A stretch of 64,000 bases of DNA from assembly GCA_963665115.1 (NCBI GenBank), contig OY762007.1:5312001-5376000 (forward strand), given 5' to 3'. Source of the stretch: an uncultured Rivularia sp. GTDB lineage: Bacteria > Cyanobacteriota > Cyanobacteriia > Cyanobacteriales > Nostocaceae. The translations under genes and the position numbers were made by a program. This document shows, piece by piece, positions 1 through 64,000 of the stretch (its first letter is position 1; each line of letters starts with the position of its first letter). A model generated the notes under the pieces. It did not search any database and was not told where the DNA came from. It saw only the letters and a list, made by a program, of their open reading frames with translations.

Positions 1-389
1 AACGAATCGGGTAGTTCTGTTCTCGGTTAAACCGATTAGCAGAACAGCCGAGGAAAGACTTTTATTTCCCGCTCTAAGAGCGCAACTGATGCACTTATAA
101 GAGCGGGAATCCACATTTATTGTGTAGCCTTGCTGAATCTTTATACCCTCAATCCTTTGTCTCTAAAAATAATTTATCCTCACAATCACGGCTCGACCAT
201 ACAAAAAATGAATGATTGTACGGAACTAATCTTTTCATACAGCTTTATTGAACTGATTTTACTGGCAAATAATTTCAAAACTTTAAAAAAACATAAACAT
301 TTAAAACAAATGCATCATTTTGCCAGTTAATAGATGGTTGTCAAAAGCCACACTCATTGCTTTAGACCTTCCAACCCACAGTTGCTCGT

Positions 390-710
390 TTATCGAGCAA
401 CTGCGACAGCTAATGCTTCTGGAATTGAAGTTGGCTCCATTGTTCTCAAACTAGGAAACAAAAAGTGGTTTTCTTCTACATACTGAGCGCCAAACAGACC
501 CTTCTCAGCCCAAAAATAACGGTCTGTAGTGTGTTCGTTACGCTTCACTAGCAGTAGAGCGGGTGGAAGAATGCCTTCAGCTTGGATAAATTTCCTTGCT
601 GCGGTCACAGGTTTATCTTCGCCACTTTCGATGCTATATTGAGGCACGTGTTCTAGAATGCGCCGTCCTTCCTGACGACGACGGCTTTTGCGCTTCCTTC
701 TCCTAGCCAA
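390..710 (-). CDS. Conserved cyanobacterial hypothetical protein (DUF3155-like)
   Basis: 106-aa ORF with Arg/Lys-rich N-terminus and RYFWAEKGLFGAQY motif, divergent from the kinase gene. Confidence 0.7.
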   Translation of the reverse strand: MARRRKRKSRRRQEGRRILEHVPQYSIESGEDKPVTAARKFIQAEGILPPALLLVKRNEHTTDRYFWAEKGLFGAQYVEENHFLFPSLRTMEPTSIPEALAVAVAR

Positions 711-941
711 ACTATTTTCCTCCTCGTGTTAGCTACAGATTGTAGTTATAGCTACAAAATCCGAGCCAATTATAAAAGTTTTAATCAAAAAAATCAATGG
801 TTCTTAACTAACCGAAATTGAAACATAATTATTTGGATATAAATAAATCAAAAAGATTGAGTAATATAATGCTACGTAGTAAATTATTAAGACTCAGAAT
901 TAGTTAAACTTTGTAATATAGCGAGCCACAAGAATCCATTT

Positions 942-2255
942 ATGATCGTTTCTGCCAGTTCAGAGTTTGTTGCTCTGTGCCGAGAACAATTGACGCTGTT
1001 AGCGACAGGCTTAGGAGCATCTTTGAGCGTTGTATATTTGACGCAAGAATTGGCAGAGGTTCCACCACGCAAGGGGGAAGCCGAGCTAATTCCTGTTGCG
1101 GTTTATCCAGAGACTGCGGTGGTAGGGTTAGAGCATCAGATAGCTTTACCATTCGTGAATCGTTATTTGTTAAGTCCGTCGTCAGAAGTAATTAGTTCGC
1201 AATCTAATGATGCGTTCTCAAATCAAACACAAAAGAATAATCAAGAATACTTAATGGATCGGGACCAAATTGTTTTGCCTTTGATTCACGAAGATGTGAT
1301 GATGGGGTTATTGGTAACGACTAGAGAAGACCGTGCCTGGAAGGAAAGCGAACGCACTCAAGTCGAAAATGTGGCTCAAAGTTTGGCGATCGCCTGCATC
1401 ATGGATAAACGACGTGCTTGGTTAACAAGTCAGCTGCATCAACATCAAATAATGCAAGAAAAGCAGTTAGATTTGATGGATAACTTATTACATCAATTTC
1501 GCAATCCATTAACAGCTTTACGAACTTTTGGGAAACTCCTAACAAAGCGATTGCTACCAAAAGATGCAAATAGAGAGGTTGCTTTATCTATAGTTAGAGA
1601 AAGCGATAGGCTTAAAGAATTACTACAAAAATTTGATGAAGCAATAGACTTGAATCCCGAGGATTTGCTTCCAGCGAAATTAGCCGCAAAAAACCAAGTA
1701 GAAGTGGAAGCGACTATAGAAGAACATAAGCCTTTACTATTATTAAATGGGGCAGAACAAGAAGTTGTTGAATTTAATTTAAATGAAGTATTACGGCCAT
1801 TACTGATATCAGCTAAAGCAATAGCACAAGAACGTTCTCTAAAATTAATAACTGAAATTGATAATAGCTCGTGTCTGGTACAAGGAAATTCTCAGGCATT
1901 ACGAGAAGTATTAAGTAATATTATTGATAATGCTTTGAAATATACGACCGCAGGCGGAAAAATTCTAATTGAATCAATAACAGATAAAGCGAATTTTTTA
2001 GGAATTGCTATTAGCGATAACGGGCTAGGTATTCCACAACAAGATTTAAAGCATCTTGGAGAAAGAGGTTATCGAGGAGTAAAGGCAGAAACTGAAATTC
2101 CCGGTTCCGGATTGGGGTTAGCTATAGCGAAACAGTTGATAGAACAAATGCAGGGCGAAATGGAAGTTTTCAGCCCTGCTACTCGTTTTGCTATTAAATT
2201 AACCGATACTCCGGGAAGTACGTTTATTGTTCGTTTACCGGAAGCGGGTAAATAG
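942..2255 (+). CDS. GAF-domain sensor histidine kinase (Hik2/CSK-like)
   Basis: H-box LLHQFRNPLT, N-box NIIDNALKY, G boxes DNGLGIP and GSGLGL; N-terminal GAF-like region. Confidence 0.85.
   Translation: MIVSASSEFVALCREQLTLLATGLGASLSVVYLTQELAEVPPRKGEAELIPVAVYPETAVVGLEHQIALPFVNRYLLSPSSEVISSQSNDAFSNQTQKNNQEYLMDRDQIVLPLIHEDVMMGLLVTTREDRAWKESERTQVENVAQSLAIACIMDKRRAWLTSQLHQHQIMQEKQLDLMDNLLHQFRNPLTALRTFGKLLTKRLLPKDANREVALSIVRESDRLKELLQKFDEAIDLNPEDLLPAKLAAKNQVEVEATIEEHKPLLLLNGAEQEVVEFNLNEVLRPLLISAKAIAQERSLKLITEIDNSSCLVQGNSQALREVLSNIIDNALKYTTAGGKILIESITDKANFLGIAISDNGLGIPQQDLKHLGERGYRGVKAETEIPGSGLGLAIAKQLIEQMQGEMEVFSPATRFAIKLTDTPGSTFIVRLPEAGK
1386..1393. repeat. HIP1 octamer GCGATCGC (representative; also at 2556, 5790, 10262, 16861, 62867 and many more)
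   Basis: Palindrome seen repeatedly across the window; a cyanobacterial hallmark. Confidence 0.9.
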
Positions 2256-2392
2256 TTAGGAGTTAAGAGTCATTAGTAGAAAGTAGGGAGTAGCGAGTAG
2301 CAAGTAATGACTTTTTATTCTTATTGTCATAAATGTCACTGCTAATTACGTCTATTTTTACTCGCTATTTTAATAATCTCCCCACTCTCCCC
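2256..2392. repeat. Dispersed element with inverted heptamer arrays (GAGTAGC..TACTCGC); relatives at 4191-4310, 22890-23010 and 42498-42645
   Basis: Core TTTTTATT..TTGTCATAAATGTC..CGTCTATTTTTACTCGCTA..TTTAATAATCTCCC shared with the 42498 copy. Confidence 0.7.
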
Positions 2393-2402
2393 ATTTTCCC
2401 TA

Positions 2403-3641
2403 TTAGCGATATGAAACCTGAAAGCTTTTACCGATGGTCATTTCTAAATCGGTATTTGGATCGATAACAATCAAGTCAACACTCTTCTTGTTAAAGAAGA
2501 TTCCAGTTATCGCACCGATGGCTGCACCACCTAAAACTTCTTCAGTTGCTACAGCGCGATCGCCAGTTACGGCAGCGACAGCAGCAGCTGCACCTGCACC
2601 TAATGCGGTATTCTTGATGATACCTTTTGTGCTAGTACCTTTTCTAACTGTTTCAGTCTTGGTAATTACTCCAGAAGTAGCGCTAATGTTATATTCTTTT
2701 CCGCTAGTGGTAATTAGTTTTTGAGCTACGAACTGAGAACCACCCTCAGCAGGTTTAAGTTGACCTACAACGCTAGAACCCGCAGGGATTACTAAATCTC
2801 CCTTATCTGTAATTACGTTTTGCGAGATAGTCAAAGTCAAAGGCGCTGTTTCATCCTTTGTAACCATAATCTTTTCTGCTTTATCGTATTTAACTGGAAG
2901 AACAGTTCCTTCAGGAATCTCAACCTTCGCTAGGTCTGGAGTACCACCAATATCTACGATGTATTGCGAGCTAATAGCGCTAGCCTGATTGCTGCTAACT
3001 AAAGCTTGGTAAATATAAGCCGCTACATCTGCACGGGTTGCAGTTCCTTTAGGGCTGAGGAATTTAGTATTAGGATAGTTGACTACCATTCGCTTCTCTG
3101 TTGCTGCGGCGATAGGTGAGCGAGCATAATTGGAGATGTTATAAGCATCGTTATAGTATCCCAACGTGCTTTGAACATTACCGCTAGCAACATAGTCTAA
3201 ACCGTTGGAAAGAGAAACCAACACCTGCTCGCGAGGAATATTTTGAGTAGGGCGGAAAACTCTACCGGGATATCCAGACAAGAAACCAGTACTGTAAGCT
3301 TCTTGAATCGCACTGTAAGCCCAATAGTTAGATGAAACATCAACAAAATTAATTGGCTGTCTCTCTTGTCGCTTATTGAAAGCTTTGCGAATCATCGCAG
3401 CAAATTGAGAGCGCGTTACTGGTGCATCTGGACGGAAGCTACCATCGGGGAATCCGGCAATAACTCCTCTTTGTGCTAATTCTTTAATAAAAGGTGCCGC
3501 CCAATAGTTAGAAGAAACATCATAAAAACTACTTTGAGCAAAGGATGGAGCGGGTGCAATTAAAGGCGCTACAGCACCTGCTGTAATACCCACTGCCATG
3601 AATGCAGCACATTTTGATTTCCAACGATTTAGATTAGACAT
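2403..3641 (-). CDS. S-layer homology (SLH) domain protein with C-terminal glycine-zipper-like domain
   Basis: Signal peptide, SLH repeats (FYDVSSNYWA, GFPDGSFRPDAPVTRSQFA, GYPGRVFRP), GAGAAAAVAA zipper; start chosen at MSNLNR. Confidence 0.85.
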   Translation of the reverse strand: MSNLNRWKSKCAAFMAVGITAGAVAPLIAPAPSFAQSSFYDVSSNYWAAPFIKELAQRGVIAGFPDGSFRPDAPVTRSQFAAMIRKAFNKRQERQPINFVDVSSNYWAYSAIQEAYSTGFLSGYPGRVFRPTQNIPREQVLVSLSNGLDYVASGNVQSTLGYYNDAYNISNYARSPIAAATEKRMVVNYPNTKFLSPKGTATRADVAAYIYQALVSSNQASAISSQYIVDIGGTPDLAKVEIPEGTVLPVKYDKAEKIMVTKDETAPLTLTISQNVITDKGDLVIPAGSSVVGQLKPAEGGSQFVAQKLITTSGKEYNISATSGVITKTETVRKGTSTKGIIKNTALGAGAAAAVAAVTGDRAVATEEVLGGAAIGAITGIFFNKKSVDLIVIDPNTDLEMTIGKSFQVSYR

Positions 3642-3685
3642 TATTTTTATCCCCAACAATTCCGTTTATTCCTGTTAATTATTTT

Positions 3686-3836
3686 GACAAAATCTCAGAT
3701 TAAATGTTCCGAGTTTTATTATTTTTTAGAGCCTATTTTCGACATGACTGCCCGAGCTTCTCTTAGGAATAAACTGTCCTATATAAAGACTATTTCCATT
3801 TATTTAGCTCGGACGTACAGTTAATATAGTAGTTGC
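3686..3836 (-). promoter_or_regulatory. Two ECF-sigma-type promoters (GGAAC-N17-GTC at 3710-3686; GCAAC-N17-GTC at 3836-3812)
   Basis: Exact 17-bp spacing; same motif occurs twice upstream of the paralog. Confidence 0.6.
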
Positions 3837-4396
3837 TTTAAATATAAAAAAGTTCCGTAATTTCTTTAGATAGTAGTTTTAAATAAGCTCAAGTTGCTTA
3901 AGTAGCCTTAAATCGCTTACGCTATGCCAGTTATAGCTCATAGGTATTACAGCTAAGTTAGCTTATGTGTCACTTTAAGCAATCACAGCTAAGCAGTACC
4001 GAAGGCACCTAAATAAGTTAATCTTCAGCTTTATTGCTTTTGGCTAATACTATTTAAGCGTTAATATACTTAATTAATTGCTTTACTAAATTCGTTTATA
4101 GGTTCTCTATCTATTTTTTATACAGCTAGTCAAATTGAATATCAGGACTACTGTAATTTTAGATTGGGCATTGGGAATAGTTGAGAATTAGGAGTGAGTA
4201 GCGAGTAGCAAGTAAACTACCAATTCGTTCTTGTTTTCGGCTCCTCAACCATCCATTCCCTAATAATGACTCTTTACTCACTACTTTAAGAATCTCCCCC
4301 ATCTCTCCCAAAAAACAAGCCATCGTACACTTTCGGTTTCAAGTGACGATGGCGTTAATTCAAAATTAGATGAAAACTGTGTTGCGGTGGGCAATG

Positions 4397-5062
4397 CTAG
4401 AAGCGGGATAGTGATAAATTAGAACGCAAAGTGACATCTAAGTCGTTTTGAGGGTTGATAACTACAACTTCAACTGTCTTGCGTCGCAATAAGATACCTG
4501 CTATGGCACCCGCAGCGGCACCAGCTATAGGTTCTAAGGTTTCAATTTTATTATTTCCTGTTATTAGTGAAATTACAGATGCAGCAGCGGTACCGTAAGC
4601 AGCATCGGTTAAAATTTTCCCGGTACTAGCACCTCTTTTGATTGTTTCTTTATTAGTAACTACCGCAGAAGTTGCATCGATATTCTGCTTTCTACCATCG
4701 GGAAAAACTAATTCTCGCGCAACGAATTGAGAACCTTTTTCACCATTAAAAGTTGCTGGTTGTAATCTTCCCACAAGTTCGCTTCCCCGTGGAATTAAGA
4801 TGTTTCTGTTGCTATCAATAATATTAGTTGCAACTGTTAAAGTTAAGTCCGTAGTTTCATCGGGGGTGACAACAACTTTCTCTTTATCAAAAGTAACGGG
4901 AAGTCTCACTCCTTCAGGAATAGAAACTCCTCTCGAACGTTGTCCGAAAATAGCTTGTGCGGTAGCAGGGGTTGATACCAAGATAGGTGCAGCCGCAGCG
5001 GTTGTAATGCCTAGTGCCAAAAATGCAGCGGTTCCAGATTTGAAACGATAAAAGCCAGTCAT
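4397..5062 (-). CDS. Secreted protein paralogous to the C-terminal domain of the SLH protein
   Basis: IPEGVRLPV, GSQFVA, ETIKRGAST match IPEGTVLPV, GSQFVA, ETVRKGTST in the SLH protein. Confidence 0.8.
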   Translation of the reverse strand: MTGFYRFKSGTAAFLALGITTAAAAPILVSTPATAQAIFGQRSRGVSIPEGVRLPVTFDKEKVVVTPDETTDLTLTVATNIIDSNRNILIPRGSELVGRLQPATFNGEKGSQFVARELVFPDGRKQNIDATSAVVTNKETIKRGASTGKILTDAAYGTAAASVISLITGNNKIETLEPIAGAAAGAIAGILLRRKTVEVVVINPQNDLDVTLRSNLSLSRF

Positions 5063-5097
5063 AAGAGAATTCCTTTAGTCTTGAGACTGTATGTTAT

Positions 5098-5289
5098 GAC
5101 GCGAAGATAATAATATTGTTTCTATAAAATTATAGAGTTGGGAATCGGGGATGGGGCATTGGGCATTAGATATTGATAACTGCTAGTTACTAATTGCTAA
5201 CTAGTTCTTTAGATGATTTTAAATCTTCCTTTAGATATAATTTATAGTATTAAATATGAGTGAAGACGCGATTTTTTTTACATTGTTCC
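5098..5289 (-). promoter_or_regulatory. Two ECF-sigma-type promoters (GAAAC-N17-GTC at 5122-5098; GGAAC-N17-GTC at 5289-5265)
   Basis: Exact 17-bp spacing, both with CGCGTC at -10. Confidence 0.6.
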
Positions 5290-5306
5290 GACTTTTTATT
5301 TCTAGT

Positions 5307-5341
5307 AAGAAACCCGGTTTTTCCAAAAAACCGGGTTTCTT
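5307..5341. terminator. Palindrome AAGAAACCCGGTTTTT-CC-AAAAAACCGGGTTTCTT, likely terminator or repeat element
   Basis: Near-perfect inverted repeat downstream of the PEP-CTERM gene. Confidence 0.5.
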
Positions 5342-5432
5342 AATGATGGGAATTTTTATGACAAATTTAGCAATTCTAGATTTTTCGTTTAGTTAAACGC
5401 TCCGGTATGCCGGTACTATAAAAGTTTATAGG

Positions 5433-6155
5433 CTAACTAATCGCTTGATTTTTGGAACGCTTGCGGCGAAGCATTACGCCAAATCCCCCAGCGACAACCG
5501 TACCGAGAATTGTAAAAGGTTCGGGTACGGGTTCGGTTTGAGCATTGTTTATTTGTAGGGCGGATGTGCTACTAAAATCTCCTATATCAACAACACCAAT
5601 TCCGACTTGATAGTTACCAGCATTGGCGAAGGTATAGTTAAAAGTTTTTGCACCTGTTTCTGAATTAAAGTTAGTGGAACTATTTAAAGCATTGCTTACA
5701 TCAGCGAGTCTGGTAACAACTCCGTTAGCTACGAAAAAGGCGTAATCATCGAATGAATCGTTAGTGAGATAATTCCAGTCGAATGAAAGGCGATCGCCTT
5801 TTCTGACATTTAAGTTGGTTGTAATCGCAGAACCTTCAGTAGCTACATCGAAAGAATTAATGTCTAAAGCTCTAGGAGTTACACCCACAAAAGTTTCTAA
5901 CGGACTACCAGCCGCAACTGGGCTGTTACCGGAATAGTTAAAAGTGCCTGCTGCTTGCGGAAAATCATCTTGTGCTGTGAAAGAAGCGGTAGAAATATTA
6001 GCTTGATTCCCAGTCACATCAACATCACCAACTCTTGTCCAGCTACCTAAATCGATGCTGACAGCTTGCGCGGAATTGGCAAAAACAAGGCTAGTTGAAG
6101 CGAATAAACCGAAAATACCTACTAAGCGACTTGAAAAACCTTTGAAGTTAGACAT
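5433..6155 (-). CDS. PEP-CTERM sorting-domain protein
   Basis: Signal peptide; C-terminal VPEP, TM helix and RRKR tail; start chosen at MSNFKG. Confidence 0.9.
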   Translation of the reverse strand: MSNFKGFSSRLVGIFGLFASTSLVFANSAQAVSIDLGSWTRVGDVDVTGNQANISTASFTAQDDFPQAAGTFNYSGNSPVAAGSPLETFVGVTPRALDINSFDVATEGSAITTNLNVRKGDRLSFDWNYLTNDSFDDYAFFVANGVVTRLADVSNALNSSTNFNSETGAKTFNYTFANAGNYQVGIGVVDIGDFSSTSALQINNAQTEPVPEPFTILGTVVAGGFGVMLRRKRSKNQAIS

Positions 6156-6229
6156 AATTCCTCTGGGTGTTGATAAAAAGATCGAAGACAACAAAAAAGA
6201 GGGAATTTTCATCCCTCACGTTCATTTCG

Positions 6230-9200
6230 TTAAAAAATAAAGCTGTTTTCAGCGTTAGCAGATAGATTTTCTTCTGTCACACCCTGAAGGAGAACCAAAG
6301 CACGGGGTATGAAGCCGTTACCCATGCCATCTCGATCGATTTGAACCAAAGCATCGCCTCTGCTGGAACCAAAGCTGACGTAACCGTCGCCAATTGCGTC
6401 GGAACCTGCATAACCCAAGCTATCAAGCAACTGAGTCAGAACAATTTTGTCGCTACCTAATTCAAAGTCGGTAATGATATCCCCTGCATCGCGGATATCG
6501 GTGTAAACGAATTGGTCAGCACCACCATTTCCGGTGAGTATATCGCGACTTTGGAAACCTGTAATTACGTTGTTAGCGCTATCACCTATAAGACTATCCC
6601 GTCCTGGTGTGCCGGGGATTATAGAAACTGACGAGGTATCTTCATCATCGTTAATAATGCTAAAACGTAGCGAAGAAACGAGGAGTTCAAAGGAAGAAGC
6701 TTGCTCATCTTCCAACGCAATACTCACGTCAAAAGTTTCTGTCCCCTCAACAAGTGAGTCGTCTACTATTTCAATATCAAATGTTCCAAAATCGGCACCG
6801 TCTTCAATTACAACCTCTCCAGTGACAATACCATCGAGGAAATCATTTGCTTCTGCTGGCTCTGTTCCTACTCCCTCAATGCTGTAGTTCACAGTCAAAT
6901 CACCTTCAGAAGAGCCACGCGCTACGGTAAGTGTTGCTCTACGGGCTGACGCATCCTCTTCATCAAGCTCTGCAAGGTTACTTGTGAGAATAACAACAGG
7001 ATCAATTACGGGGTCAACAGCAACTGTACCCACAATAGGATCGAACGTATTATCCGTCAGTTTTGCTGCCTCGATAAACTCTTGATTGTTAGTAAGTGCA
7101 AAATCTAAAATTGCTGCTTCACGTAATACTGGATTCGTAATTCCAAATGCATCAACTGCTGCTTCTGCACTAAGTCTCAAAATTTCTGGGAGACTATCAA
7201 TTGTAATAATGCGTGTAGGTGCAACATATTCTTCGGAGACACCTGGAAGCATTGATGTATTTTCATCAACAAGCCAACTTGCTGCATAGTCCCCATATAG
7301 AATTTCAGCAGATAAGGGAGTTGAAAGAATAGTCCCGTCATCTAATTGAAAATCATCACTGGGATTACCATTTGCATTACCAAGCAAGCCCTCAATTTCT
7401 CCGCTATTTCTAGTAATTGAAGGTGATGGGCTGACATTTATAAAGCTACTAAATACATCAACAGATGTTGAATCTCCATTGCCATAGTCAATATCGTAGC
7501 GTTGACCTATGCGTGAGATAGAACCACTGCCTACTGTAACGGAATTACCATCCGCTATAGTTGTTGCTGCTCCATCAATAAGAAGTTTTCCTTCACTACC
7601 ATCAGCTTCTAAAGATATAACAGTTCCATCAACAGAAGTTGCCATAGCCTCGGTGACAGAAACGGCAGATGAAAGTGCTACAAATCGTGCTTGAACTTCA
7701 TACTCTGCACCTGCTGTTGCTTTTGCGAGAATAAAATCTCCCGAAGCTTGAAAATCGTAAGCAAGATTATCAAAGGTGATTAGGTGTGGATCGCCAAAAG
7801 TTCTTCCACCTCGGTTATCTACTTGATCGCCAATTAAAACTCCTGAAGCATCATTATCTTCTATGAGAATAAGTCCAGACAGAGGATTATCATCTTCAAC
7901 TGAGATTTCCAGAGAAAACGCTACATCACCAAAGACTTCCGATACACTCGCACCAATAATTAAATTAGGGTTTGAACCTGCTTCAAGTGTGGAAGGAAAA
8001 TCATTAAAAACCGCATTTCCTGTAGTGACTTGACCATCTACAAATACTGTTACAGGAAAAGACGTTTCACCTTCTCGTATTAAATCGAAGATAACTTGAG
8101 TATCTTGCGTTGTGCCGACAACAAAATCATTAACAAAGTTTAGTGTGTTCCCTAAAAGTTGCACCCTTCTATCAGAGAACTCTCCAAATTCAACGTTAGT
8201 TAAAGTATCTGTTCCATCTGATTGTGTACCTCTAGCATGAGTGATAGTAACTATTTCCCCATCATCTGAAATTTCAAAGTCGTAGTTTACTACCGCCTCG
8301 GAATATATTGCGGTATCTTCACCTTCTCCACCATCAAGAGAATCATTTCCTGCACCACCATCTAAAGTATCGTTACCAGAAAAGCTAGAAAAGTTATCGC
8401 CAATTAGTGTGTCATTTCCACCAAGACCTTCTAAAATATCATTACCTCTACCACCTCTAATTTCATCGTCATCATCATCTTCTCCTAAAATAAAAGCGTC
8501 TGGATTGGAAAAAACTGGGATTTCGTCGTAAATATCATTCCAATCATCAGTTCGGTCAATAATGACCAAACTGTCTTTTTCCATCTGGTCATAATATTCG
8601 GAAGTTAAAATCCGGTTTGTAGTGTAAATATATTGTTGTTGGGCATGTTCTTCAAAACTAAAGAATCCACCTCCATGTTCCGAACCTATAACAGTATAAA
8701 GATTGGTTGTAGAATTCTGTGCGCTAGAAATTCCGACAATGGAGTATACAGGATCATTTTCATGACCAATATTGAGAATACGTGTCTCTAAGGAATCTTC
8801 GGTAGCATCTGGAGATGCGAAAGCAACCGCTGCATATTGATTTCCAGGATTATCTACCATAAAGTACTCGACCATAGCACCACCAAGACTATGACCAGTA
8901 ACCAGAATTTTTGATGGTTTATTCTCTTGGATATAGCTGTTAAATGCGTTAAATAGCGGATTAAATAAATCGTAAAATCCTCTTCTTCCTATCCAATATG
9001 CTCGATCTCCTTGAGCAGTTTCTGTACCTCGAAAAGCAAGTACAAGAGTGTCAGATATTTGAGACTTAAAAATTGTGGCATTTGCATCACCAGAATCAAT
9101 ATCAGGAGCTTCCCTTCTATAGGAATTACCCCTAATTAAATTTTCCGTTAACCCAAAATCAGTAAGGTTTGGTGTAATAACGTCCCATCCGGCAATACTA

Positions 9201-9310
9201 GCTGTATCGTTGTAGGCTTCATCAGCAACTTCTGCTAATAGGAGTATTTCTTCACTAGATAAAGTTGGGTGATGAAATATCGTATCTGGAACATTTGGCT
9301 TCAAATTCAT
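6230..9310 (-). CDS. Secreted multidomain protein: class-3 lipase-like, RTX Ca-binding repeats, VWD, Calx-beta, T1SS C-terminal signal
   Basis: LAFRGT and GHSLGG lipase motifs, GGxGxDxL repeats, GDPHLITFD, DDSLVEGTETF, DIITDF..GSDKI. Confidence 0.8.
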   Translation of the reverse strand: MNLKPNVPDTIFHHPTLSSEEILLLAEVADEAYNDTASIAGWDVITPNLTDFGLTENLIRGNSYRREAPDIDSGDANATIFKSQISDTLVLAFRGTETAQGDRAYWIGRRGFYDLFNPLFNAFNSYIQENKPSKILVTGHSLGGAMVEYFMVDNPGNQYAAVAFASPDATEDSLETRILNIGHENDPVYSIVGISSAQNSTTNLYTVIGSEHGGGFFSFEEHAQQQYIYTTNRILTSEYYDQMEKDSLVIIDRTDDWNDIYDEIPVFSNPDAFILGEDDDDDEIRGGRGNDILEGLGGNDTLIGDNFSSFSGNDTLDGGAGNDSLDGGEGEDTAIYSEAVVNYDFEISDDGEIVTITHARGTQSDGTDTLTNVEFGEFSDRRVQLLGNTLNFVNDFVVGTTQDTQVIFDLIREGETSFPVTVFVDGQVTTGNAVFNDFPSTLEAGSNPNLIIGASVSEVFGDVAFSLEISVEDDNPLSGLILIEDNDASGVLIGDQVDNRGGRTFGDPHLITFDNLAYDFQASGDFILAKATAGAEYEVQARFVALSSAVSVTEAMATSVDGTVISLEADGSEGKLLIDGAATTIADGNSVTVGSGSISRIGQRYDIDYGNGDSTSVDVFSSFINVSPSPSITRNSGEIEGLLGNANGNPSDDFQLDDGTILSTPLSAEILYGDYAASWLVDENTSMLPGVSEEYVAPTRIITIDSLPEILRLSAEAAVDAFGITNPVLREAAILDFALTNNQEFIEAAKLTDNTFDPIVGTVAVDPVIDPVVILTSNLAELDEEDASARRATLTVARGSSEGDLTVNYSIEGVGTEPAEANDFLDGIVTGEVVIEDGADFGTFDIEIVDDSLVEGTETFDVSIALEDEQASSFELLVSSLRFSIINDDEDTSSVSIIPGTPGRDSLIGDSANNVITGFQSRDILTGNGGADQFVYTDIRDAGDIITDFELGSDKIVLTQLLDSLGYAGSDAIGDGYVSFGSSRGDALVQIDRDGMGNGFIPRALVLLQGVTEENLSANAENSFIF

Positions 9311-9880
9311 AAATATTTCCTTAGATTTAGTTAGTGGATTATTAGGCACAGCAAATTAGCTACAACTTTGTCATAGCTTTAGAGTTAGCTGGTAAAACAG
9401 TTAACTCACGTGGATTATTTCAAACGAAAAAGCAACTCCAACTTGAATTGCATTATTCCTAATTCAATCCCAGCAAACAAGTCAAATATGAAGCAGATGC
9501 AGCGAATCATAAACAACTAATTTCCGAACTTAGTTGTGTTAATAGATGCTTCATACTCCGAATTGGTCGGAAATATGATTTGATATCAATCGATTAAGGT
9601 GTATTTTATACTTATTCGTTAAGTGAAAACTACATATTATTCTAATCTTTAATCACTTTTCATAATTGTTTGCGTAAGTATTCGTAAACAAAAAAGCTCG
9701 CTGGGAGAAGCTTTGAGGGTAATTCTGTAATCAAGTCATTTAAAGCAAGTATAAATTTAAGATGAATTTGCTTCTACTACGCGAAAACAAGCAAGATTTG
9801 TTACGCACAAATTGCATTAACAAAATATTAAGAAGTAAGCTAATCTAACAATAAAAATTTAGCTTAAATTCAACGCTGAC

Positions 9881-11044
9881 ATGACGCTGATCTCTCGAAT
9901 GCAATCGGTACAATCGCCGATAATCCCTGTCGTTGGGGAATTAATCAAAAATTCTCCCGGTACTATTTCTTTAGGGCAAGGTGTTGTTTCTTATTCTCCG
10001 CCACCTGAAGCTATAGAATTTTTACCTCAGTTTCTAAGTAATTCTTCAAATAATTTATATCAAGCTGTTGAAGGAATTCCACCTTTAATAAATACGCTAA
10101 AAGAAAAATTAGCAGCTTTTAACAATATAGAAATTAACGAAAATAATCGTATTGTCGTTACCGCAGGAAGCAACATGGCGTTTATGAATGCCATTCTTGC
10201 AATTACTTCCCTTGGCGACGAAATAATCTTAAATACGCCATATTATTTTAATCACGAAATGGCGATCGCCATGACTGGGTGCAATCCGGTTTTGGTGGAA
10301 ACGGATGAAAATTACCAGTTACAGCCAGAGAAAATTCTTCAAGCAATTACTCCTAAAACCAGAGCAATTGTAACAATTTCACCCAACAATCCCACCGGAG
10401 CGGTTTATTCAAAAGAGTTATTACAGCAAGTTAACGATATTTGTCGTCAGCGAGGGATTTATCATATCAGCGATGAAGCTTACGAATATTTTACTTACAA
10501 TAATGTAAAACACGTTTCACCCGCTTCATTTCCCGACAGCAGCGAATATACAATATCCTTATTTAGCCTTTCCAAAGCTTACGGTTTCGCAAGCTGGCGC
10601 ATCGGATACATGGTAATTCCGCAACATTTACTTTCAGCAGTTAAAAAAGTTCAAGATACAAACTTAATTTGTCCACCTGTAGTATCTCAATATGCTGCTT
10701 TGGGAGCATTGCAAGCAAAACCAGAATATTTGAAAGATAACATTAAGGCGATCGCACAAGTACGAGAATTAGTAATTGAATCTCTCAAACGTCTTGAAGG
10801 TATTTGTACAATAGCTCCCGCAGATGGTGCTTTCTATTTCTTTTTGAAAGTAAACGCTCAAATGGATGCTTTTGAATTAGTCAAGCAGCTTATTAGTCAA
10901 CATCACGTTGCAGTACTTCCGGGAACTACCTTCGGAATGAATCAAGGTTGTTATTTACGTGTTGCTTACGGAGCATTGCAAAAAGAAACCGCAAAAGAAG
11001 GAATTGAAAGATTAGTGAATGGGCTGAGGGATATAGTAGTTTAA
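9881..11044 (+). CDS. PLP-dependent aminotransferase class I/II
   Basis: PNNPTG, SDEAY and SLSKAYGFASWRIG motifs. Confidence 0.9.
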   Translation: MTLISRMQSVQSPIIPVVGELIKNSPGTISLGQGVVSYSPPPEAIEFLPQFLSNSSNNLYQAVEGIPPLINTLKEKLAAFNNIEINENNRIVVTAGSNMAFMNAILAITSLGDEIILNTPYYFNHEMAIAMTGCNPVLVETDENYQLQPEKILQAITPKTRAIVTISPNNPTGAVYSKELLQQVNDICRQRGIYHISDEAYEYFTYNNVKHVSPASFPDSSEYTISLFSLSKAYGFASWRIGYMVIPQHLLSAVKKVQDTNLICPPVVSQYAALGALQAKPEYLKDNIKAIAQVRELVIESLKRLEGICTIAPADGAFYFFLKVNAQMDAFELVKQLISQHHVAVLPGTTFGMNQGCYLRVAYGALQKETAKEGIERLVNGLRDIVV

Positions 11045-11123
11045 ATAAAAGTTGATGTACGGCAGATAATTGTTTAATAATAAAAACACTTCGTATGCCT
11101 GTTAAAGTTGATAGCCTAATTTT

Positions 11124-11351
11124 ATGAATACCCTTGACCAAGTGCTAGAGAATGCCTTGCAATTGCCCCAGGAGCAGCAGGAAATGCTGATTAAAATTCT
11201 ACAAAATCGCTATCATGAAAGCCGTCGAGCAGAAATCGCTGAGGATGCTCAAAAAAATTTGGCTGATTTCCATGCTGGGAACTATCGACCTCAATCAGCC
11301 GAAAGTGTCATTGCGGAATTACGCCAATCCTTGAATGAGCCAGAAGCATGA
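11124..11351 (+). CDS. Putative type II antitoxin
   Basis: 75-aa ORF overlapping the toxin gene by ATGA. Confidence 0.65.
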   Translation: MNTLDQVLENALQLPQEQQEMLIKILQNRYHESRRAEIAEDAQKNLADFHAGNYRPQSAESVIAELRQSLNEPEA

Positions 11352-11632
11352 GATTGCTGGTTTCAACTCCAAAATTTAAGCGAGCATTCGGCAAGTTTGT
11401 GAAACGAAATGCTGACCTCCAGCTACGCATCGAAGACACGCTTGGACAGATGGAAATAGACGTATTTGCTCCAAAGTTGGGTACGCATAAGTTGAGTGGC
11501 AAGCTTGACGGTCTTCAATCCTGTTCTTGCGGCTACGACTGCCGGATTGTTTTTTCAATTGAGCAAGATATCGAAACAGATAGTGAAGTTATCGTCCTAC
11601 TTGATGTTGGAACACATGATGAAGTCTATTAA
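11348..11632 (+). CDS. RelE/YafQ-family mRNA interferase toxin
   Basis: FKRAF, HKLSGKL, YDCRIVF and GTHDEVY motifs. Confidence 0.85.
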   Translation: MRLLVSTPKFKRAFGKFVKRNADLQLRIEDTLGQMEIDVFAPKLGTHKLSGKLDGLQSCSCGYDCRIVFSIEQDIETDSEVIVLLDVGTHDEVY

Positions 11633-11828
11633 TCGTATTCTAAGTGACGGCAATATAATTAGCTGTAAAGGCAAATATAATGTCAGTAATTGTTGATGCA
11701 ATTAAAAGAATAGCAGTCATTGCAAAACAGAGCAATTTCACAAATGTACCTGGGGACTTCGTATCTAGTCATCCTCCATATCCAGTTTACAAAAGTGTGA
11801 TTTTTATAGCCAATCCCCAATCCCCAAA

Positions 11829-12503
11829 TTAATCCAAAGTCAATTTTTCAAACTCTGGTTGTCCGTAAATCATATTTTCATCGACTGCTGAAAGAACTTT
11901 ATTGTTAGTTTTTTCGGAGTTCAAACTACGACAAACTAATTGCGCTACGTCTGCACGATGAATTGTTCCAGCAATTTTTGGATCTTCGGTTAATATTCCG
12001 TTTCCTGTAGCTGGTTCGGATTTTAGTCCACCGGGACGAATTACTGTATAAGTTAATCCGCTTGCTATTAAGTGTTTTTCGGCTTTTTCTTTTTCTATTA
12101 AAACTGGTTTGAGAGTTTCTAAGGCTTGGGGAGGTATGGCACTTGCACTGTCTCCACTACCAATTGAAGAAATTAAAATAAACTTTTTCACACCTGCTTT
12201 AACTGCGGCATCAATGAGATTTTTATTACCCAAATAATCAGCCCTTTCGCTGTCTTTTGGTACTCCACCAATGGTACTAATAACTGTATCGATGGTTTCT
12301 TCTCCCAGAATTGCTTTTTCTAGATCATCTACATTTAAAGCATCTCCTAAAACTACTTTTATCCCAATTTCTTCTAATTCTTGACGCTTCTCTTCAGTTC
12401 TTAAAAGCGCTTTGATTTGCAAATCTTGAGCAGTTAAACAATTAGCAATTTCTCTACCAACACCACGACTTGCTCCAGCCAGAAAAATATAACTAGTAGC
12501 CAT
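11829..12503 (-). CDS. NAD(P)H-binding atypical SDR oxidoreductase
   Basis: GASRGVG Rossmann motif, YTVIRPGGL, IHRADVA. Confidence 0.85.
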   Translation of the reverse strand: MATSYIFLAGASRGVGREIANCLTAQDLQIKALLRTEEKRQELEEIGIKVVLGDALNVDDLEKAILGEETIDTVISTIGGVPKDSERADYLGNKNLIDAAVKAGVKKFILISSIGSGDSASAIPPQALETLKPVLIEKEKAEKHLIASGLTYTVIRPGGLKSEPATGNGILTEDPKIAGTIHRADVAQLVCRSLNSEKTNNKVLSAVDENMIYGQPEFEKLTLD

Positions 12504-12819
12504 ATAAAGTTGAATAATAAGATAGTAGACAATATTTACAATATATCTTATATCGGTTTATCTGGACTATCTAAAATTGAATCTGGTGGTAATAAATTAA
12601 TTGAAAAAAATTCCTACAGTTCCCTGTTCCCGGTTTTGCCAACCTTAATTTTAAATCTATTCCTCGAAGACTTAAAAAAATATAACTCTGGAAAGAGCAA
12701 ACTTGAATATATGCTGCGATAAATTTGTGAACAACGTAAATAATTCAATATTTGAATAACAAATTGTCATCATAGATAGATGATTGTTTGTGTTTTAAGA
12801 CAAAACAGAGGGGAAATAT

Positions 12820-13113
12820 ATGAATAACGAAGAAAAACAAACTTTACCAGAAGATCCAGCTTTAGCAGAACCCGGAAAAGGTGCGCCCGGTAACAATCAC
12901 AGCGCGGTACAAATGGCGCAAACAACCGCAGTAAATCCACCCGACGCAATCATTCCTTCTGCTGCTCCTACTGAAGAGAGCAAGCAGGAAGTAAAAGCTG
13001 TTGAGAAGCAAGAAGAAAGTACAATGAGTACTACCGAAGGTTTTATTATCGATGAAGCGGGTAAGCTCGATAACTTTGCGGTTGAACCAAAAATGTATGT
13101 AGAAGATAAATAA
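12820..13113 (+). CDS. Acidic small protein with C-terminal Psb34/Ssl1498-like motif
   Basis: IDEAGKLDNFAVEPKMY resembles the Psb34 N-terminal motif; purine-rich RBS upstream. Confidence 0.55.
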   Translation: MNNEEKQTLPEDPALAEPGKGAPGNNHSAVQMAQTTAVNPPDAIIPSAAPTEESKQEVKAVEKQEESTMSTTEGFIIDEAGKLDNFAVEPKMYVEDK

Positions 13114-13140
13114 TTTAGGTTTTCCGGCATTATATTTTGA

Positions 13141-13170
13141 TGTAGAGACGTAAAATTTTACGTCTCTACA
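13141..13170. repeat. GTAG-type REP-like palindrome (TGTAGAGACGT..ACGTCTCTACA); relatives at 27741-27768 and 32181-32208
   Basis: Perfect 30-bp palindrome; the other copies share the stem and differ in the centre. Confidence 0.8.
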
Positions 13171-13207
13171 TTTTTGGCATTGCTCGAAACTCCCTACCCA
13201 GAAACTG

Positions 13208-13495
13208 ATGAACGAACAATTACAAGAAGTCTCCGAAAAGCTGCAAAAAACTGGAAGAGTAGCGGCTACATCAGTAATTTGGGGAGTCAGCGCTGGAATG
13301 CTAGCTATTTCTATTCCGCTTGTGATAGTGACAAAAACTGGTGCGATTATACCTCTAGCTGCGATTATAGGAGCGGCAGTTGCCACTTTTGCTGTATGGA
13401 GGGGAGAAAATAAGAATTCTCAGGTAAAGCAATTAGAAGAGAGAATCGCTTTTTTAGAAACAATCGTGACTACACAGGATTCAGATAAAAGCTAG
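13208..13495 (+). CDS. Small membrane protein (two TM helices plus coiled coil)
   Basis: Hydrophobic segments followed by LEERIAFLETIV. Confidence 0.7.
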   Translation: MNEQLQEVSEKLQKTGRVAATSVIWGVSAGMLAISIPLVIVTKTGAIIPLAAIIGAAVATFAVWRGENKNSQVKQLEERIAFLETIVTTQDSDKS

Positions 13496-13746
13496 ACAAT
13501 CTCTTCAGTTTAGCTATAATTTATTTCCACTGTAAATAAATAATCTTAAATAAATCTCAGTGGTTGCATATAAAATCCATTATTATGCTACCGTAATTTT
13601 TAAGCTACTGATTTTACTCAATTAGCTGTATTGCAGATAAACAAAGTTCTGTTTGATTTATGGTGTTTTCATGTATCTTGATATATTTTACTTAATTAAC
13701 GAGGAACAATTGCCTTGGTTTAAATAAACGATTACTGTTCACGATT

Positions 13747-15519
13747 GTGCCTCAAGGTATGGATGTAAACTCTATCAACTTACTAAAAGCTCAACAAGCC
13801 GACTTTCTTGAGCGAATTAAAAAAACAAAGACTTATGAGATCGCTTTACTTGAAAGTAATGTAAAGGGTTGTCATCGAGAATATATGCCATTTTGGGGTG
13901 AATTATTAGCGACACTCCTTGATAATGCTCGCTTACAAGCAGAAATTATAGCCCGCAATCCACCACCAATTCCATTTGAATATCCCGAAGATTCGGAATG
14001 GGCTATACCTTTTGTAACCTACTTTCAAAACCAAGCTGAAGATTATTTGTTGCGAGAATTCATAATTGATGAGGTGATGAAAGGCTGTCTTGGTAAGTTA
14101 GCGAACAAGATACCTCAAGACGCTGTAGATAGCATGGAATTAGATGATGAAGGAAATCTTCGAGGTGAAAGTAAATTTTCTTTTTCACTTGCAAATAATC
14201 CTCAAGTTAAAATTAGAGTTTGCGTTTCTGATTCGGAAAGTTTTAATAGTATTAAAAAAGATAAGGCACGCTGGACGGTAACTCAAGAAGATTTAAATAA
14301 TCACCAAGTGTTATTTTTTATATGTTTGTTTTTTCCAGGTTCCACTCAACGAGGATATGAAAAAGAAGCTTTAATATCTGGTTTTTTACCAACGAATCAA
14401 CTTGAATTTAATGGTTCGCAAATTCAGGTTAAACCAAGTCAATTTATGTATTCGGGAGGATTAAGTTGGTATTTGAAATTGCTTATAAATCAACAAAATC
14501 TACCGAAGCAAATTGATAAGATTAAGGAAGCTCAAATAATCTCTATTTCACCAAATCATCCTTTAGAAAACATCATCGGCGAATGGCAATGTTCCCATAC
14601 TTTAGCCGGACACATTAAAGGGATTAACTGTATTGCTTTAAAACCTCAAAACAAAAATAGTTCGCAATCTTTAATAGCTAGCGGCAGTCGAGGAGAAATA
14701 AAGCTTTGGGATTTAAAAAATGGCGATTTAATCGCGACTTTATCGGAATATCCTTGGGTTCGTACTGTAATCGTAGATGAAATCAATGATTTAGCATTTA
14801 GTCCCGACGGACAAACTTTAGCAAGTGGTGGGGCTGATTCTACTATTAAAATGTGGCATTTGGGCGCTAAAGACTTAATTGATATCATGCATAAACATAA
14901 TGGCATGGTGCGGTGTGTTGGCTTTACCCCCGACGGTAGGATGTTAGCAACTGGGGGTGATGATAGAAAGATTCAGTTTTGGGATATGACAGAGCGTCAA
15001 GTTATTACGACTCTTTCTTTGGAAGATACTGCGGCTCATTCCCTAATTTTTAGCAAGGATGCGAAAACTTTGGTAACGGGTAGTTATCGCAAAATAAAAG
15101 TTTGGAGTATTTCTAATAAGAAAGAAATATCTTGTGTCGATGTCGAATTACAGCATTCTCTTATGGGTCATTCTCACATAGTTTCTTCTTTGGCGGTAAG
15201 TAAAGATAAAAAAATTCTTGTGAGTGGAAGTAAGGATAAAACTATTAAAATTTGGCATTTAAAAACAGGGGAATTGATAAGTACTCTTAAAGGGCATAAA
15301 GATGGAGTCTGTGCAGTTGCATTGAGTAAAGATGAGCAAATTATTGCTAGTGGAAGTGCCGATAAAACTATTAAGTTATGGCATTTAGAAACAGGTGAAT
15401 TGTTAAGTACTTTTATAGGTCATAAAGATACCGTAACAGCTTTAGCTTTTAGTGATAAAGGTAATCTTTTGATAAGTGGAAGTTTAGATAAAACTGTTAA
15501 AATTTGGCAGCGTGTTTAA
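13747..15519 (+). CDS. WD40-repeat protein with uncharacterised N-terminal domain
   Basis: About 7 GH..SGS.D.TIK.W repeats in the C-terminal half. Confidence 0.85.
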   Translation: MPQGMDVNSINLLKAQQADFLERIKKTKTYEIALLESNVKGCHREYMPFWGELLATLLDNARLQAEIIARNPPPIPFEYPEDSEWAIPFVTYFQNQAEDYLLREFIIDEVMKGCLGKLANKIPQDAVDSMELDDEGNLRGESKFSFSLANNPQVKIRVCVSDSESFNSIKKDKARWTVTQEDLNNHQVLFFICLFFPGSTQRGYEKEALISGFLPTNQLEFNGSQIQVKPSQFMYSGGLSWYLKLLINQQNLPKQIDKIKEAQIISISPNHPLENIIGEWQCSHTLAGHIKGINCIALKPQNKNSSQSLIASGSRGEIKLWDLKNGDLIATLSEYPWVRTVIVDEINDLAFSPDGQTLASGGADSTIKMWHLGAKDLIDIMHKHNGMVRCVGFTPDGRMLATGGDDRKIQFWDMTERQVITTLSLEDTAAHSLIFSKDAKTLVTGSYRKIKVWSISNKKEISCVDVELQHSLMGHSHIVSSLAVSKDKKILVSGSKDKTIKIWHLKTGELISTLKGHKDGVCAVALSKDEQIIASGSADKTIKLWHLETGELLSTFIGHKDTVTALAFSDKGNLLISGSLDKTVKIWQRV

Positions 15520-15533
15520 TAATTTATTACCCA

Positions 15534-16811
15534 TTACCTATTACCTATTACAAAATTCCTTGAATTAAAAATTTCCACAACTTGTTTAACACCATTTTCC
15601 GAACGAATTTTTTCTCCCAAAATAACAGCTTGCTCTCGCATGGATTGATTTTCAACTGCATTTATAATTGCTTGAGCCAGAGTACCTACAGTCAGATTTT
15701 TTCGATTGATAGTTGCTGGAGTTACACCCAATTTCGCGGCTTGATATGCCCAATATGGTTGATCGCCAAAAAATGGAATAATAACTCCAGGTACCCCAGC
15801 CCGAAAGGTTGCAGCAGATGTTCCAGCACCACCGTGATGAACTATGCAAGCCATTTGCGGAAATAACCAACTGTGAGGAATATTATCTATTTGAAAAACT
15901 GTATCTGGTAAATCTAGGTTTTTTGCACCACTCCAACCGGAAAGAAAAATTCCTCTTTGCTGGGTTTTCGCTAATGCTGCTAAAGCAATTTCGGCGATTT
16001 TTTGCGCATCTTCACCACCCATACTACCGAAGCCAATGTATACCGGAGGAGAACCCGCTTTCAGAAATTCTACTAAATCAGTTGGAGGAATAAAATCTTC
16101 CGGTGTATCCAAAAACCAATATCCGGTAAGATGAATTCGGTTTGGCCAATCTTTTGGTTTAGGAGTTACAGATGGACTACAGGCAATCAAATATTCTACT
16201 TTGGCATCTTCCAATTTTGTAAAAGCATTTTGCCTAATACCTGTCGCTGGTAGGTTGAGAATAGATTTGCGAAATTGATTAACTGGTTTGCGAAAAAATT
16301 GCCAAAAAAGTAGATTAGTAAGCGTATAGCTAAATCGATTGTAAATACTTCCCAATTTTTCTAAATGTGGTGGTGTAACTGCATTGGGAAAGGCTGTAGT
16401 TGGATAACCCGGCGTAAGGTAGGCATAGTAAAAAGGGATACCTAATTTCTCAGCAATATCAAATCCCCAAAAAGGAAATCCTCCGCCAATAATCGCATCA
16501 GTTCCCTGACAAGCTTGCCATGAATCGAGCAAAACGGGTTCCATTATAGATTCGAGCAAATTGCCCAAGCGATGCACAAAATCAATCGGGTTTTTGGTTT
16601 TCAACATCGCTTGCCCTTCAGCGCTTTCTATACCCTCTTTCGGATTGCCGCTCATTAAAGCAAAATCTAAACCATGACTGCGAATTTCGGATTTAAAAGT
16701 GGCTTGACTTGCTAGCTTTACAGTATGCCCAGCTTGCTTTAAACCGATTCCCAAAGCAATAAAAGGCTGAACATCTCCACGGGAACCGAGAGTGAGAATG
16801 GTAATATGCAT
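15534..16811 (-). CDS. GT1-family glycosyltransferase (sterol glucosyltransferase-like)
   Basis: GSRGDVQP, YIGFGSM, HHGGAGT and FFGDQPYW motifs. Confidence 0.9.
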   Translation of the reverse strand: MHITILTLGSRGDVQPFIALGIGLKQAGHTVKLASQATFKSEIRSHGLDFALMSGNPKEGIESAEGQAMLKTKNPIDFVHRLGNLLESIMEPVLLDSWQACQGTDAIIGGGFPFWGFDIAEKLGIPFYYAYLTPGYPTTAFPNAVTPPHLEKLGSIYNRFSYTLTNLLFWQFFRKPVNQFRKSILNLPATGIRQNAFTKLEDAKVEYLIACSPSVTPKPKDWPNRIHLTGYWFLDTPEDFIPPTDLVEFLKAGSPPVYIGFGSMGGEDAQKIAEIALAALAKTQQRGIFLSGWSGAKNLDLPDTVFQIDNIPHSWLFPQMACIVHHGGAGTSAATFRAGVPGVIIPFFGDQPYWAYQAAKLGVTPATINRKNLTVGTLAQAIINAVENQSMREQAVILGEKIRSENGVKQVVEIFNSRNFVIGNR

Positions 16812-17106
16812 TACTTGAGGATTTACGTAATTGCGAAGAAATAATTATCTTGATTGTAGTGCGATCGCCATTTCAACAATGTTATCTATAACCTTTCATA
16901 GCCTTGCTTTCTAAAGGGAAGTTGGGAGAATCTAAAGTTTGTAGGGTGCTGTGACACTATGTTTGGCTTCTAAGGCAACAATAAAGTTTTCGTGTCACGC
17001 ACCAATCAAAGTTTTGTGAAAATTGCACAAATACTGTTACTTTTTAAATAGGTTTCAAAGTTAAAGAAATCGATTATAAATTATTTATATCTTTAAAAAA
17101 ACAATC

Positions 17107-17421
17107 ATGAAAGACAAACAAACTCGAACCGCTCGTAGAGGACGGATATTTCCTGAAATACAGTGGACAGAAGAACAAAAAGCGCAGCGAGAAGCAGAGC
17201 GCGAAGCTTTTTACCAGCGCTGTAAACCGATTTTCGATCAAGTGAAATCGGAATTAATTGAAACTCATTACAATTGGTATGTTGCTGTTGAACCAGATAG
17301 TGGTGACTATTTTATTGATAAAGATTTAAATCAAGTTTGGCAAAAGTGTGGTGGCAAGCATCCTGGTAAAATACATCATACTTTCCGAATTAATGAAACA
17401 GGGGCTTGCGGTACGATATAA
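17107..17421 (+). CDS. Hypothetical protein (DUF5678-like)
   Basis: HYNWYVAVEPDSGDYFID and FRINETGACG motifs of a common cyanobacterial small-protein family. Confidence 0.6.
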   Translation: MKDKQTRTARRGRIFPEIQWTEEQKAQREAEREAFYQRCKPIFDQVKSELIETHYNWYVAVEPDSGDYFIDKDLNQVWQKCGGKHPGKIHHTFRINETGACGTI

Positions 17422-17578
17422 TGAACGGATTGTTATTAAAAGCTATTTAAATTAAAGTTTATTAGAAGATATTTGAATTTAGTAAAGTACATTCGGACGG
17501 GCAGAGATGCCCATCCCACAAGAGTTTTAGAATGTAGTTTTGTAGCTTATTTATCTACAAAATGCTATTAAATCAAAT

Positions 17579-18010
17579 TCAACTCATTTCTTGAATAATT
17601 CCCACAGTCTTCACGCTGACAGTACATACTCGCTGCAATAATTCAATTACTTCTTCTTTATAATCTGCAAAACGATAATTATTAAATTTGGCTGCAATAG
17701 TAGCGTCTTTAATTTTCTTTTCTTTATATTGATCCAAAATCCATTCCAAAGCCGAACGATTACCAAGTTGATATTCCCAAGCTTGTTTCGGTACACCTTC
17801 TAAAGTGGTGACATCATCTAAAATAATTTTTCCTTTGTCTTTATCAGCTTTAAGTTTTACCTTTGGTGACACATCAGATTTTTCTAAAGGTATATCAATT
17901 CGTTTTAGTAGATAAGGTGTGACAATTTCATAATTGATATGTAAATCCATTAACAACATACCCCAGTTAACCCATTGGTAAAAATCATCGTAGAAAGTTT
18001 GCAACCCCAA
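17579..18010 (-). pseudogene. C-terminal remnant of a Type ISP restriction-modification enzyme
   Basis: AWEYQLGNRSALEWILDQYK and LLQRVCTVSVKT motifs; no N-terminal part upstream. Confidence 0.75.
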
Positions 18011-18130
18011 GTGGGTTATTCAGTTTTATATAAAGATTAAAAGAGTTAAAACTCTTACTACAAACTAAGAAAAAAGACGATATACCATAAAGTATATCGC
18101 CAATATAAAACCGTTGTATCAATCTAAAAC

Positions 18131-20059
18131 TTACAAACTCGTCTGCATCAAAGTAATATCATCAGATAATTTACCAGTTCTCAACCACTCTGATAATTCT
18201 TCAGGTACTATCGCTTTTTGAAGTCTTTCCCGCAATTTCTCCCCTTCAAGTATTTCTTTTTCCAACAATTCTTCTGCGATTTCTTCCAATAACTCACGGT
18301 TTTTATCCAAAATTGTCAAAGCAATATGATGGGCATTATCTACCATTTGCTTAACTTCTGCATCAATTACCTTTGCTACTTCTGCACTAACGTTACGACG
18401 AGCATTTCCATATCCTTCGATAAACTGTTGCTGCATTTTTTCAAAGGCAATTGGCCCCAATTTATCGCTCATTCCATATATAGTAACTGCACGCTCTGCT
18501 AATTCTGTGGTTTTTTGAATGTCGTCGGAAGCCCCAGTGGATACTTTACCAAAGATGATTTCTTCTGCCGATCGCCCACCTAATAAAGTGGCAATTCGTC
18601 CGCGAATTTCGTCTTCTATCATCAAAAAACGGTCTTCTTCGGGCATTTGTATCGTATAACCTAATGCTCCCACACCACGAGGAACTACTGATATTTTTTC
18701 AACTTTACCGGCTCCCGGCATCAAAGCTCCAACTATAGCGTGCCCAACTTCGTGATAGGCTACGGTCTTCTTCTCGGTTTCATTTAGTACGCGAGAACGT
18801 TTTTCTAAACCAGCAACTAACCTTTCAATAGCTTCGTTAAAATCGGCTAAAACTACCCCATCTCGATTTTGACGCGCTGCTAATAATGCGGCTTCGTTAA
18901 CCAAATTAGCTAAATCTGCTCCTGCAAAACCCGGAGTGCGAGCGGCTACAACTGCTAAATCAACATCTCCTGTCAATTTAACGTTACGAGCGTGAACTCT
19001 CAAAATTGCTTCTCTACCGATTTTATCAGGTCTATCTACCACAATTTGACGGTCAAAGCGTCCGGGGCGACGTAATGCAGTATCGAGTACTTCGGGACGG
19101 TTTGTTGCTGCAATAATAATTACACCAGTATTGGCATCAAAACCATCCATTTCGGTAAGTAGCTGATTTAGGGTTTGTTCGCGTTCGTCGTTACCACCCA
19201 TCATTCCATTAACACCACCCCTAGATTTACCTAGAGCATCCAATTCGTCGATAAAAACGATACACGGAGATTGCTTTTTAGCTTGTTCAAATAAATCTCG
19301 TACTCGCGCCGCACCGACACCTACAAATAACTCGATAAATTCCGAACCGGAGATACTAAAGAAAGGTACTCCAGCTTCCCCCGCAATCGCTTTCGCTAAC
19401 AGCGTTTTACCCGTTCCTGGAGGTCCCACCAACAAAGCACCTTTGGGTATTTTTGCCCCCAAACGAGTATATTTATCGGCATTCTTGAGAAAATCAACAA
19501 TCTCTTCTAATTCAGTTTTCGCTTCATCAACACCAGCAACATCGCTAAACTGTACTCCAGTGCTACCTTCTGAGTAAATTCGAGCTTTGCTTTTGCCAAC
19601 CGTTAGCGCAGCACCACCACCCTGACGACGCATTAAAATTCCCCAAATACCGAAGAAAATCACAGGAGGTATAACCCAACTTAAAAGAGTTCCAATCCAA
19701 CCATTACGATCGGGAAGTGGTGCGGCAAACTCCACATTATTTTCTCGGAGAATCTTGGGTAAATCCAAATCCAACGCCACAGGAGTAGTTGTGAATACCT
19801 GCTCTTCTTCGCTATAAATACCGTTAGGCTTAAGCACGTATTGAATGCGATCGCCACCGATAACAGCCCGCTCTACTTTACCAGCCTGTACTTGAGCGAT
19901 AAACTCGCTATAGGGAGCTTGAGGAGATTCAGTCGCGAAAAAACTGGGAACGATAAAATTAAGCAATAATAGCAAAGTCAGCAATATCAACAAGCTGCTG
20001 CCAAATTGCCGCATTTTCGGTGGCTTAATTGGGCTTTTATTTTTAGTATCAACGGGCAT
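18131..20059 (-). CDS. ftsH: ATP-dependent zinc metalloprotease FtsH (FtsH4-like)
   Basis: [27 protein letters not shown] zinc motif, two TM helices. Confidence 0.95.
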
Positions 20060-20435
20060 TTTATTTCCTTAGTTTCGATTGAAAAAATATGACAAAATAT
20101 TTGTACTCAGCCCTTACAAATAGGGAACGGAGAAAAGTAAAAAGTATTGATTTTTTTAAGATAGGTAGCACTGTACAAAAATACATTCGCTTTCAAATTC
20201 TCTTTTTCCTCTTGTCTCTGCTATAGAGACTTTGTTCGCATACAATGCAAATGAATAATTATAAAATTGTATTTTTAACAGATATTTAAGTATTGCAAAG
20301 GAAAAATATAATTTTGTGAATTACCGATCTAAAATACAAATTAGTTTTTACGTTACATAATTTATTGTAGAAAATCGCCAAAAAATTTTATTAGTGTCTA
20401 CCCTACCTCTATATAGGTGTATAACCGTACAGTAA

Positions 20436-20630
20436 ATGAAAAATCAATTTATATTTGTGCTGAAAGTATTATTGCTTTCTGGGGCTATTTCACTCTTTAT
20501 TAAATATTTAGCTCCAAGTTTGTCAATTCCGGAAACAGCAACTAATGCTTTGATTATTGTATTGTTACCAAATGTAATTATGGCAACTATTTTAGTATGG
20601 CAACTATCCAGAAGACAAAAAGTTAACTAA
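20436..20630 (+). CDS. Small membrane hypothetical protein
   Basis: 64 aa with two hydrophobic helices. Confidence 0.55.
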   Translation: MKNQFIFVLKVLLLSGAISLFIKYLAPSLSIPETATNALIIVLLPNVIMATILVWQLSRRQKVN

Positions 20631-20719
20631 AATTACTTAGGCAGAAGTAGCTAATATCAGCTAACCTAGCAAGATTATCGGTAAAGAATAGTTCGCCTCG
20701 TCGATCCGGGAGTTAAAGC

Positions 20720-21877
20720 GTGAATTTGGGACAATGGATTGGTTTAATTGCCTTAACTGTTTCTTTGTATATTCTGTGGCAAATAAAAGAAGTCATTTTA
20801 CTTATATTTGCCGCAGTTGTTTTAGCTACTACTTTAAATCGATTGGCTCGAAGGTTACAACGCTTAGGAATAAGAGGCGGCATTGCAAAATTTTTAGCCG
20901 TAACTATATTTCTGATCGGAGTAATTGGTTTTTTCTGGCTAATCGTGCCATCTTTTATAGTCCAGTTTCAGGAATTAAGTTTTCAAATTCCCAAAGCTTT
21001 AGGACAGATCAATACTAGGCTTTTAGAATTGAGAAAACAGCTTCCTAATCAAGTAATTCCTTACATACCAGATATAGACAGCTTAATAACACAAGCTCAA
21101 CCATTTATTAATAGCGGTTTGGAAAGTACTTTTGCTTTGCTTTCTGGTTCTTTAGAAGTAATACTAAAAATTCTGTTAGTGCTGGTTTTAACGGGTATGT
21201 TTATTGCAGATCCTTTATCCTACCGTAAATTATTTGTCAGGCTTTTTCCCTCGTTTTACCGAAGGAGAGTAGAAGGAATTTTGGATGAATGTGAAGTGTC
21301 CTTAGAAGGTTGGGTAACTGGTGCTTCCATTGCAATGTTTTTGGTAGGACTTTTAAGTGTAGTGGGATTATCAGTATTACAAGTACGCTCGGCTTTAGCT
21401 TTGGGAGTTTTAGCCGGATTTCTGAACTTGATTCCCAATTTGGGACCTACTTTGAGCGTATTCCCAGCAATGGCGATCGGGCTGTTAGATTCTCCTTGGA
21501 AACCTCTTGCTATATTGATTCTGTACTTTTTTATTCAACAAGCTGAAAGTAATTTTATTACACCTATAGTTATGGCGCAGCAAGTTTCTTTACTGCCAGC
21601 TATAACCTTAATATCTCAGTTATTCTTCGTCACCTTTTTCGGCTTTTTAGGATTATTCTTAGCCTTGCCTTTAACCGTAGTAGCAAAGATTTGGGTACAG
21701 GAAATAGTAGTTAAAGATGTTTTAGATCAATGGAATCTTAAGACAAAAACACAAGCTGAATGCGTTATTGTTGCCGATAATGTCGAAATTAACACTTCAG
21801 AAGAAATTACGACTATTGAAAAGGAACGGTCAGTTTTGGAAGAAAATATTGAAGACAAAAGCGTGAATAAAGATTGA
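20720..21877 (+). CDS. AI-2E family transporter
   Basis: Multi-TM; NLIPNLGP, QQAESNFITP and GLFLALP motifs. Confidence 0.85.
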   Translation: MNLGQWIGLIALTVSLYILWQIKEVILLIFAAVVLATTLNRLARRLQRLGIRGGIAKFLAVTIFLIGVIGFFWLIVPSFIVQFQELSFQIPKALGQINTRLLELRKQLPNQVIPYIPDIDSLITQAQPFINSGLESTFALLSGSLEVILKILLVLVLTGMFIADPLSYRKLFVRLFPSFYRRRVEGILDECEVSLEGWVTGASIAMFLVGLLSVVGLSVLQVRSALALGVLAGFLNLIPNLGPTLSVFPAMAIGLLDSPWKPLAILILYFFIQQAESNFITPIVMAQQVSLLPAITLISQLFFVTFFGFLGLFLALPLTVVAKIWVQEIVVKDVLDQWNLKTKTQAECVIVADNVEINTSEEITTIEKERSVLEENIEDKSVNKD

Positions 21878-22266
21878 TTTTTAACGCTCTGAGCGAGTAG
21901 GTAATAGGGAACAAGGAACAGTGGAAAAAGTAATACGAATAAATAAACTTATTAGCTTGAAATAGCTGTTTTATCAGCGTAAACTTAGCATGAATTTTTA
22001 TAACTTGAGATATTGATAAACCTAGCTTTTTCAAAAAACCAGATTTATTAATTGTTAATATTTTCCAAAAAAATTCTGTATGAGATAAATTATATGACGG
22101 TAAATCCTATAACTTTAATTTAACTCAATTTATTCTACAAGACCAAACCTTGATGCCCTATGCCCTATGCCCTATTCCCTATTCCCTATTCCTAAAAGTC
22201 CGATGGAGTTTTATAATAAATTGATGTCCGGTTAATATCCGGAATAGTTGAGATTTTATATATAGC

Positions 22267-22887
22267 GTGCTAACAGCTTTTATCTCCGGATTTATATTAA
22301 TAACAGTTTCCGAAATTGGCGACAAGACCTTTTTTATTGCCATGATTTTGGCAATGCAGCATTCTCGGAAATTAATTTTTGCTAGTGCCATTTCAGCTTT
22401 AGCAGCAATGACAATCCTATCGGTAGGAGTAGGGCAAGCAGCTGCTTTATTCCCAAAAATTTATATTCATTACGCAGAAATAGCTTTATTTATAATTTTT
22501 GGCTTTAAATTGCTTTACGACTCCACTCAGATGCCAAGCGAAACTTGTGATGTCGTAGTAGTAGGAGAAGCCAAAGAAGCAGTAGAAAAAACAGATTTGC
22601 AGATCGAGGACGAACAAAATACTTGGGCAATTTTACTGAAAGGCTTCGTGTTAATTTTCGTCGCCGAATGGGGAGATAGAACTCAAATTGCCACCATTGC
22701 CTTAGCAGCCGAGAACAACCCAATTGGAGTAACCATTGGAGCAATATTAGGACACGCCATTTGCGCCGTAATAGCCGTTACCTCCGGACGAATATTAGCC
22801 GGACAAATCACCGAACGTCAACTCACCGCAGCCGGTGGATGCCTCTTTCTGATATTCGGCATTTTCGCTGCGATTCAAGGAACGTGA
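22267..22887 (+). CDS. TMEM165/GDT1 (UPF0016) cation transporter
   Basis: Two E-x-G-D-(K/R)-T motifs (EIGDKT, EWGDRT). Confidence 0.9.
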   Translation: MLTAFISGFILITVSEIGDKTFFIAMILAMQHSRKLIFASAISALAAMTILSVGVGQAAALFPKIYIHYAEIALFIIFGFKLLYDSTQMPSETCDVVVVGEAKEAVEKTDLQIEDEQNTWAILLKGFVLIFVAEWGDRTQIATIALAAENNPIGVTIGAILGHAICAVIAVTSGRILAGQITERQLTAAGGCLFLIFGIFAAIQGT

Positions 22888-23010
22888 ATAGTAGCAAGTA
22901 GGGAGTAGGGAGTAAATTACAAATAGTTCTTATTATCAGCCGGGCTGCTCAATTATTCATTTCCTACTCGCTACTTGCTACTTGTTACTCGCTACTTGCT
23001 ACTCTCCCCA

Positions 23011-23877
23011 TCATTCCCCAGAGGGAGTTGGCGAAACTTCGGGAGTGGGAGTCTCAGAAGCGGTAGCTCTTTGTCTGTTGATTTCGTCTTTGTAGCGAGC
23101 TGGGGCTAAAGAATTTGCTTTTTCAAATAAAGGTTGTGCTTCTTCGGTTTTCCCTTGATCTTTTAAAACCATTGCTTTTGCTAAAAAGGGGCGAAAATCT
23201 TTGGGGTCACTTTTGATTACTTTGTCGTAAGTTGATAAGGCTTGGGCATATCGTTTTTCTTTTGCGTAAACGCTACCTAATAAAACTTGAACGGCTGTAG
23301 TATCAACGCTATCGGGTTCAATTTTATTTGCTTTCTCTGCTTTATCGAGACTTTCTTGTAGTAAACCAATCGCAGCTTCGGGGCGTTTTTGGTCTAATAG
23401 AAGGGCTACCATACCCTGTAGGGCTGGTAAATCTCCTGGTTTTGTTTCTAAAACAGTACGGTAAGCTTGAGCGGCTCCTTCTTTGTCACCTGCCTGCTGC
23501 TTTGCTTGGGCTAATAGTACGGCGTATCTTGTTTCTTCCGGGTTAAGCTTTGATAACTTTTCTAAAGGTGTAATTATCTCTTTGATGTCGCCTTGTCCTA
23601 ATCTAAATAATTGTAGACGAGCTTCTAATAAACCTTGGAGTGCAGTTCTGTTTTCTGGTTCTCGTTCTAAAACTTGTTCGTAACCCTTTGCAGTTAGTTC
23701 CAACTTTGCTTTTTGATCTGAAGCAGAATTGCCCGTTCCCGTAGCACTATTACCCGACTGTTGGGAATCATTGAAAGCCGCTATGATAGGAACCATTGAA
23801 CCACCCACAAGGGCAATAACAGCTAATATCAATACGATTTTCACAAACCAGCGATTACGACCTTTAGACACCTTCAC
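23011..23877 (-). CDS. Membrane-anchored TPR protein
   Basis: N-terminal TM followed by TPR-like helices. Confidence 0.75.
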   Translation of the reverse strand: MKVSKGRNRWFVKIVLILAVIALVGGSMVPIIAAFNDSQQSGNSATGTGNSASDQKAKLELTAKGYEQVLEREPENRTALQGLLEARLQLFRLGQGDIKEIITPLEKLSKLNPEETRYAVLLAQAKQQAGDKEGAAQAYRTVLETKPGDLPALQGMVALLLDQKRPEAAIGLLQESLDKAEKANKIEPDSVDTTAVQVLLGSVYAKEKRYAQALSTYDKVIKSDPKDFRPFLAKAMVLKDQGKTEEAQPLFEKANSLAPARYKDEINRQRATASETPTPEVSPTPSGE

Positions 23878-24263
23878 CGTCCTTTACTTTGAATGAAATA
23901 ATCGTGTATAGAGAAATTGAAAAACAAAAAAATTCTTAAAACTTTACGGAATACCGTGTAGTGCTTGTGAACTTTATAACAAATACTCGCGCTTTTTTGC
24001 CGTATCTTAAATGACGACTTTAGGAGGAATAGTCTGAAATTGTAGCTATGGTATGCTTTTGTTCCAAGTGTAAAGGCGCTAAATTACACCTAATAGTGTT
24101 TAAATGCGAAACTTCGCAACACTAATATCTCATATCTCATAGAGTTTATCTATTATCGGTTGTAATGGTTGGAAATATACCTACCTGCTCGCCGTGGGAT
24201 TACTCTTGAGAGTAGCCTTTGTAAAGTCCCATATGGGATGTGTCTCCGCCGCAAGGAGTTTTT

Positions 24264-25331
24264 ATGAATTCCGACCTGATGCCGTCTTCTGAATCGTCCG
24301 AATCCTCCAATTTATCTGCTTCTACGGAAGCGCAAGATAAAAGCTTAGAAACTTCTTCTAAAGCTGATAGTAAAGATAGTCAAACTGTTGACAAATCTGA
24401 CTCAACCAAGAGTGAATCCGCTCAAACTAACGAACCCGCAAGGCAGCAACCAATTCCTCCGCCTTCGGAACCAATGCAATACCGAGCAATCGGTTTGGTT
24501 CGCGGCCGTTACGTTCCCACAAGCGAACAATTTACTCAAGGTGCGTTAGTTACTCCAGACAATGTAGAACTCGATGCCGTCCTCTTAGGTCGGATTATGA
24601 GTTTGGTTAAAAACCATCTGGACTTAGAAAAAGACCACTTGTGGGTGGTTTATCCGCGTACTCGACAAGAAAACGACAATCTTCATCTCCAAATTGTCGG
24701 AGTCTGGGAACCAGAAAAGTTGGCTGTAAACCGCCAAACTACAGAGGAATCCCCAGAATCAGCAACCACTGAGACTGAAGTGCGATCGCCCGAAGCCGAC
24801 GAATCGGTTACGGATGATTCGCCATCTCCAACGTCCGAAGCAGCAGGTGAGCTTACACCTTCATCAGAAATTCCAGATGGTGGTTTTTCCGTTCGTGGTG
24901 AAGTAGTTTACCAATCTTTTGACGCTGGGAACTTGGTGGTTAAAATCAAGCAAGCACCGCGCAAAAATGACGACAAACCCAAATATTTCAAGTTGAAACT
25001 GACGGGTAAGTTAGAAACCAAAGCTGTCGGCAAGTTCTGGGACTTCCAAGTCCAGCGACAAGCAGACCTTTTGATGATAGAGAAAGCTGAATTCATCGCC
25101 GACTTACCCAAGAAACGCCGACCTCCCTTCAAAAGAGGAGCCGGAGGAGCCGGAGGAGGAAGACCACCTCGTAGAGGTGGAGCCGGAGGAGCAAGACCGT
25201 ATAACAAACGACAAAGCGGTGATACTCCACGTCCTGTTAAGAAAGCAGGTCAATCAACGGATGCTCCAAAACCGGCGAATAACCGACCGACTCCCAAGCC
25301 CGTGAAGCGATCGAAGCCACCCGAAGAGTAG
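24264..25331 (+). CDS. Conserved cyanobacterial hypothetical protein with disordered termini
   Basis: QYRAIG and LWVVYPRT core; basic Gly/Arg-rich tail. Confidence 0.7.
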   Translation: MNSDLMPSSESSESSNLSASTEAQDKSLETSSKADSKDSQTVDKSDSTKSESAQTNEPARQQPIPPPSEPMQYRAIGLVRGRYVPTSEQFTQGALVTPDNVELDAVLLGRIMSLVKNHLDLEKDHLWVVYPRTRQENDNLHLQIVGVWEPEKLAVNRQTTEESPESATTETEVRSPEADESVTDDSPSPTSEAAGELTPSSEIPDGGFSVRGEVVYQSFDAGNLVVKIKQAPRKNDDKPKYFKLKLTGKLETKAVGKFWDFQVQRQADLLMIEKAEFIADLPKKRRPPFKRGAGGAGGGRPPRRGGAGGARPYNKRQSGDTPRPVKKAGQSTDAPKPANNRPTPKPVKRSKPPEE

Positions 25332-25435
25332 GGATGGGGGGATAGGGAGACAAGGGGACAAGAAAGGGGACAAGAGGAATTTTAACCTTTGACCTTTGAC
25401 CTTTGACCTATGCCCCGTGCCCCATTTACGATGGT

Positions 25436-26629
25436 TTAAAACTCCTTCCAACGATCTTGGGGGAGAAAAGACCTGTCCATTGAAATTGGAGCGACTGGTT
25501 CGGTAAGGGTAAATTTACCTAGTTGAATCCATTGCTTTAATTCAATGGCGACCTGTCGGGAGAGAAATATACTCGCTAGCGGCGCTACTCTTACTGTTTT
25601 TCCGTCAATGGTGATGCGTCCGGATTTGAGTTGGGTATAGCTAACCAATCCAAAGGTAGGGCGCACCCGTCGGGGAATGGAAAAGTCTACTATCGGCGCG
25701 ACTATATCTTTGTCTTGTATGGCGCAACGCTCTACTACTTCCTCGTTTAATACTGGTAGCGGTACTCCTACCCCCAGCATGATCGAAGGGCCATAATTTT
25801 TAAAATAACAACCTCTTACCCAACGCGCATCCATTTGCTTAGCATCGCCGATTAAAGCCAAAGTCGCAGCAGGGCCAACTGGCGTATCATTGGGTAAACG
25901 CTTTTGCATCGGATTGTGCTGCGTACCTTCCCAAGTAACGTAACCAATTCCACCACCTAAAAAAATTCGCGTTCCGATACCCACAAGCTTTAAATATGGG
26001 TCATTCAGTAAAGGTGAAATCGCACCTGGATTAGAATAAACTGCATTCCCCAAACGCGGTTGCAGCACACCAAGATAGGTATAAAGCGGACTCTCTCCAC
26101 CGTTTACACCAACTATAAAGTTTTGATATAAATTACGCGGATTAAATAAATAAAACTGATTTATATTATCGCGAGTAATAGTAGTTTCAAAACTTGCTCT
26201 AGGGTAACAATCAGTTACTTGTCCCTGCGCTCTTACCTGTACCGGTTTACCTGCGATTAAATCTTCTATAACATTACCGCCACCTTTTAATATCTTTGAA
26301 GCGTTTTCTCCACCGCTTCCAGTTTCTCCTTCTAAAGGTTCGGCAGTACTGCTAGCACCTAAATATAAATCCACTGCCCCAAAACCGGAATATGCCGGTA
26401 CACCATCCAACCAGCAGCGGCGAATTTTAATCGGCGGATCGGTATGTCCGAGGTTAATAATGGCACCACTCGATTCCATTTGTTCAAAAGTGCCAGTGGT
26501 AACTACATCGACTTGTTTTGCAGCTTTAGCAACGCCTACCTCAGCGACTTTTGCTTTCAATTCTTCAATTGTTAAAACTACCGCCTTTTTACGGTTTATT
26601 TTTTCGTTTATCTGGGCAATAGTTCGCAT
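25436..26629 (-). CDS. DUF39 homocysteine-biosynthesis (sulfur incorporation) protein
   Basis: RTIAQINEKI, VDVVTTGTF, NPRNLYQN and GIGTRIFLGG motifs. Confidence 0.8.
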   Translation of the reverse strand: MRTIAQINEKINRKKAVVLTIEELKAKVAEVGVAKAAKQVDVVTTGTFEQMESSGAIINLGHTDPPIKIRRCWLDGVPAYSGFGAVDLYLGASSTAEPLEGETGSGGENASKILKGGGNVIEDLIAGKPVQVRAQGQVTDCYPRASFETTITRDNINQFYLFNPRNLYQNFIVGVNGGESPLYTYLGVLQPRLGNAVYSNPGAISPLLNDPYLKLVGIGTRIFLGGGIGYVTWEGTQHNPMQKRLPNDTPVGPAATLALIGDAKQMDARWVRGCYFKNYGPSIMLGVGVPLPVLNEEVVERCAIQDKDIVAPIVDFSIPRRVRPTFGLVSYTQLKSGRITIDGKTVRVAPLASIFLSRQVAIELKQWIQLGKFTLTEPVAPISMDRSFLPQDRWKEF

Positions 26630-26911
26630 ATTGGATGTAAAAAATAGGTCAGGCAAAACTTTTCCGGAGGTGCAGTCTAGAATAAAAATTGTATTCTTAA
26701 ACTATATTTTTAATTTTCTCATCATCATGTATAAAATCTTTTTTAGATAATTTAAAAGATTATTAGTCATAAAAACAACATTCAAGCTAAGCTTACCGCT
26801 ATTATCTTTGTTACTGTAGGTGTCAGCAACAGACAATTGAAATATAAAATTGGTTAACAATTACTTATTATCGTTTGTATTATCAGACACCGTTCGATCG
26901 ATAAGATTTTT

Positions 26912-27694
26912 ATGAATACTTTTAACTTTAATAGCGATATAGAATCTTTAATCTCTAGATTAAAACAGTTAGAAGCCGAAAACAGCATCTGGAAAGAAAG
27001 CACTTTGATGTTACAGCGCTCCCTTGATGAGTTAAAGCGAGATTTTGCTACTAGGGAGGAACCACAGCAATTACAATCTATGCAGGAGAACATTTCAACG
27101 TTATCCGCACAAGTTGCAGAATTACAACAGTGTTTGAATCAATTATCAGTTGGAGATAACGGTTTTATATATCCCGGAAATAATGGCATCGCCAATCGAG
27201 AAGAAGACTTAGATGATGATGATGAAATGGTAAGCCATTTACTTGACTTAATGGAAGAAGACACCGAAGAAATTGAAGAAAAGCGAGAACCTATATCTGA
27301 AGCAGAGAAAGAATTTAAAGTAGAAAGAATGTGGTTTTTGCTGTAGGGGATTTATGCAGTAGAAGAAACGGTTGAGCGATATTGAGTTTAGGATTTACGC
27401 AACTGGCACCATTTTCTTGTAGGGGAGGCAAAAGGGGGTGTAGATTTTCTTCCCCCCTTATTGCCGTTGTGTGACTAGGGTGTTGACTTTGATAAAATTT
27501 ACGCGCTTAAAGTTCATACCCCAAAAGTTAATCTAAGCAACGCAAATCTCACTTCAGCTGATTTACGTGGAGCCGATTTAACAAATGCAAATTTGGAAAA
27601 TGCTTGTTTAGAAGATGCCAACTTAGCAGGAGCAATTCTTGATGACGCAAACCTTACAGGCGCTATGATGCCGGATGGTACTATTCACGAATAA
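26912..27694 (+). pseudogene. Disrupted coiled-coil plus pentapeptide-repeat protein
   Basis: ORF 26912-27346 stops; an orphan frame at 27479-27694 encodes NLSNANLTSADLRGADLTNANL..MPDGTIHE. Confidence 0.6.
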
Positions 27695-27787
27695 AAAACG
27701 CCTACATTTTAGAAGCGTGTAAATAAAAATCAAAACATTGGGAGACGTTGCACTGCAACGTCTCTACATTATTTATCTGTATTTAAT

Positions 27788-27837
27788 TAGTCCGCGAAGG
27801 CGGACTTTGCTTGTGTAGACGCGGTTTCAACCGCCGG
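27788..27837 (+). repeat. Two-hairpin dispersed repeat (TAGYCC-loop-GGRCTTT-N-TAG-hairpin); relatives at 50896-50946 (+), 43661-43715 (-) and 44723-44778 (-)
   Basis: Shared architecture with covarying stems. Confidence 0.6.
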
Positions 27838-27852
27838 AATAACCGGATTTTC

Positions 27853-29580
27853 TCAATATTTCCTCTCTTTCGGCTCAAACATGGTAATCGCAACTGGACG
27901 ATATTGAATATCAATTCCGGCTGCGGAATAGTAAGCCATTGTATGCTGCAAATATTTTTCGTCGTCTCTTTCGGTAAAATCTTCCCGACAATGTGCGCCT
28001 CTACTTTCCTGACGGTTGAGAGCAGATGTCAAAATCATTTTTCCGACTACCATCAAGCTTCTTAACTCTAAAGCTTCAATAAGTTCTGTATTCCAACAAC
28101 TTCCTTTGTCATCTAAATAAATTTGCGAATAATTATTTTGAATTTGTTCTATTTTTTCTAATCCTTGTGTCATCAATTCTTCGTTACGAAATACGCCGCA
28201 ATAATCTGTCATGGCATCTTGAAATTCTTGCCTTATTCGATCAATCCGATATTCCCCTGGCTGCTCTAACAAACTTTGAATTTGCTCTTTAGCTTCGTTG
28301 ATATAACGCTGCTCGTCAACAGAGGGTAATTTACGATTTTCTACGTATTTAGCAATGCTTGCTCCAGTTCTACGTCCGTAAACTACACATTCCAACAGCG
28401 AATTACTACCGAGGCGATTTGCTCCATGTACGGATACGCAAGCGCTTTCTCCTGCTGCAAAAAACGCTTCTACCAATCCATCATTACTACTGCGAACTTG
28501 TCCGTCGGTGTTTACTGGGATACCACCCATCGAATAGTGAATTGTTGGACGTATGGGCATTGGTTCGTTTACGGCATCAACTCCTACTAAACGGTGTGCT
28601 TCTTCCCAACAAAAAGGTACGCGGCTCATGATTTTTTCTCTACCCATATGCCGTAAGTCAAGATAAACACAGGGACCGCCGGGACTACCATCAGCATGAG
28701 CGCCTCTTCCAGCGCGGACTTCACGAGTAATTGCTCTCGATGTAATATCTCGTGGCGCTAATTCCATGCGAGAAGGAGCGTAATTTTTCATAAAGCGATC
28801 GCCTTCACAATTGATCAAATATGCACCTTCACCACGCACGGCTTCGGAAATTAATACGCCTACGGGATACAAGCCAGTTGGGTGAAATTGTACAAATTCC
28901 ATGTCTTGCAATGGCAATCCGGCAAGGGCTGTAATCGCCAACCCATCACCTGTTGAAGCATAATCATTAGATGTTGTGTTAAAAGCTCTACCATAACCAC
29001 CAGTCGCAAACATCACGGCTTTAGCTCGCATCACTTCAATGTGTCCGTCAAGGATGCGGAACATTAACACGCCTTTAGCTTGATTCTCTTCCAGTATCAA
29101 GCGCATTACGTACCATTCATCATAAATATGTACGCCATAGCGCCGCAAATTATTCACCAATTCATGCAAAATCGCATGGCCAGTTTTATCAGCAGCATAG
29201 CAGGTACGATTGTGGGAATGTCCCCCAAAAGCCCGTTGAGCAATTCTACCGTCATCCAAACGCGAGAACAAAACACCCATGTGTTCTAAATCTATAACCA
29301 CATCCGGCGCTTCTTTAGTAAGAATTTCGACTGCATCTTGATCCGCCAAATAATCGGAACCTTTTACAGTATCAAAAGCGTGCGCTTCCCAAGTATCGGC
29401 AGAATCCACATTCTTCAGTGAAGCCGCCATACCACCTTGCGCTGCCACCGAATGGGAACGAATCGGGTGAGTTTTAGCAATTACAGCAATACTTAAACTA
29501 GGATTAGTCCGTGCAATTTCCACAGCAGCGCGACTTCCAGCCAATCCACCACCAACTATAATTACATCGTGTTCTAACAT
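27853..29580 (-). CDS. sdhA: Succinate dehydrogenase/fumarate reductase flavoprotein subunit
   Basis: GGGLAG, RSHSVAAQGG FAD-His motif, QFHPT, HGANRLGSNSL; start at MLEHDV. Confidence 0.95.
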   Translation of the reverse strand: MLEHDVIIVGGGLAGSRAAVEIARTNPSLSIAVIAKTHPIRSHSVAAQGGMAASLKNVDSADTWEAHAFDTVKGSDYLADQDAVEILTKEAPDVVIDLEHMGVLFSRLDDGRIAQRAFGGHSHNRTCYAADKTGHAILHELVNNLRRYGVHIYDEWYVMRLILEENQAKGVLMFRILDGHIEVMRAKAVMFATGGYGRAFNTTSNDYASTGDGLAITALAGLPLQDMEFVQFHPTGLYPVGVLISEAVRGEGAYLINCEGDRFMKNYAPSRMELAPRDITSRAITREVRAGRGAHADGSPGGPCVYLDLRHMGREKIMSRVPFCWEEAHRLVGVDAVNEPMPIRPTIHYSMGGIPVNTDGQVRSSNDGLVEAFFAAGESACVSVHGANRLGSNSLLECVVYGRRTGASIAKYVENRKLPSVDEQRYINEAKEQIQSLLEQPGEYRIDRIRQEFQDAMTDYCGVFRNEELMTQGLEKIEQIQNNYSQIYLDDKGSCWNTELIEALELRSLMVVGKMILTSALNRQESRGAHCREDFTERDDEKYLQHTMAYYSAAGIDIQYRPVAITMFEPKERKY

Positions 29581-29878
29581 CTTTCCCCCCGACTTTAAGA
29601 AATCTATTTTTCTATAGTTACTTATATTTGGGAGAATAGGGCATAGGGCATGGGGCATGGAAAATAGGTTAGGAATTAAGAGTCAAGAGTTATAAATATA
29701 TTTTTTACAACTATTTACCTTTTATCTATTCACCTGGGCAGATGGGAAGATGAAGTTAGGAGTTAGGAGTTAGGAATTAGGAGTTAAGAGTTATGAATTT
29801 ATCTATCACAACTAATTACCTTTGACCTTTAACCTTTAACCTTTAACCTATTCCCAATGCCCAATGTCCAATGCCCAA

Positions 29879-30187
29879 CTAACCTGCTTGAACGGGTTGT
29901 TGTTGAGAAACGTTACCTGGAATTGGCTCCATCTCTGTTCCTGGTTCTACAGCAGATAGTTCAATATGATTTATCAATGTGGTGACGAATCCAAATAGTA
30001 AAAAAGGTAATGATAAAAGCACAACGAGTCCGACTGTAGCTAAAGCATACACTGGTCTTCTGGCACCCATCAACGCTAAGGCTGATGCCAAACTAATGGT
30101 AATGGTTATTAACCAAACCATTATTTGACCGTATACATCTCCAAAAGTTAAAGTGCAGACAAAGCGATACTTTTGTAAGTTAATCAT
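29879..30187 (-). CDS. Conserved small membrane protein
   Basis: CTLTFGDVYGQ motif plus two TM helices. Confidence 0.65.
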   Translation of the reverse strand: MINLQKYRFVCTLTFGDVYGQIMVWLITITISLASALALMGARRPVYALATVGLVVLLSLPFLLFGFVTTLINHIELSAVEPGTEMEPIPGNVSQQQPVQAG

Positions 30188-30663
30188 TTTATTTACCTCA
30201 ATTCTCAATATATGCTTCTACGTTAAAACCATGTTTGGGTTTTAGACGATTTCTAAATATTTTTGAAATAATTGTAATATCGCTTAATAAATATTAGGTT
30301 TGCTGCTAAATATTTACACAAATAAATCTATCTTGAGATGGGAATTAGAAATTGGGAATTGGGAATGGGGCATTGAAAGTAAAATATTTTTTTGTGTTTA
30401 CATTTTGAGAATCAAAATACATAACGCTTTTAATAATCTATAAGTATTCAGAAATCTGGTGAAAAAATGGGTTTGCGAACATACCATTTTTTTATAAATC
30501 AGATAAGATTGCTACCGATCTTTTTCTATGCATAAAAGTTAATAATTAGTAATTTATAGCCCTAATTATAATATCGTCACGGGATAATTTTATTTCTATG
30601 GTGTGAGTCGCTTTGAGCCTATTATCTGTAAATATAGCAACTAGAAGAAATACAGGGTAATAA

Positions 30664-32118
30664 ATGCAAGTTAAAACACCAGACTGGGTTAAGCACGCTA
30701 TTTTCTACCAGATTTTTCCAGATAGATTCGCGATTAGCAAACAGCCCCGCAAACGCTTGTTAAATAATGCAAGTTGGGAAGACTGGGATACAACACCTAC
30801 ACTCCAAGGTTATAAAGGAGGGGATTTATGGGGTGTAATGGAAGAATTAGATTATTTGCAGGATTTAGGCGTTAATGCTATCTACTTTACTCCTATTTTT
30901 CAATCAGCTTGCAACCATCGCTATCATACCCATGATTATTTCATGGTAGATCCTTTACTCGGCGGGAATGTTGCTTTCAAAGAATTATTAGAAGCTGCTC
31001 ACGCACGAGATATTAAAGTTGTTTTAGATGGCGTATTCAATCATAGCAGTCGCGGCTTTTTCTTTTTCAACGATATTTTAGAAAATGGTCCGCATTCGCC
31101 GTGGTTAGATTGGTTTAAAATTCAAGGCTGGCCGCTTGCACCCTACACTGGCGATTCACCAGCTAATTACGAAGGATGGGACGGAAACCGCGCTCTACCA
31201 GTTTTTAACCACGATAATCCCGAAGTAAGGGAATATATCATGGAAATTGCCGAATACTGGATAAAATTTGGTATTGATGGCTGGCGCTTAGATGTTCCTT
31301 TTGAAATTAGAACACCTGGTTTTTGGCAAGAATTTAGGGAAAGAGTCAAAGCAATTAACAGCGAGGCTTATATAGTTGGTGAAGTTTGGACTGATGCTCG
31401 TGAATGGCTCGATGGTAGCCAATTTGACGGTGTAATGAATTATTTATTCACCGCACCAACCATAGCTTTTACAGCAGGCGATCGCGTTGATATAGATCAG
31501 GTTAAAGACCGCTCCTATGACCCATATCCGGCTTTATCTGCTACTGGATACGCCGAAAAAATTCAAGAAGTATTAAAGCTTTATCCTTGGGAAATTCAAC
31601 TGACTCAATTAAACTTACTTGCGTCTCACGATACCGCACGCTTAATTAGTATTGCTGATGGAGATAAAAAAAGCGTTGAATTAGCAACTTTACTTTTACT
31701 TACTTATCCCGGTCCTCCGAGCATATATTATGGTGATGAAGTTGGTTTACCAGGTAAGCTCGATCCAGATTCGCGACGTGGTTTTCCATTAGAAGCCAAT
31801 TGGGATAAAGAAATTCTCAAAACTCACCGCGAATTAATTGCTTTGCGCCACGCTTACCCCTGCTTGCGTACTGGTGATTACAAAGTATTGTTTGCAGAAG
31901 CAGAAGTATATGTATTTGCTCGTATTTTAGATCAACAAGAATTGATTGTAGCGGTTAATGTTGGTACTTCTGCTGCAAAAGTTGATGTAGATATAGCTAA
32001 TTTACAATCCCAACCAAACAAGATTTTATACGCTAGCGAAAAAGTGGAATTAAATCATCAAGGAGATTCGCGAATATTTTTAAATATTCCTCCCCGCACG
32101 GGATGCGTTATCAGTTAA
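30664..32118 (+). CDS. Glycoside hydrolase family 13 (neopullulanase-like)
   Basis: YQIFPDRF, LDGVFNH, GWRLDV, GEVW and SHD catalytic regions. Confidence 0.92.
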   Translation: MQVKTPDWVKHAIFYQIFPDRFAISKQPRKRLLNNASWEDWDTTPTLQGYKGGDLWGVMEELDYLQDLGVNAIYFTPIFQSACNHRYHTHDYFMVDPLLGGNVAFKELLEAAHARDIKVVLDGVFNHSSRGFFFFNDILENGPHSPWLDWFKIQGWPLAPYTGDSPANYEGWDGNRALPVFNHDNPEVREYIMEIAEYWIKFGIDGWRLDVPFEIRTPGFWQEFRERVKAINSEAYIVGEVWTDAREWLDGSQFDGVMNYLFTAPTIAFTAGDRVDIDQVKDRSYDPYPALSATGYAEKIQEVLKLYPWEIQLTQLNLLASHDTARLISIADGDKKSVELATLLLLTYPGPPSIYYGDEVGLPGKLDPDSRRGFPLEANWDKEILKTHRELIALRHAYPCLRTGDYKVLFAEAEVYVFARILDQQELIVAVNVGTSAAKVDVDIANLQSQPNKILYASEKVELNHQGDSRIFLNIPPRTGCVIS

Positions 32119-32267
32119 CAGTTATCAATTATCAATTAGTAATCCACATCAAGACATATTCCTTACCCACAAGTCAGGAATGTAGAGACGTAGCACTGCT
32201 ACGTCTCCAAAAGAGTTGTGAGTTAAAAACGATCGATTCAAAACTGTTAACTGTTTACTGTTCACTG

Positions 32268-34157
32268 TTAACTGTTCGCTGATAACTGCTGCGGTATCCA
32301 TACGGTGAAGATTGAACCCTTACCAACTGTGGATTCTACATCAATTCTGCCTCGATGCAGTTGCACAAGTTGTTTAGTTAAAGCTAAACCTAAGCCGGTA
32401 CCTTCGTAACTTCTACGATAAGGATTATCAAGCTGATGAAATTTTTCAAATAGCATCGATAATTGTTCTTCGGGAATGCCAATTCCAGTGTCTTCTACTT
32501 GGAAAACGGCATTTTCGTCTTCTATCCAAACCCTCAAAGTGACGCTGCCACCTTCAGGGGTAAATTTTATTGCGTTAGTTAATAAATTTAATAAAATTTG
32601 ACTGACTCGTCTTAAATCGGCGGTAAATTTATCTTTTTGGGAATTGAAAAGCAAGTCAAGTTTCAGATTTATTTGTGCTTTTGTTGCTTTTTCCGCTAAA
32701 CCACGATCTATAGTGTTTTTTACTGTATCAGTTAAAGAAAATTCAGTAATATCTAAGACTGCTTTCCCTGCTTCTATCTGAGATAATTCTAAAATATCGC
32801 TAATCATCTCTAACAAACGTTCGCCGCTATCATGAATAGTTTGTAAATAACTTCGCTGTCGTTCAGTTAATTCACCAAATGACCAACGTAGTAATGTAGA
32901 AGACATTCCAATGACGTAAGTCAGCGGCGTTAATAATTCATGACTGATAGTCGCAAGAAATTCGTTTCTTAAACGGTTTGCTGATTCTGCGGCTACTAAT
33001 GCATCGTGTAGCTCAATAGTTCTGTCTTGTACTCTTTGCTCTAAAGTCAATTTATCCGACTTTAAAGACTGCATTAACTCAGATTGATGAATGGCGATCG
33101 CCAATTGTTCGGCAACTAAAGTAAGTAAAATTTGTTCGTTTTCCGTCCAGTTACGGGTAGCATCGCATTGATGGGCTATTAATAAACCCCAAAGTTTTTC
33201 TTCAAAGACAATAGGTGCGGCAAACTTTGCTTTAACTCTAATTTTTTTTAAATATTTTAATAAACACTTTTCCAGAGCATAAGTTTTTTCTACATCACTC
33301 ACAGCTAAAGTAAAACCCTGGCGAAATTTATCCCAACATTTAGTTGAGGGTTGCAAACATCTTCCTTCAGAATAATTTAACACCGAAGAGATACTGTCAT
33401 TTGCTAAAACTTCGTAAACTACACAACCAGCATAGTTTATTTGTTTTTGTATATTTTGGTGCGAATAATGTTCGTCAGTACTAAGATTTAGTTCGTCAAA
33501 TTTGTAAATTACTAATCTATCTAATTTAAGAAACGATCTAACTCGATCCATTGCAGTTTTCATTATCACTGATAAATCTAAGCTTTTACGAGTTTGCGTA
33601 ATTACCTTATTTAACAGTCTTTCTTGAGCAATCTGTTTTTCTAACGCATTTTCAACGTGTTCGCACGAAATTATTTGGTTAGTAGAATTTGATACGTCTG
33701 GTTGGTTTTGCTGTCTAGTTAAGTGTTTTAACAAAAGTACTGTAAATTGACTTTGCAGTGTAGCATCATTAACAACAGGAATTCGACAATATTGTTCGAG
33801 TCTTTGATAAGTATAAGAATCGTTTTCAAACAAATCTCTTAATGTTTCAAGAAACTGAATTATTTCTTTTGGTTCAAACGTCAGAAAAACATTCACCGCA
33901 GAATCATCATCACTTGTACTAATGGCGGGTGTTTGTGGTAAACCTACTAGTAAACCGCTAAATCCAGAAGAAACTACAACTGTAAACTGTTGCATCTGCC
34001 ACTCTCCTGGAACGGGGATGCGTGCCAAAACAGCTTCTGTCAATATCACTGCTGCATTTCCTACTGGAGAAATCATTTGCTGTAATAATTCCTCTAGCTG
34101 TTCAAATGCATTAATAGTTAATACTTGACAAAAGCTTAAATCGGGAGAACTAAGCAT
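32268..34157 (-). CDS. cikA: GAF histidine kinase, CikA-like (no receiver domain)
   Basis: GAF (LWGLLIAHQC), H-box ISHELLTPL, NAIKFT, GTGLGL; divergent from cobN. Confidence 0.7.
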   Translation of the reverse strand: MLSSPDLSFCQVLTINAFEQLEELLQQMISPVGNAAVILTEAVLARIPVPGEWQMQQFTVVVSSGFSGLLVGLPQTPAISTSDDDSAVNVFLTFEPKEIIQFLETLRDLFENDSYTYQRLEQYCRIPVVNDATLQSQFTVLLLKHLTRQQNQPDVSNSTNQIISCEHVENALEKQIAQERLLNKVITQTRKSLDLSVIMKTAMDRVRSFLKLDRLVIYKFDELNLSTDEHYSHQNIQKQINYAGCVVYEVLANDSISSVLNYSEGRCLQPSTKCWDKFRQGFTLAVSDVEKTYALEKCLLKYLKKIRVKAKFAAPIVFEEKLWGLLIAHQCDATRNWTENEQILLTLVAEQLAIAIHQSELMQSLKSDKLTLEQRVQDRTIELHDALVAAESANRLRNEFLATISHELLTPLTYVIGMSSTLLRWSFGELTERQRSYLQTIHDSGERLLEMISDILELSQIEAGKAVLDITEFSLTDTVKNTIDRGLAEKATKAQINLKLDLLFNSQKDKFTADLRRVSQILLNLLTNAIKFTPEGGSVTLRVWIEDENAVFQVEDTGIGIPEEQLSMLFEKFHQLDNPYRRSYEGTGLGLALTKQLVQLHRGRIDVESTVGKGSIFTVWIPQQLSANS

Positions 34158-34251
34158 TTTTAAAAAAGTAGAAGTGAGAAGAGTGGAAAGCGGCGCACAA
34201 ATTTTTTTAAATTATGTTCTAATAAACAGTTTAAGACGGTAATACAGGATT

Positions 34252-37200
34252 ATGCATCGGACAGCAGCCAGTAAGACAGAATTTAACTTACAGTTAGAAG
34301 AATTAATATTTCTAGAACAAACTACTGCAAAGTTTGTATTTTTAACTTCAGCCGATACAGATATTCAGACTATAGCAGCAGCAGTTTCCAAATTACCGAC
34401 CACATTCGATGAAATTAGAGTTGCTAACTTATTAAATTTACAGCATCAAATAAGTATTGATAGTTATGCAGAGCAAATTTTGGAATTTGCCCAAGTTATT
34501 ATCTTACGGTTATTAGGAGGAGTTTCCTACTGGGCTTATGGTTTAGAAGTAGTACAAGAAATTGTCCAGCGTAAAGGTATTGATTTAATTGTAATTCCAG
34601 GAGACGATGCTCTAGACCTAAACTTAATATCTCATTCCACTTTACCTCTGGCCAAAGTTAATCAAATATCTCGCTATTTCAGCCAAGGTGGGGTTGACAA
34701 TTTCGTTAACGCTTTTAAGTTTATTGCCGATAATTGTCTTTCAACATCATATAATCCTTCGCCTCCCAAGGAAGTACCGTTTTTTGGTTTGTATGATTAT
34801 TTGGGCATTGGGCATCGGGCATCGGGCATTGGGCATGAAATAATTACTTCGATCCCACAAGAAGAATACCGAATCAAGGGAACAGGGAGCAGGGAGCAGG
34901 GAGCAGGGAAAGAAATTAGATCGGTAATCTCAGATAGGGAAGAAAGTAACAATGCCCAATGCCCAATGCCCAATTCCCATTCCCCGAAAGTCGCTATCCT
35001 CTTCTACCGCGCTCATTATTTAGCGGGAAATACTTTAGTTATTGATGCTTTGTGTGAAGCTTTAGCCAAACGAAATATAAATCCAGTTCCAGTTTTTATT
35101 TCTTCGTTGCGCGAAATCGACGTTCAAAATGAATTAACTGAATTTTTACAAAATCTAGATGGGGAAAGTGTTTCTTTCATACTTAACACTACCAGTTTTT
35201 CTTTAGCGCGATTGGAAACCGAAAGACCATCTGTAGAATTGTGGGAAAATTTAGATGTTCCCGTACTGCAAGTCATCCTCAGCAGCAGTTCAATTGAACA
35301 ATGGGAATCTTCTTCTCAAGGATTATCACCCCGCGATATTGCCATGAATGTGGCGCTCCCAGAAGTTGATGGACGCATTATTAGTCGTGCTGTCTCTTTC
35401 AAAACGGTAGAAAATAAAAATTCGGCTTTACAAACAGACGTTGTAATTTACAAACCAGTCGCTTCGCGGATTGAATTTGTCGCGGATTTGGCAGCAAATT
35501 GGGTGAAACTGCGCTATAAATCTCCCCAGAAACGTCGTATAGCTTTGATTTTGGCAAACTATCCCACTCGCGACGGACGTTTAGCTAATGGAGTTGGATT
35601 GGATACACCCCACAGCTGTATTGAAATTCTGCAAGCCTTGCAAAACGCCGGTTATCAAGTAGAAAATTTACCCGAAAACGGAAATGAATTAATAGAATTA
35701 CTTACCGCAGGAGTTACAAACGATCCAGAAGCCAGGGATTTAAGAAAAATTCGCCAAAGTCTTTCCCCAGAAGAATATCAAGAATATTTTGCTTCCCTAC
35801 CAGAAACTGTACAGCAAGGTATTACTCAAAGATGGGGGGACAATGTTGAAGAAGATTCTACCCCCTCTACCCCCTCTACCCCCTCTTACCCATTCCCAAT
35901 CCCCGGCATCCAACTGGGTAACGTCTTCATCGGAATTCAACCTTCCCGTGGCTACGATATCGATCCTAGCTTGAATTATCATGCGCCGGATTTGGAACCT
36001 ACTCACGCTTATTTGGCTTTCTATCACTGGATAAGAAAATCCTTTGCTGCTGATGCTGTGGTTCATGTGGGAAAACATGGAAATCTGGAATGGCTACCGG
36101 GTAAAAGTATCGCCTTGTCGGAAAATTGCTATCCAGAAGTTGCTTTTGGAACGCTTCCACACCTTTATCCTTTTATTGTCAATGACCCTGGGGAAGGTTC
36201 TCAAGCGAAACGCCGCGCTCAAGCTGTGATTATCGATCACCTGACTCCCCCTTTGACTCGTGCTGAACTTTACGGCCCTCTTGAAAAGCTAGAAAATTTG
36301 GTCGATGAATATTATGAAGCTGAAAATTTAGACCCCAAACGTTTGCCAATTATCAACGAGCGGATTACCGAATTAGTTCTTCAAGAAAATTTACATTTAG
36401 ATTTGGAAATTAACAGCGAACAATTAATAAATCAACGACAAAATCAAAATCAAGCTTTAGACTATTTAGATGGCTACCTATGTGAATTAAAGGAGGCTCA
36501 AATTCGGGATGGTTTGCACGTATTTGGTAACTGCCCCAACGGAAGACAATTGAGAGATTTAATTGTGGCGATCGCCCGTCATCCAAATCGCCATCATTCA
36601 GGATTAACTCGCGCCATTGCTCAAGATTTAGGCTGGGATTTCGATCCTTTAATAGATAATCCAATTCAAGCTTTTGAAAATCACAGCGTGCCTTGTCGCA
36701 ATGTGGGTGATGCAATCGAGCTTGTAGAAGAATATGCTGCTTGTGTTGTTGAGCAAAGCATAAAAAACCTCACCCCGTCCTATCGGACACCCCTCTCCTT
36801 ATCAAGGAGAGGGGAAGAAGCCAAGGTTTCTCTTCATACACCCCTTTCCTTATCAAGGAGAAAGGAAGATAGCGACGAGGCTTCTCTTCATAAGCCCTTA
36901 TCAAGGAGAGAGGAAGATAGCGACGAGGCTTCTCTTCATACACCCTTCTCCTTAACAAGAAAAGGGGAAGGGGAGGTTTATCTTCATACACCCCTCTCCT
37001 TAACAAGGAAAGGGGAAGGGGAGGCTTCTCTTCATACACCCCTCTCCTTTACAAGGAGAGGGGAAGGGGGTGAGGTTCTTCCTGCTCAAATCCAAACTCC
37101 ACAATCCCAAACTCAATTGGTTCTAAATTGGATTGATAATTATCTTCTTCCTGCTTTAATACAAACCGATTTAGAAATTAAAAATTTATTACGAGGACTT

Positions 37201-38484
37201 GACGGCAGGTACGTAAAAAGCGCTCCTAGTGGGGCACCTACAAGAGGTCGTCCGGAGGTTCTACCTACTGGCAATAACTTTTATTCGGTTGATATTCGTG
37301 CCATACCTACGGAATCGGCTTGGGATGTTGGTAGAAAGGCAGCAGAAACTCTTGTGGAAACTTACACGCAAGAACATGGCGAGTATCCCAAAACGCTTGG
37401 TTTGTCGGTATGGGGAACCTCTACAATGCGAACGGGAGGCGATGATATTGCTCAAGCCTTGGCTTTATTAGGGGTACAGCCAGTATGGGATGGTGCTTCT
37501 CGAAGAGTGGTAGATTTTGACGTTTTACCGATATCAGTTTTACAGCGTCCCCGTGTAGATGTGACATTAAGAATATCTGGTTTCTTTCGAGATGCTTTCC
37601 CCAACTTAATCGAACTTTTCGATCGAGCCGTTGGGGCAGTAGCGGCGTTAGATGAATCTTCAGAGTACAATCCCCTAGCAGCGCAAGTAACATCTGAAAC
37701 AGAACTTCTGATTAAACAAGGATTAAATTTGGATGCAGCAGAAGCGCGATCGCGGTATCGTATTTTTGGTAGTAAGGGAGGAGCTTATGGTGCTGGTTTA
37801 CAGGGATTGATTGAATCTCAAGAATGGAATAGTAATGAAGATTTGGCCCGTGCATACATGAACTGGAGCTGCTATGCTTACACGGGTAAGGGTTTATGCA
37901 CAGCGGCACCAGAAGCTTTCGAGCAACGTTTAGTTAAAATGCAAATAGTGCTGCACAATCAAGATAATCGCGAACACGATCTGCTCGATTCCGACGATTA
38001 TTATCAGTTTCAGGGTGGTCTAACAGCAGCAGTGCGTTCCTTAACGGGGAAAAATCCCCAAACGTATTTTGGCGATAATTCTATTCCTGCCAATCCGCGA
38101 GTGCGTAAACTACAACAAGAAATAGCCAGGGTGTATCGTTCGCGAGTTATCAATCCCAAATGGATTGAAGGAGTGATGCGTCACGCTTATAAAGGTGCAT
38201 TTGAAATCGCAGCGACGGTAGATTATTTATTTGCTTATGATGCCACTGCGAACTGCGTTGAAAATCATATGTATCAGGGAATTTGTGAATCTTATCTTTT
38301 CGACACAAACGTCTGTGAATTCATCGAGGACAACAATCCCCACGCTTTACGTGATATTGCTGAAAGATTATTAGAAGCATACCAGCGCGGTTTGTGGCAG
38401 GATGTAAATATATCAACATTAGATAATTTACGAAACCTGGTTCACCAAGCAGAAGCAGCAATCGAACAAAAATCGGTGGTGTAA
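34252..38484 (+). CDS. cobN: Cobaltochelatase subunit CobN with in-frame repeat insertions
   Basis: PEVDGR, NGVGLD, HVGKHGNLEWLPGK, LPTGNNF and NPKWIEG motifs. Confidence 0.95.
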   Translation: MHRTAASKTEFNLQLEELIFLEQTTAKFVFLTSADTDIQTIAAAVSKLPTTFDEIRVANLLNLQHQISIDSYAEQILEFAQVIILRLLGGVSYWAYGLEVVQEIVQRKGIDLIVIPGDDALDLNLISHSTLPLAKVNQISRYFSQGGVDNFVNAFKFIADNCLSTSYNPSPPKEVPFFGLYDYLGIGHRASGIGHEIITSIPQEEYRIKGTGSREQGAGKEIRSVISDREESNNAQCPMPNSHSPKVAILFYRAHYLAGNTLVIDALCEALAKRNINPVPVFISSLREIDVQNELTEFLQNLDGESVSFILNTTSFSLARLETERPSVELWENLDVPVLQVILSSSSIEQWESSSQGLSPRDIAMNVALPEVDGRIISRAVSFKTVENKNSALQTDVVIYKPVASRIEFVADLAANWVKLRYKSPQKRRIALILANYPTRDGRLANGVGLDTPHSCIEILQALQNAGYQVENLPENGNELIELLTAGVTNDPEARDLRKIRQSLSPEEYQEYFASLPETVQQGITQRWGDNVEEDSTPSTPSTPSYPFPIPGIQLGNVFIGIQPSRGYDIDPSLNYHAPDLEPTHAYLAFYHWIRKSFAADAVVHVGKHGNLEWLPGKSIALSENCYPEVAFGTLPHLYPFIVNDPGEGSQAKRRAQAVIIDHLTPPLTRAELYGPLEKLENLVDEYYEAENLDPKRLPIINERITELVLQENLHLDLEINSEQLINQRQNQNQALDYLDGYLCELKEAQIRDGLHVFGNCPNGRQLRDLIVAIARHPNRHHSGLTRAIAQDLGWDFDPLIDNPIQAFENHSVPCRNVGDAIELVEEYAACVVEQSIKNLTPSYRTPLSLSRRGEEAKVSLHTPLSLSRRKEDSDEASLHKPLSRREEDSDEASLHTPFSLTRKGEGEVYLHTPLSLTRKGEGEASLHTPLSFTRRGEGGEVLPAQIQTPQSQTQLVLNWIDNYLLPALIQTDLEIKNLLRGLDGRYVKSAPSGAPTRGRPEVLPTGNNFYSVDIRAIPTESAWDVGRKAAETLVETYTQEHGEYPKTLGLSVWGTSTMRTGGDDIAQALALLGVQPVWDGASRRVVDFDVLPISVLQRPRVDVTLRISGFFRDAFPNLIELFDRAVGAVAALDESSEYNPLAAQVTSETELLIKQGLNLDAAEARSRYRIFGSKGGAYGAGLQGLIESQEWNSNEDLARAYMNWSCYAYTGKGLCTAAPEAFEQRLVKMQIVLHNQDNREHDLLDSDDYYQFQGGLTAAVRSLTGKNPQTYFGDNSIPANPRVRKLQQEIARVYRSRVINPKWIEGVMRHAYKGAFEIAATVDYLFAYDATANCVENHMYQGICESYLFDTNVCEFIEDNNPHALRDIAERLLEAYQRGLWQDVNISTLDNLRNLVHQAEAAIEQKSVV
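36766..37077. repeat. 312-bp element of six CCCTCTCCTT..AAGGAGAGGGG hairpins inserted in frame in cobN
   Basis: 11-bp terminal inverted repeats AACCTCACCCC/GGGGTGAGGTT; encodes HTPLSLTRKGEGEASL-type repeats. Confidence 0.85.
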
Positions 38485-38493
38485 GAAAAAAAT

Positions 38494-39654
38494 ATGGACA
38501 ATCTTGCGTATTTGCACTTAGCGGTCGTCTATGAAGACCCCTCAGCCAGTGAATTGGTTTACCTTAATCCCTGGTTGAAAACCGCACAAACTCCAGACTT
38601 GAAACGCTTTTCGAGTAAGGCTTGGAGGTATATGTTACCTCTAGTCTTAACTGTTTCTATTCTCAGCATTGCCAGTAGCGCCTTAGCACTGCAAAAAGGA
38701 GATAGAGGCCCATCTGTCAAAAATTTACAACAAGATTTGCAAAGGGCTGGTTTTTATCAAGCTCCTGTGACTCAGGTATATGACATTAAAACAGAAGATG
38801 CTGTTAGGCGCTTTCAAAAAGCTGCTAGCGTCAGCGTTGACGGTGTAGCCGGACCTGCTACATTACAGAAATTACAAGGCTGGCGTGCGGCTGTAACGGT
38901 AAATACGTCGAGAGCAGCCACGACGAAAAAGCCTGTCGCTAAAACTAACTCAAACAACCAAAAACCATCAATAAAGGTGGCTGCCAATACCACCAAGCGC
39001 CGCAATCCTAATTTACTGGGTAAAGGCGATGAAGGTGAAGCTGTCAAAGCTTTGCAAGAAAGATTGCGGGTAGCAGGATTTTATTACGGTAATTCGACGG
39101 GTATTTACGGCCCAATTACCGAAGATGCCGTGAAGCGCTTCCAAAGAGCTTATGGTTTAGATGTTGACGGCATCGTAGGAGCGCAAACACTAACAAAATT
39201 ACCGCCAATGGGTGTTGGTTTTGGTGAAGAAGCTCCCAAAAGCATGACAATAGCCGCTAGAAGAGGAAATAAGGAATTTCTTGGCTTAGGCGATCGCGGC
39301 GAACCTGTAAGAATCCTGCAAGCCCAATTAATCAAAGCAGGATACTTAAAGGGACAACCAAATGGTTATTTTGGTCCTTATACTGCTGATGCGGTGAAGC
39401 GGTTCCAAGATTCTAATTATTTGGCAGCTAGCGGTATTGCCGGACCTACTACTCGCGGCAAATTGTATAGAAATGTTAACGATGCCGACAAAGCTGAGTT
39501 TAACGTTCTAGAAATACAAAGACGCTTGCAAGCAAAGGGTTTCTATAAAGGTTCTCTAAACGGAGAAATGGGTAAAGATACCAAGAAAGCCATTCAGCAG
39601 GCTCAGGAATTTTACGGCATCAGTTTAAAGGATGTGAGAAACGGACGATTTTAA
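38494..39654 (+). CDS. Peptidoglycan-binding domain protein (Alr1690-like)
   Basis: Repeated L..GD.G..V..LQ..L..G.Y/FG..T..AV..FQ domains. Confidence 0.9.
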   Translation: MDNLAYLHLAVVYEDPSASELVYLNPWLKTAQTPDLKRFSSKAWRYMLPLVLTVSILSIASSALALQKGDRGPSVKNLQQDLQRAGFYQAPVTQVYDIKTEDAVRRFQKAASVSVDGVAGPATLQKLQGWRAAVTVNTSRAATTKKPVAKTNSNNQKPSIKVAANTTKRRNPNLLGKGDEGEAVKALQERLRVAGFYYGNSTGIYGPITEDAVKRFQRAYGLDVDGIVGAQTLTKLPPMGVGFGEEAPKSMTIAARRGNKEFLGLGDRGEPVRILQAQLIKAGYLKGQPNGYFGPYTADAVKRFQDSNYLAASGIAGPTTRGKLYRNVNDADKAEFNVLEIQRRLQAKGFYKGSLNGEMGKDTKKAIQQAQEFYGISLKDVRNGRF

Positions 39655-39691
39655 CATCCGTTCCGCGTTCGTAAAGTGCATCTATATGCTG

Positions 39692-39743
39692 CGAGCAGTT
39701 ATCCCTCTTTAGAGAGGGAGTAAAAGACTGCTCGTTTTTTTTT
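39692..39743 (+). terminator. Intrinsic terminator with inner hairpin
   Basis: CGAGCAGT..ACTGCTCG stem followed by T9. Confidence 0.65.
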
Positions 39744-39799
39744 GCTGGGAACACATCCTATAAGGTTACGCTTACACAATCGTAAAATACTCCCAAGTG

Positions 39800-40255
39800 T
39801 TATAAAGGCATTAACGCCCGCTGGCACTTAGGACATACTCCGTGAATAGTCAATTGGCAGTCAAGCAGATGATAGCCATCTTTTTGAGAAGTTTTTAAGC
39901 CAATTTTTAATATTGAGTCATTCTTGAACTCGGTAGTCGTGTTACACCTAACACAAATTAAGTGATGGTGATGGTGAGGGTAAGGCTGGTTAAGTTCATA
40001 ATGCTTATGACCTTCGCCCAGTTCCAATTCCCGCAAGATTCCCATACGTGCCATCAACTTGAGAGTGCGATAAATCGTTGAAAGACTTATTCCTTCATTA
40101 TCGACTTGTAATCTTTGATAAAGATCCTCGGCACTCAGATGCTCCCCTTGAGGAAGCTCCTGAAAAATGTGTAGAATTACTTCTCTCTGAGGTGTTAAAC
40201 GCCAACCTCGTTCGTTGAGTTCTGCCTTGAGTGAAGCAGTGCTGTAAATAGTCAT
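39800..40255 (-). CDS. fur: Ferric uptake regulator FurA
   Basis: RLTPQR, HLSAE, STIYRTL, HHHHLIC..C and C..C motifs. Confidence 0.95.
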   Translation of the reverse strand: MTIYSTASLKAELNERGWRLTPQREVILHIFQELPQGEHLSAEDLYQRLQVDNEGISLSTIYRTLKLMARMGILRELELGEGHKHYELNQPYPHHHHHLICVRCNTTTEFKNDSILKIGLKTSQKDGYHLLDCQLTIHGVCPKCQRALMPL

Positions 40256-40333
40256 ACTAATTTTTCTCAACAAACCCTATCAATTGCGAATATAGCAAAT
40301 AATTCCACCTGTTTGCAATAATTCTTGCTTGTT

Positions 40334-40349
40334 GATAATGATTGTTAAC
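40334..40349. promoter_or_regulatory. Possible Fur box upstream of furA
   Basis: GATAATGATTGTTAAC resembles the Fur consensus; FurA autoregulation is known. Confidence 0.4.
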
Positions 40350-40813
40350 TGCCTGGGGTAGAATTTGATTTCATACCGGAGACAAAATCGAAATTACGAT
40401 TCCTTTTAATACAGGCAATTAAAGGAATATAGGTGGCAACTTGTTTCTATAACACAAGTAGAAAAAGTTTGCCATAACTGATTTATAGGATAATTTGAGG
40501 AATTATTAGATAGAAAAATTAACTGAATTTGAGATTTTGGATTTTGAATTTTGGATTAAAGATTCTCGCCAATAAGTATTTTATTCATGTCTATTCAAGC
40601 CCTAACATCAGTGCTAGTGGTCAATCTAAAATCTAAAATCTAAAATCCAAAATTGACTAGCGTCGGGTATGGGAACAATTACCCGCTTGTAGAGAGAAGT
40701 GCTGGCGCGGAATATGATTTCTAACGGGGAAGCCACACCTTCAAGATGAAGGGGAAGAAAGAGGACGAGCGGCTTCCCAAAAACCGCGCTTGTTCACTTT
40801 GAAAACGAAAGTT

Positions 40814-42074
40814 TTAGCTGAGGGATTCTAAATAATCGCGAATCAAGTTACGTCGCTTGGGTTGACGTAGCTTTTGTAAAGCCTTGGACTCAATTTGTCT
40901 AACACGTTCGCGTGATAAATCTAAAGCGCGTCCAATTTCTGCTAAAGAGTAAGGATGACCATCAGCCAAACCAAAACGCATCAAAATGACATCGCGTTCG
41001 CGAGTAGTTAAATCGGCCAAAAGATTTTGCAAGTCTCTTTGGAGAGATTCTCGCATCAACATTTCTTCTGGTGTTACACCATCGGTTTCGAGTAATTCAC
41101 CTAATTCGGTATCTTTATCTTTACCGACTTTTGTTTCAAGAGAAACAGAACGAGGAACTCTTAGTAAAACTTCCCGTACTTGAGCGGGAGTCATTTCTAA
41201 CTCAACAGCCAAGTCTTCCAAAGTCGGAGTGCGACCTTTTTCTTGGGCTATTTTACGTTGAGCCTTCTTGATTTTGTTTAACTTTTCGGTGATGTGGGAC
41301 TGGTAGGCGAATAGTACGCGACGAAGTGGCGATCGCTCTAGTAATACCTTGACGAATCCACCAGTAAGCATAGGTACTAAAACGATAGCCCTTGGTTGGA
41401 TCGAACTTTTCTACCGCTCTTTCCAAACCTAAAGTACCTTCTTGGACTAAATCCAATAATTCCAAACCACGATTTTGATATTTCTTAGCAACAGAAACGA
41501 CTAGACGAAGATTCGCCTTAATCATATGTTCCTTCGCTTGCAATCCTTGGGTTTGAACTTGCTCTAATTCCTTAACGGTCAAATTAGCAGTTTCAGCCCA
41601 ACGACGCTTACCTTGGGACAAAGCACCTTTCAACTCGGACTCTTCAATACCAGCAGTATTTGCCCATCTTTTCATCGAGGGGCGATGTCCTAACTCGGAT
41701 GTCAAACGTTCTTGAGCTTCAACAATTCTCAAATAATGAGCAAGTAATTCATCACCTTGGGTTGCAGCTTCGGACAACAGTATCCGTAACTTCAAATAAC
41801 GCTGGACTTTTTGAGCTTCTGAAACCTCTTCATCTCGGCCTAATAACCGAACTCTACCAATTTCCTGAAGATATAAACGAACCAAATCCGTGCTGCGGGT
41901 TTTCGTACTAGCACTCGCTCTTTCTGTTTCGGCAGAAGTTATCTCCAGTTGCTCCAAATCCTCATCTGCTGGAGCGTCCGCATCATCAGCGGTTACTTCC
42001 GGCTCCAAGTCTTGACGGGATTTTCGAGTATCGTAAGCGGCATCGGCATCTGCATAAAAAGATGTTGCTGGCAT
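40814..42074 (-). CDS. sigC: Group 2 sigma factor SigC, split by a +1 frameshift at about 41296-41298
   Basis: [42 protein letters not shown] is restored by removing one C. Confidence 0.85.
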
Positions 42075-42679
42075 AAGAATATTCTCAACGGCTCCAGGTA
42101 ACAATTATTAGCCTTTTAGCTAATCAACTGATGCTATTGTTCCCGCGATTAACGGAGAACTAACATTATTTAGAAATTAATTTGGTTTTTTTTTAAAGAA
42201 AACCATACTGATCTCATTTGATACTGATTTAATTTAGGCGTATCAGTCTAGTAATTTATTTGAACCAACAGCAATCCAAACCCTTAACCAGACTGCAATT
42301 AACCGGCATTGCCAGTCATGCTTCCTACTTCATAAATCTTGACGTTACCATTAATACATGGTATAAAGATAGACAAGTGAAAAAAGTAATAAATCGTATG
42401 CATAGTCATATCTACATAGCTATGCAAGTTATTTCCTGACGAAATTTTTTTAAATCGTCAGGGAATCTTGGTATTTTAGGTCAAAGGTTAAAAAAGTTAG
42501 GAGTTAAGAGTAGGGAGTAGAGAGTAGAGAGTAGCAAGTAAATCACTTTTTATTATTGTCATAAATGTCGCTCATAGCTGCCCGTCTATTTTTACTCGCT
42601 ACTTATTACTCACTACTCACTACTTACTACTTTAATAATCTCCCTTTCTTCCCCCTCTAGCTTGAATGTCCCATCCCCA

Positions 42680-43609
42680 TTAATAGTTATATTCGGGTTT
42701 AATATCTCGCTTCATTAAATCCAACAGTGCTTGTCTTGGCGTAACTTCGGCTTGAAGTAAACGATAAACTTCTTGAGTTATCGGCATGGAAATATTTTGT
42801 TGTTTGGCTCGCTGTACTAAAACGGATGCTGTATTTACTCCTTCGGCAGTTTCCTGGAGTTGAGATAATACTTCTGCAAGCGTCTTTCCTTGGGCTAACT
42901 GATATCCGACTTGGTAATTACGACTTAAAGGACTGTTGCAGGTTGCTAAAATATCACCCAAACCGGATAAACCGTAAAAAGTTTCTAGTTTCGCACCCCA
43001 ATGTACGCCGATACGAACCATTTCAGTCAGCCCGCGAGTCAGTAGCGCCGCTTTGGCATTGGTTCCCAACTGCAAACCGTCACATACACCAGCGGCGATC
43101 GCCATCACATTTTTTAAGGTTCCCCCTAATTCCACTCCCAAAGGATCGGAATTTGTATAAACTCGAAATCTAGTTGAATTTAATACTAGCTGCACAGATT
43201 CCGCAGCACTTTCAATATTGCTAGCAACTACAGTCGCTGCTGGTAATTCCTGGGTAATTTCCTTGGATAAATTAGGACCGCATAAAACCACTACTGGATT
43301 ATTAGGAAAACTTTCTTGCCAAATCTGCGAAGGTGTGCAGGTAGTTTGAGGATCTAAACCTTTAGTAGCAGTGACAAAAATAGTTTGAGGAGAAATAGAT
43401 AAAGATTGGAGTTGAGAAGCAACATCTCTAACCCCTTTCATCGAAACAGCACTGAGAATAATATCGGCACCTTCCACCGTTTGTTTTAAAGTTTGCGAGG
43501 CGCGACGCGAGTATATTTTTACATTATGAGCGTTAGTTTGGGCAAGAGTTGCAAGAGCTTTTCCCCAAGCACCCGCACCGAGAATAGCAACTGTTTTTTG
43601 ATTAGTCAT
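42680..43609 (-). CDS. gpsA: NAD(P)H-dependent glycerol-3-phosphate dehydrogenase
   Basis: GAGAWG, TKG, LKNVMAI, GLSGLGD and SRN motifs. Confidence 0.95.
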   Translation of the reverse strand: MTNQKTVAILGAGAWGKALATLAQTNAHNVKIYSRRASQTLKQTVEGADIILSAVSMKGVRDVASQLQSLSISPQTIFVTATKGLDPQTTCTPSQIWQESFPNNPVVVLCGPNLSKEITQELPAATVVASNIESAAESVQLVLNSTRFRVYTNSDPLGVELGGTLKNVMAIAAGVCDGLQLGTNAKAALLTRGLTEMVRIGVHWGAKLETFYGLSGLGDILATCNSPLSRNYQVGYQLAQGKTLAEVLSQLQETAEGVNTASVLVQRAKQQNISMPITQEVYRLLQAEVTPRQALLDLMKRDIKPEYNY

Positions 43610-43784
43610 AAAAATTACGTATGCGACGGTGGGAAATATAGCATTTTAGGTGTTATTTTTCGCCCTCACTCTGGAAGAGTGGGGCTACAATTACAAAGCC
43701 CACCTGCGTGGGCTAAATAGAAAGCATCATTATAAAGAGTTGGTATCAATCTTGTTTTAATTATTTTGACAGCGATTATTATTG

Positions 43785-44405
43785 CTATACCGCACCAGCT
43801 TGAAAGATTTGGTTAGCTGTAAGTTTTAAATCGGGAAAAGTTTGAGAAACAATTAAATCATCATTTTGAAATTTATTTATTCGATATTCCCCATCAACTA
43901 AATTACAGATAGATATTGTTGGTTGTTTGGGATTTCCAATAAAATTACGTCCACCCAACGCTGCATAATCTATAATCCAATATTCTGGAATACCCATTTC
44001 CTCATAGTCAGCATACTTAAAGTAGTAATCATCTCTCCAATTAGTTGATACAACTTCAATTATTAAAGGTATTGATGCAGCACTAGTAAGAGTTGATGCT
44101 TTTTTCCACAATGATTCGTTTATCAAATTTGCGCGATTTAGTACCAGAATATCCGGGAAATAGCCAGTATCTTTTTGAGGAGGTTTGACTATAACTTTAT
44201 TAGGGATACTATAAGATAAATTTAATCGGTCAATTAAAGCACTGAGCTTTATAGTTAGAAATCCTGTAACTTCCTCATGTTCTCCAACTGGTTGCGCCAT
44301 TTCGATGATATTTCCATTGTGTAGTTCGTAGCTAATACCCGAATTTTCAGGTAGCCAATCGATAAATTCTTTAAAGGTTACTAATTTGGGTGGTGCTTGA
44401 GTCAT
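43785..44405 (-). CDS. Uma2 family endonuclease
   Basis: ELHNG, PD, EVVS and GIPEYWIID motifs. Confidence 0.9.
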   Translation of the reverse strand: MTQAPPKLVTFKEFIDWLPENSGISYELHNGNIIEMAQPVGEHEEVTGFLTIKLSALIDRLNLSYSIPNKVIVKPPQKDTGYFPDILVLNRANLINESLWKKASTLTSAASIPLIIEVVSTNWRDDYYFKYADYEEMGIPEYWIIDYAALGGRNFIGNPKQPTISICNLVDGEYRINKFQNDDLIVSQTFPDLKLTANQIFQAGAV

Positions 44406-44534
44406 TGGTGGATAATTAATGCTTTGGAAATATTATCTCTAATTAAAAGGGGTTAGGGACTGCTTTGCTCCGACATAAGCAACCTCTGAACAAGTTTTGC
44501 CTAAATGAAGTTATTAGATAAATAAGTGAATCGC

Positions 44535-44993
44535 TTAGTTCGTACTACTAATGTCTACAATCATTTCCCCTTGTCGTAATCTTTCCAATGCATCGGGTAA
44601 TGTGACAATTAGAAGTTCGCGTAGATAACGATTAGTGACGTTACCACAAGTTAGCCAAATAATTTGGGGTGGTGTGCCTAGCCGACATACTAATACCAAT
44701 TCTGTATGAGGCTGCGCTTAATCACCCACAGCCTAGAAGGCTGAGGCTATAGCAACAAAGCCCACCTACGTGGGCTTAATTCGGCGCATCTTTATAAAGA
44801 AATGGTATAAGTCAACGAAGTCACTATCTTTTGTGATGATGACTGCGTTAACAGTCCGCGCCACTTCAAAAATATCGGTATCTTTTGAGTCTCTTAATCC
44901 AATATCTCGCAGTGCTGAAGCCTCTAAGCTAAAAGTATTTGCGATCCAGTTTGCTAAGGTTGGGGGTAACTGAGCATCAATCCAAATTTTCAT
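44535..44993 (-). pseudogene. DUF5615 PIN-like toxin interrupted by a MITE
   Basis: MKIWIDAQLPP..TKDSDFVDL resumes as VCRLGTPPQIIWLTCGN after the insert. Confidence 0.85.
44694..44807. mobile_element. 114-bp MITE with TAA target duplication
   Basis: Imperfect 24-bp TIRs TACCAATTCTGTATGAGGCTGCGC / GCGCATCTTTATAAAGAAATGGTA; TAA at 44691-93 and 44808-10. Confidence 0.85.
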
Positions 44994-45214
44994 GCAGTCA
45001 AACGAGAGAAATCAGTGCGTCGTGCAGCAAACAGTAGACAAGCTTGGATATTTTCAGGTTCTAGATCGGGAAAGTCTTCTAAAATTTCAGTAGTACTAAC
45101 ATTTTCTGCCAACATTTATAAAATATCGCTTACCCTAATTCTCATACCTCGAATGCAAGGGCGACCACCGCACTGACCGGGTATTTGGGTAATCCGAGTT
45201 AATAAGTTATTCAT
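44990..45214 (-). pseudogene. DUF433 antitoxin with a nonsense codon
   Basis: CGGRPCIRGMRIRVSDIL*MLA..EILEDFPDL; TAA where Glu is expected; ATGA overlap with the toxin. Confidence 0.85.
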
Positions 45215-45497
45215 CGAATGCCTCAAGGTGAGATTCTCTTATCATACAAAAGTGGTGCGGCGTTGCGGAATAAGTTCCAAATTTTACAAAAAAGGCAGTC
45301 GGCAATCGGCAGTCGGCAGTGGGTAAGAAGTATCAATTTAAACTTTAGTTCTGAGTTTAAAGCTCAGTAAAAATAAATAATTATACAGAGGCTGCTTGCA
45401 GCGAGGTATAAAACGTCAATTTTTCAATCTCACTCTTTTAAGGGTGAGTCACTACTGCCCACTGCCTACTGCCTATGAACTTTGGGGGATTTTGCTG

Positions 45498-45719
45498 ATG
45501 AGCCGAGTTAACTATAATGCAATGTCCGATGCTGAGTTAAAACAGTATTTTCTTAAACATCGTGGAGATGAAATTGCTTTTCAAGCATATTTAGAGAGAA
45601 TCAATCAACGTCCGTTGAGAATTATTGCAAGTGCGGGTGATGCTGATTTTGATGATAAAGTTCAAGCGGCAATTCGTCAAAAGTTAGAAGCTGCGAGGAT
45701 AAGTAGAAATCAGCAATAA
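45498..45719 (+). CDS. Small hypothetical protein (DUF6887-like)
   Basis: NYNAMSDAELKQYFLKHR.DE.AF motif. Confidence 0.6.
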   Translation: MSRVNYNAMSDAELKQYFLKHRGDEIAFQAYLERINQRPLRIIASAGDADFDDKVQAAIRQKLEAARISRNQQ

Positions 45720-45799
45720 GAATGTTAAGTGAAAAGCGATTGATTAAGAGTAAAACAGTGGCGATCGCTTAAAATTTATGTCTTCCTTCACAGCGTGTT

Positions 45800-46006
45800 G
45801 TGCATAGCAACCCTGAAATATTAGGGGGAACACCTGTATTTATTGGCACTCGCGTACTGATTAAAACTTTACTTGATTATCTGGAAGCGGGTGACTCTTT
45901 GAATGAATTTATTGACCATTTCCCAAGCGTTAGTCGGGAGCAAGCAGTTGAAGCGCTGGGATTAGTAAAGGAAATAACCAATTTCCAAATACATGACATC
46001 AAATAA
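45800..46006 (+). CDS. Orphan DUF433 protein (5' end possibly frameshifted from ATG 45778)
   Basis: PEILGGTPVFIGTRV..LEAG..FP motif; no toxin partner downstream. Confidence 0.7.
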   Translation: MHSNPEILGGTPVFIGTRVLIKTLLDYLEAGDSLNEFIDHFPSVSREQAVEALGLVKEITNFQIHDIK

Positions 46007-46754
46007 AATTTTTATTCCATTAATATCTCTCATTTTATTAATGCTTGGAAGTTCAATTGTTTTAAATATCATTCTCTATAATCAAGCTAAAAAATATTAC
46101 CTCCAGGTTAATGAAACTCGTTTAGATCCTTTTGGGTTAAGTCACTATCCCGTAAATCTCAATAAATCTACCGACGAAGATAAAATCCGTGTAGTTTTCT
46201 TCGGTGACTCCAGAGCGGATGGTTGGATATCGCCTAAAATCGATGGATATGAGTTTATCAATCGTGGAATTCATGCTCAAACTTCGGTGCAGACACTTGA
46301 GCGGTTTGAATATCACGTTAATTCTTTGCAACCTAATATAATAATTATCCAAGTTGGTGTTAACGATTTGAAAACTATTGCTTTGTTTCCAGAGCGTAGA
46401 AATTCAATTGTTGCTAATTGTCGAGCAAATCTTAAGCAAATTGTAGATGAATCTAAAGAATTAGGTGCAACAGTCATTTTAACTACTATTTTTCCGGTGG
46501 GGGAAGCACCACTTCAACGCAAGCCTTTTTGGTCGGATGATATACAATCGGCAGTTAATGATGTGAATGATTATATAGCGACATTAGCTGAAGACAAGGT
46601 GATTATATTTGATAGTTTCTCGATTCTTGCCAATAGTCAAGGAATGATGTTGCAGGAATATGCTTTGGACGAATTACATTTGAATAATCTGGGATATGAA
46701 ATACTTAATAAAGAACTGGTGCAGCTACTTAATAAGATAACTAAAACAAATTAA
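45993..46754 (+). CDS. SGNH/GDSL hydrolase, membrane anchored
   Basis: FFGDS, NRG, GVND and DELH blocks. Confidence 0.88.
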   Translation: MTSNKIFIPLISLILLMLGSSIVLNIILYNQAKKYYLQVNETRLDPFGLSHYPVNLNKSTDEDKIRVVFFGDSRADGWISPKIDGYEFINRGIHAQTSVQTLERFEYHVNSLQPNIIIIQVGVNDLKTIALFPERRNSIVANCRANLKQIVDESKELGATVILTTIFPVGEAPLQRKPFWSDDIQSAVNDVNDYIATLAEDKVIIFDSFSILANSQGMMLQEYALDELHLNNLGYEILNKELVQLLNKITKTN

Positions 46755-47049
46755 TCGCCCTTTTTTATTAGCAAACCCGAACTTTACAAGATTTAATCGG
46801 GGCGTTGCTTTTCATCATCTTAAACCGAGTGTTTGCAGATAATAAAAAGGTAATTCATTGGGTACGAATGCTTTCAGAAAAATTTTGGATTGTCTCAGAT
46901 TATACGAGCTTGGTATGGCGTAACTAAGAGTTTAGAGAGGTTTGCACAAAAGCATTTCCAGCCCTTTCGCCATTTCCGAAACCAGATAGGTTAATGATGC
47001 TAGCTTTGGATCTTTATGTAAAAAAGCCTTAGTTTTAAATTTAATAGAC

Positions 47050-47261
47050 GTGAATCCATTAACGTTTAGCTCGTTTGTCTCTCAAAATTCGTCAAATATG
47101 ATAGACAAAACTTTTTGATGTGAATGGGTTAACGTCAAACTAGTTTGTCTCTCAAAATCAGCCAAATATGATAGACAAAGCATTTTGATGTGAATCTGTT
47201 AACGTCAAATTAGTTTGTCCTTCAAATTTCAATATTTATTGAACTCTAATAACTTTGATGT
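47050..47261. repeat. Three tandem 70-bp units, each with two inverted repeats, upstream of the Fic gene
   Basis: TGAAT at 47051, 47121, 47191; TTGATGT at 47115, 47185, 47255. Confidence 0.9.
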
Positions 47262-47313
47262 AAAAATATCATTGAATATTAATATCTAATTCAAACTCAT
47301 GGGGTCGAGAGTT

Positions 47314-48435
47314 ATGGTTCTTAAGTTTGATAATGCGGTGGATTATCATTACGATAAATTTCCTCCAAATACCCTTGATTACGGAAAATTTGTAGAGTCA
47401 TTAGTAAAAGCGACTGATGCTGTGGCTCGGTATGACCAGATGCTGAAAAATATGCACAACAGTGAAATACTGTTAGCACCTTTAAGAAACCGAGAAGCAG
47501 TTATATCTTCGAGAATTGAAGGAACTGTTAGTACGATGGATGAAATTCTTAAGTACGAGGCAGATAGCGATGATGAATCAGGAGTTACCTCAAACGTTAG
47601 ATTGGAAGTTATTGAAACTATTCTTTACCAAAGAGCGCTCAAAGCAGCCCAAAGAACTATAGAAGATGGTTATCCGCTATCGCAACATTTAATAAAAGCA
47701 ATTCATCAAGAGTTATTATCTATTGGTCGGGGAAAATCAAAATCACCCGGTGAATTTAAAAATGAACAAAATTATCTCGCCGATACCTTGACAAGAAACG
47801 TATTATTCATCCCTATTAGTCCTGAAAAGCTACAGGATGGATTGGATAAACTGTTTCAATATATCGAGCAAAGTACGCATACTACATTAGTTAAAACGGC
47901 TATTACGCATGTTGAATTTGAAGCGCTGCATCCATTCCAAGATGGAAATGGACGCATCGGCAGAATGCTGATTACGTTAATGCTATGGTCTTTTGGAGCA
48001 ATATCAAAACCTCATTTTTATATTAGTGGATATTTGGAAGATAACAAAAATCTGTACACAGATACAATGAGAAATGTTTCTATAAATAATGACTGGGAAG
48101 GATGGTGCAAATTTTTTCTAGAAGCTATTGAGCAGCAAGGAATCAGAAATCTTACGATTGCAGAAAATATACAAGGCTTGTATGAAGAAATGAAAGTTGT
48201 ATTTTCGGATGTATTAAACTCAAAATGGAGTATACATGCTCTTGATTACGTGTTTACAAATCCGATATTTAGGAATAACAAATTTACAGCAAAAAGCGGT
48301 ATTCCAACAGCTAGCGCTGCAAGATTTACCAGGATATTGCTAGAAAATAATCTTCTAAATATAGTGGAAGAAGCATCTGGAAGAAAAGCAGCACTATATT
48401 CTTTTGAACGGTTAATGAAACTTGTTAGGGTTTAG
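47314..48435 (+). CDS. Fic family protein (class II-type AMPylase, probable C-terminal HTH)
   Basis: HPFQDGNGRIGR Fic motif; inhibitory SSRIEG motif in the N-terminal part. Confidence 0.92.
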   Translation: MVLKFDNAVDYHYDKFPPNTLDYGKFVESLVKATDAVARYDQMLKNMHNSEILLAPLRNREAVISSRIEGTVSTMDEILKYEADSDDESGVTSNVRLEVIETILYQRALKAAQRTIEDGYPLSQHLIKAIHQELLSIGRGKSKSPGEFKNEQNYLADTLTRNVLFIPISPEKLQDGLDKLFQYIEQSTHTTLVKTAITHVEFEALHPFQDGNGRIGRMLITLMLWSFGAISKPHFYISGYLEDNKNLYTDTMRNVSINNDWEGWCKFFLEAIEQQGIRNLTIAENIQGLYEEMKVVFSDVLNSKWSIHALDYVFTNPIFRNNKFTAKSGIPTASAARFTRILLENNLLNIVEEASGRKAALYSFERLMKLVRV

Positions 48436-48440
48436 TTGTG

Positions 48441-48816
48441 ATGACAACCGAGCTAATGATCAATTTTATCTCAGGTCATCTTGATTTAACTCAAGAAGAA
48501 TTTGACGAACATTGTCGCCATCAAATTAATAATGCTCTAGAAAAAAATCAAAGTTTTGTTGTTGGAGATGCTGTCTTGTGCAGATACGTTAGCACAGCAA
48601 TATCTTTTTGGTAAAACAAAGGCAGTTGTGGTTTATCATATGTTTGAAAGTTCTTGGTTCGGGATGCGGGGTTTCCTACTCGCGGGGAATTTCAAAGTGA
48701 TGCAGAACGCTATGAACAAATGAAGCGGGATTCTCCTTGCTGATATTGCTTGGGTAAAATCGGGTAGAAAAAAGTCTGGAACTCAGAAGAATCTAGATAG
48801 ACGGAATCGAATTTAA
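48441..48816 (+). pseudogene. Multiply frameshifted small protein, SLOG/YspA-like
   Basis: Fragments FISGHLDL, FVVGDA, ADTLAQQYL, DIAWV..SGTQKNLDRR in different frames. Confidence 0.55.
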
Positions 48817-48854
48817 TTCATAATTGATACATTTACTATCGATCAGTTAATCTT

Positions 48855-49574
48855 ATGTCGGCGAAATTTTATCAGCCTTATCAACCATTATTGTTACGTA
48901 TTCTTCACGGTTTAATTGGCTTATTTACGATTTTAGCCATTATTACTGCTTTTTGGACTTACGATATTTATGATGCACGTTGGGGGACAATTTCGCTACC
49001 TAAATTTACAGAGATTGAAGGTATTCATGGGACGTTTGGATTGTGGACTTTACTAATTTTTCCTCTATTTGTTATCTATGCTTTTCATCGAGGTCAAAGA
49101 AGATTAATTCAGTCAGATTCGTTGAATGCACTAACTAAATTTGCAAAACCAATTTGGTGGTATACTCTGCATCGCTTAATTAATACTTTGAGTATTTTGA
49201 CTGTTACTTTTGCTGTTTTTTCTGGCAAGATGATGGATGAAAAGTGGCTTCCTCAAGGAGAACTTAATCACTCCTGGTACTATGCTCATCTTTTTTCTTG
49301 GCTTGTTTTAGTAACTTGTATCGCTCTTCATGTATCGATGAGTATTAAGCTTGGAAGTGTACCTTTAATTTTATCAATGCTGAATCTACAGTTTCGTAGT
49401 CAAGATAATCCAAATTTGTGGCGCAAAAATTTTGATAATTGGCGTTCTAATTTTGAGATGGTGATGGTTAAGGAATGGCTATCATCTCTTTCTTTACTTA
49501 AGATTATAGAAATTTTTGTATTATTTTCTATTGTTTTAAGTTGGATAATTTCGTTGATTAAAGAAATTGGCTAA
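48855..49574 (+). CDS. Cytochrome b/b6-domain membrane protein
   Basis: RILH, IHG, AH..LH heme-ligand histidines in TM helices. Confidence 0.8.
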   Translation: MSAKFYQPYQPLLLRILHGLIGLFTILAIITAFWTYDIYDARWGTISLPKFTEIEGIHGTFGLWTLLIFPLFVIYAFHRGQRRLIQSDSLNALTKFAKPIWWYTLHRLINTLSILTVTFAVFSGKMMDEKWLPQGELNHSWYYAHLFSWLVLVTCIALHVSMSIKLGSVPLILSMLNLQFRSQDNPNLWRKNFDNWRSNFEMVMVKEWLSSLSLLKIIEIFVLFSIVLSWIISLIKEIG

Positions 49575-49653
49575 TTATTTGTGTAATTTATAGTTTAATT
49601 AATTTATATGTTTTACTGTTTCTCTGTTAACTTTTAAATAATTACTTGAATAT

Positions 49654-50779
49654 ATGGATCAATATTTTGCAACGGTTGCTCGTGGATTGGAAGAACTTGC
49701 AGCTAAAGAGTTAGAGCAATTGGGTGGGAAGTCTGTAGAGCCTGGGTTTTGCGGCGTGGAATTTAGTGGCGATCTCACTCTACTTTATCGGGTAAATCTC
49801 TGGGCTAGGCTACCATTCCGAATTTTATTCAAGGTGCATTATTTTCCTTGCAAAACCTCAAAAGACCTTTATAACGGTATTCAAACTATTGAATGGCAAG
49901 ATTATCTCACGCCAGAAGATACGTTAGCGGTAAACTCTACTGGTAAAAATGACGAACTCAACCACACTCACTTTACAGCGCTTCAGGTGAAAAACGCCAT
50001 AGTTGACCAGCAGCAGGAAGTTTTTGGGGAACGTTCTAATGTTGAGCTTTACAATCCAGATTTACGGGTTAACGTACATATCCGTAATGATTTTTGTACT
50101 GTTAGTCTTGATAGCTCCGGTACTAGTTTACACCGTCGGGGTTATCGTCCAGCGGTTGGAGCGGCTCCTTTGAAGGAATCTCTAGCGGCTGCTTTAATTC
50201 AGCTTTCTGGCTGGCAACCGGAACAAATGTTCTACGATCCACTTTGCGGTTTCCGGTACTCTACCGATAGAAGCTTGTTTAAAGTCATTGAATATTGCAC
50301 CGGGTTTATTCCGAGAATCTTTTGGTTTTGAAACCTGGAGAGATTTTGATTTGTCGCTTTTGGAAAAGTTAATCGCGGAAGCGGAAGCTTGTCAATTAGA
50401 TACACTTCCTGCATCGATTTGGGGAAGCGATAATAATGAAGATGTTATCGAGCAAGCAAATATTAATGCGACAAATAGCGGTGTTGAAAATCATATTTAT
50501 TTTTCACAAATGGAGCTTGCTGAAGTTGCAGCACCCGCAGATAGTGGGGTTTTGTTCTGCAATCCACCTTATGGGGAACGTTTAGGAAGAGATAGCGATT
50601 TAGGGTTATTTTATAAGCTTTTGGGTGATGTGATGAAGCAGCGTTTTAAGGGTTGGACTGCATTCATATTGAGTGGAAATAAGGAATTGGCTAAATATAT
50701 AGGATTGAAATCATCGCAGCGGATTGCGGTATATAACGGGACTTTACCCTGTCAGTTGATGAAATATGAATTGTATTAG
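49654..50779 (+). CDS. THUMP-domain RNA methyltransferase (RlmL-like), +1 frameshift at about 50250-50252
   Basis: LHRRGYR, APLKESLAA, NPPYGERL; DPLCGSGT is restored by deleting one T. Confidence 0.85.
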
Positions 50780-50981
50780 CAATACTAGGCTATTTTTTCA
50801 GCCTCAGAGCGCAGAGTTTTTAAACTTATTTGTTAAGTTAAGTAATTATTACCAAAAAAAGTAACCAATATTACTATTAATTACGTTTAAATTATTAGTC
50901 CATTTTAACGGACTTTTGCTATTAGCTGGGGGTTTGCAACCCCCAGTGGATATAAGCATAGTTGAATAATTAAAATATCGA

Positions 50982-51755
50982 TTACCGCATAAAACCCGCA
51001 AAAGGACAGCGACTAACTTGTGAATTTACGGTTGTTGGTTTTAATTTTGGTTGAAATAAATTCTTGATAAAACCCCAAAATTTCTGTTGTAAAGAAGAAG
51101 ATGAATTTTTACCACCTGATGTAAGTTTATCTAAAAATTGATTATTGTCATAATAGTGTTCTAATGACAATATTTTCAAATCATCATTCACTTTAACAAT
51201 ACTCATGCCAATTACTTCAATTTTTTCTTCCGTGGGAAGATAATCTTTATAAGCTCCTCGGAAATGTCCCCAATGTCTCCATTTAACAGTAATTGTTGGT
51301 GGTGCGGAATATACTTCTAATACTTCCCATAAAAAGCCTTCGGGGAATGCTGAATGAAAAAGATGAGTGGAAGTTTCAAAGTCTTCTTCTGATGCTTTGT
51401 AATGTTCGGTGTTACCAATTAATAATTTATAGGTACCGGAATCTAGTAAATCTTCTAATTTATAGTTAGTTCCACCGTTGGTACTCATGCGAAACTTATC
51501 TTGTACGACGGATATCCACTGTTGAGGATTGGTTTTGAAATTGGCTTCAACATCGAATGTTCTGACTAAGTTTTGTACGAGTGCTTCTAATGAATTTTGG
51601 GGATGATTTTGAGTGCTTTCTGTAGCTAATTTTTCGTTAGAGTAAGTATAATCTGGTTGTTTACCATAACGCCACTGTACGTTTTTATCGGACTTTAATA
51701 CGGTGTCGCGATTTTGTACCCAGAGCGGTAGTTTTTCGGTGTTGATAGGATTCAT
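50982..51755 (-). CDS. Pathogenesis-related / SnoaL-like family protein
   Basis: WRYG..PDY, FPEGFLWEVLEVYS.PP, KWRHWG and CPF motifs. Confidence 0.75.
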   Translation of the reverse strand: MNPINTEKLPLWVQNRDTVLKSDKNVQWRYGKQPDYTYSNEKLATESTQNHPQNSLEALVQNLVRTFDVEANFKTNPQQWISVVQDKFRMSTNGGTNYKLEDLLDSGTYKLLIGNTEHYKASEEDFETSTHLFHSAFPEGFLWEVLEVYSAPPTITVKWRHWGHFRGAYKDYLPTEEKIEVIGMSIVKVNDDLKILSLEHYYDNNQFLDKLTSGGKNSSSSLQQKFWGFIKNLFQPKLKPTTVNSQVSRCPFAGFMR

Positions 51756-53593
51756 AATTGCCTCTTACAAGCTATAAAGGAATACTGATAAATTACAAAT
51801 TGGCAAATAAATCGTATATTTGGCAGCAGTTGATACAGCGCTTTAATTATTTGGGAATAATCTAATTAATAACTGCAATCTGCTGTATTTGTAATTTCAT
51901 CTATAAGCATGATGTCATTTATTAATTTTCAGTACCAGGGAAGTTCGGGAAGTTAAGGAAATAAGTTATTTATATTCAATAAAAATCTCATCTCATCCCA
52001 TCCTCTTTCCTTTTTAAGGAGAGGGAAAGGGGGTGAGGTTAAAATCCATAACTTCTATATTAAATATAATTATGACGGGACAAAAAAGAGGTAGAGGAGT
52101 TGTTTTAACAAGTGAAGGATGGGATAAACTACAAAAAGCTTTACAAGAATGGGAAAATAAAACTAATTCTGATAAACCATTAACTATTGAGGCTTTAATT
52201 GAAATTACTCAATTAGATCCAGCTACAATTTCTAAAGTTTTACGTCGAGAGGTTGGAGTTGATAGACGTACTTTAGAAAGATTTTATCGTAGTTTTAATT
52301 TGGAGTTGGATAAACATGATTATACAAAGTTGAATTTAAGAAATAAACATAAAAAACATAAGCATTTTTGCAGTGAAGCACCGGATGTTTCTATTTTTTA
52401 CGGACGTACTGAAGAATTAAATATATTACAAAAGTGGATTATAACTGATTGCTGTCGTTTAATTACATTAGTAGGAATTGGTGGTATAGGGAAAACAAGT
52501 TTATCTGCTAAATTAATTCAAAATTTCAGAGATAATTTTGATTTTACAATTTGGTTTTCTTTGCGAAATGCTCCACCACCTTTAGAAATCATTACTAATT
52601 TATTACAAGTTTTATCGAATGGGGAAGAAATTGATTTAACTAAAAATATTACTTTGTTAATCAATAAATTACTTAGTTCTCTACAAAATCAACGCTGCTT
52701 ATTAGTTTTCGATAATGTTGATGCTGTTTTTTGTGATAGTAAAATTGCAGGGAATTATCTAGAAGGGTATGAGGGTTATAGTGAGCTTTTTCAAAAATTA
52801 GGTGAAACACAACATCAAAGTTGCCTGTTAATTACTTCTAGAGAAAAGCCAAAAGAAATTGCTGCTATTGAAGGGAAGGAATTACCCGTTCGTTATTTAC
52901 AAATGAATGGTTTGGGAATTCCGGAAGTTAAGGAAATTTTTAAAGCAAAAGGAATTAATAATACTATAGATTCAGATTGGGAACAGTTAACTATTAATTA
53001 TGCTGGAAATCCTCTATATCTGAAATTTATCGCTACTACAGTAATAGAATTATTTGATGGGAATATTTCTGATTTTATCGCTCAAGGAAGTACGGTATTC
53101 GGTGATGTTCGCAATCTGATAGCACAGCAATTTAATCGTTCATCGGAATTAGAAAAATCGTTATTATATCGGTTAGCGATTCATCAAGGTGCTGTCGTTC
53201 TAAAAGAACTGGACGATTTTAATCAAAATCAGTCATTTCACTTATTAGAAATACTAGAATCATTAAATCGTCGTTCGCTGATTGAGAAAAATAATTCTAA
53301 ATTCTCGCTTCAACCAGTAGTCATGGAATATGTGACTATAAATTTCATCGACAAAATATATCAAGAAATTATTTCTGGGGATATTTCATTATTCAAGAGT
53401 CATGCTTTACTAAAAGCTACTTCACCGGATTATATTCAAGATATACAAAAACGTTTAATTATTAAACCAATTATTGAACGTTTAGAAATGTTTTTCGGAA
53501 ATAACAATCAAATTGAAACTCATTTAATTAATATTTTAGATGATTTTCGAGGTAGAACGCAGTATTTTACAGGTTATGTTATTGGAAATATAA

Positions 53594-55184
53594 GGTTCTT
53601 CAACACTTAGTATGCTAAAAATACATTAAAAAAAGTGAAAGTAAAGATTAAATAGCGCAAATTGACTCGTTAGAGCGGCGAATTGAACTACCGCTCCGCT
53701 TGATTCAATTGCGTTGAGACGGGCTTAAAATCAACTCGTAAAAACCCTAAATACTCATAGCCCGCCTCAACGCCGCTACGCTAATCGAATCATAGTTCAA
53801 TTCTTAAATATAAATAAGTATATCAAATAATTACTAAAAATAAAAAAACAACTGGCTTCGTGTTACTAGTTATAAAATAGATTTATAAAACCTGGTATAT
53901 CTTACTATAATGACTTCAAAAAAAGATATTAAAATATTAACACAACTACTGGATTTGTCAGGAATAAAAGTTATCTCACATCATCAATACAAAGGTGTTG
54001 GAATAATATTACAAATCGAATCAATTAATAATGAGAGTATCTGTCCCCGTTGTGGAAAAAAAAGTCATCATTTACATCAAAATCATAAATCTATAATTAA
54101 AGATTTACCTCTAGGAGAGCAACAAGTTTTTCTAGAAATAAATAAACGACAGTTTAAATGTCAAAAATGCCAAAAACCTTTTACAGAAGACTTATATTTT
54201 GTAGAAACAAGAAGAAAATATACCAAAAGGCTTAGCAATAAAGTAATAAAAGAAGTATTAGATTCAGATATTAATAGTGTTGCAGAAAAGGGTATTGTTA
54301 CTACTAGAGAAATAGAAAGAATGCTCAAAGATGCTTCAAATAATGCAATAATTAGAAAGCCTTCATATTTAAAAAGACTTGGTATTGATGAAATAGCTTT
54401 AGTTAAAGGTAAAGGAAATTACTGTGCTGTATTGGTAGATTTAGATAAGTCTGAATTAATTACAATTTTACCCCGAAGTTCACAAGAAATAATCAGAAAA
54501 GTACTTAATTCATGGGGAAAAGAAATTTTAGACCAAGTAGAGGAAGTAAGTATAGACTTATGGCGAGGTTATAAAAATATAGTTCATGAACTAATGCCAA
54601 ATGCACAAGTTGTTGCAGATAGATTTCATGTAATGACACAAATAAATCAAGAATTAGATAAGACTAGAAAATTAGAAAAACGAAAATTAGAAGATTTAAT
54701 CAAAAAATCTAAATCTAAATCTGATAAAGATGAATATGAAAAAATTCTAAATGGATTGAAAAAAAGTAAATATGCTTTACTAAAGAATGAATTAAATCTA
54801 AATGAAGAACAGAAGACAAAACTTGCTGAAGTTAAACAAGTATCTTCAAACCTAAAAATAATGCATGAACGGTCATGAGAACATCAGAATTATTTTTAAC
54901 GATACATATGATTGGTTAGCAGGACTCTTTAAACTTGGTATGTGGCTAGATCAAGCGAAAACATACTTTCCAGTTAGTCAGAAAACTATTATTCGGTGGA
55001 TTGATGAAATTATCGCCTACTTTGATAATGGTACAACTAGTGGTGTAGTTGAGGGCATTAATAATAAATTGAAACTTATTAAACGCTCGGGTTATGGATT
55101 TAGAAACTTTGATAATTTCAGAACTAGATGTTTACTTAATTGGCATTTAAAATGTTAGTTAAGCATACTAAGTGTTGAAGAACC
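53594..55184 (+). mobile_element. ISL3-family insertion sequence (1591 bp)
   Basis: 23-bp perfect TIRs GGTTCTTCAACACTTAGTATGCT; 8-bp TSD AAATATAA at 53586-93 and 55185-92. Confidence 0.95.
53910..55158 (+). pseudogene. ISL3 transposase, frameshifted at about 54870
   Basis: CPRC/CQKC zinc finger, GIDE, VSID, DRFH, EGINNK..KR..YGFRN split over two frames. Confidence 0.88.
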
Positions 55185-57229
55185 AAATATAATCAATTTA
55201 CTATCTTATTTATTTTCAGAACTTCGCAATCAAGATTTTTCTAATTTAAATATTAAACAAGCTAATTTACAGGGAATCAATTTAAGTAATATTGATTTTA
55301 GTAACAGTAATTTTATCAAACCAACTTTTACTAATAGCTTTGGAATTATTTTTAGTCTTGCTTTTAATAATGATGGAGAATATTTAGTTACAGGAAGTAT
55401 TGATGGTGAGGTTTGTTTATGGAAATGGCAAGAAAATCAATTAATATTTCAACATCAAGCACATAAAACTATAGTTGAGTCGGTTGCTTTTAGTCCCGAT
55501 TCTCAAAAAATAGCTAGTTCGAGTCGAGATAGAACGGTGAAATTATGGGATGCTGCTACTGGACAATGTATTTTAACGTTAAATTCACCAAATCAAAGTA
55601 TAGTTAAAAGTCTTATTTTTAATCAGCATGGAAATAAGTTATTTGGTTACTCGAACAAACAAATATTAATTTGGGATTTAGAGACGGGTACTTTTCATAT
55701 ATTAGTCGAATCTCAAAGTCCTATTTGTTCTCTAATTTCAACGATAGCTGATATTTTAATCTTTGGTTGTGAAGATGGTATGGTTTATATCTGGGATTTA
55801 AATACAGAAGCATTTATAAATCAATTTTCAACTAGTAGCGGCGTTGTTTTATCGGTTAGAGTTACTGATGATAATCAAATTTTAGCTTGCGGTATTAAAG
55901 ATAAGATTGTCAAAATTTGTAATTTAAATAATTCTGAATCTATACAAATACAATCTCAAAGTTATAATATCTCCTTGATTGATATTAATCGTAACGGACA
56001 ATATATAGCGACTGGTAGCGGAGAAAAAATTATTAAAGTATGGGATATTGATGCGGGTTTATATTTACAAAGTTTGTCGGGACATCTTTCAGAAATTAAC
56101 GCTATAACTTTCAGCAATACAAATAAAATATTAGCAACTGCTAGTGTCGATCGAACGGTAAAAATTTGGGATATCGCTACGGGAAAATGTCTGAAAACTT
56201 TACAAGGACGTGCAGACTTTGTTCATTCTGTGATATTTAGTAGCGATAATCGGACAATTATTAACGGTAGTCAGCATTCAATTAAATTTTGGGATGTAGA
56301 ATCTGGGCAATGTATATCTACTTTATTCAAAAGCAAAGATTGGTTTTCTTCAGTAATTATTAGTCCCGATGAAAAAACAATTGCTTGTGCAAATATTGGT
56401 AATGAAAATAATATTATCCGAATTTGGCAAGTAGAATCTTTAAATCAAAGCCATCAAATACCGAATAGAATCCTTACAGGACATGATGATAACATTTGGG
56501 CGATCGCCTTTAATTCTGATAGTACAAAAATAGTTAGCGGTAGTAGCGATAGAACAGTAAAAATCTGGAATTCTCAAACAGGACAATGTTTAAAAACCTT
56601 TTACGGCCATAATCGTCCGGTGCTTTCAGTTGCTTTTAGTCCGAATGGAAATACAATTGCTAGTTGTGGTGGTCATTCGATTATTAAACTTTGGAATATT
56701 GAAACTGGAGAATGCGATCGAACAATTCAAGAAAAAGCTTCTTATACTATTAAACTTAATTCCAACGGTTTAATTTTAGCTAGCGGACATACTAGCGGTA
56801 TTGTTAAACTTTGGGATACAAATAATGGTCAATGCATACAGACTTTAGGAAAACTTGGTAAACCAATTGTTTCTATAGCTTTTAGTCACGATGGTGAATT
56901 TATCGCTTATGGAAGTTACGACGGTACTGTAACTGTATGGGATATCAACAATAATAAATCTATTGCCATATTACAGGAAAATTTTTCTTCACCTTGGAGT
57001 CTCGCTTTTAGTAACTTTAGCCAATATTCAAATTTATTAGCTGTAGGTAGAGATAGCGAAGTTGTTCAAATTTGGGATATTAAAACGAGTAAGTTAGTTG
57101 CATTTATGAGAGGCGATCGCCATGCCGAAAAAGTTAATATCACAGGAGTTACGGGTTTGAACGCTTCAACTATTGCTTCTTTAAAAGAATTGGGAGCTTA
57201 TAGTTAACTGGTTTTTTCCAAACGTTAAG

Positions 57230-57350
57230 ATCCCCCCAACCCACGCCACTTCCTACAACGGAACGCCACTTCTCTCAACGCGGGGAACCCGCGCACGAGA
57301 GTGGCTCGGGAACCTCCGCAACGGAGTGGCTCCCCTTATTGAAGGGGGGC
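57230..57350. repeat. Triply nested palindromic repeats
   Basis: ACGCCAC..GTGGCTC unit (57263-57307) inside a second copy (57243-57332) inside a CCCCCC..CCCTTATTGAAGGGGGG hairpin. Confidence 0.8.
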
Positions 57351-57381
57351 TTTTTGTTGTAATTCTTAGTTAACAATCAAA

Positions 57382-58266
57382 TTAATCCTTAGTTTTCTCT
57401 CGTGGATATTGTTTCATCAACTCCCTTACCTGCTCAGCATGATAAGAACTTCTTGTCAACGGAGAAGAAACAACTTGTAAAAAACCGATTTCTTCACCAT
57501 ATTTTTTCCATGCTGCAAACTGTTCAGGATGAATAAAATCACCAACTTTTAAATGCTTTTGACTGGGTTGCAGATATTGTCCAATAGTTAAAATATCGCA
57601 ATCAACAGCGCGTAAATCTTGCATAACTTGCCGAATTTCTTCATCGGTTTCCCCAAGTCCAACCATAATACCCGATTTAGTATAAACCCAAGGTGCAAAT
57701 TGACGAGATATTTTTAATAATTCCAAAGTTCTTTTATAATCACCTTGGGGACGAGTACGTTTATATAACCGAGGAACAGTTTCTGTATTGTGGTTGAGAA
57801 CTTCCGGTTGTGCTTTAAGGATAATTTCCAAAGCTTCCCAATTACCGCATAAATCGGGAATCAAAACTTCAATAGTAGTCTTCGGTGAAATAGTACGTAC
57901 TGCTTCAATACAGCGAACAAACTGGGAAGCACCCTCATCCGGTAAATCGTCACGGTTTACAGAAGTAATCACCACATGATTCAACTTCATCCGACGAACA
58001 GCTTCCGCTAAACGCGAGGGTTCCGTAGGATCTAAAGGTTGCGGTTTTTTCTCAAAATCAATATCGCAGTAAGGACAAGCACGAGTACAGGCTGGCCCCA
58101 TAATTAAAAACGTAGCGGTACCTGCCTTGAAACACTCACCAATATTCGGACAAGATGCTTCCTCACAAACAGTATTCAGCGATAAATCCCGCAAAGTTTC
58201 CTTAACATTACCAACACGTTCCCATTGAGGAGCTTTTACCCGCAACCAATCTGGTTTTACAGTCAC
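57382..58266 (-). CDS. lipA: Lipoyl synthase
   Basis: [20 protein letters not shown] and RSSY motifs; GTG start at VTVKPDW. Confidence 0.95.
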
Positions 58267-58384
58267 AATCCTACCACTTGTTGATATACAGGATTTATGG
58301 TAACGCAAATTTGGTTAGTTGTTAGTGGTTAGTTGTTAGTTGTTAGTTGATATGAATTTCTTCCCCCTCTTCCCCCTCTTCCCC

Positions 58385-59891
58385 CAGGGCAAACGCATCT
58401 AAAATTAAGCTAGGTGCGGCGTAGCCGCACCAGCGCGGGCAAGCTGTGGTAAAAATCAGCCCATAACCCAGAATTTAGCGTAAGCCTAAAAATAGGTATT
58501 AAATAATACGAACATTTTTGATTAATAGGCAGTAAATACCAGTAGATATAATCATCTTAAATAACTAAAAATACCATTTTAATTAAAACTAATTGATTAG
58601 CAACTTAATTCTAAAACTTTCGCTAGATACTTATCATCCATAGCAGCTAAAAATTGTTTATTCTTAATTCCAAGTTTTTTACTTTTTTCTTTACCTAAAA
58701 GGTTGATTGCAATGTGACGAAGGACAGCAAAATTTTGCGGCGCATTATCCTTTCTAATTTTACAATCATCTTCATTTAATGCTACATCTAATATCCAATG
58801 CAAGGAATTTTCAATACCCCAGTGGCTACGAACTGAATCTCCAAACTTTTTTGCATCCAAGTTTAAACTGCTAATATAATAACGAGTTTCAACAGTTGTT
58901 TTACCATTTTCAGTTCTAACTGATTCAACCATACCTATGCTTTTTAAATTATCCCATTTATTGTCCAAGTCAATCTTATTTGATATATCAGAAAGCATTA
59001 AATAATTACGTATTTCTTCGCGTCCATGCCCTGAACCCTTGGTACTGTAATGACTTGTACTAAAACCTTCATAATTTTTCGATATTGCTTCTTTAAATAG
59101 TAATTCTACATCTCCATACAAGCTTTTTTGATTCTTTTTTAACGCAATTACATAATCTGCATCTTTTTGGGATATAAGATTTACTATTTCTTTTTGGCAT
59201 CCAATTGCATCAATTGTAACAACACAACCGGCAATATCTAATACTTTTATTAGCTCTGGTATTGCAGTAATTTCATTTGACTTACTATCAACTTTTCTTT
59301 GAGCAAGAACTAATTTATTAGTTTCGGCCCAAGCACTAACCATATTGATGGCGCGATTTCCAGCTTTTTTATCATATGAATGTTTTAGACTTTTACCATC
59401 AATTGCAATCACTTCTCCATCTGTTAAAATTGCAACTGATTTTATCCATGATAAAAAACATTCCTGAAATTTTTCTGGATTAATTAGAGCAAATATTCTC
59501 GCAAATGTATCATGGGATGGAATACCGTTTGGTAGCTCTAAAAAACGCTTCAACCATTTTTCTTTAACTTGCCCATATGTTTCAATTGCTACCCACGAAT
59601 CTGCTCCACAAATTACTGCACAAATCGCAATTGTTATTACATCAATCAGATGATGTCGCTTTGTCCGTTCGATTCGCGGGTCTTCAACATCCACAAAGTA
59701 ATCTGTAATTGTTGTCTTTGGTTTCAGCTTCATTTTTGACCACTCCGCACCCCATCCTGATTTTTTTAGGCTACCACAGATTCACCAACCAGCAGTTCTT
59801 TGGCAGGGCGATCGCACCGACGGTGCAGAGTGCGCCTGCGGCGCACCTGCACCTTTGAAATTTTTAAATAAATTTAGATGCGTTTGCCCTG
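58385..59891 (-). mobile_element. ISAs1-family insertion sequence (1507 bp)
   Basis: 19-bp TIRs CAGGGCAAACGCATCTAAA; flanking CCTCTTCCCC duplication within a 9-mer tandem repeat. Confidence 0.93.
58597..59733 (-). CDS. ISAs1 transposase (intact)
   Basis: DPR, GIPSHDT, AIDGK, KSNEITA, TIDA and HWGIENSLHW motifs. Confidence 0.95.
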   Translation of the reverse strand: MKLKPKTTITDYFVDVEDPRIERTKRHHLIDVITIAICAVICGADSWVAIETYGQVKEKWLKRFLELPNGIPSHDTFARIFALINPEKFQECFLSWIKSVAILTDGEVIAIDGKSLKHSYDKKAGNRAINMVSAWAETNKLVLAQRKVDSKSNEITAIPELIKVLDIAGCVVTIDAIGCQKEIVNLISQKDADYVIALKKNQKSLYGDVELLFKEAISKNYEGFSTSHYSTKGSGHGREEIRNYLMLSDISNKIDLDNKWDNLKSIGMVESVRTENGKTTVETRYYISSLNLDAKKFGDSVRSHWGIENSLHWILDVALNEDDCKIRKDNAPQNFAVLRHIAINLLGKEKSKKLGIKNKQFLAAMDDKYLAKVLELSC

Positions 59892-59958
59892 CCTCTTCCC
59901 CCTCTTCCCCCTCTCTAATTAAAATTCTGTGATATGATAATAACCGCAAGGCTAATGC

Positions 59959-60032
59959 CGGGATGTAGCGCAGCTTGGTAGCGCACTTCGTTCGGGACGA
60001 AGGGGCCGCTGGTTCGAATCCAGTCATCCCGA
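59959..60032 (+). tRNA. tRNA-Pro (anticodon CGG)
   Basis: CGGGATG/CATCCCG acceptor stem, CTTCG-TTCGGGA-CGAAG anticodon arm, GGTTCGAATCC T arm; no encoded CCA. Confidence 0.95.
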
Positions 60033-60163
60033 TTTTTTTGTTGAATAACAGATTATTTGTCGTCTTTGATTTTTTTCAGAGACGCTTGCTTTTTATTGAT
60101 TATAGGACAATAGAGGAAAGTAAAATCCTAATAATCATTATTAAGAAAGATTGAGGGAAAATC

Positions 60164-60736
60164 ATGCAATCAGCAATTAATCTTTTCACGGTTGAGGAAT
60201 ACCTAGAATTAGAGAAAACCAGCGAAGTTCGTCACGAATACCTCGGTGGACAAATTTTTGCTATGTCTGGGGGTAGTAAAGAACATAATACTATTAGTTT
60301 AAATATTGCTAGCAGACTACGTTCTGATTTGAGAGGTGGTTCCTGTAGCGTATTCATGGCTGATATGAAAGTGAATATACGAGTAATCAATCAAAATAAA
60401 AATATATATTACTATCCCGATGTTGTTGTTAGCTGCGATTCTGATGATAAAGACCGTTATTCTTTAAATTATCCTTGTTTAATTATTGAAGTACTTTCAC
60501 CAAGTACAGAAATCACAGATAAACGAGAAAAATTTGTGAATTATCGTGATTTAGAAAGCTTGCAAGAATATGTTTTAATTTCTCAGAATGAAATCAAGAT
60601 AGAAGTTTATCGTCAAGATAATCAAGGGAATTGGTTAATGCAAACTTTGGGTAAAGATAATGAATTACATTTAAATTCGATTAACTTAACTCCAACAATG
60701 GCAGATATTTACGAAGATGTAATCAAAATAATATAG
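60164..60736 (+). CDS. Uma2 family endonuclease
   Basis: HEYLGG, YYPDVVV, EVLSPST and LQEYVLISQ motifs. Confidence 0.9.
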   Translation: MQSAINLFTVEEYLELEKTSEVRHEYLGGQIFAMSGGSKEHNTISLNIASRLRSDLRGGSCSVFMADMKVNIRVINQNKNIYYYPDVVVSCDSDDKDRYSLNYPCLIIEVLSPSTEITDKREKFVNYRDLESLQEYVLISQNEIKIEVYRQDNQGNWLMQTLGKDNELHLNSINLTPTMADIYEDVIKII

Positions 60737-60747
60737 GATAAATTATT

Positions 60748-61326
60748 ATGACTGCTTTAACTTTACAAATACCTCCTTCACTCAAATTTACAGATGAAGA
60801 ATTTGAGCAGATTGTCGAATTTAATCAAGAATTGCGTTTGGAATTAACTGCTGAAGGAAAATTAATTATTATGTCACCAACTGGGGGAGAAACGGGAAAC
60901 CGTAATTTTGAAATTTATATTGATTTAGGTATTTGGAACCGTAAATACCGTCTCGGAAAAGCTTTTGATTCTTCTACAGGTTTTAAACTTCCAAATGGTG
61001 CTACTCGTTCCCCCGATGCTTCTTGGATAAAAATGGAAAGATGGGAGGAACTCACACCACAACAAAGAAAGAAATATTTACCTTTGTGTCCCGATTTTGC
61101 TGTGGAATTAGTATCTGAAAGCGATGATGTGGAAGATACTAGAAAGAAGATGCAAGAGTATATTGAAAATGGTTTGAGGTTGGGTTGGTTAATTAATCCC
61201 AAAGATAAGCAGGTTGAAATTTATCGTGCTGGTAAGGAAGTTGAAATTTTAGATTCTCCAACAAGTTTATCTGGGGAAGATGTGCTGGAAGGGTTTAGTT
61301 TGGATTTACAAACAATTTTTGGATAA
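60748..61326 (+). CDS. Uma2 family endonuclease
   Basis: RSPDASW, CPDFAVEL.S and RLGWLINP motifs. Confidence 0.9.
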   Translation: MTALTLQIPPSLKFTDEEFEQIVEFNQELRLELTAEGKLIIMSPTGGETGNRNFEIYIDLGIWNRKYRLGKAFDSSTGFKLPNGATRSPDASWIKMERWEELTPQQRKKYLPLCPDFAVELVSESDDVEDTRKKMQEYIENGLRLGWLINPKDKQVEIYRAGKEVEILDSPTSLSGEDVLEGFSLDLQTIFG

Positions 61327-61340
61327 TTTCAATATTAATT

Positions 61341-61919
61341 ATGACTGCTTTAACTTTACAAATACCTCCTTCTCTCAAGTTTACAGACGAGGAATTTGAA
61401 CAAATAGTTGCTTTTAATCAAGAATTGCGTTTGGAATTAACTGCTGAAGGGGAATTAATTATTATGTCACCAACTGGAGGAGAAACGGGAAATCGTAATT
61501 TTGATTTAATTGGTCAAATATGGTTTTGGAGTCGTAAAAACAATTTAGGAAAAGCTTTCGATTCTTCTACGGGTTTTAAACTTCCAAATGGTGCTACTCG
61601 TTCCCCGGATGCTTCTTGGATAAAAATCGAAAGATGGGATGCTCTAACACCACAACAAAGAAAGAAATATTTACCTGTGTGTCCCGATTTTGCTGTGGAA
61701 TTAGTATCTGAAAGCGATGATGTGGAAGATACTAGAAAGAAGATGCGAGAGTATATTGAAAATGGTTTGAGATTGGGTTGGTTGATTAATCCTAAAGATA
61801 AGCAGGTGGAAATTTATCGTAGTGGTAAGGAAGTGGAAATTTTAGAATCTCCTACAAGTTTATCTGGGGAAGATGTGCTGGAAGATTTTAGTTTGGATTT
61901 AGAAATTATTTTTGGGTGA
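61341..61919 (+). CDS. Uma2 family endonuclease (tandem paralog)
   Basis: Near-identical to 60748-61326 except for one internal patch. Confidence 0.9.
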   Translation: MTALTLQIPPSLKFTDEEFEQIVAFNQELRLELTAEGELIIMSPTGGETGNRNFDLIGQIWFWSRKNNLGKAFDSSTGFKLPNGATRSPDASWIKIERWDALTPQQRKKYLPVCPDFAVELVSESDDVEDTRKKMREYIENGLRLGWLINPKDKQVEIYRSGKEVEILESPTSLSGEDVLEDFSLDLEIIFG

Positions 61920-61933
61920 ATTAAAAATTCATT

Positions 61934-62047
61934 ATGACAGCCTTAACATTACAAATACCTCCCTCACTTAAATTTACAGATGAAGAATTTGAGCAGATTG
62001 TCGAATTTAATCAAGAATTGCGTTATCTAATTGTAAAAAAACACTAA
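61934..62047 (+). pseudogene. 5' fragment of another Uma2 tandem copy
   Basis: First 30 codons MTALTLQIPPSLKFTDEEFEQIVEFNQELR, then unrelated sequence and stop. Confidence 0.85.
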
Positions 62048-62114
62048 AAAATTCGGAAAATTTTGTAATATGTTTGTAAACTTCAGTATTACTAATTAAG
62101 ATAGGTACAAACTC

Positions 62115-62573
62115 ATGGTAGAACCTTTAACGGCAGCAGTGATTGTCTCCTTATTTTTCTCTGAAGCAATTAAAGAAGGTGGAAAAACTTTAGGAAAAGG
62201 GATTGCAGATACATTTAGCAAACTGGTAAACACGATTCGAGAGAAGTTAAAGGCCGAAGGAACAGAAGGGTTATTGACACGAGCAGAAAAAGACCCCACG
62301 GAAGCTAATAAGGCAAAATTACAAGATGAATTACAAACACAAATAGATGGGGATGGTGCATTTGCTAATCAACTCAAACAGCTAGTAGAACAACTACAAG
62401 CACAGGATGAGAAAATACGTCAGGTAGTTCTAAGTGAAATTGAATTAACTGGAGATTTAAAGGCTCAAGATATTACTCAGAAAGCCGCTAAAGATGGTGC
62501 TGTTGAGCAGGAAATGATTAAAGGGGTGAAAGCTACAAACATTGATGTTGGTAATTTAAATCAAGAAGCTTAA
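62115..62573 (+). CDS. Small helical protein (HeLo/Bell-like N-terminus) with two C-terminal pseudo-repeats
   Basis: Hydrophobic N-terminal helix MVEPLTAAVIVSLFF, helical core, repeats at aa 103-123 and 132-151. Confidence 0.7.
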   Translation: MVEPLTAAVIVSLFFSEAIKEGGKTLGKGIADTFSKLVNTIREKLKAEGTEGLLTRAEKDPTEANKAKLQDELQTQIDGDGAFANQLKQLVEQLQAQDEKIRQVVLSEIELTGDLKAQDITQKAAKDGAVEQEMIKGVKATNIDVGNLNQEA

Positions 62574-62577
62574 ACCA

Positions 62578-64000
62578 ATGAATCCCAATTCAGAAAATCG
62601 CAATACGCAAAAAGCGGTTGAGAATCTAAGAGCCAGTGGTAATATCACAATTGGAAATATTACCCAAAATATAAACAATTCGAGTAATCTTCCTAAACCA
62701 ATAGGTTCCCACCAAAACCTTCCCCGCAGTGGTGTAATTAAATTTGTCGGAAGAGAAGAAGTTTTAGAAACCTTACATCAGCAGTTACAAGAAAACGAAC
62801 GGGTAGCGATTTCGGCAATTACTGGTATGGGTGGTATCGGTAAAACAGAATTAGCGCTGCAATATGGCGATCGCCATTGCAAACAAGGTACATATTCTGG
62901 TGGGGTTTGTTGGTTTCGAGTACGCAATGAAGATGTCGGAATTCAAATTATTAATTTTGCCAGAGAAATCGGTTTACAACCACCAGATGATTTTGATTTA
63001 CTAAACAAGGTTAAATATTGTTGGCGAAATTGGCAAGCTGGTGATGTATTGGTAGTATTTGACGATGTGAGGGAATACGAGCAGATAAAAGACTATTTAC
63101 CTCCCAAAGAAGCACGATTTAAACTTTTAGTAACTACCAGACAGCAGTGGTTAGGACAATCATTTAAGAAAGTGATTTTAAAAGTATTAGATGAAAAATA
63201 TGCTTTAGAATTGCTTATGTCTTTTGTTGGGGAATCAAGAATTTATCAAGAAAAGGAAGAAGCGAAAAAACTTTGTGCTGATTTGGGATATTTACCTTTA
63301 GGTTTGGAATTAGTAGCAAGGTATTTACAGCGTAAACCAAATTTATCCCTGGTGGAAATGCGTCAAAGATTGGCTTTAGAACATCGTTCGCTCCAAGAAA
63401 CATCAGGGGACATGACAGCACAATTGGGAGTTAAGGCTGCTTTTGAATTAAGTTGGCGAGAATTAAATCAACATGGACAAGGATTAGGTTGTTGGTTAAG
63501 TGTTTTTGCTTTAGCTCCGATTCCTTGGGAATTAGTTGAGCGTTGTTTACCGCAAGAAGACAAGGAATATTTAGAAGATGTTAGAGATGATTTTTTAGTA
63601 AATTTCAGTTTACTGGAGGATAAAGGGGAAAATACTTATCAACTGCATCAGTTAATTCGAGAGTTTTTGATAGGTAAGCGCGAAGAGTTACCTTATGCTG
63701 AAAATATTAAACTTCGGTTTTGTGAGTTAATCGCTAAAATTGGACGGAAAATTTCTCCGATTCCTACTCAATTAGAAATTATAGAACTTACTCCAATAAT
63801 TCCTCATATTGTAGAAACTGCAACTAATTTAAAAAATTATTTAACTGATGAATATTTCATTTCTCCCTTTGCTGGCTTGAGTCGATTTTATCAAGGACAA
63901 GCAACTTATGAGCAAGCGTTACCTTGGTGCGAGCAATGTTTAGCGACTTGTAGAGAACGTTTTGGAGAAGAACATCTTTACGTTGCGACTAGTTCAAATA
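62578..64000 (+). CDS. NB-ARC-TPR NLR-like STAND protein (runs off the window; absent from the ORF track)
   Basis: Open frame from ATG 62578: FVGRE, GMGGIGKT, LVVFDDV, LVTTR, GYLPLGL, LHQLIR, then TPR start GEEHLYVATS. Confidence 0.9.
   Translation, partial: MNPNSENRNTQKAVENLRASGNITIGNITQNINNSSNLPKPIGSHQNLPRSGVIKFVGREEVLETLHQQLQENERVAISAITGMGGIGKTELALQYGDRHCKQGTYSGGVCWFRVRNEDVGIQIINFAREIGLQPPDDFDLLNKVKYCWRNWQAGDVLVVFDDVREYEQIKDYLPPKEARFKLLVTTRQQWLGQSFKKVILKVLDEKYALELLMSFVGESRIYQEKEEAKKLCADLGYLPLGLELVARYLQRKPNLSLVEMRQRLALEHRSLQETSGDMTAQLGVKAAFELSWRELNQHGQGLGCWLSVFALAPIPWELVERCLPQEDKEYLEDVRDDFLVNFSLLEDKGENTYQLHQLIREFLIGKREELPYAENIKLRFCELIAKIGRKISPIPTQLEIIELTPIIPHIVETATNLKNYLTDEYFISPFAGLSRFYQGQATYEQALPWCEQCLATCRERFGEEHLYVATSSN

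Follow-up and report, generated by a model that had tools for sequence, protein, structure and literature searches.

At the right-hand end of the window, by which we mean the whole 64,000-nt stretch of Rivularia DNA analyzed here, two collinear genes follow one another (Table 1). The first encodes a protein of 152 aa with two C-terminal pseudo-repeats (R1 and R2), and the second, whose ORF starts 4 nt after the effector stop codon, encodes an NB-ARC-TPR receptor. This is the layout that the initial annotation had read from the DNA, and the repeats were recovered with the sequences and at the positions it had quoted. The receptor matches the Pfam NB-ARC family at aa 60–263 (E = 4.9e-18), and its TPRs begin at aa 434. 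As had been claimed, it carries no N-terminal effector domain: its first 51 aa match no Pfam family, and its leader of about 55 aa holds a single segment (R0) resembling the effector repeats. The effector gave no match over the cut-off in Pfam, NCBIfam, or PADLOC, libraries that hold no Bell profile.

Table 1. Coordinates of the features at and around the effector/receptor locus, in window positions.
Feature	Position	Strand	Remarks
Three genes of the Uma2 family (PF05685) beside the locus	60164..61919	+	Two match DNA upstream of the CHAT-fused L049
Fourth Uma2 copy, start only (truncated)	61934..62024	+	92% over 76 nt to Uma2 start; likely left cassette junction
Nostoc-like cassette spanning the Bell-BASS4 gene, its upstream region, and the R0 leader	62028..62700	+	From best matches of 60-nt windows
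Effector gene	62115..62573	+	Bell-type, 152 aa; 85% identical to L003, tail = BASS4 entry A0A367RNA1
Hydrophobic N-terminal helix (effector aa 5–19), after invariant Glu3	62127..62171	+	Predicted membrane-targeting element
BASS4 repeat R1 (effector aa 103–123)	62421..62483	+	20/21 identical to L003; profile E = 8e-11
BASS4 repeat R2 (effector aa 132–151)	62508..62567	+	18/20 identical to L003; profile E = 2e-10
NB-ARC-TPR receptor gene	62578..64000	+	Continues beyond the window edge
BASS4 repeat R0 (receptor aa 11–31)	62608..62670	+	13/21 identical to L013, whose leader reads as NLR-side entry BAZ20405.1
NB-ARC domain (receptor aa 60–263)	62755..63366	+	P-loop 62824–62847; sister to a CHAT-fused NB-ARC, apart from those that usually accompany BASS4
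First TPR repeat	63877..64000	+	Further TPRs past the window

A structure model of the effector informed by 63 sequences (pLDDT 73) has a helical fold from aa 7 to 108, with helices at aa 7–20, 28–48, 51–59, 63–79, and 81–97, and falls below 50 in the tail. Glu3 is invariant in the 63 sequences, and aa 5–19 form the most hydrophobic stretch (Kyte-Doolittle 2.0). Bell/MEPIS domains have been described as helical bundles of ~100 aa with a hydrophobic first helix and an acidic residue at position 2–3, a description that the effector fits with its predicted helices, Glu3, and hydrophobic aa 5–19, and a protein 85% identical to it sits in the published Bell-side set. Fold searches with the model returned background-level matches only. 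Of five models of the tail alone, the best (pLDDT 69, pTM 0.36) showed two similar β turns, the likeness of the tail fold to HET-s (2RNM) was not significant, and neither protein had a Pfam match to the HET-s motif (PF11558). The structure prediction suggested as a check thus gave the helical N-domain and, in its best model, the two-β-turn tail, but the other four tail models reached only pLDDT 46–52, which counts against that fold.

Comparison with published classes identified the motif. In the supplement of PMC8086366, whose README equates class C06 with BASS4, two windows of entry A0A367RNA1 coincide in sequence with the tail of the effector homologue at L003, and the NLR-side entry BAZ20405.1 coincides with the leader at L013. 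The tail of the window effector is identical to the two L003 windows at 33/38 and 28/33 positions. BASS4 is recorded in cyanobacteria and actinobacteria, with 2+1 layouts described (10.1101/2020.01.06.895854), and its Bell-side copies are comparatively often repeated, as in HET-s (PMC8086366). The published criteria for BASS pairs ask for an NLR leader of 10–150 aa and for a gene with NB-ARC or NACHT no more than 5 kb away, in most cases collinear and nearby; the window pair has an NB-ARC domain over the cut-off, a 4-nt gap, and the motif within its ~55-aa leader. Judged by sequence, the pair almost certainly belongs to the published Bell-BASS4 + NLR class. The motif and the 2+1 layout are already known, and the pair is an ordinary BASS4 member. 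The earlier interpretation as a Bell-type effector joined to an NLR by a 2+1 amyloid motif is supported, but its novelty is not, as the motif matches BASS4.

Of 270 candidates from a protein search, 218 were homologues. From 34 genome loci we retained 25 with a full-length effector; the nine omitted rows were truncated, extended, or spurious. A P-loop gene lies within 900 nt in 22 of these 25 homologues, which are kin and not independent, and 10 have the same 4-nt gap; three have no P-loop gene within that distance, which counts against pairing. A profile of R1 and R2 from 32 other effectors matched 22 of the 25 receptors adjoining homologues at E ≤ 0.01, the co-occurrence in adjacent genes that the initial annotation had proposed as a check. 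Only 5 of 26 same-genus genomes contain effector homologues, at 34–51% identity, and Nostoc proteins reach 85%.

At four loci (L039:1957-3448, L048:1943-3434, L029:5636-6343, and L041:1977-3440), the genes that come after Bell-BASS4 homologues have R0-like leaders but do not encode NLRs. The products of these genes are pairs of 168–171 aa and about 330 aa, a 235-aa protein without a Pfam match, and a TPR protein, and they are possibly new BASS4 sensor types. At L047:1498-3498 the effector homologue and the gene with the R0-like leader are divergent, not collinear. The Rivularia genome also carries a third Bell-like/NB-ARC-TPR pair, of the two-gene type (G000:C1:3137916-3137494 and 3137346-3135283, minus strand), with a motif that, by reading, resembles class C12 (BASS7) in effector and receptor alike; at least three Bell/NLR channels with different motifs are present in this genome.

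The resemblance of R0 to R1 and R2, as read from the aligned residues, is modest by pairwise alignment and clear by profiles. R0 and R2 align with a score of 34 (7/20 identical, 35%), reached by 16 of 5000 shuffles; R0 and R1 score 26 (5/20 identical; 15 of 5000), and R1 and R2 score 19 (1166 of 5000). Across the genome, 34 of 7750 ORF N-termini score at least 34 against the effector tail. The same score of 34 between effector tail and NLR leader misses the pairwise local score of at least 40 over at least 15 aa used in a published complementary screen, which is not the class definition. Pairs shown to cross-seed are 43–56% identical, a range below which R0 falls with both R1 and R2, and this counts against seeding. 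With the effector-side profile, the N terminus of the window receptor ranked first of 7750 (E = 0.059), and thus the matching segment claimed for it is above chance, but by profiles only. The NLR-side profile, built from other leaders, again placed R0 first of 7750 (E = 1.2e-10); it ranked the effector tail only fourth of 7750 (E = 0.73), which counts against amyloid pairing.

The NB-ARC region of the receptor is 45–53% identical to those beside BASS4 effectors and 86% identical to that of L049, a 1086-aa CHAT-NB-ARC-TPR protein with a Trypco2 gene upstream and the same Uma2 genes (84–90.5% at the nucleotide level). In a quick tree of 56 NB-ARC regions (57 were found and one duplicate was dropped), the window receptor is sister to L049 (SH-aLRT 100) and lies outside the main BASS4 clade; forcing it into that clade, a group drawn after seeing the tree, was rejected (AU p = 0.0002). 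When the locus was cut into 60-nt windows, the best matches were to L005 and L007 (Nostoc) up to about 62700 and to L049 after that point, and the Nostoc-like DNA begins at 62028, directly after the truncated Uma2 start. We read the locus as a mosaic, in which a Nostoc-like Bell+R0 cassette of ~670 bp sits on an NB-ARC-TPR body of other ancestry. Recombination near 62700 likely put the cassette in place of a Trypco2 gene and a fused CHAT domain, a direction (cassette in, CHAT out) that we infer because the fourth Uma2 copy is truncated.

At L049:869-4524 the same Uma2-flanked site is occupied by Trypco2 and the all-in-one CHAT-NB-ARC-TPR gene in place of Bell-BASS4 and R0. At L076:906-1602 (minus-strand reading), a Bell-BASS4 + R0 pair is joined to an NB-ARC with L066 as its sister, and L066 belongs to the putative readthrough type described below; this is apparently a second module swap. 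Elsewhere in the window (52033–57207), a transposase insertion (53910–55158), itself in two frames, seems to interrupt an NB-ARC-like gene that ends in a long WD40 tail; the transposase and N-terminal-half labels were assigned by reading.

As assembled, the receptor ends at 597 aa, beyond the window edge, and a 97-aa TPR ORF then continues in another frame. One base at L001:6353 is absent, at full depth, from the contigs of runs X1 and X2, two of three runs from the same organism; in run X3 the listed pieces end on either side of this position and give no call. These runs are possibly the source of the assembly itself and are suitable for the frameshift question. Because the extra base is missing from the X1 and X2 contigs, the frameshift is likely an assembly error and the gene intact; by arithmetic, the receptor without this single base has 695 aa. 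Both paralogous receptors (G000:C1 near 3091000 and 3135200) also switch frame within their TPR arrays, perhaps through assembly errors too.

By analogy with better-studied classes, we think it quite likely that the receptor switches on a membrane-damaging partner via the shared amyloid motif. The receptor TPRs would sense a ligand, upon which the NB-ARC domain would oligomerize, and the clustered R0 leaders would template a β-solenoid amyloid onto the R1–R2 tail of the effector. The hydrophobic helix 1, once freed, would disrupt the membrane, and the cell would die, likely as an anti-phage defense. Amyloid formation, seeding, toxicity, and a phage trigger are attributed to this pair from what is reported for BASS1, BASS3, and BASS11/Bab: NLR-side BASS1 and BASS3 motifs seed Bell-side motifs as prions and form fibrils, and Bab/Agp kills phage-infected E. 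coli via BASS11 and helix 1 (10.1101/2024.11.07.622273). In the accessible parts of the BASS literature we found no experiment on BASS4, which appears there only as an AlphaFold model.

We weighed four other readings of the pair. The mosaic structure might reflect a recent graft, uncoupled or weak, whose R0 belongs to BASS4 but has drifted and seeds the effector poorly. The low identity of R0 to R2 (7/20) and R1 (5/20), the missing Ile-Phe of the consensus in R0, and the origin of the receptor body in another clade would all fit. Yet both genes are open, with the TPR frameshift absent from two of three same-organism runs and no call from the third, R0 reaches E = 1.2e-10 on the NLR-side profile, and a biofilm-metagenome contig (depth 4.6) crosses this junction as well (43 differences over 653 nt), and we consider such a graft unlikely. 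It is somewhat less probable still that the repeats form a finite β-solenoid or β-complementation complex, with one receptor rung and two effector rungs, and no self-propagating amyloid. BASS4 is, by reading, richer in charged residues than BASS1 and BASS3, the modeled tail closes into a two-turn unit, and the accessible BASS literature offered no BASS4 experiment, whereas every tested BASS class reported there gave prions or fibrils and the layout copies HET-s/NWD2. We give an equally low chance to correct amyloid signaling whose output is developmental or stress-linked death of filament cells and not phage defense: the literature we could consult does not settle what Bell/NLR pairs do, no PADLOC model matches the effector, and no ligand is known, but the patchy distribution (5/26 same-genus genomes) and the effector swapping fit conflict systems, and the sole tested Bell system in that literature is anti-phage. 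That the motif belongs to no classified amyloid family, as the initial annotation had thought possible, would suit an effector with no Pfam, NCBIfam, or PADLOC family over the cut-off but is refuted by near-identical entries in the published BASS4 set (R1 20/21, R2 18/20, R0 13/21) and is highly improbable.

Outside the window, the NB-ARC comparison led to a different arrangement. An in-frame Met ahead of the domain is missing from 18 of its 57 rows, and in 18/18 of these a Bell-like ORF ends at TGA with the receptor frame directly after it. The Rivularia genome has one copy of this layout, in a second pair at C1:3088808 (within G000:C1:3088391-3092255, L279), confirmed without difference by contigs of all three runs. 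Loci with TGA-CT and a conserved two-stem hairpin comprise L279; L059, L061, and L066-L088 in part; L090-L173; and L260-L320. A 31-nt post-stop pattern gave 84 matches and the same number with TGA added, which places TGA in 84/84. With up to three mismatches, the pattern occurs in 24 of 401 genomes of the cyanobacterial phylum, against 0 for a reversed control; TGA was present in 28 of 30 fetched loci (from 32 matches), the two exceptions being three-mismatch matches without gene context, and in 31/31 metagenome matches, some of which are the same MAGs. As a genome baseline, TGA ends 1261 of 5293 long ORFs, 23 of which then continue with CT. Among the 84 matches, 76 have an in-frame P-loop and 70 an upstream ORF of 100–190 aa. 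The upstream genes encode Bell-like proteins with BASS5-, 7-, 9-like, or other motifs (by a rough sorting against the published classes) and also α/β-hydrolases (3 of 6 scanned), most without an evident amyloid motif; downstream lie NB-ARC or NACHT domains (6 scanned).

The element of 40 nt has no Rfam match and folds into two stems, with the stop codon within the lower one. Over 74 distinct copies, which are kin and not independent and were gathered with a pattern that was built from these same loci and fixes most columns, pair 12:27 is C-G in 67, T-A in 5, T-G in 1, and C-A in 1; pair 14:25 is C-G in 40, T-G in 21, T-A in 10, G-C in 1, and C-A in 2; and pair 1:34 is G-T in 46, G-C in 26, and other in 2. 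Pair 12:27 in metagenomes is C-G in 21, T-A in 9, and T-G in 1. Such an element resembles the readthrough signals of eukaryotic viruses, in which UGA-CUA is combined with a stem-loop. On balance, the conserved TGA and hairpin probably represent programmed stop-codon readthrough, judging by this conservation. Two alternatives are re-initiation at a non-AUG or downstream GTG or TTG codon, and an RNA hairpin with another job; no ATG precedes the NB-ARC start in 66/68 loci, and ATG, GTG, and TTG are all absent in only 15/68. Selenocysteine recoding gained no support, with no SelA in the one genome searched (99.9% complete, controls matched) and no tRNA-Sec over the cut-off there. ARAGORN reports a 74-nt tRNA with a CTA anticodon, labeled Pyl, at G000:C1:203200-203273 (minus strand), possibly an amber suppressor or else a pseudo-tRNA.

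Under readthrough, one mRNA would yield many short Bell-motif killers and few long Bell-motif-receptor chains; a single encoded amyloid motif would serve both sides and set their ratio. An in-frame effector/receptor wiring across a stop codon was not found in the literature searched, in which subscription journals are thinly covered, and this wiring is apparently undescribed. We lean toward a cyanobacterial NB-ARC/NACHT chassis with three exchangeable wirings, namely fused (CHAT, EAD1), a two-gene amyloid motif, and readthrough through UGA-CUR and the 40-nt hairpin. If true, the UGA-hairpin would serve bacterial immune genes as a portable signal for recoding, would account for Bell-motif genes whose neighboring receptor seems to have no matching motif, and would mean that receptors behind it are probably annotated with wrong starts. 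The window pair is useful mainly since BASS4 is the HET-s-like doubled class for which we found no experiment in the BASS literature accessible to us, and it offers a clean natural swap, an amyloid-coupled killer on a receptor that is elsewhere fused to a caspase-like domain.

Among known systems, the published Bell-BASS4/NB-ARC-TPR pairs (10.1101/2020.01.06.895854; PMC8086366, C06) are closest, with the same motif on both sides, two effector repeats, collinear adjacent genes less than 10 bp apart, and a short receptor leader. The window pair differs from the usual members in its NB-ARC-TPR body, which lies outside their clade (45–53% identity, against 86% to the CHAT-fused receptor), and from the tested pairs in an R0 more diverged from R1 and R2. 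HET-S/NWD2 of Podospora (HRAM) has the same 2+1 layout of ~21-aa pseudo-repeats and likewise a helical N-domain with a hydrophobic first helix, but has HeLo in the place of Bell; the receptor of the window pair is an NB-ARC-TPR protein. Bab/Agp of E. coli (BASS11; 10.1101/2024.11.07.622273) resembles the window pair in its Bell-type executioner, MEPIS-like N terminus, and motif common with the adjacent sensor; it differs in its other motif, its single repeat, and its TPR-GreA/B-PIN sensor, which is not an NLR, and it is phage-tested. The all-in-one CHAT-NB-ARC-TPR proteins (L049, L050, and L052) share the NB-ARC-TPR body, and L049 shares the upstream Uma2 genes as well, but their effector is fused in one chain with no amyloid motif, and in L049 a Trypco2 gene lies upstream.
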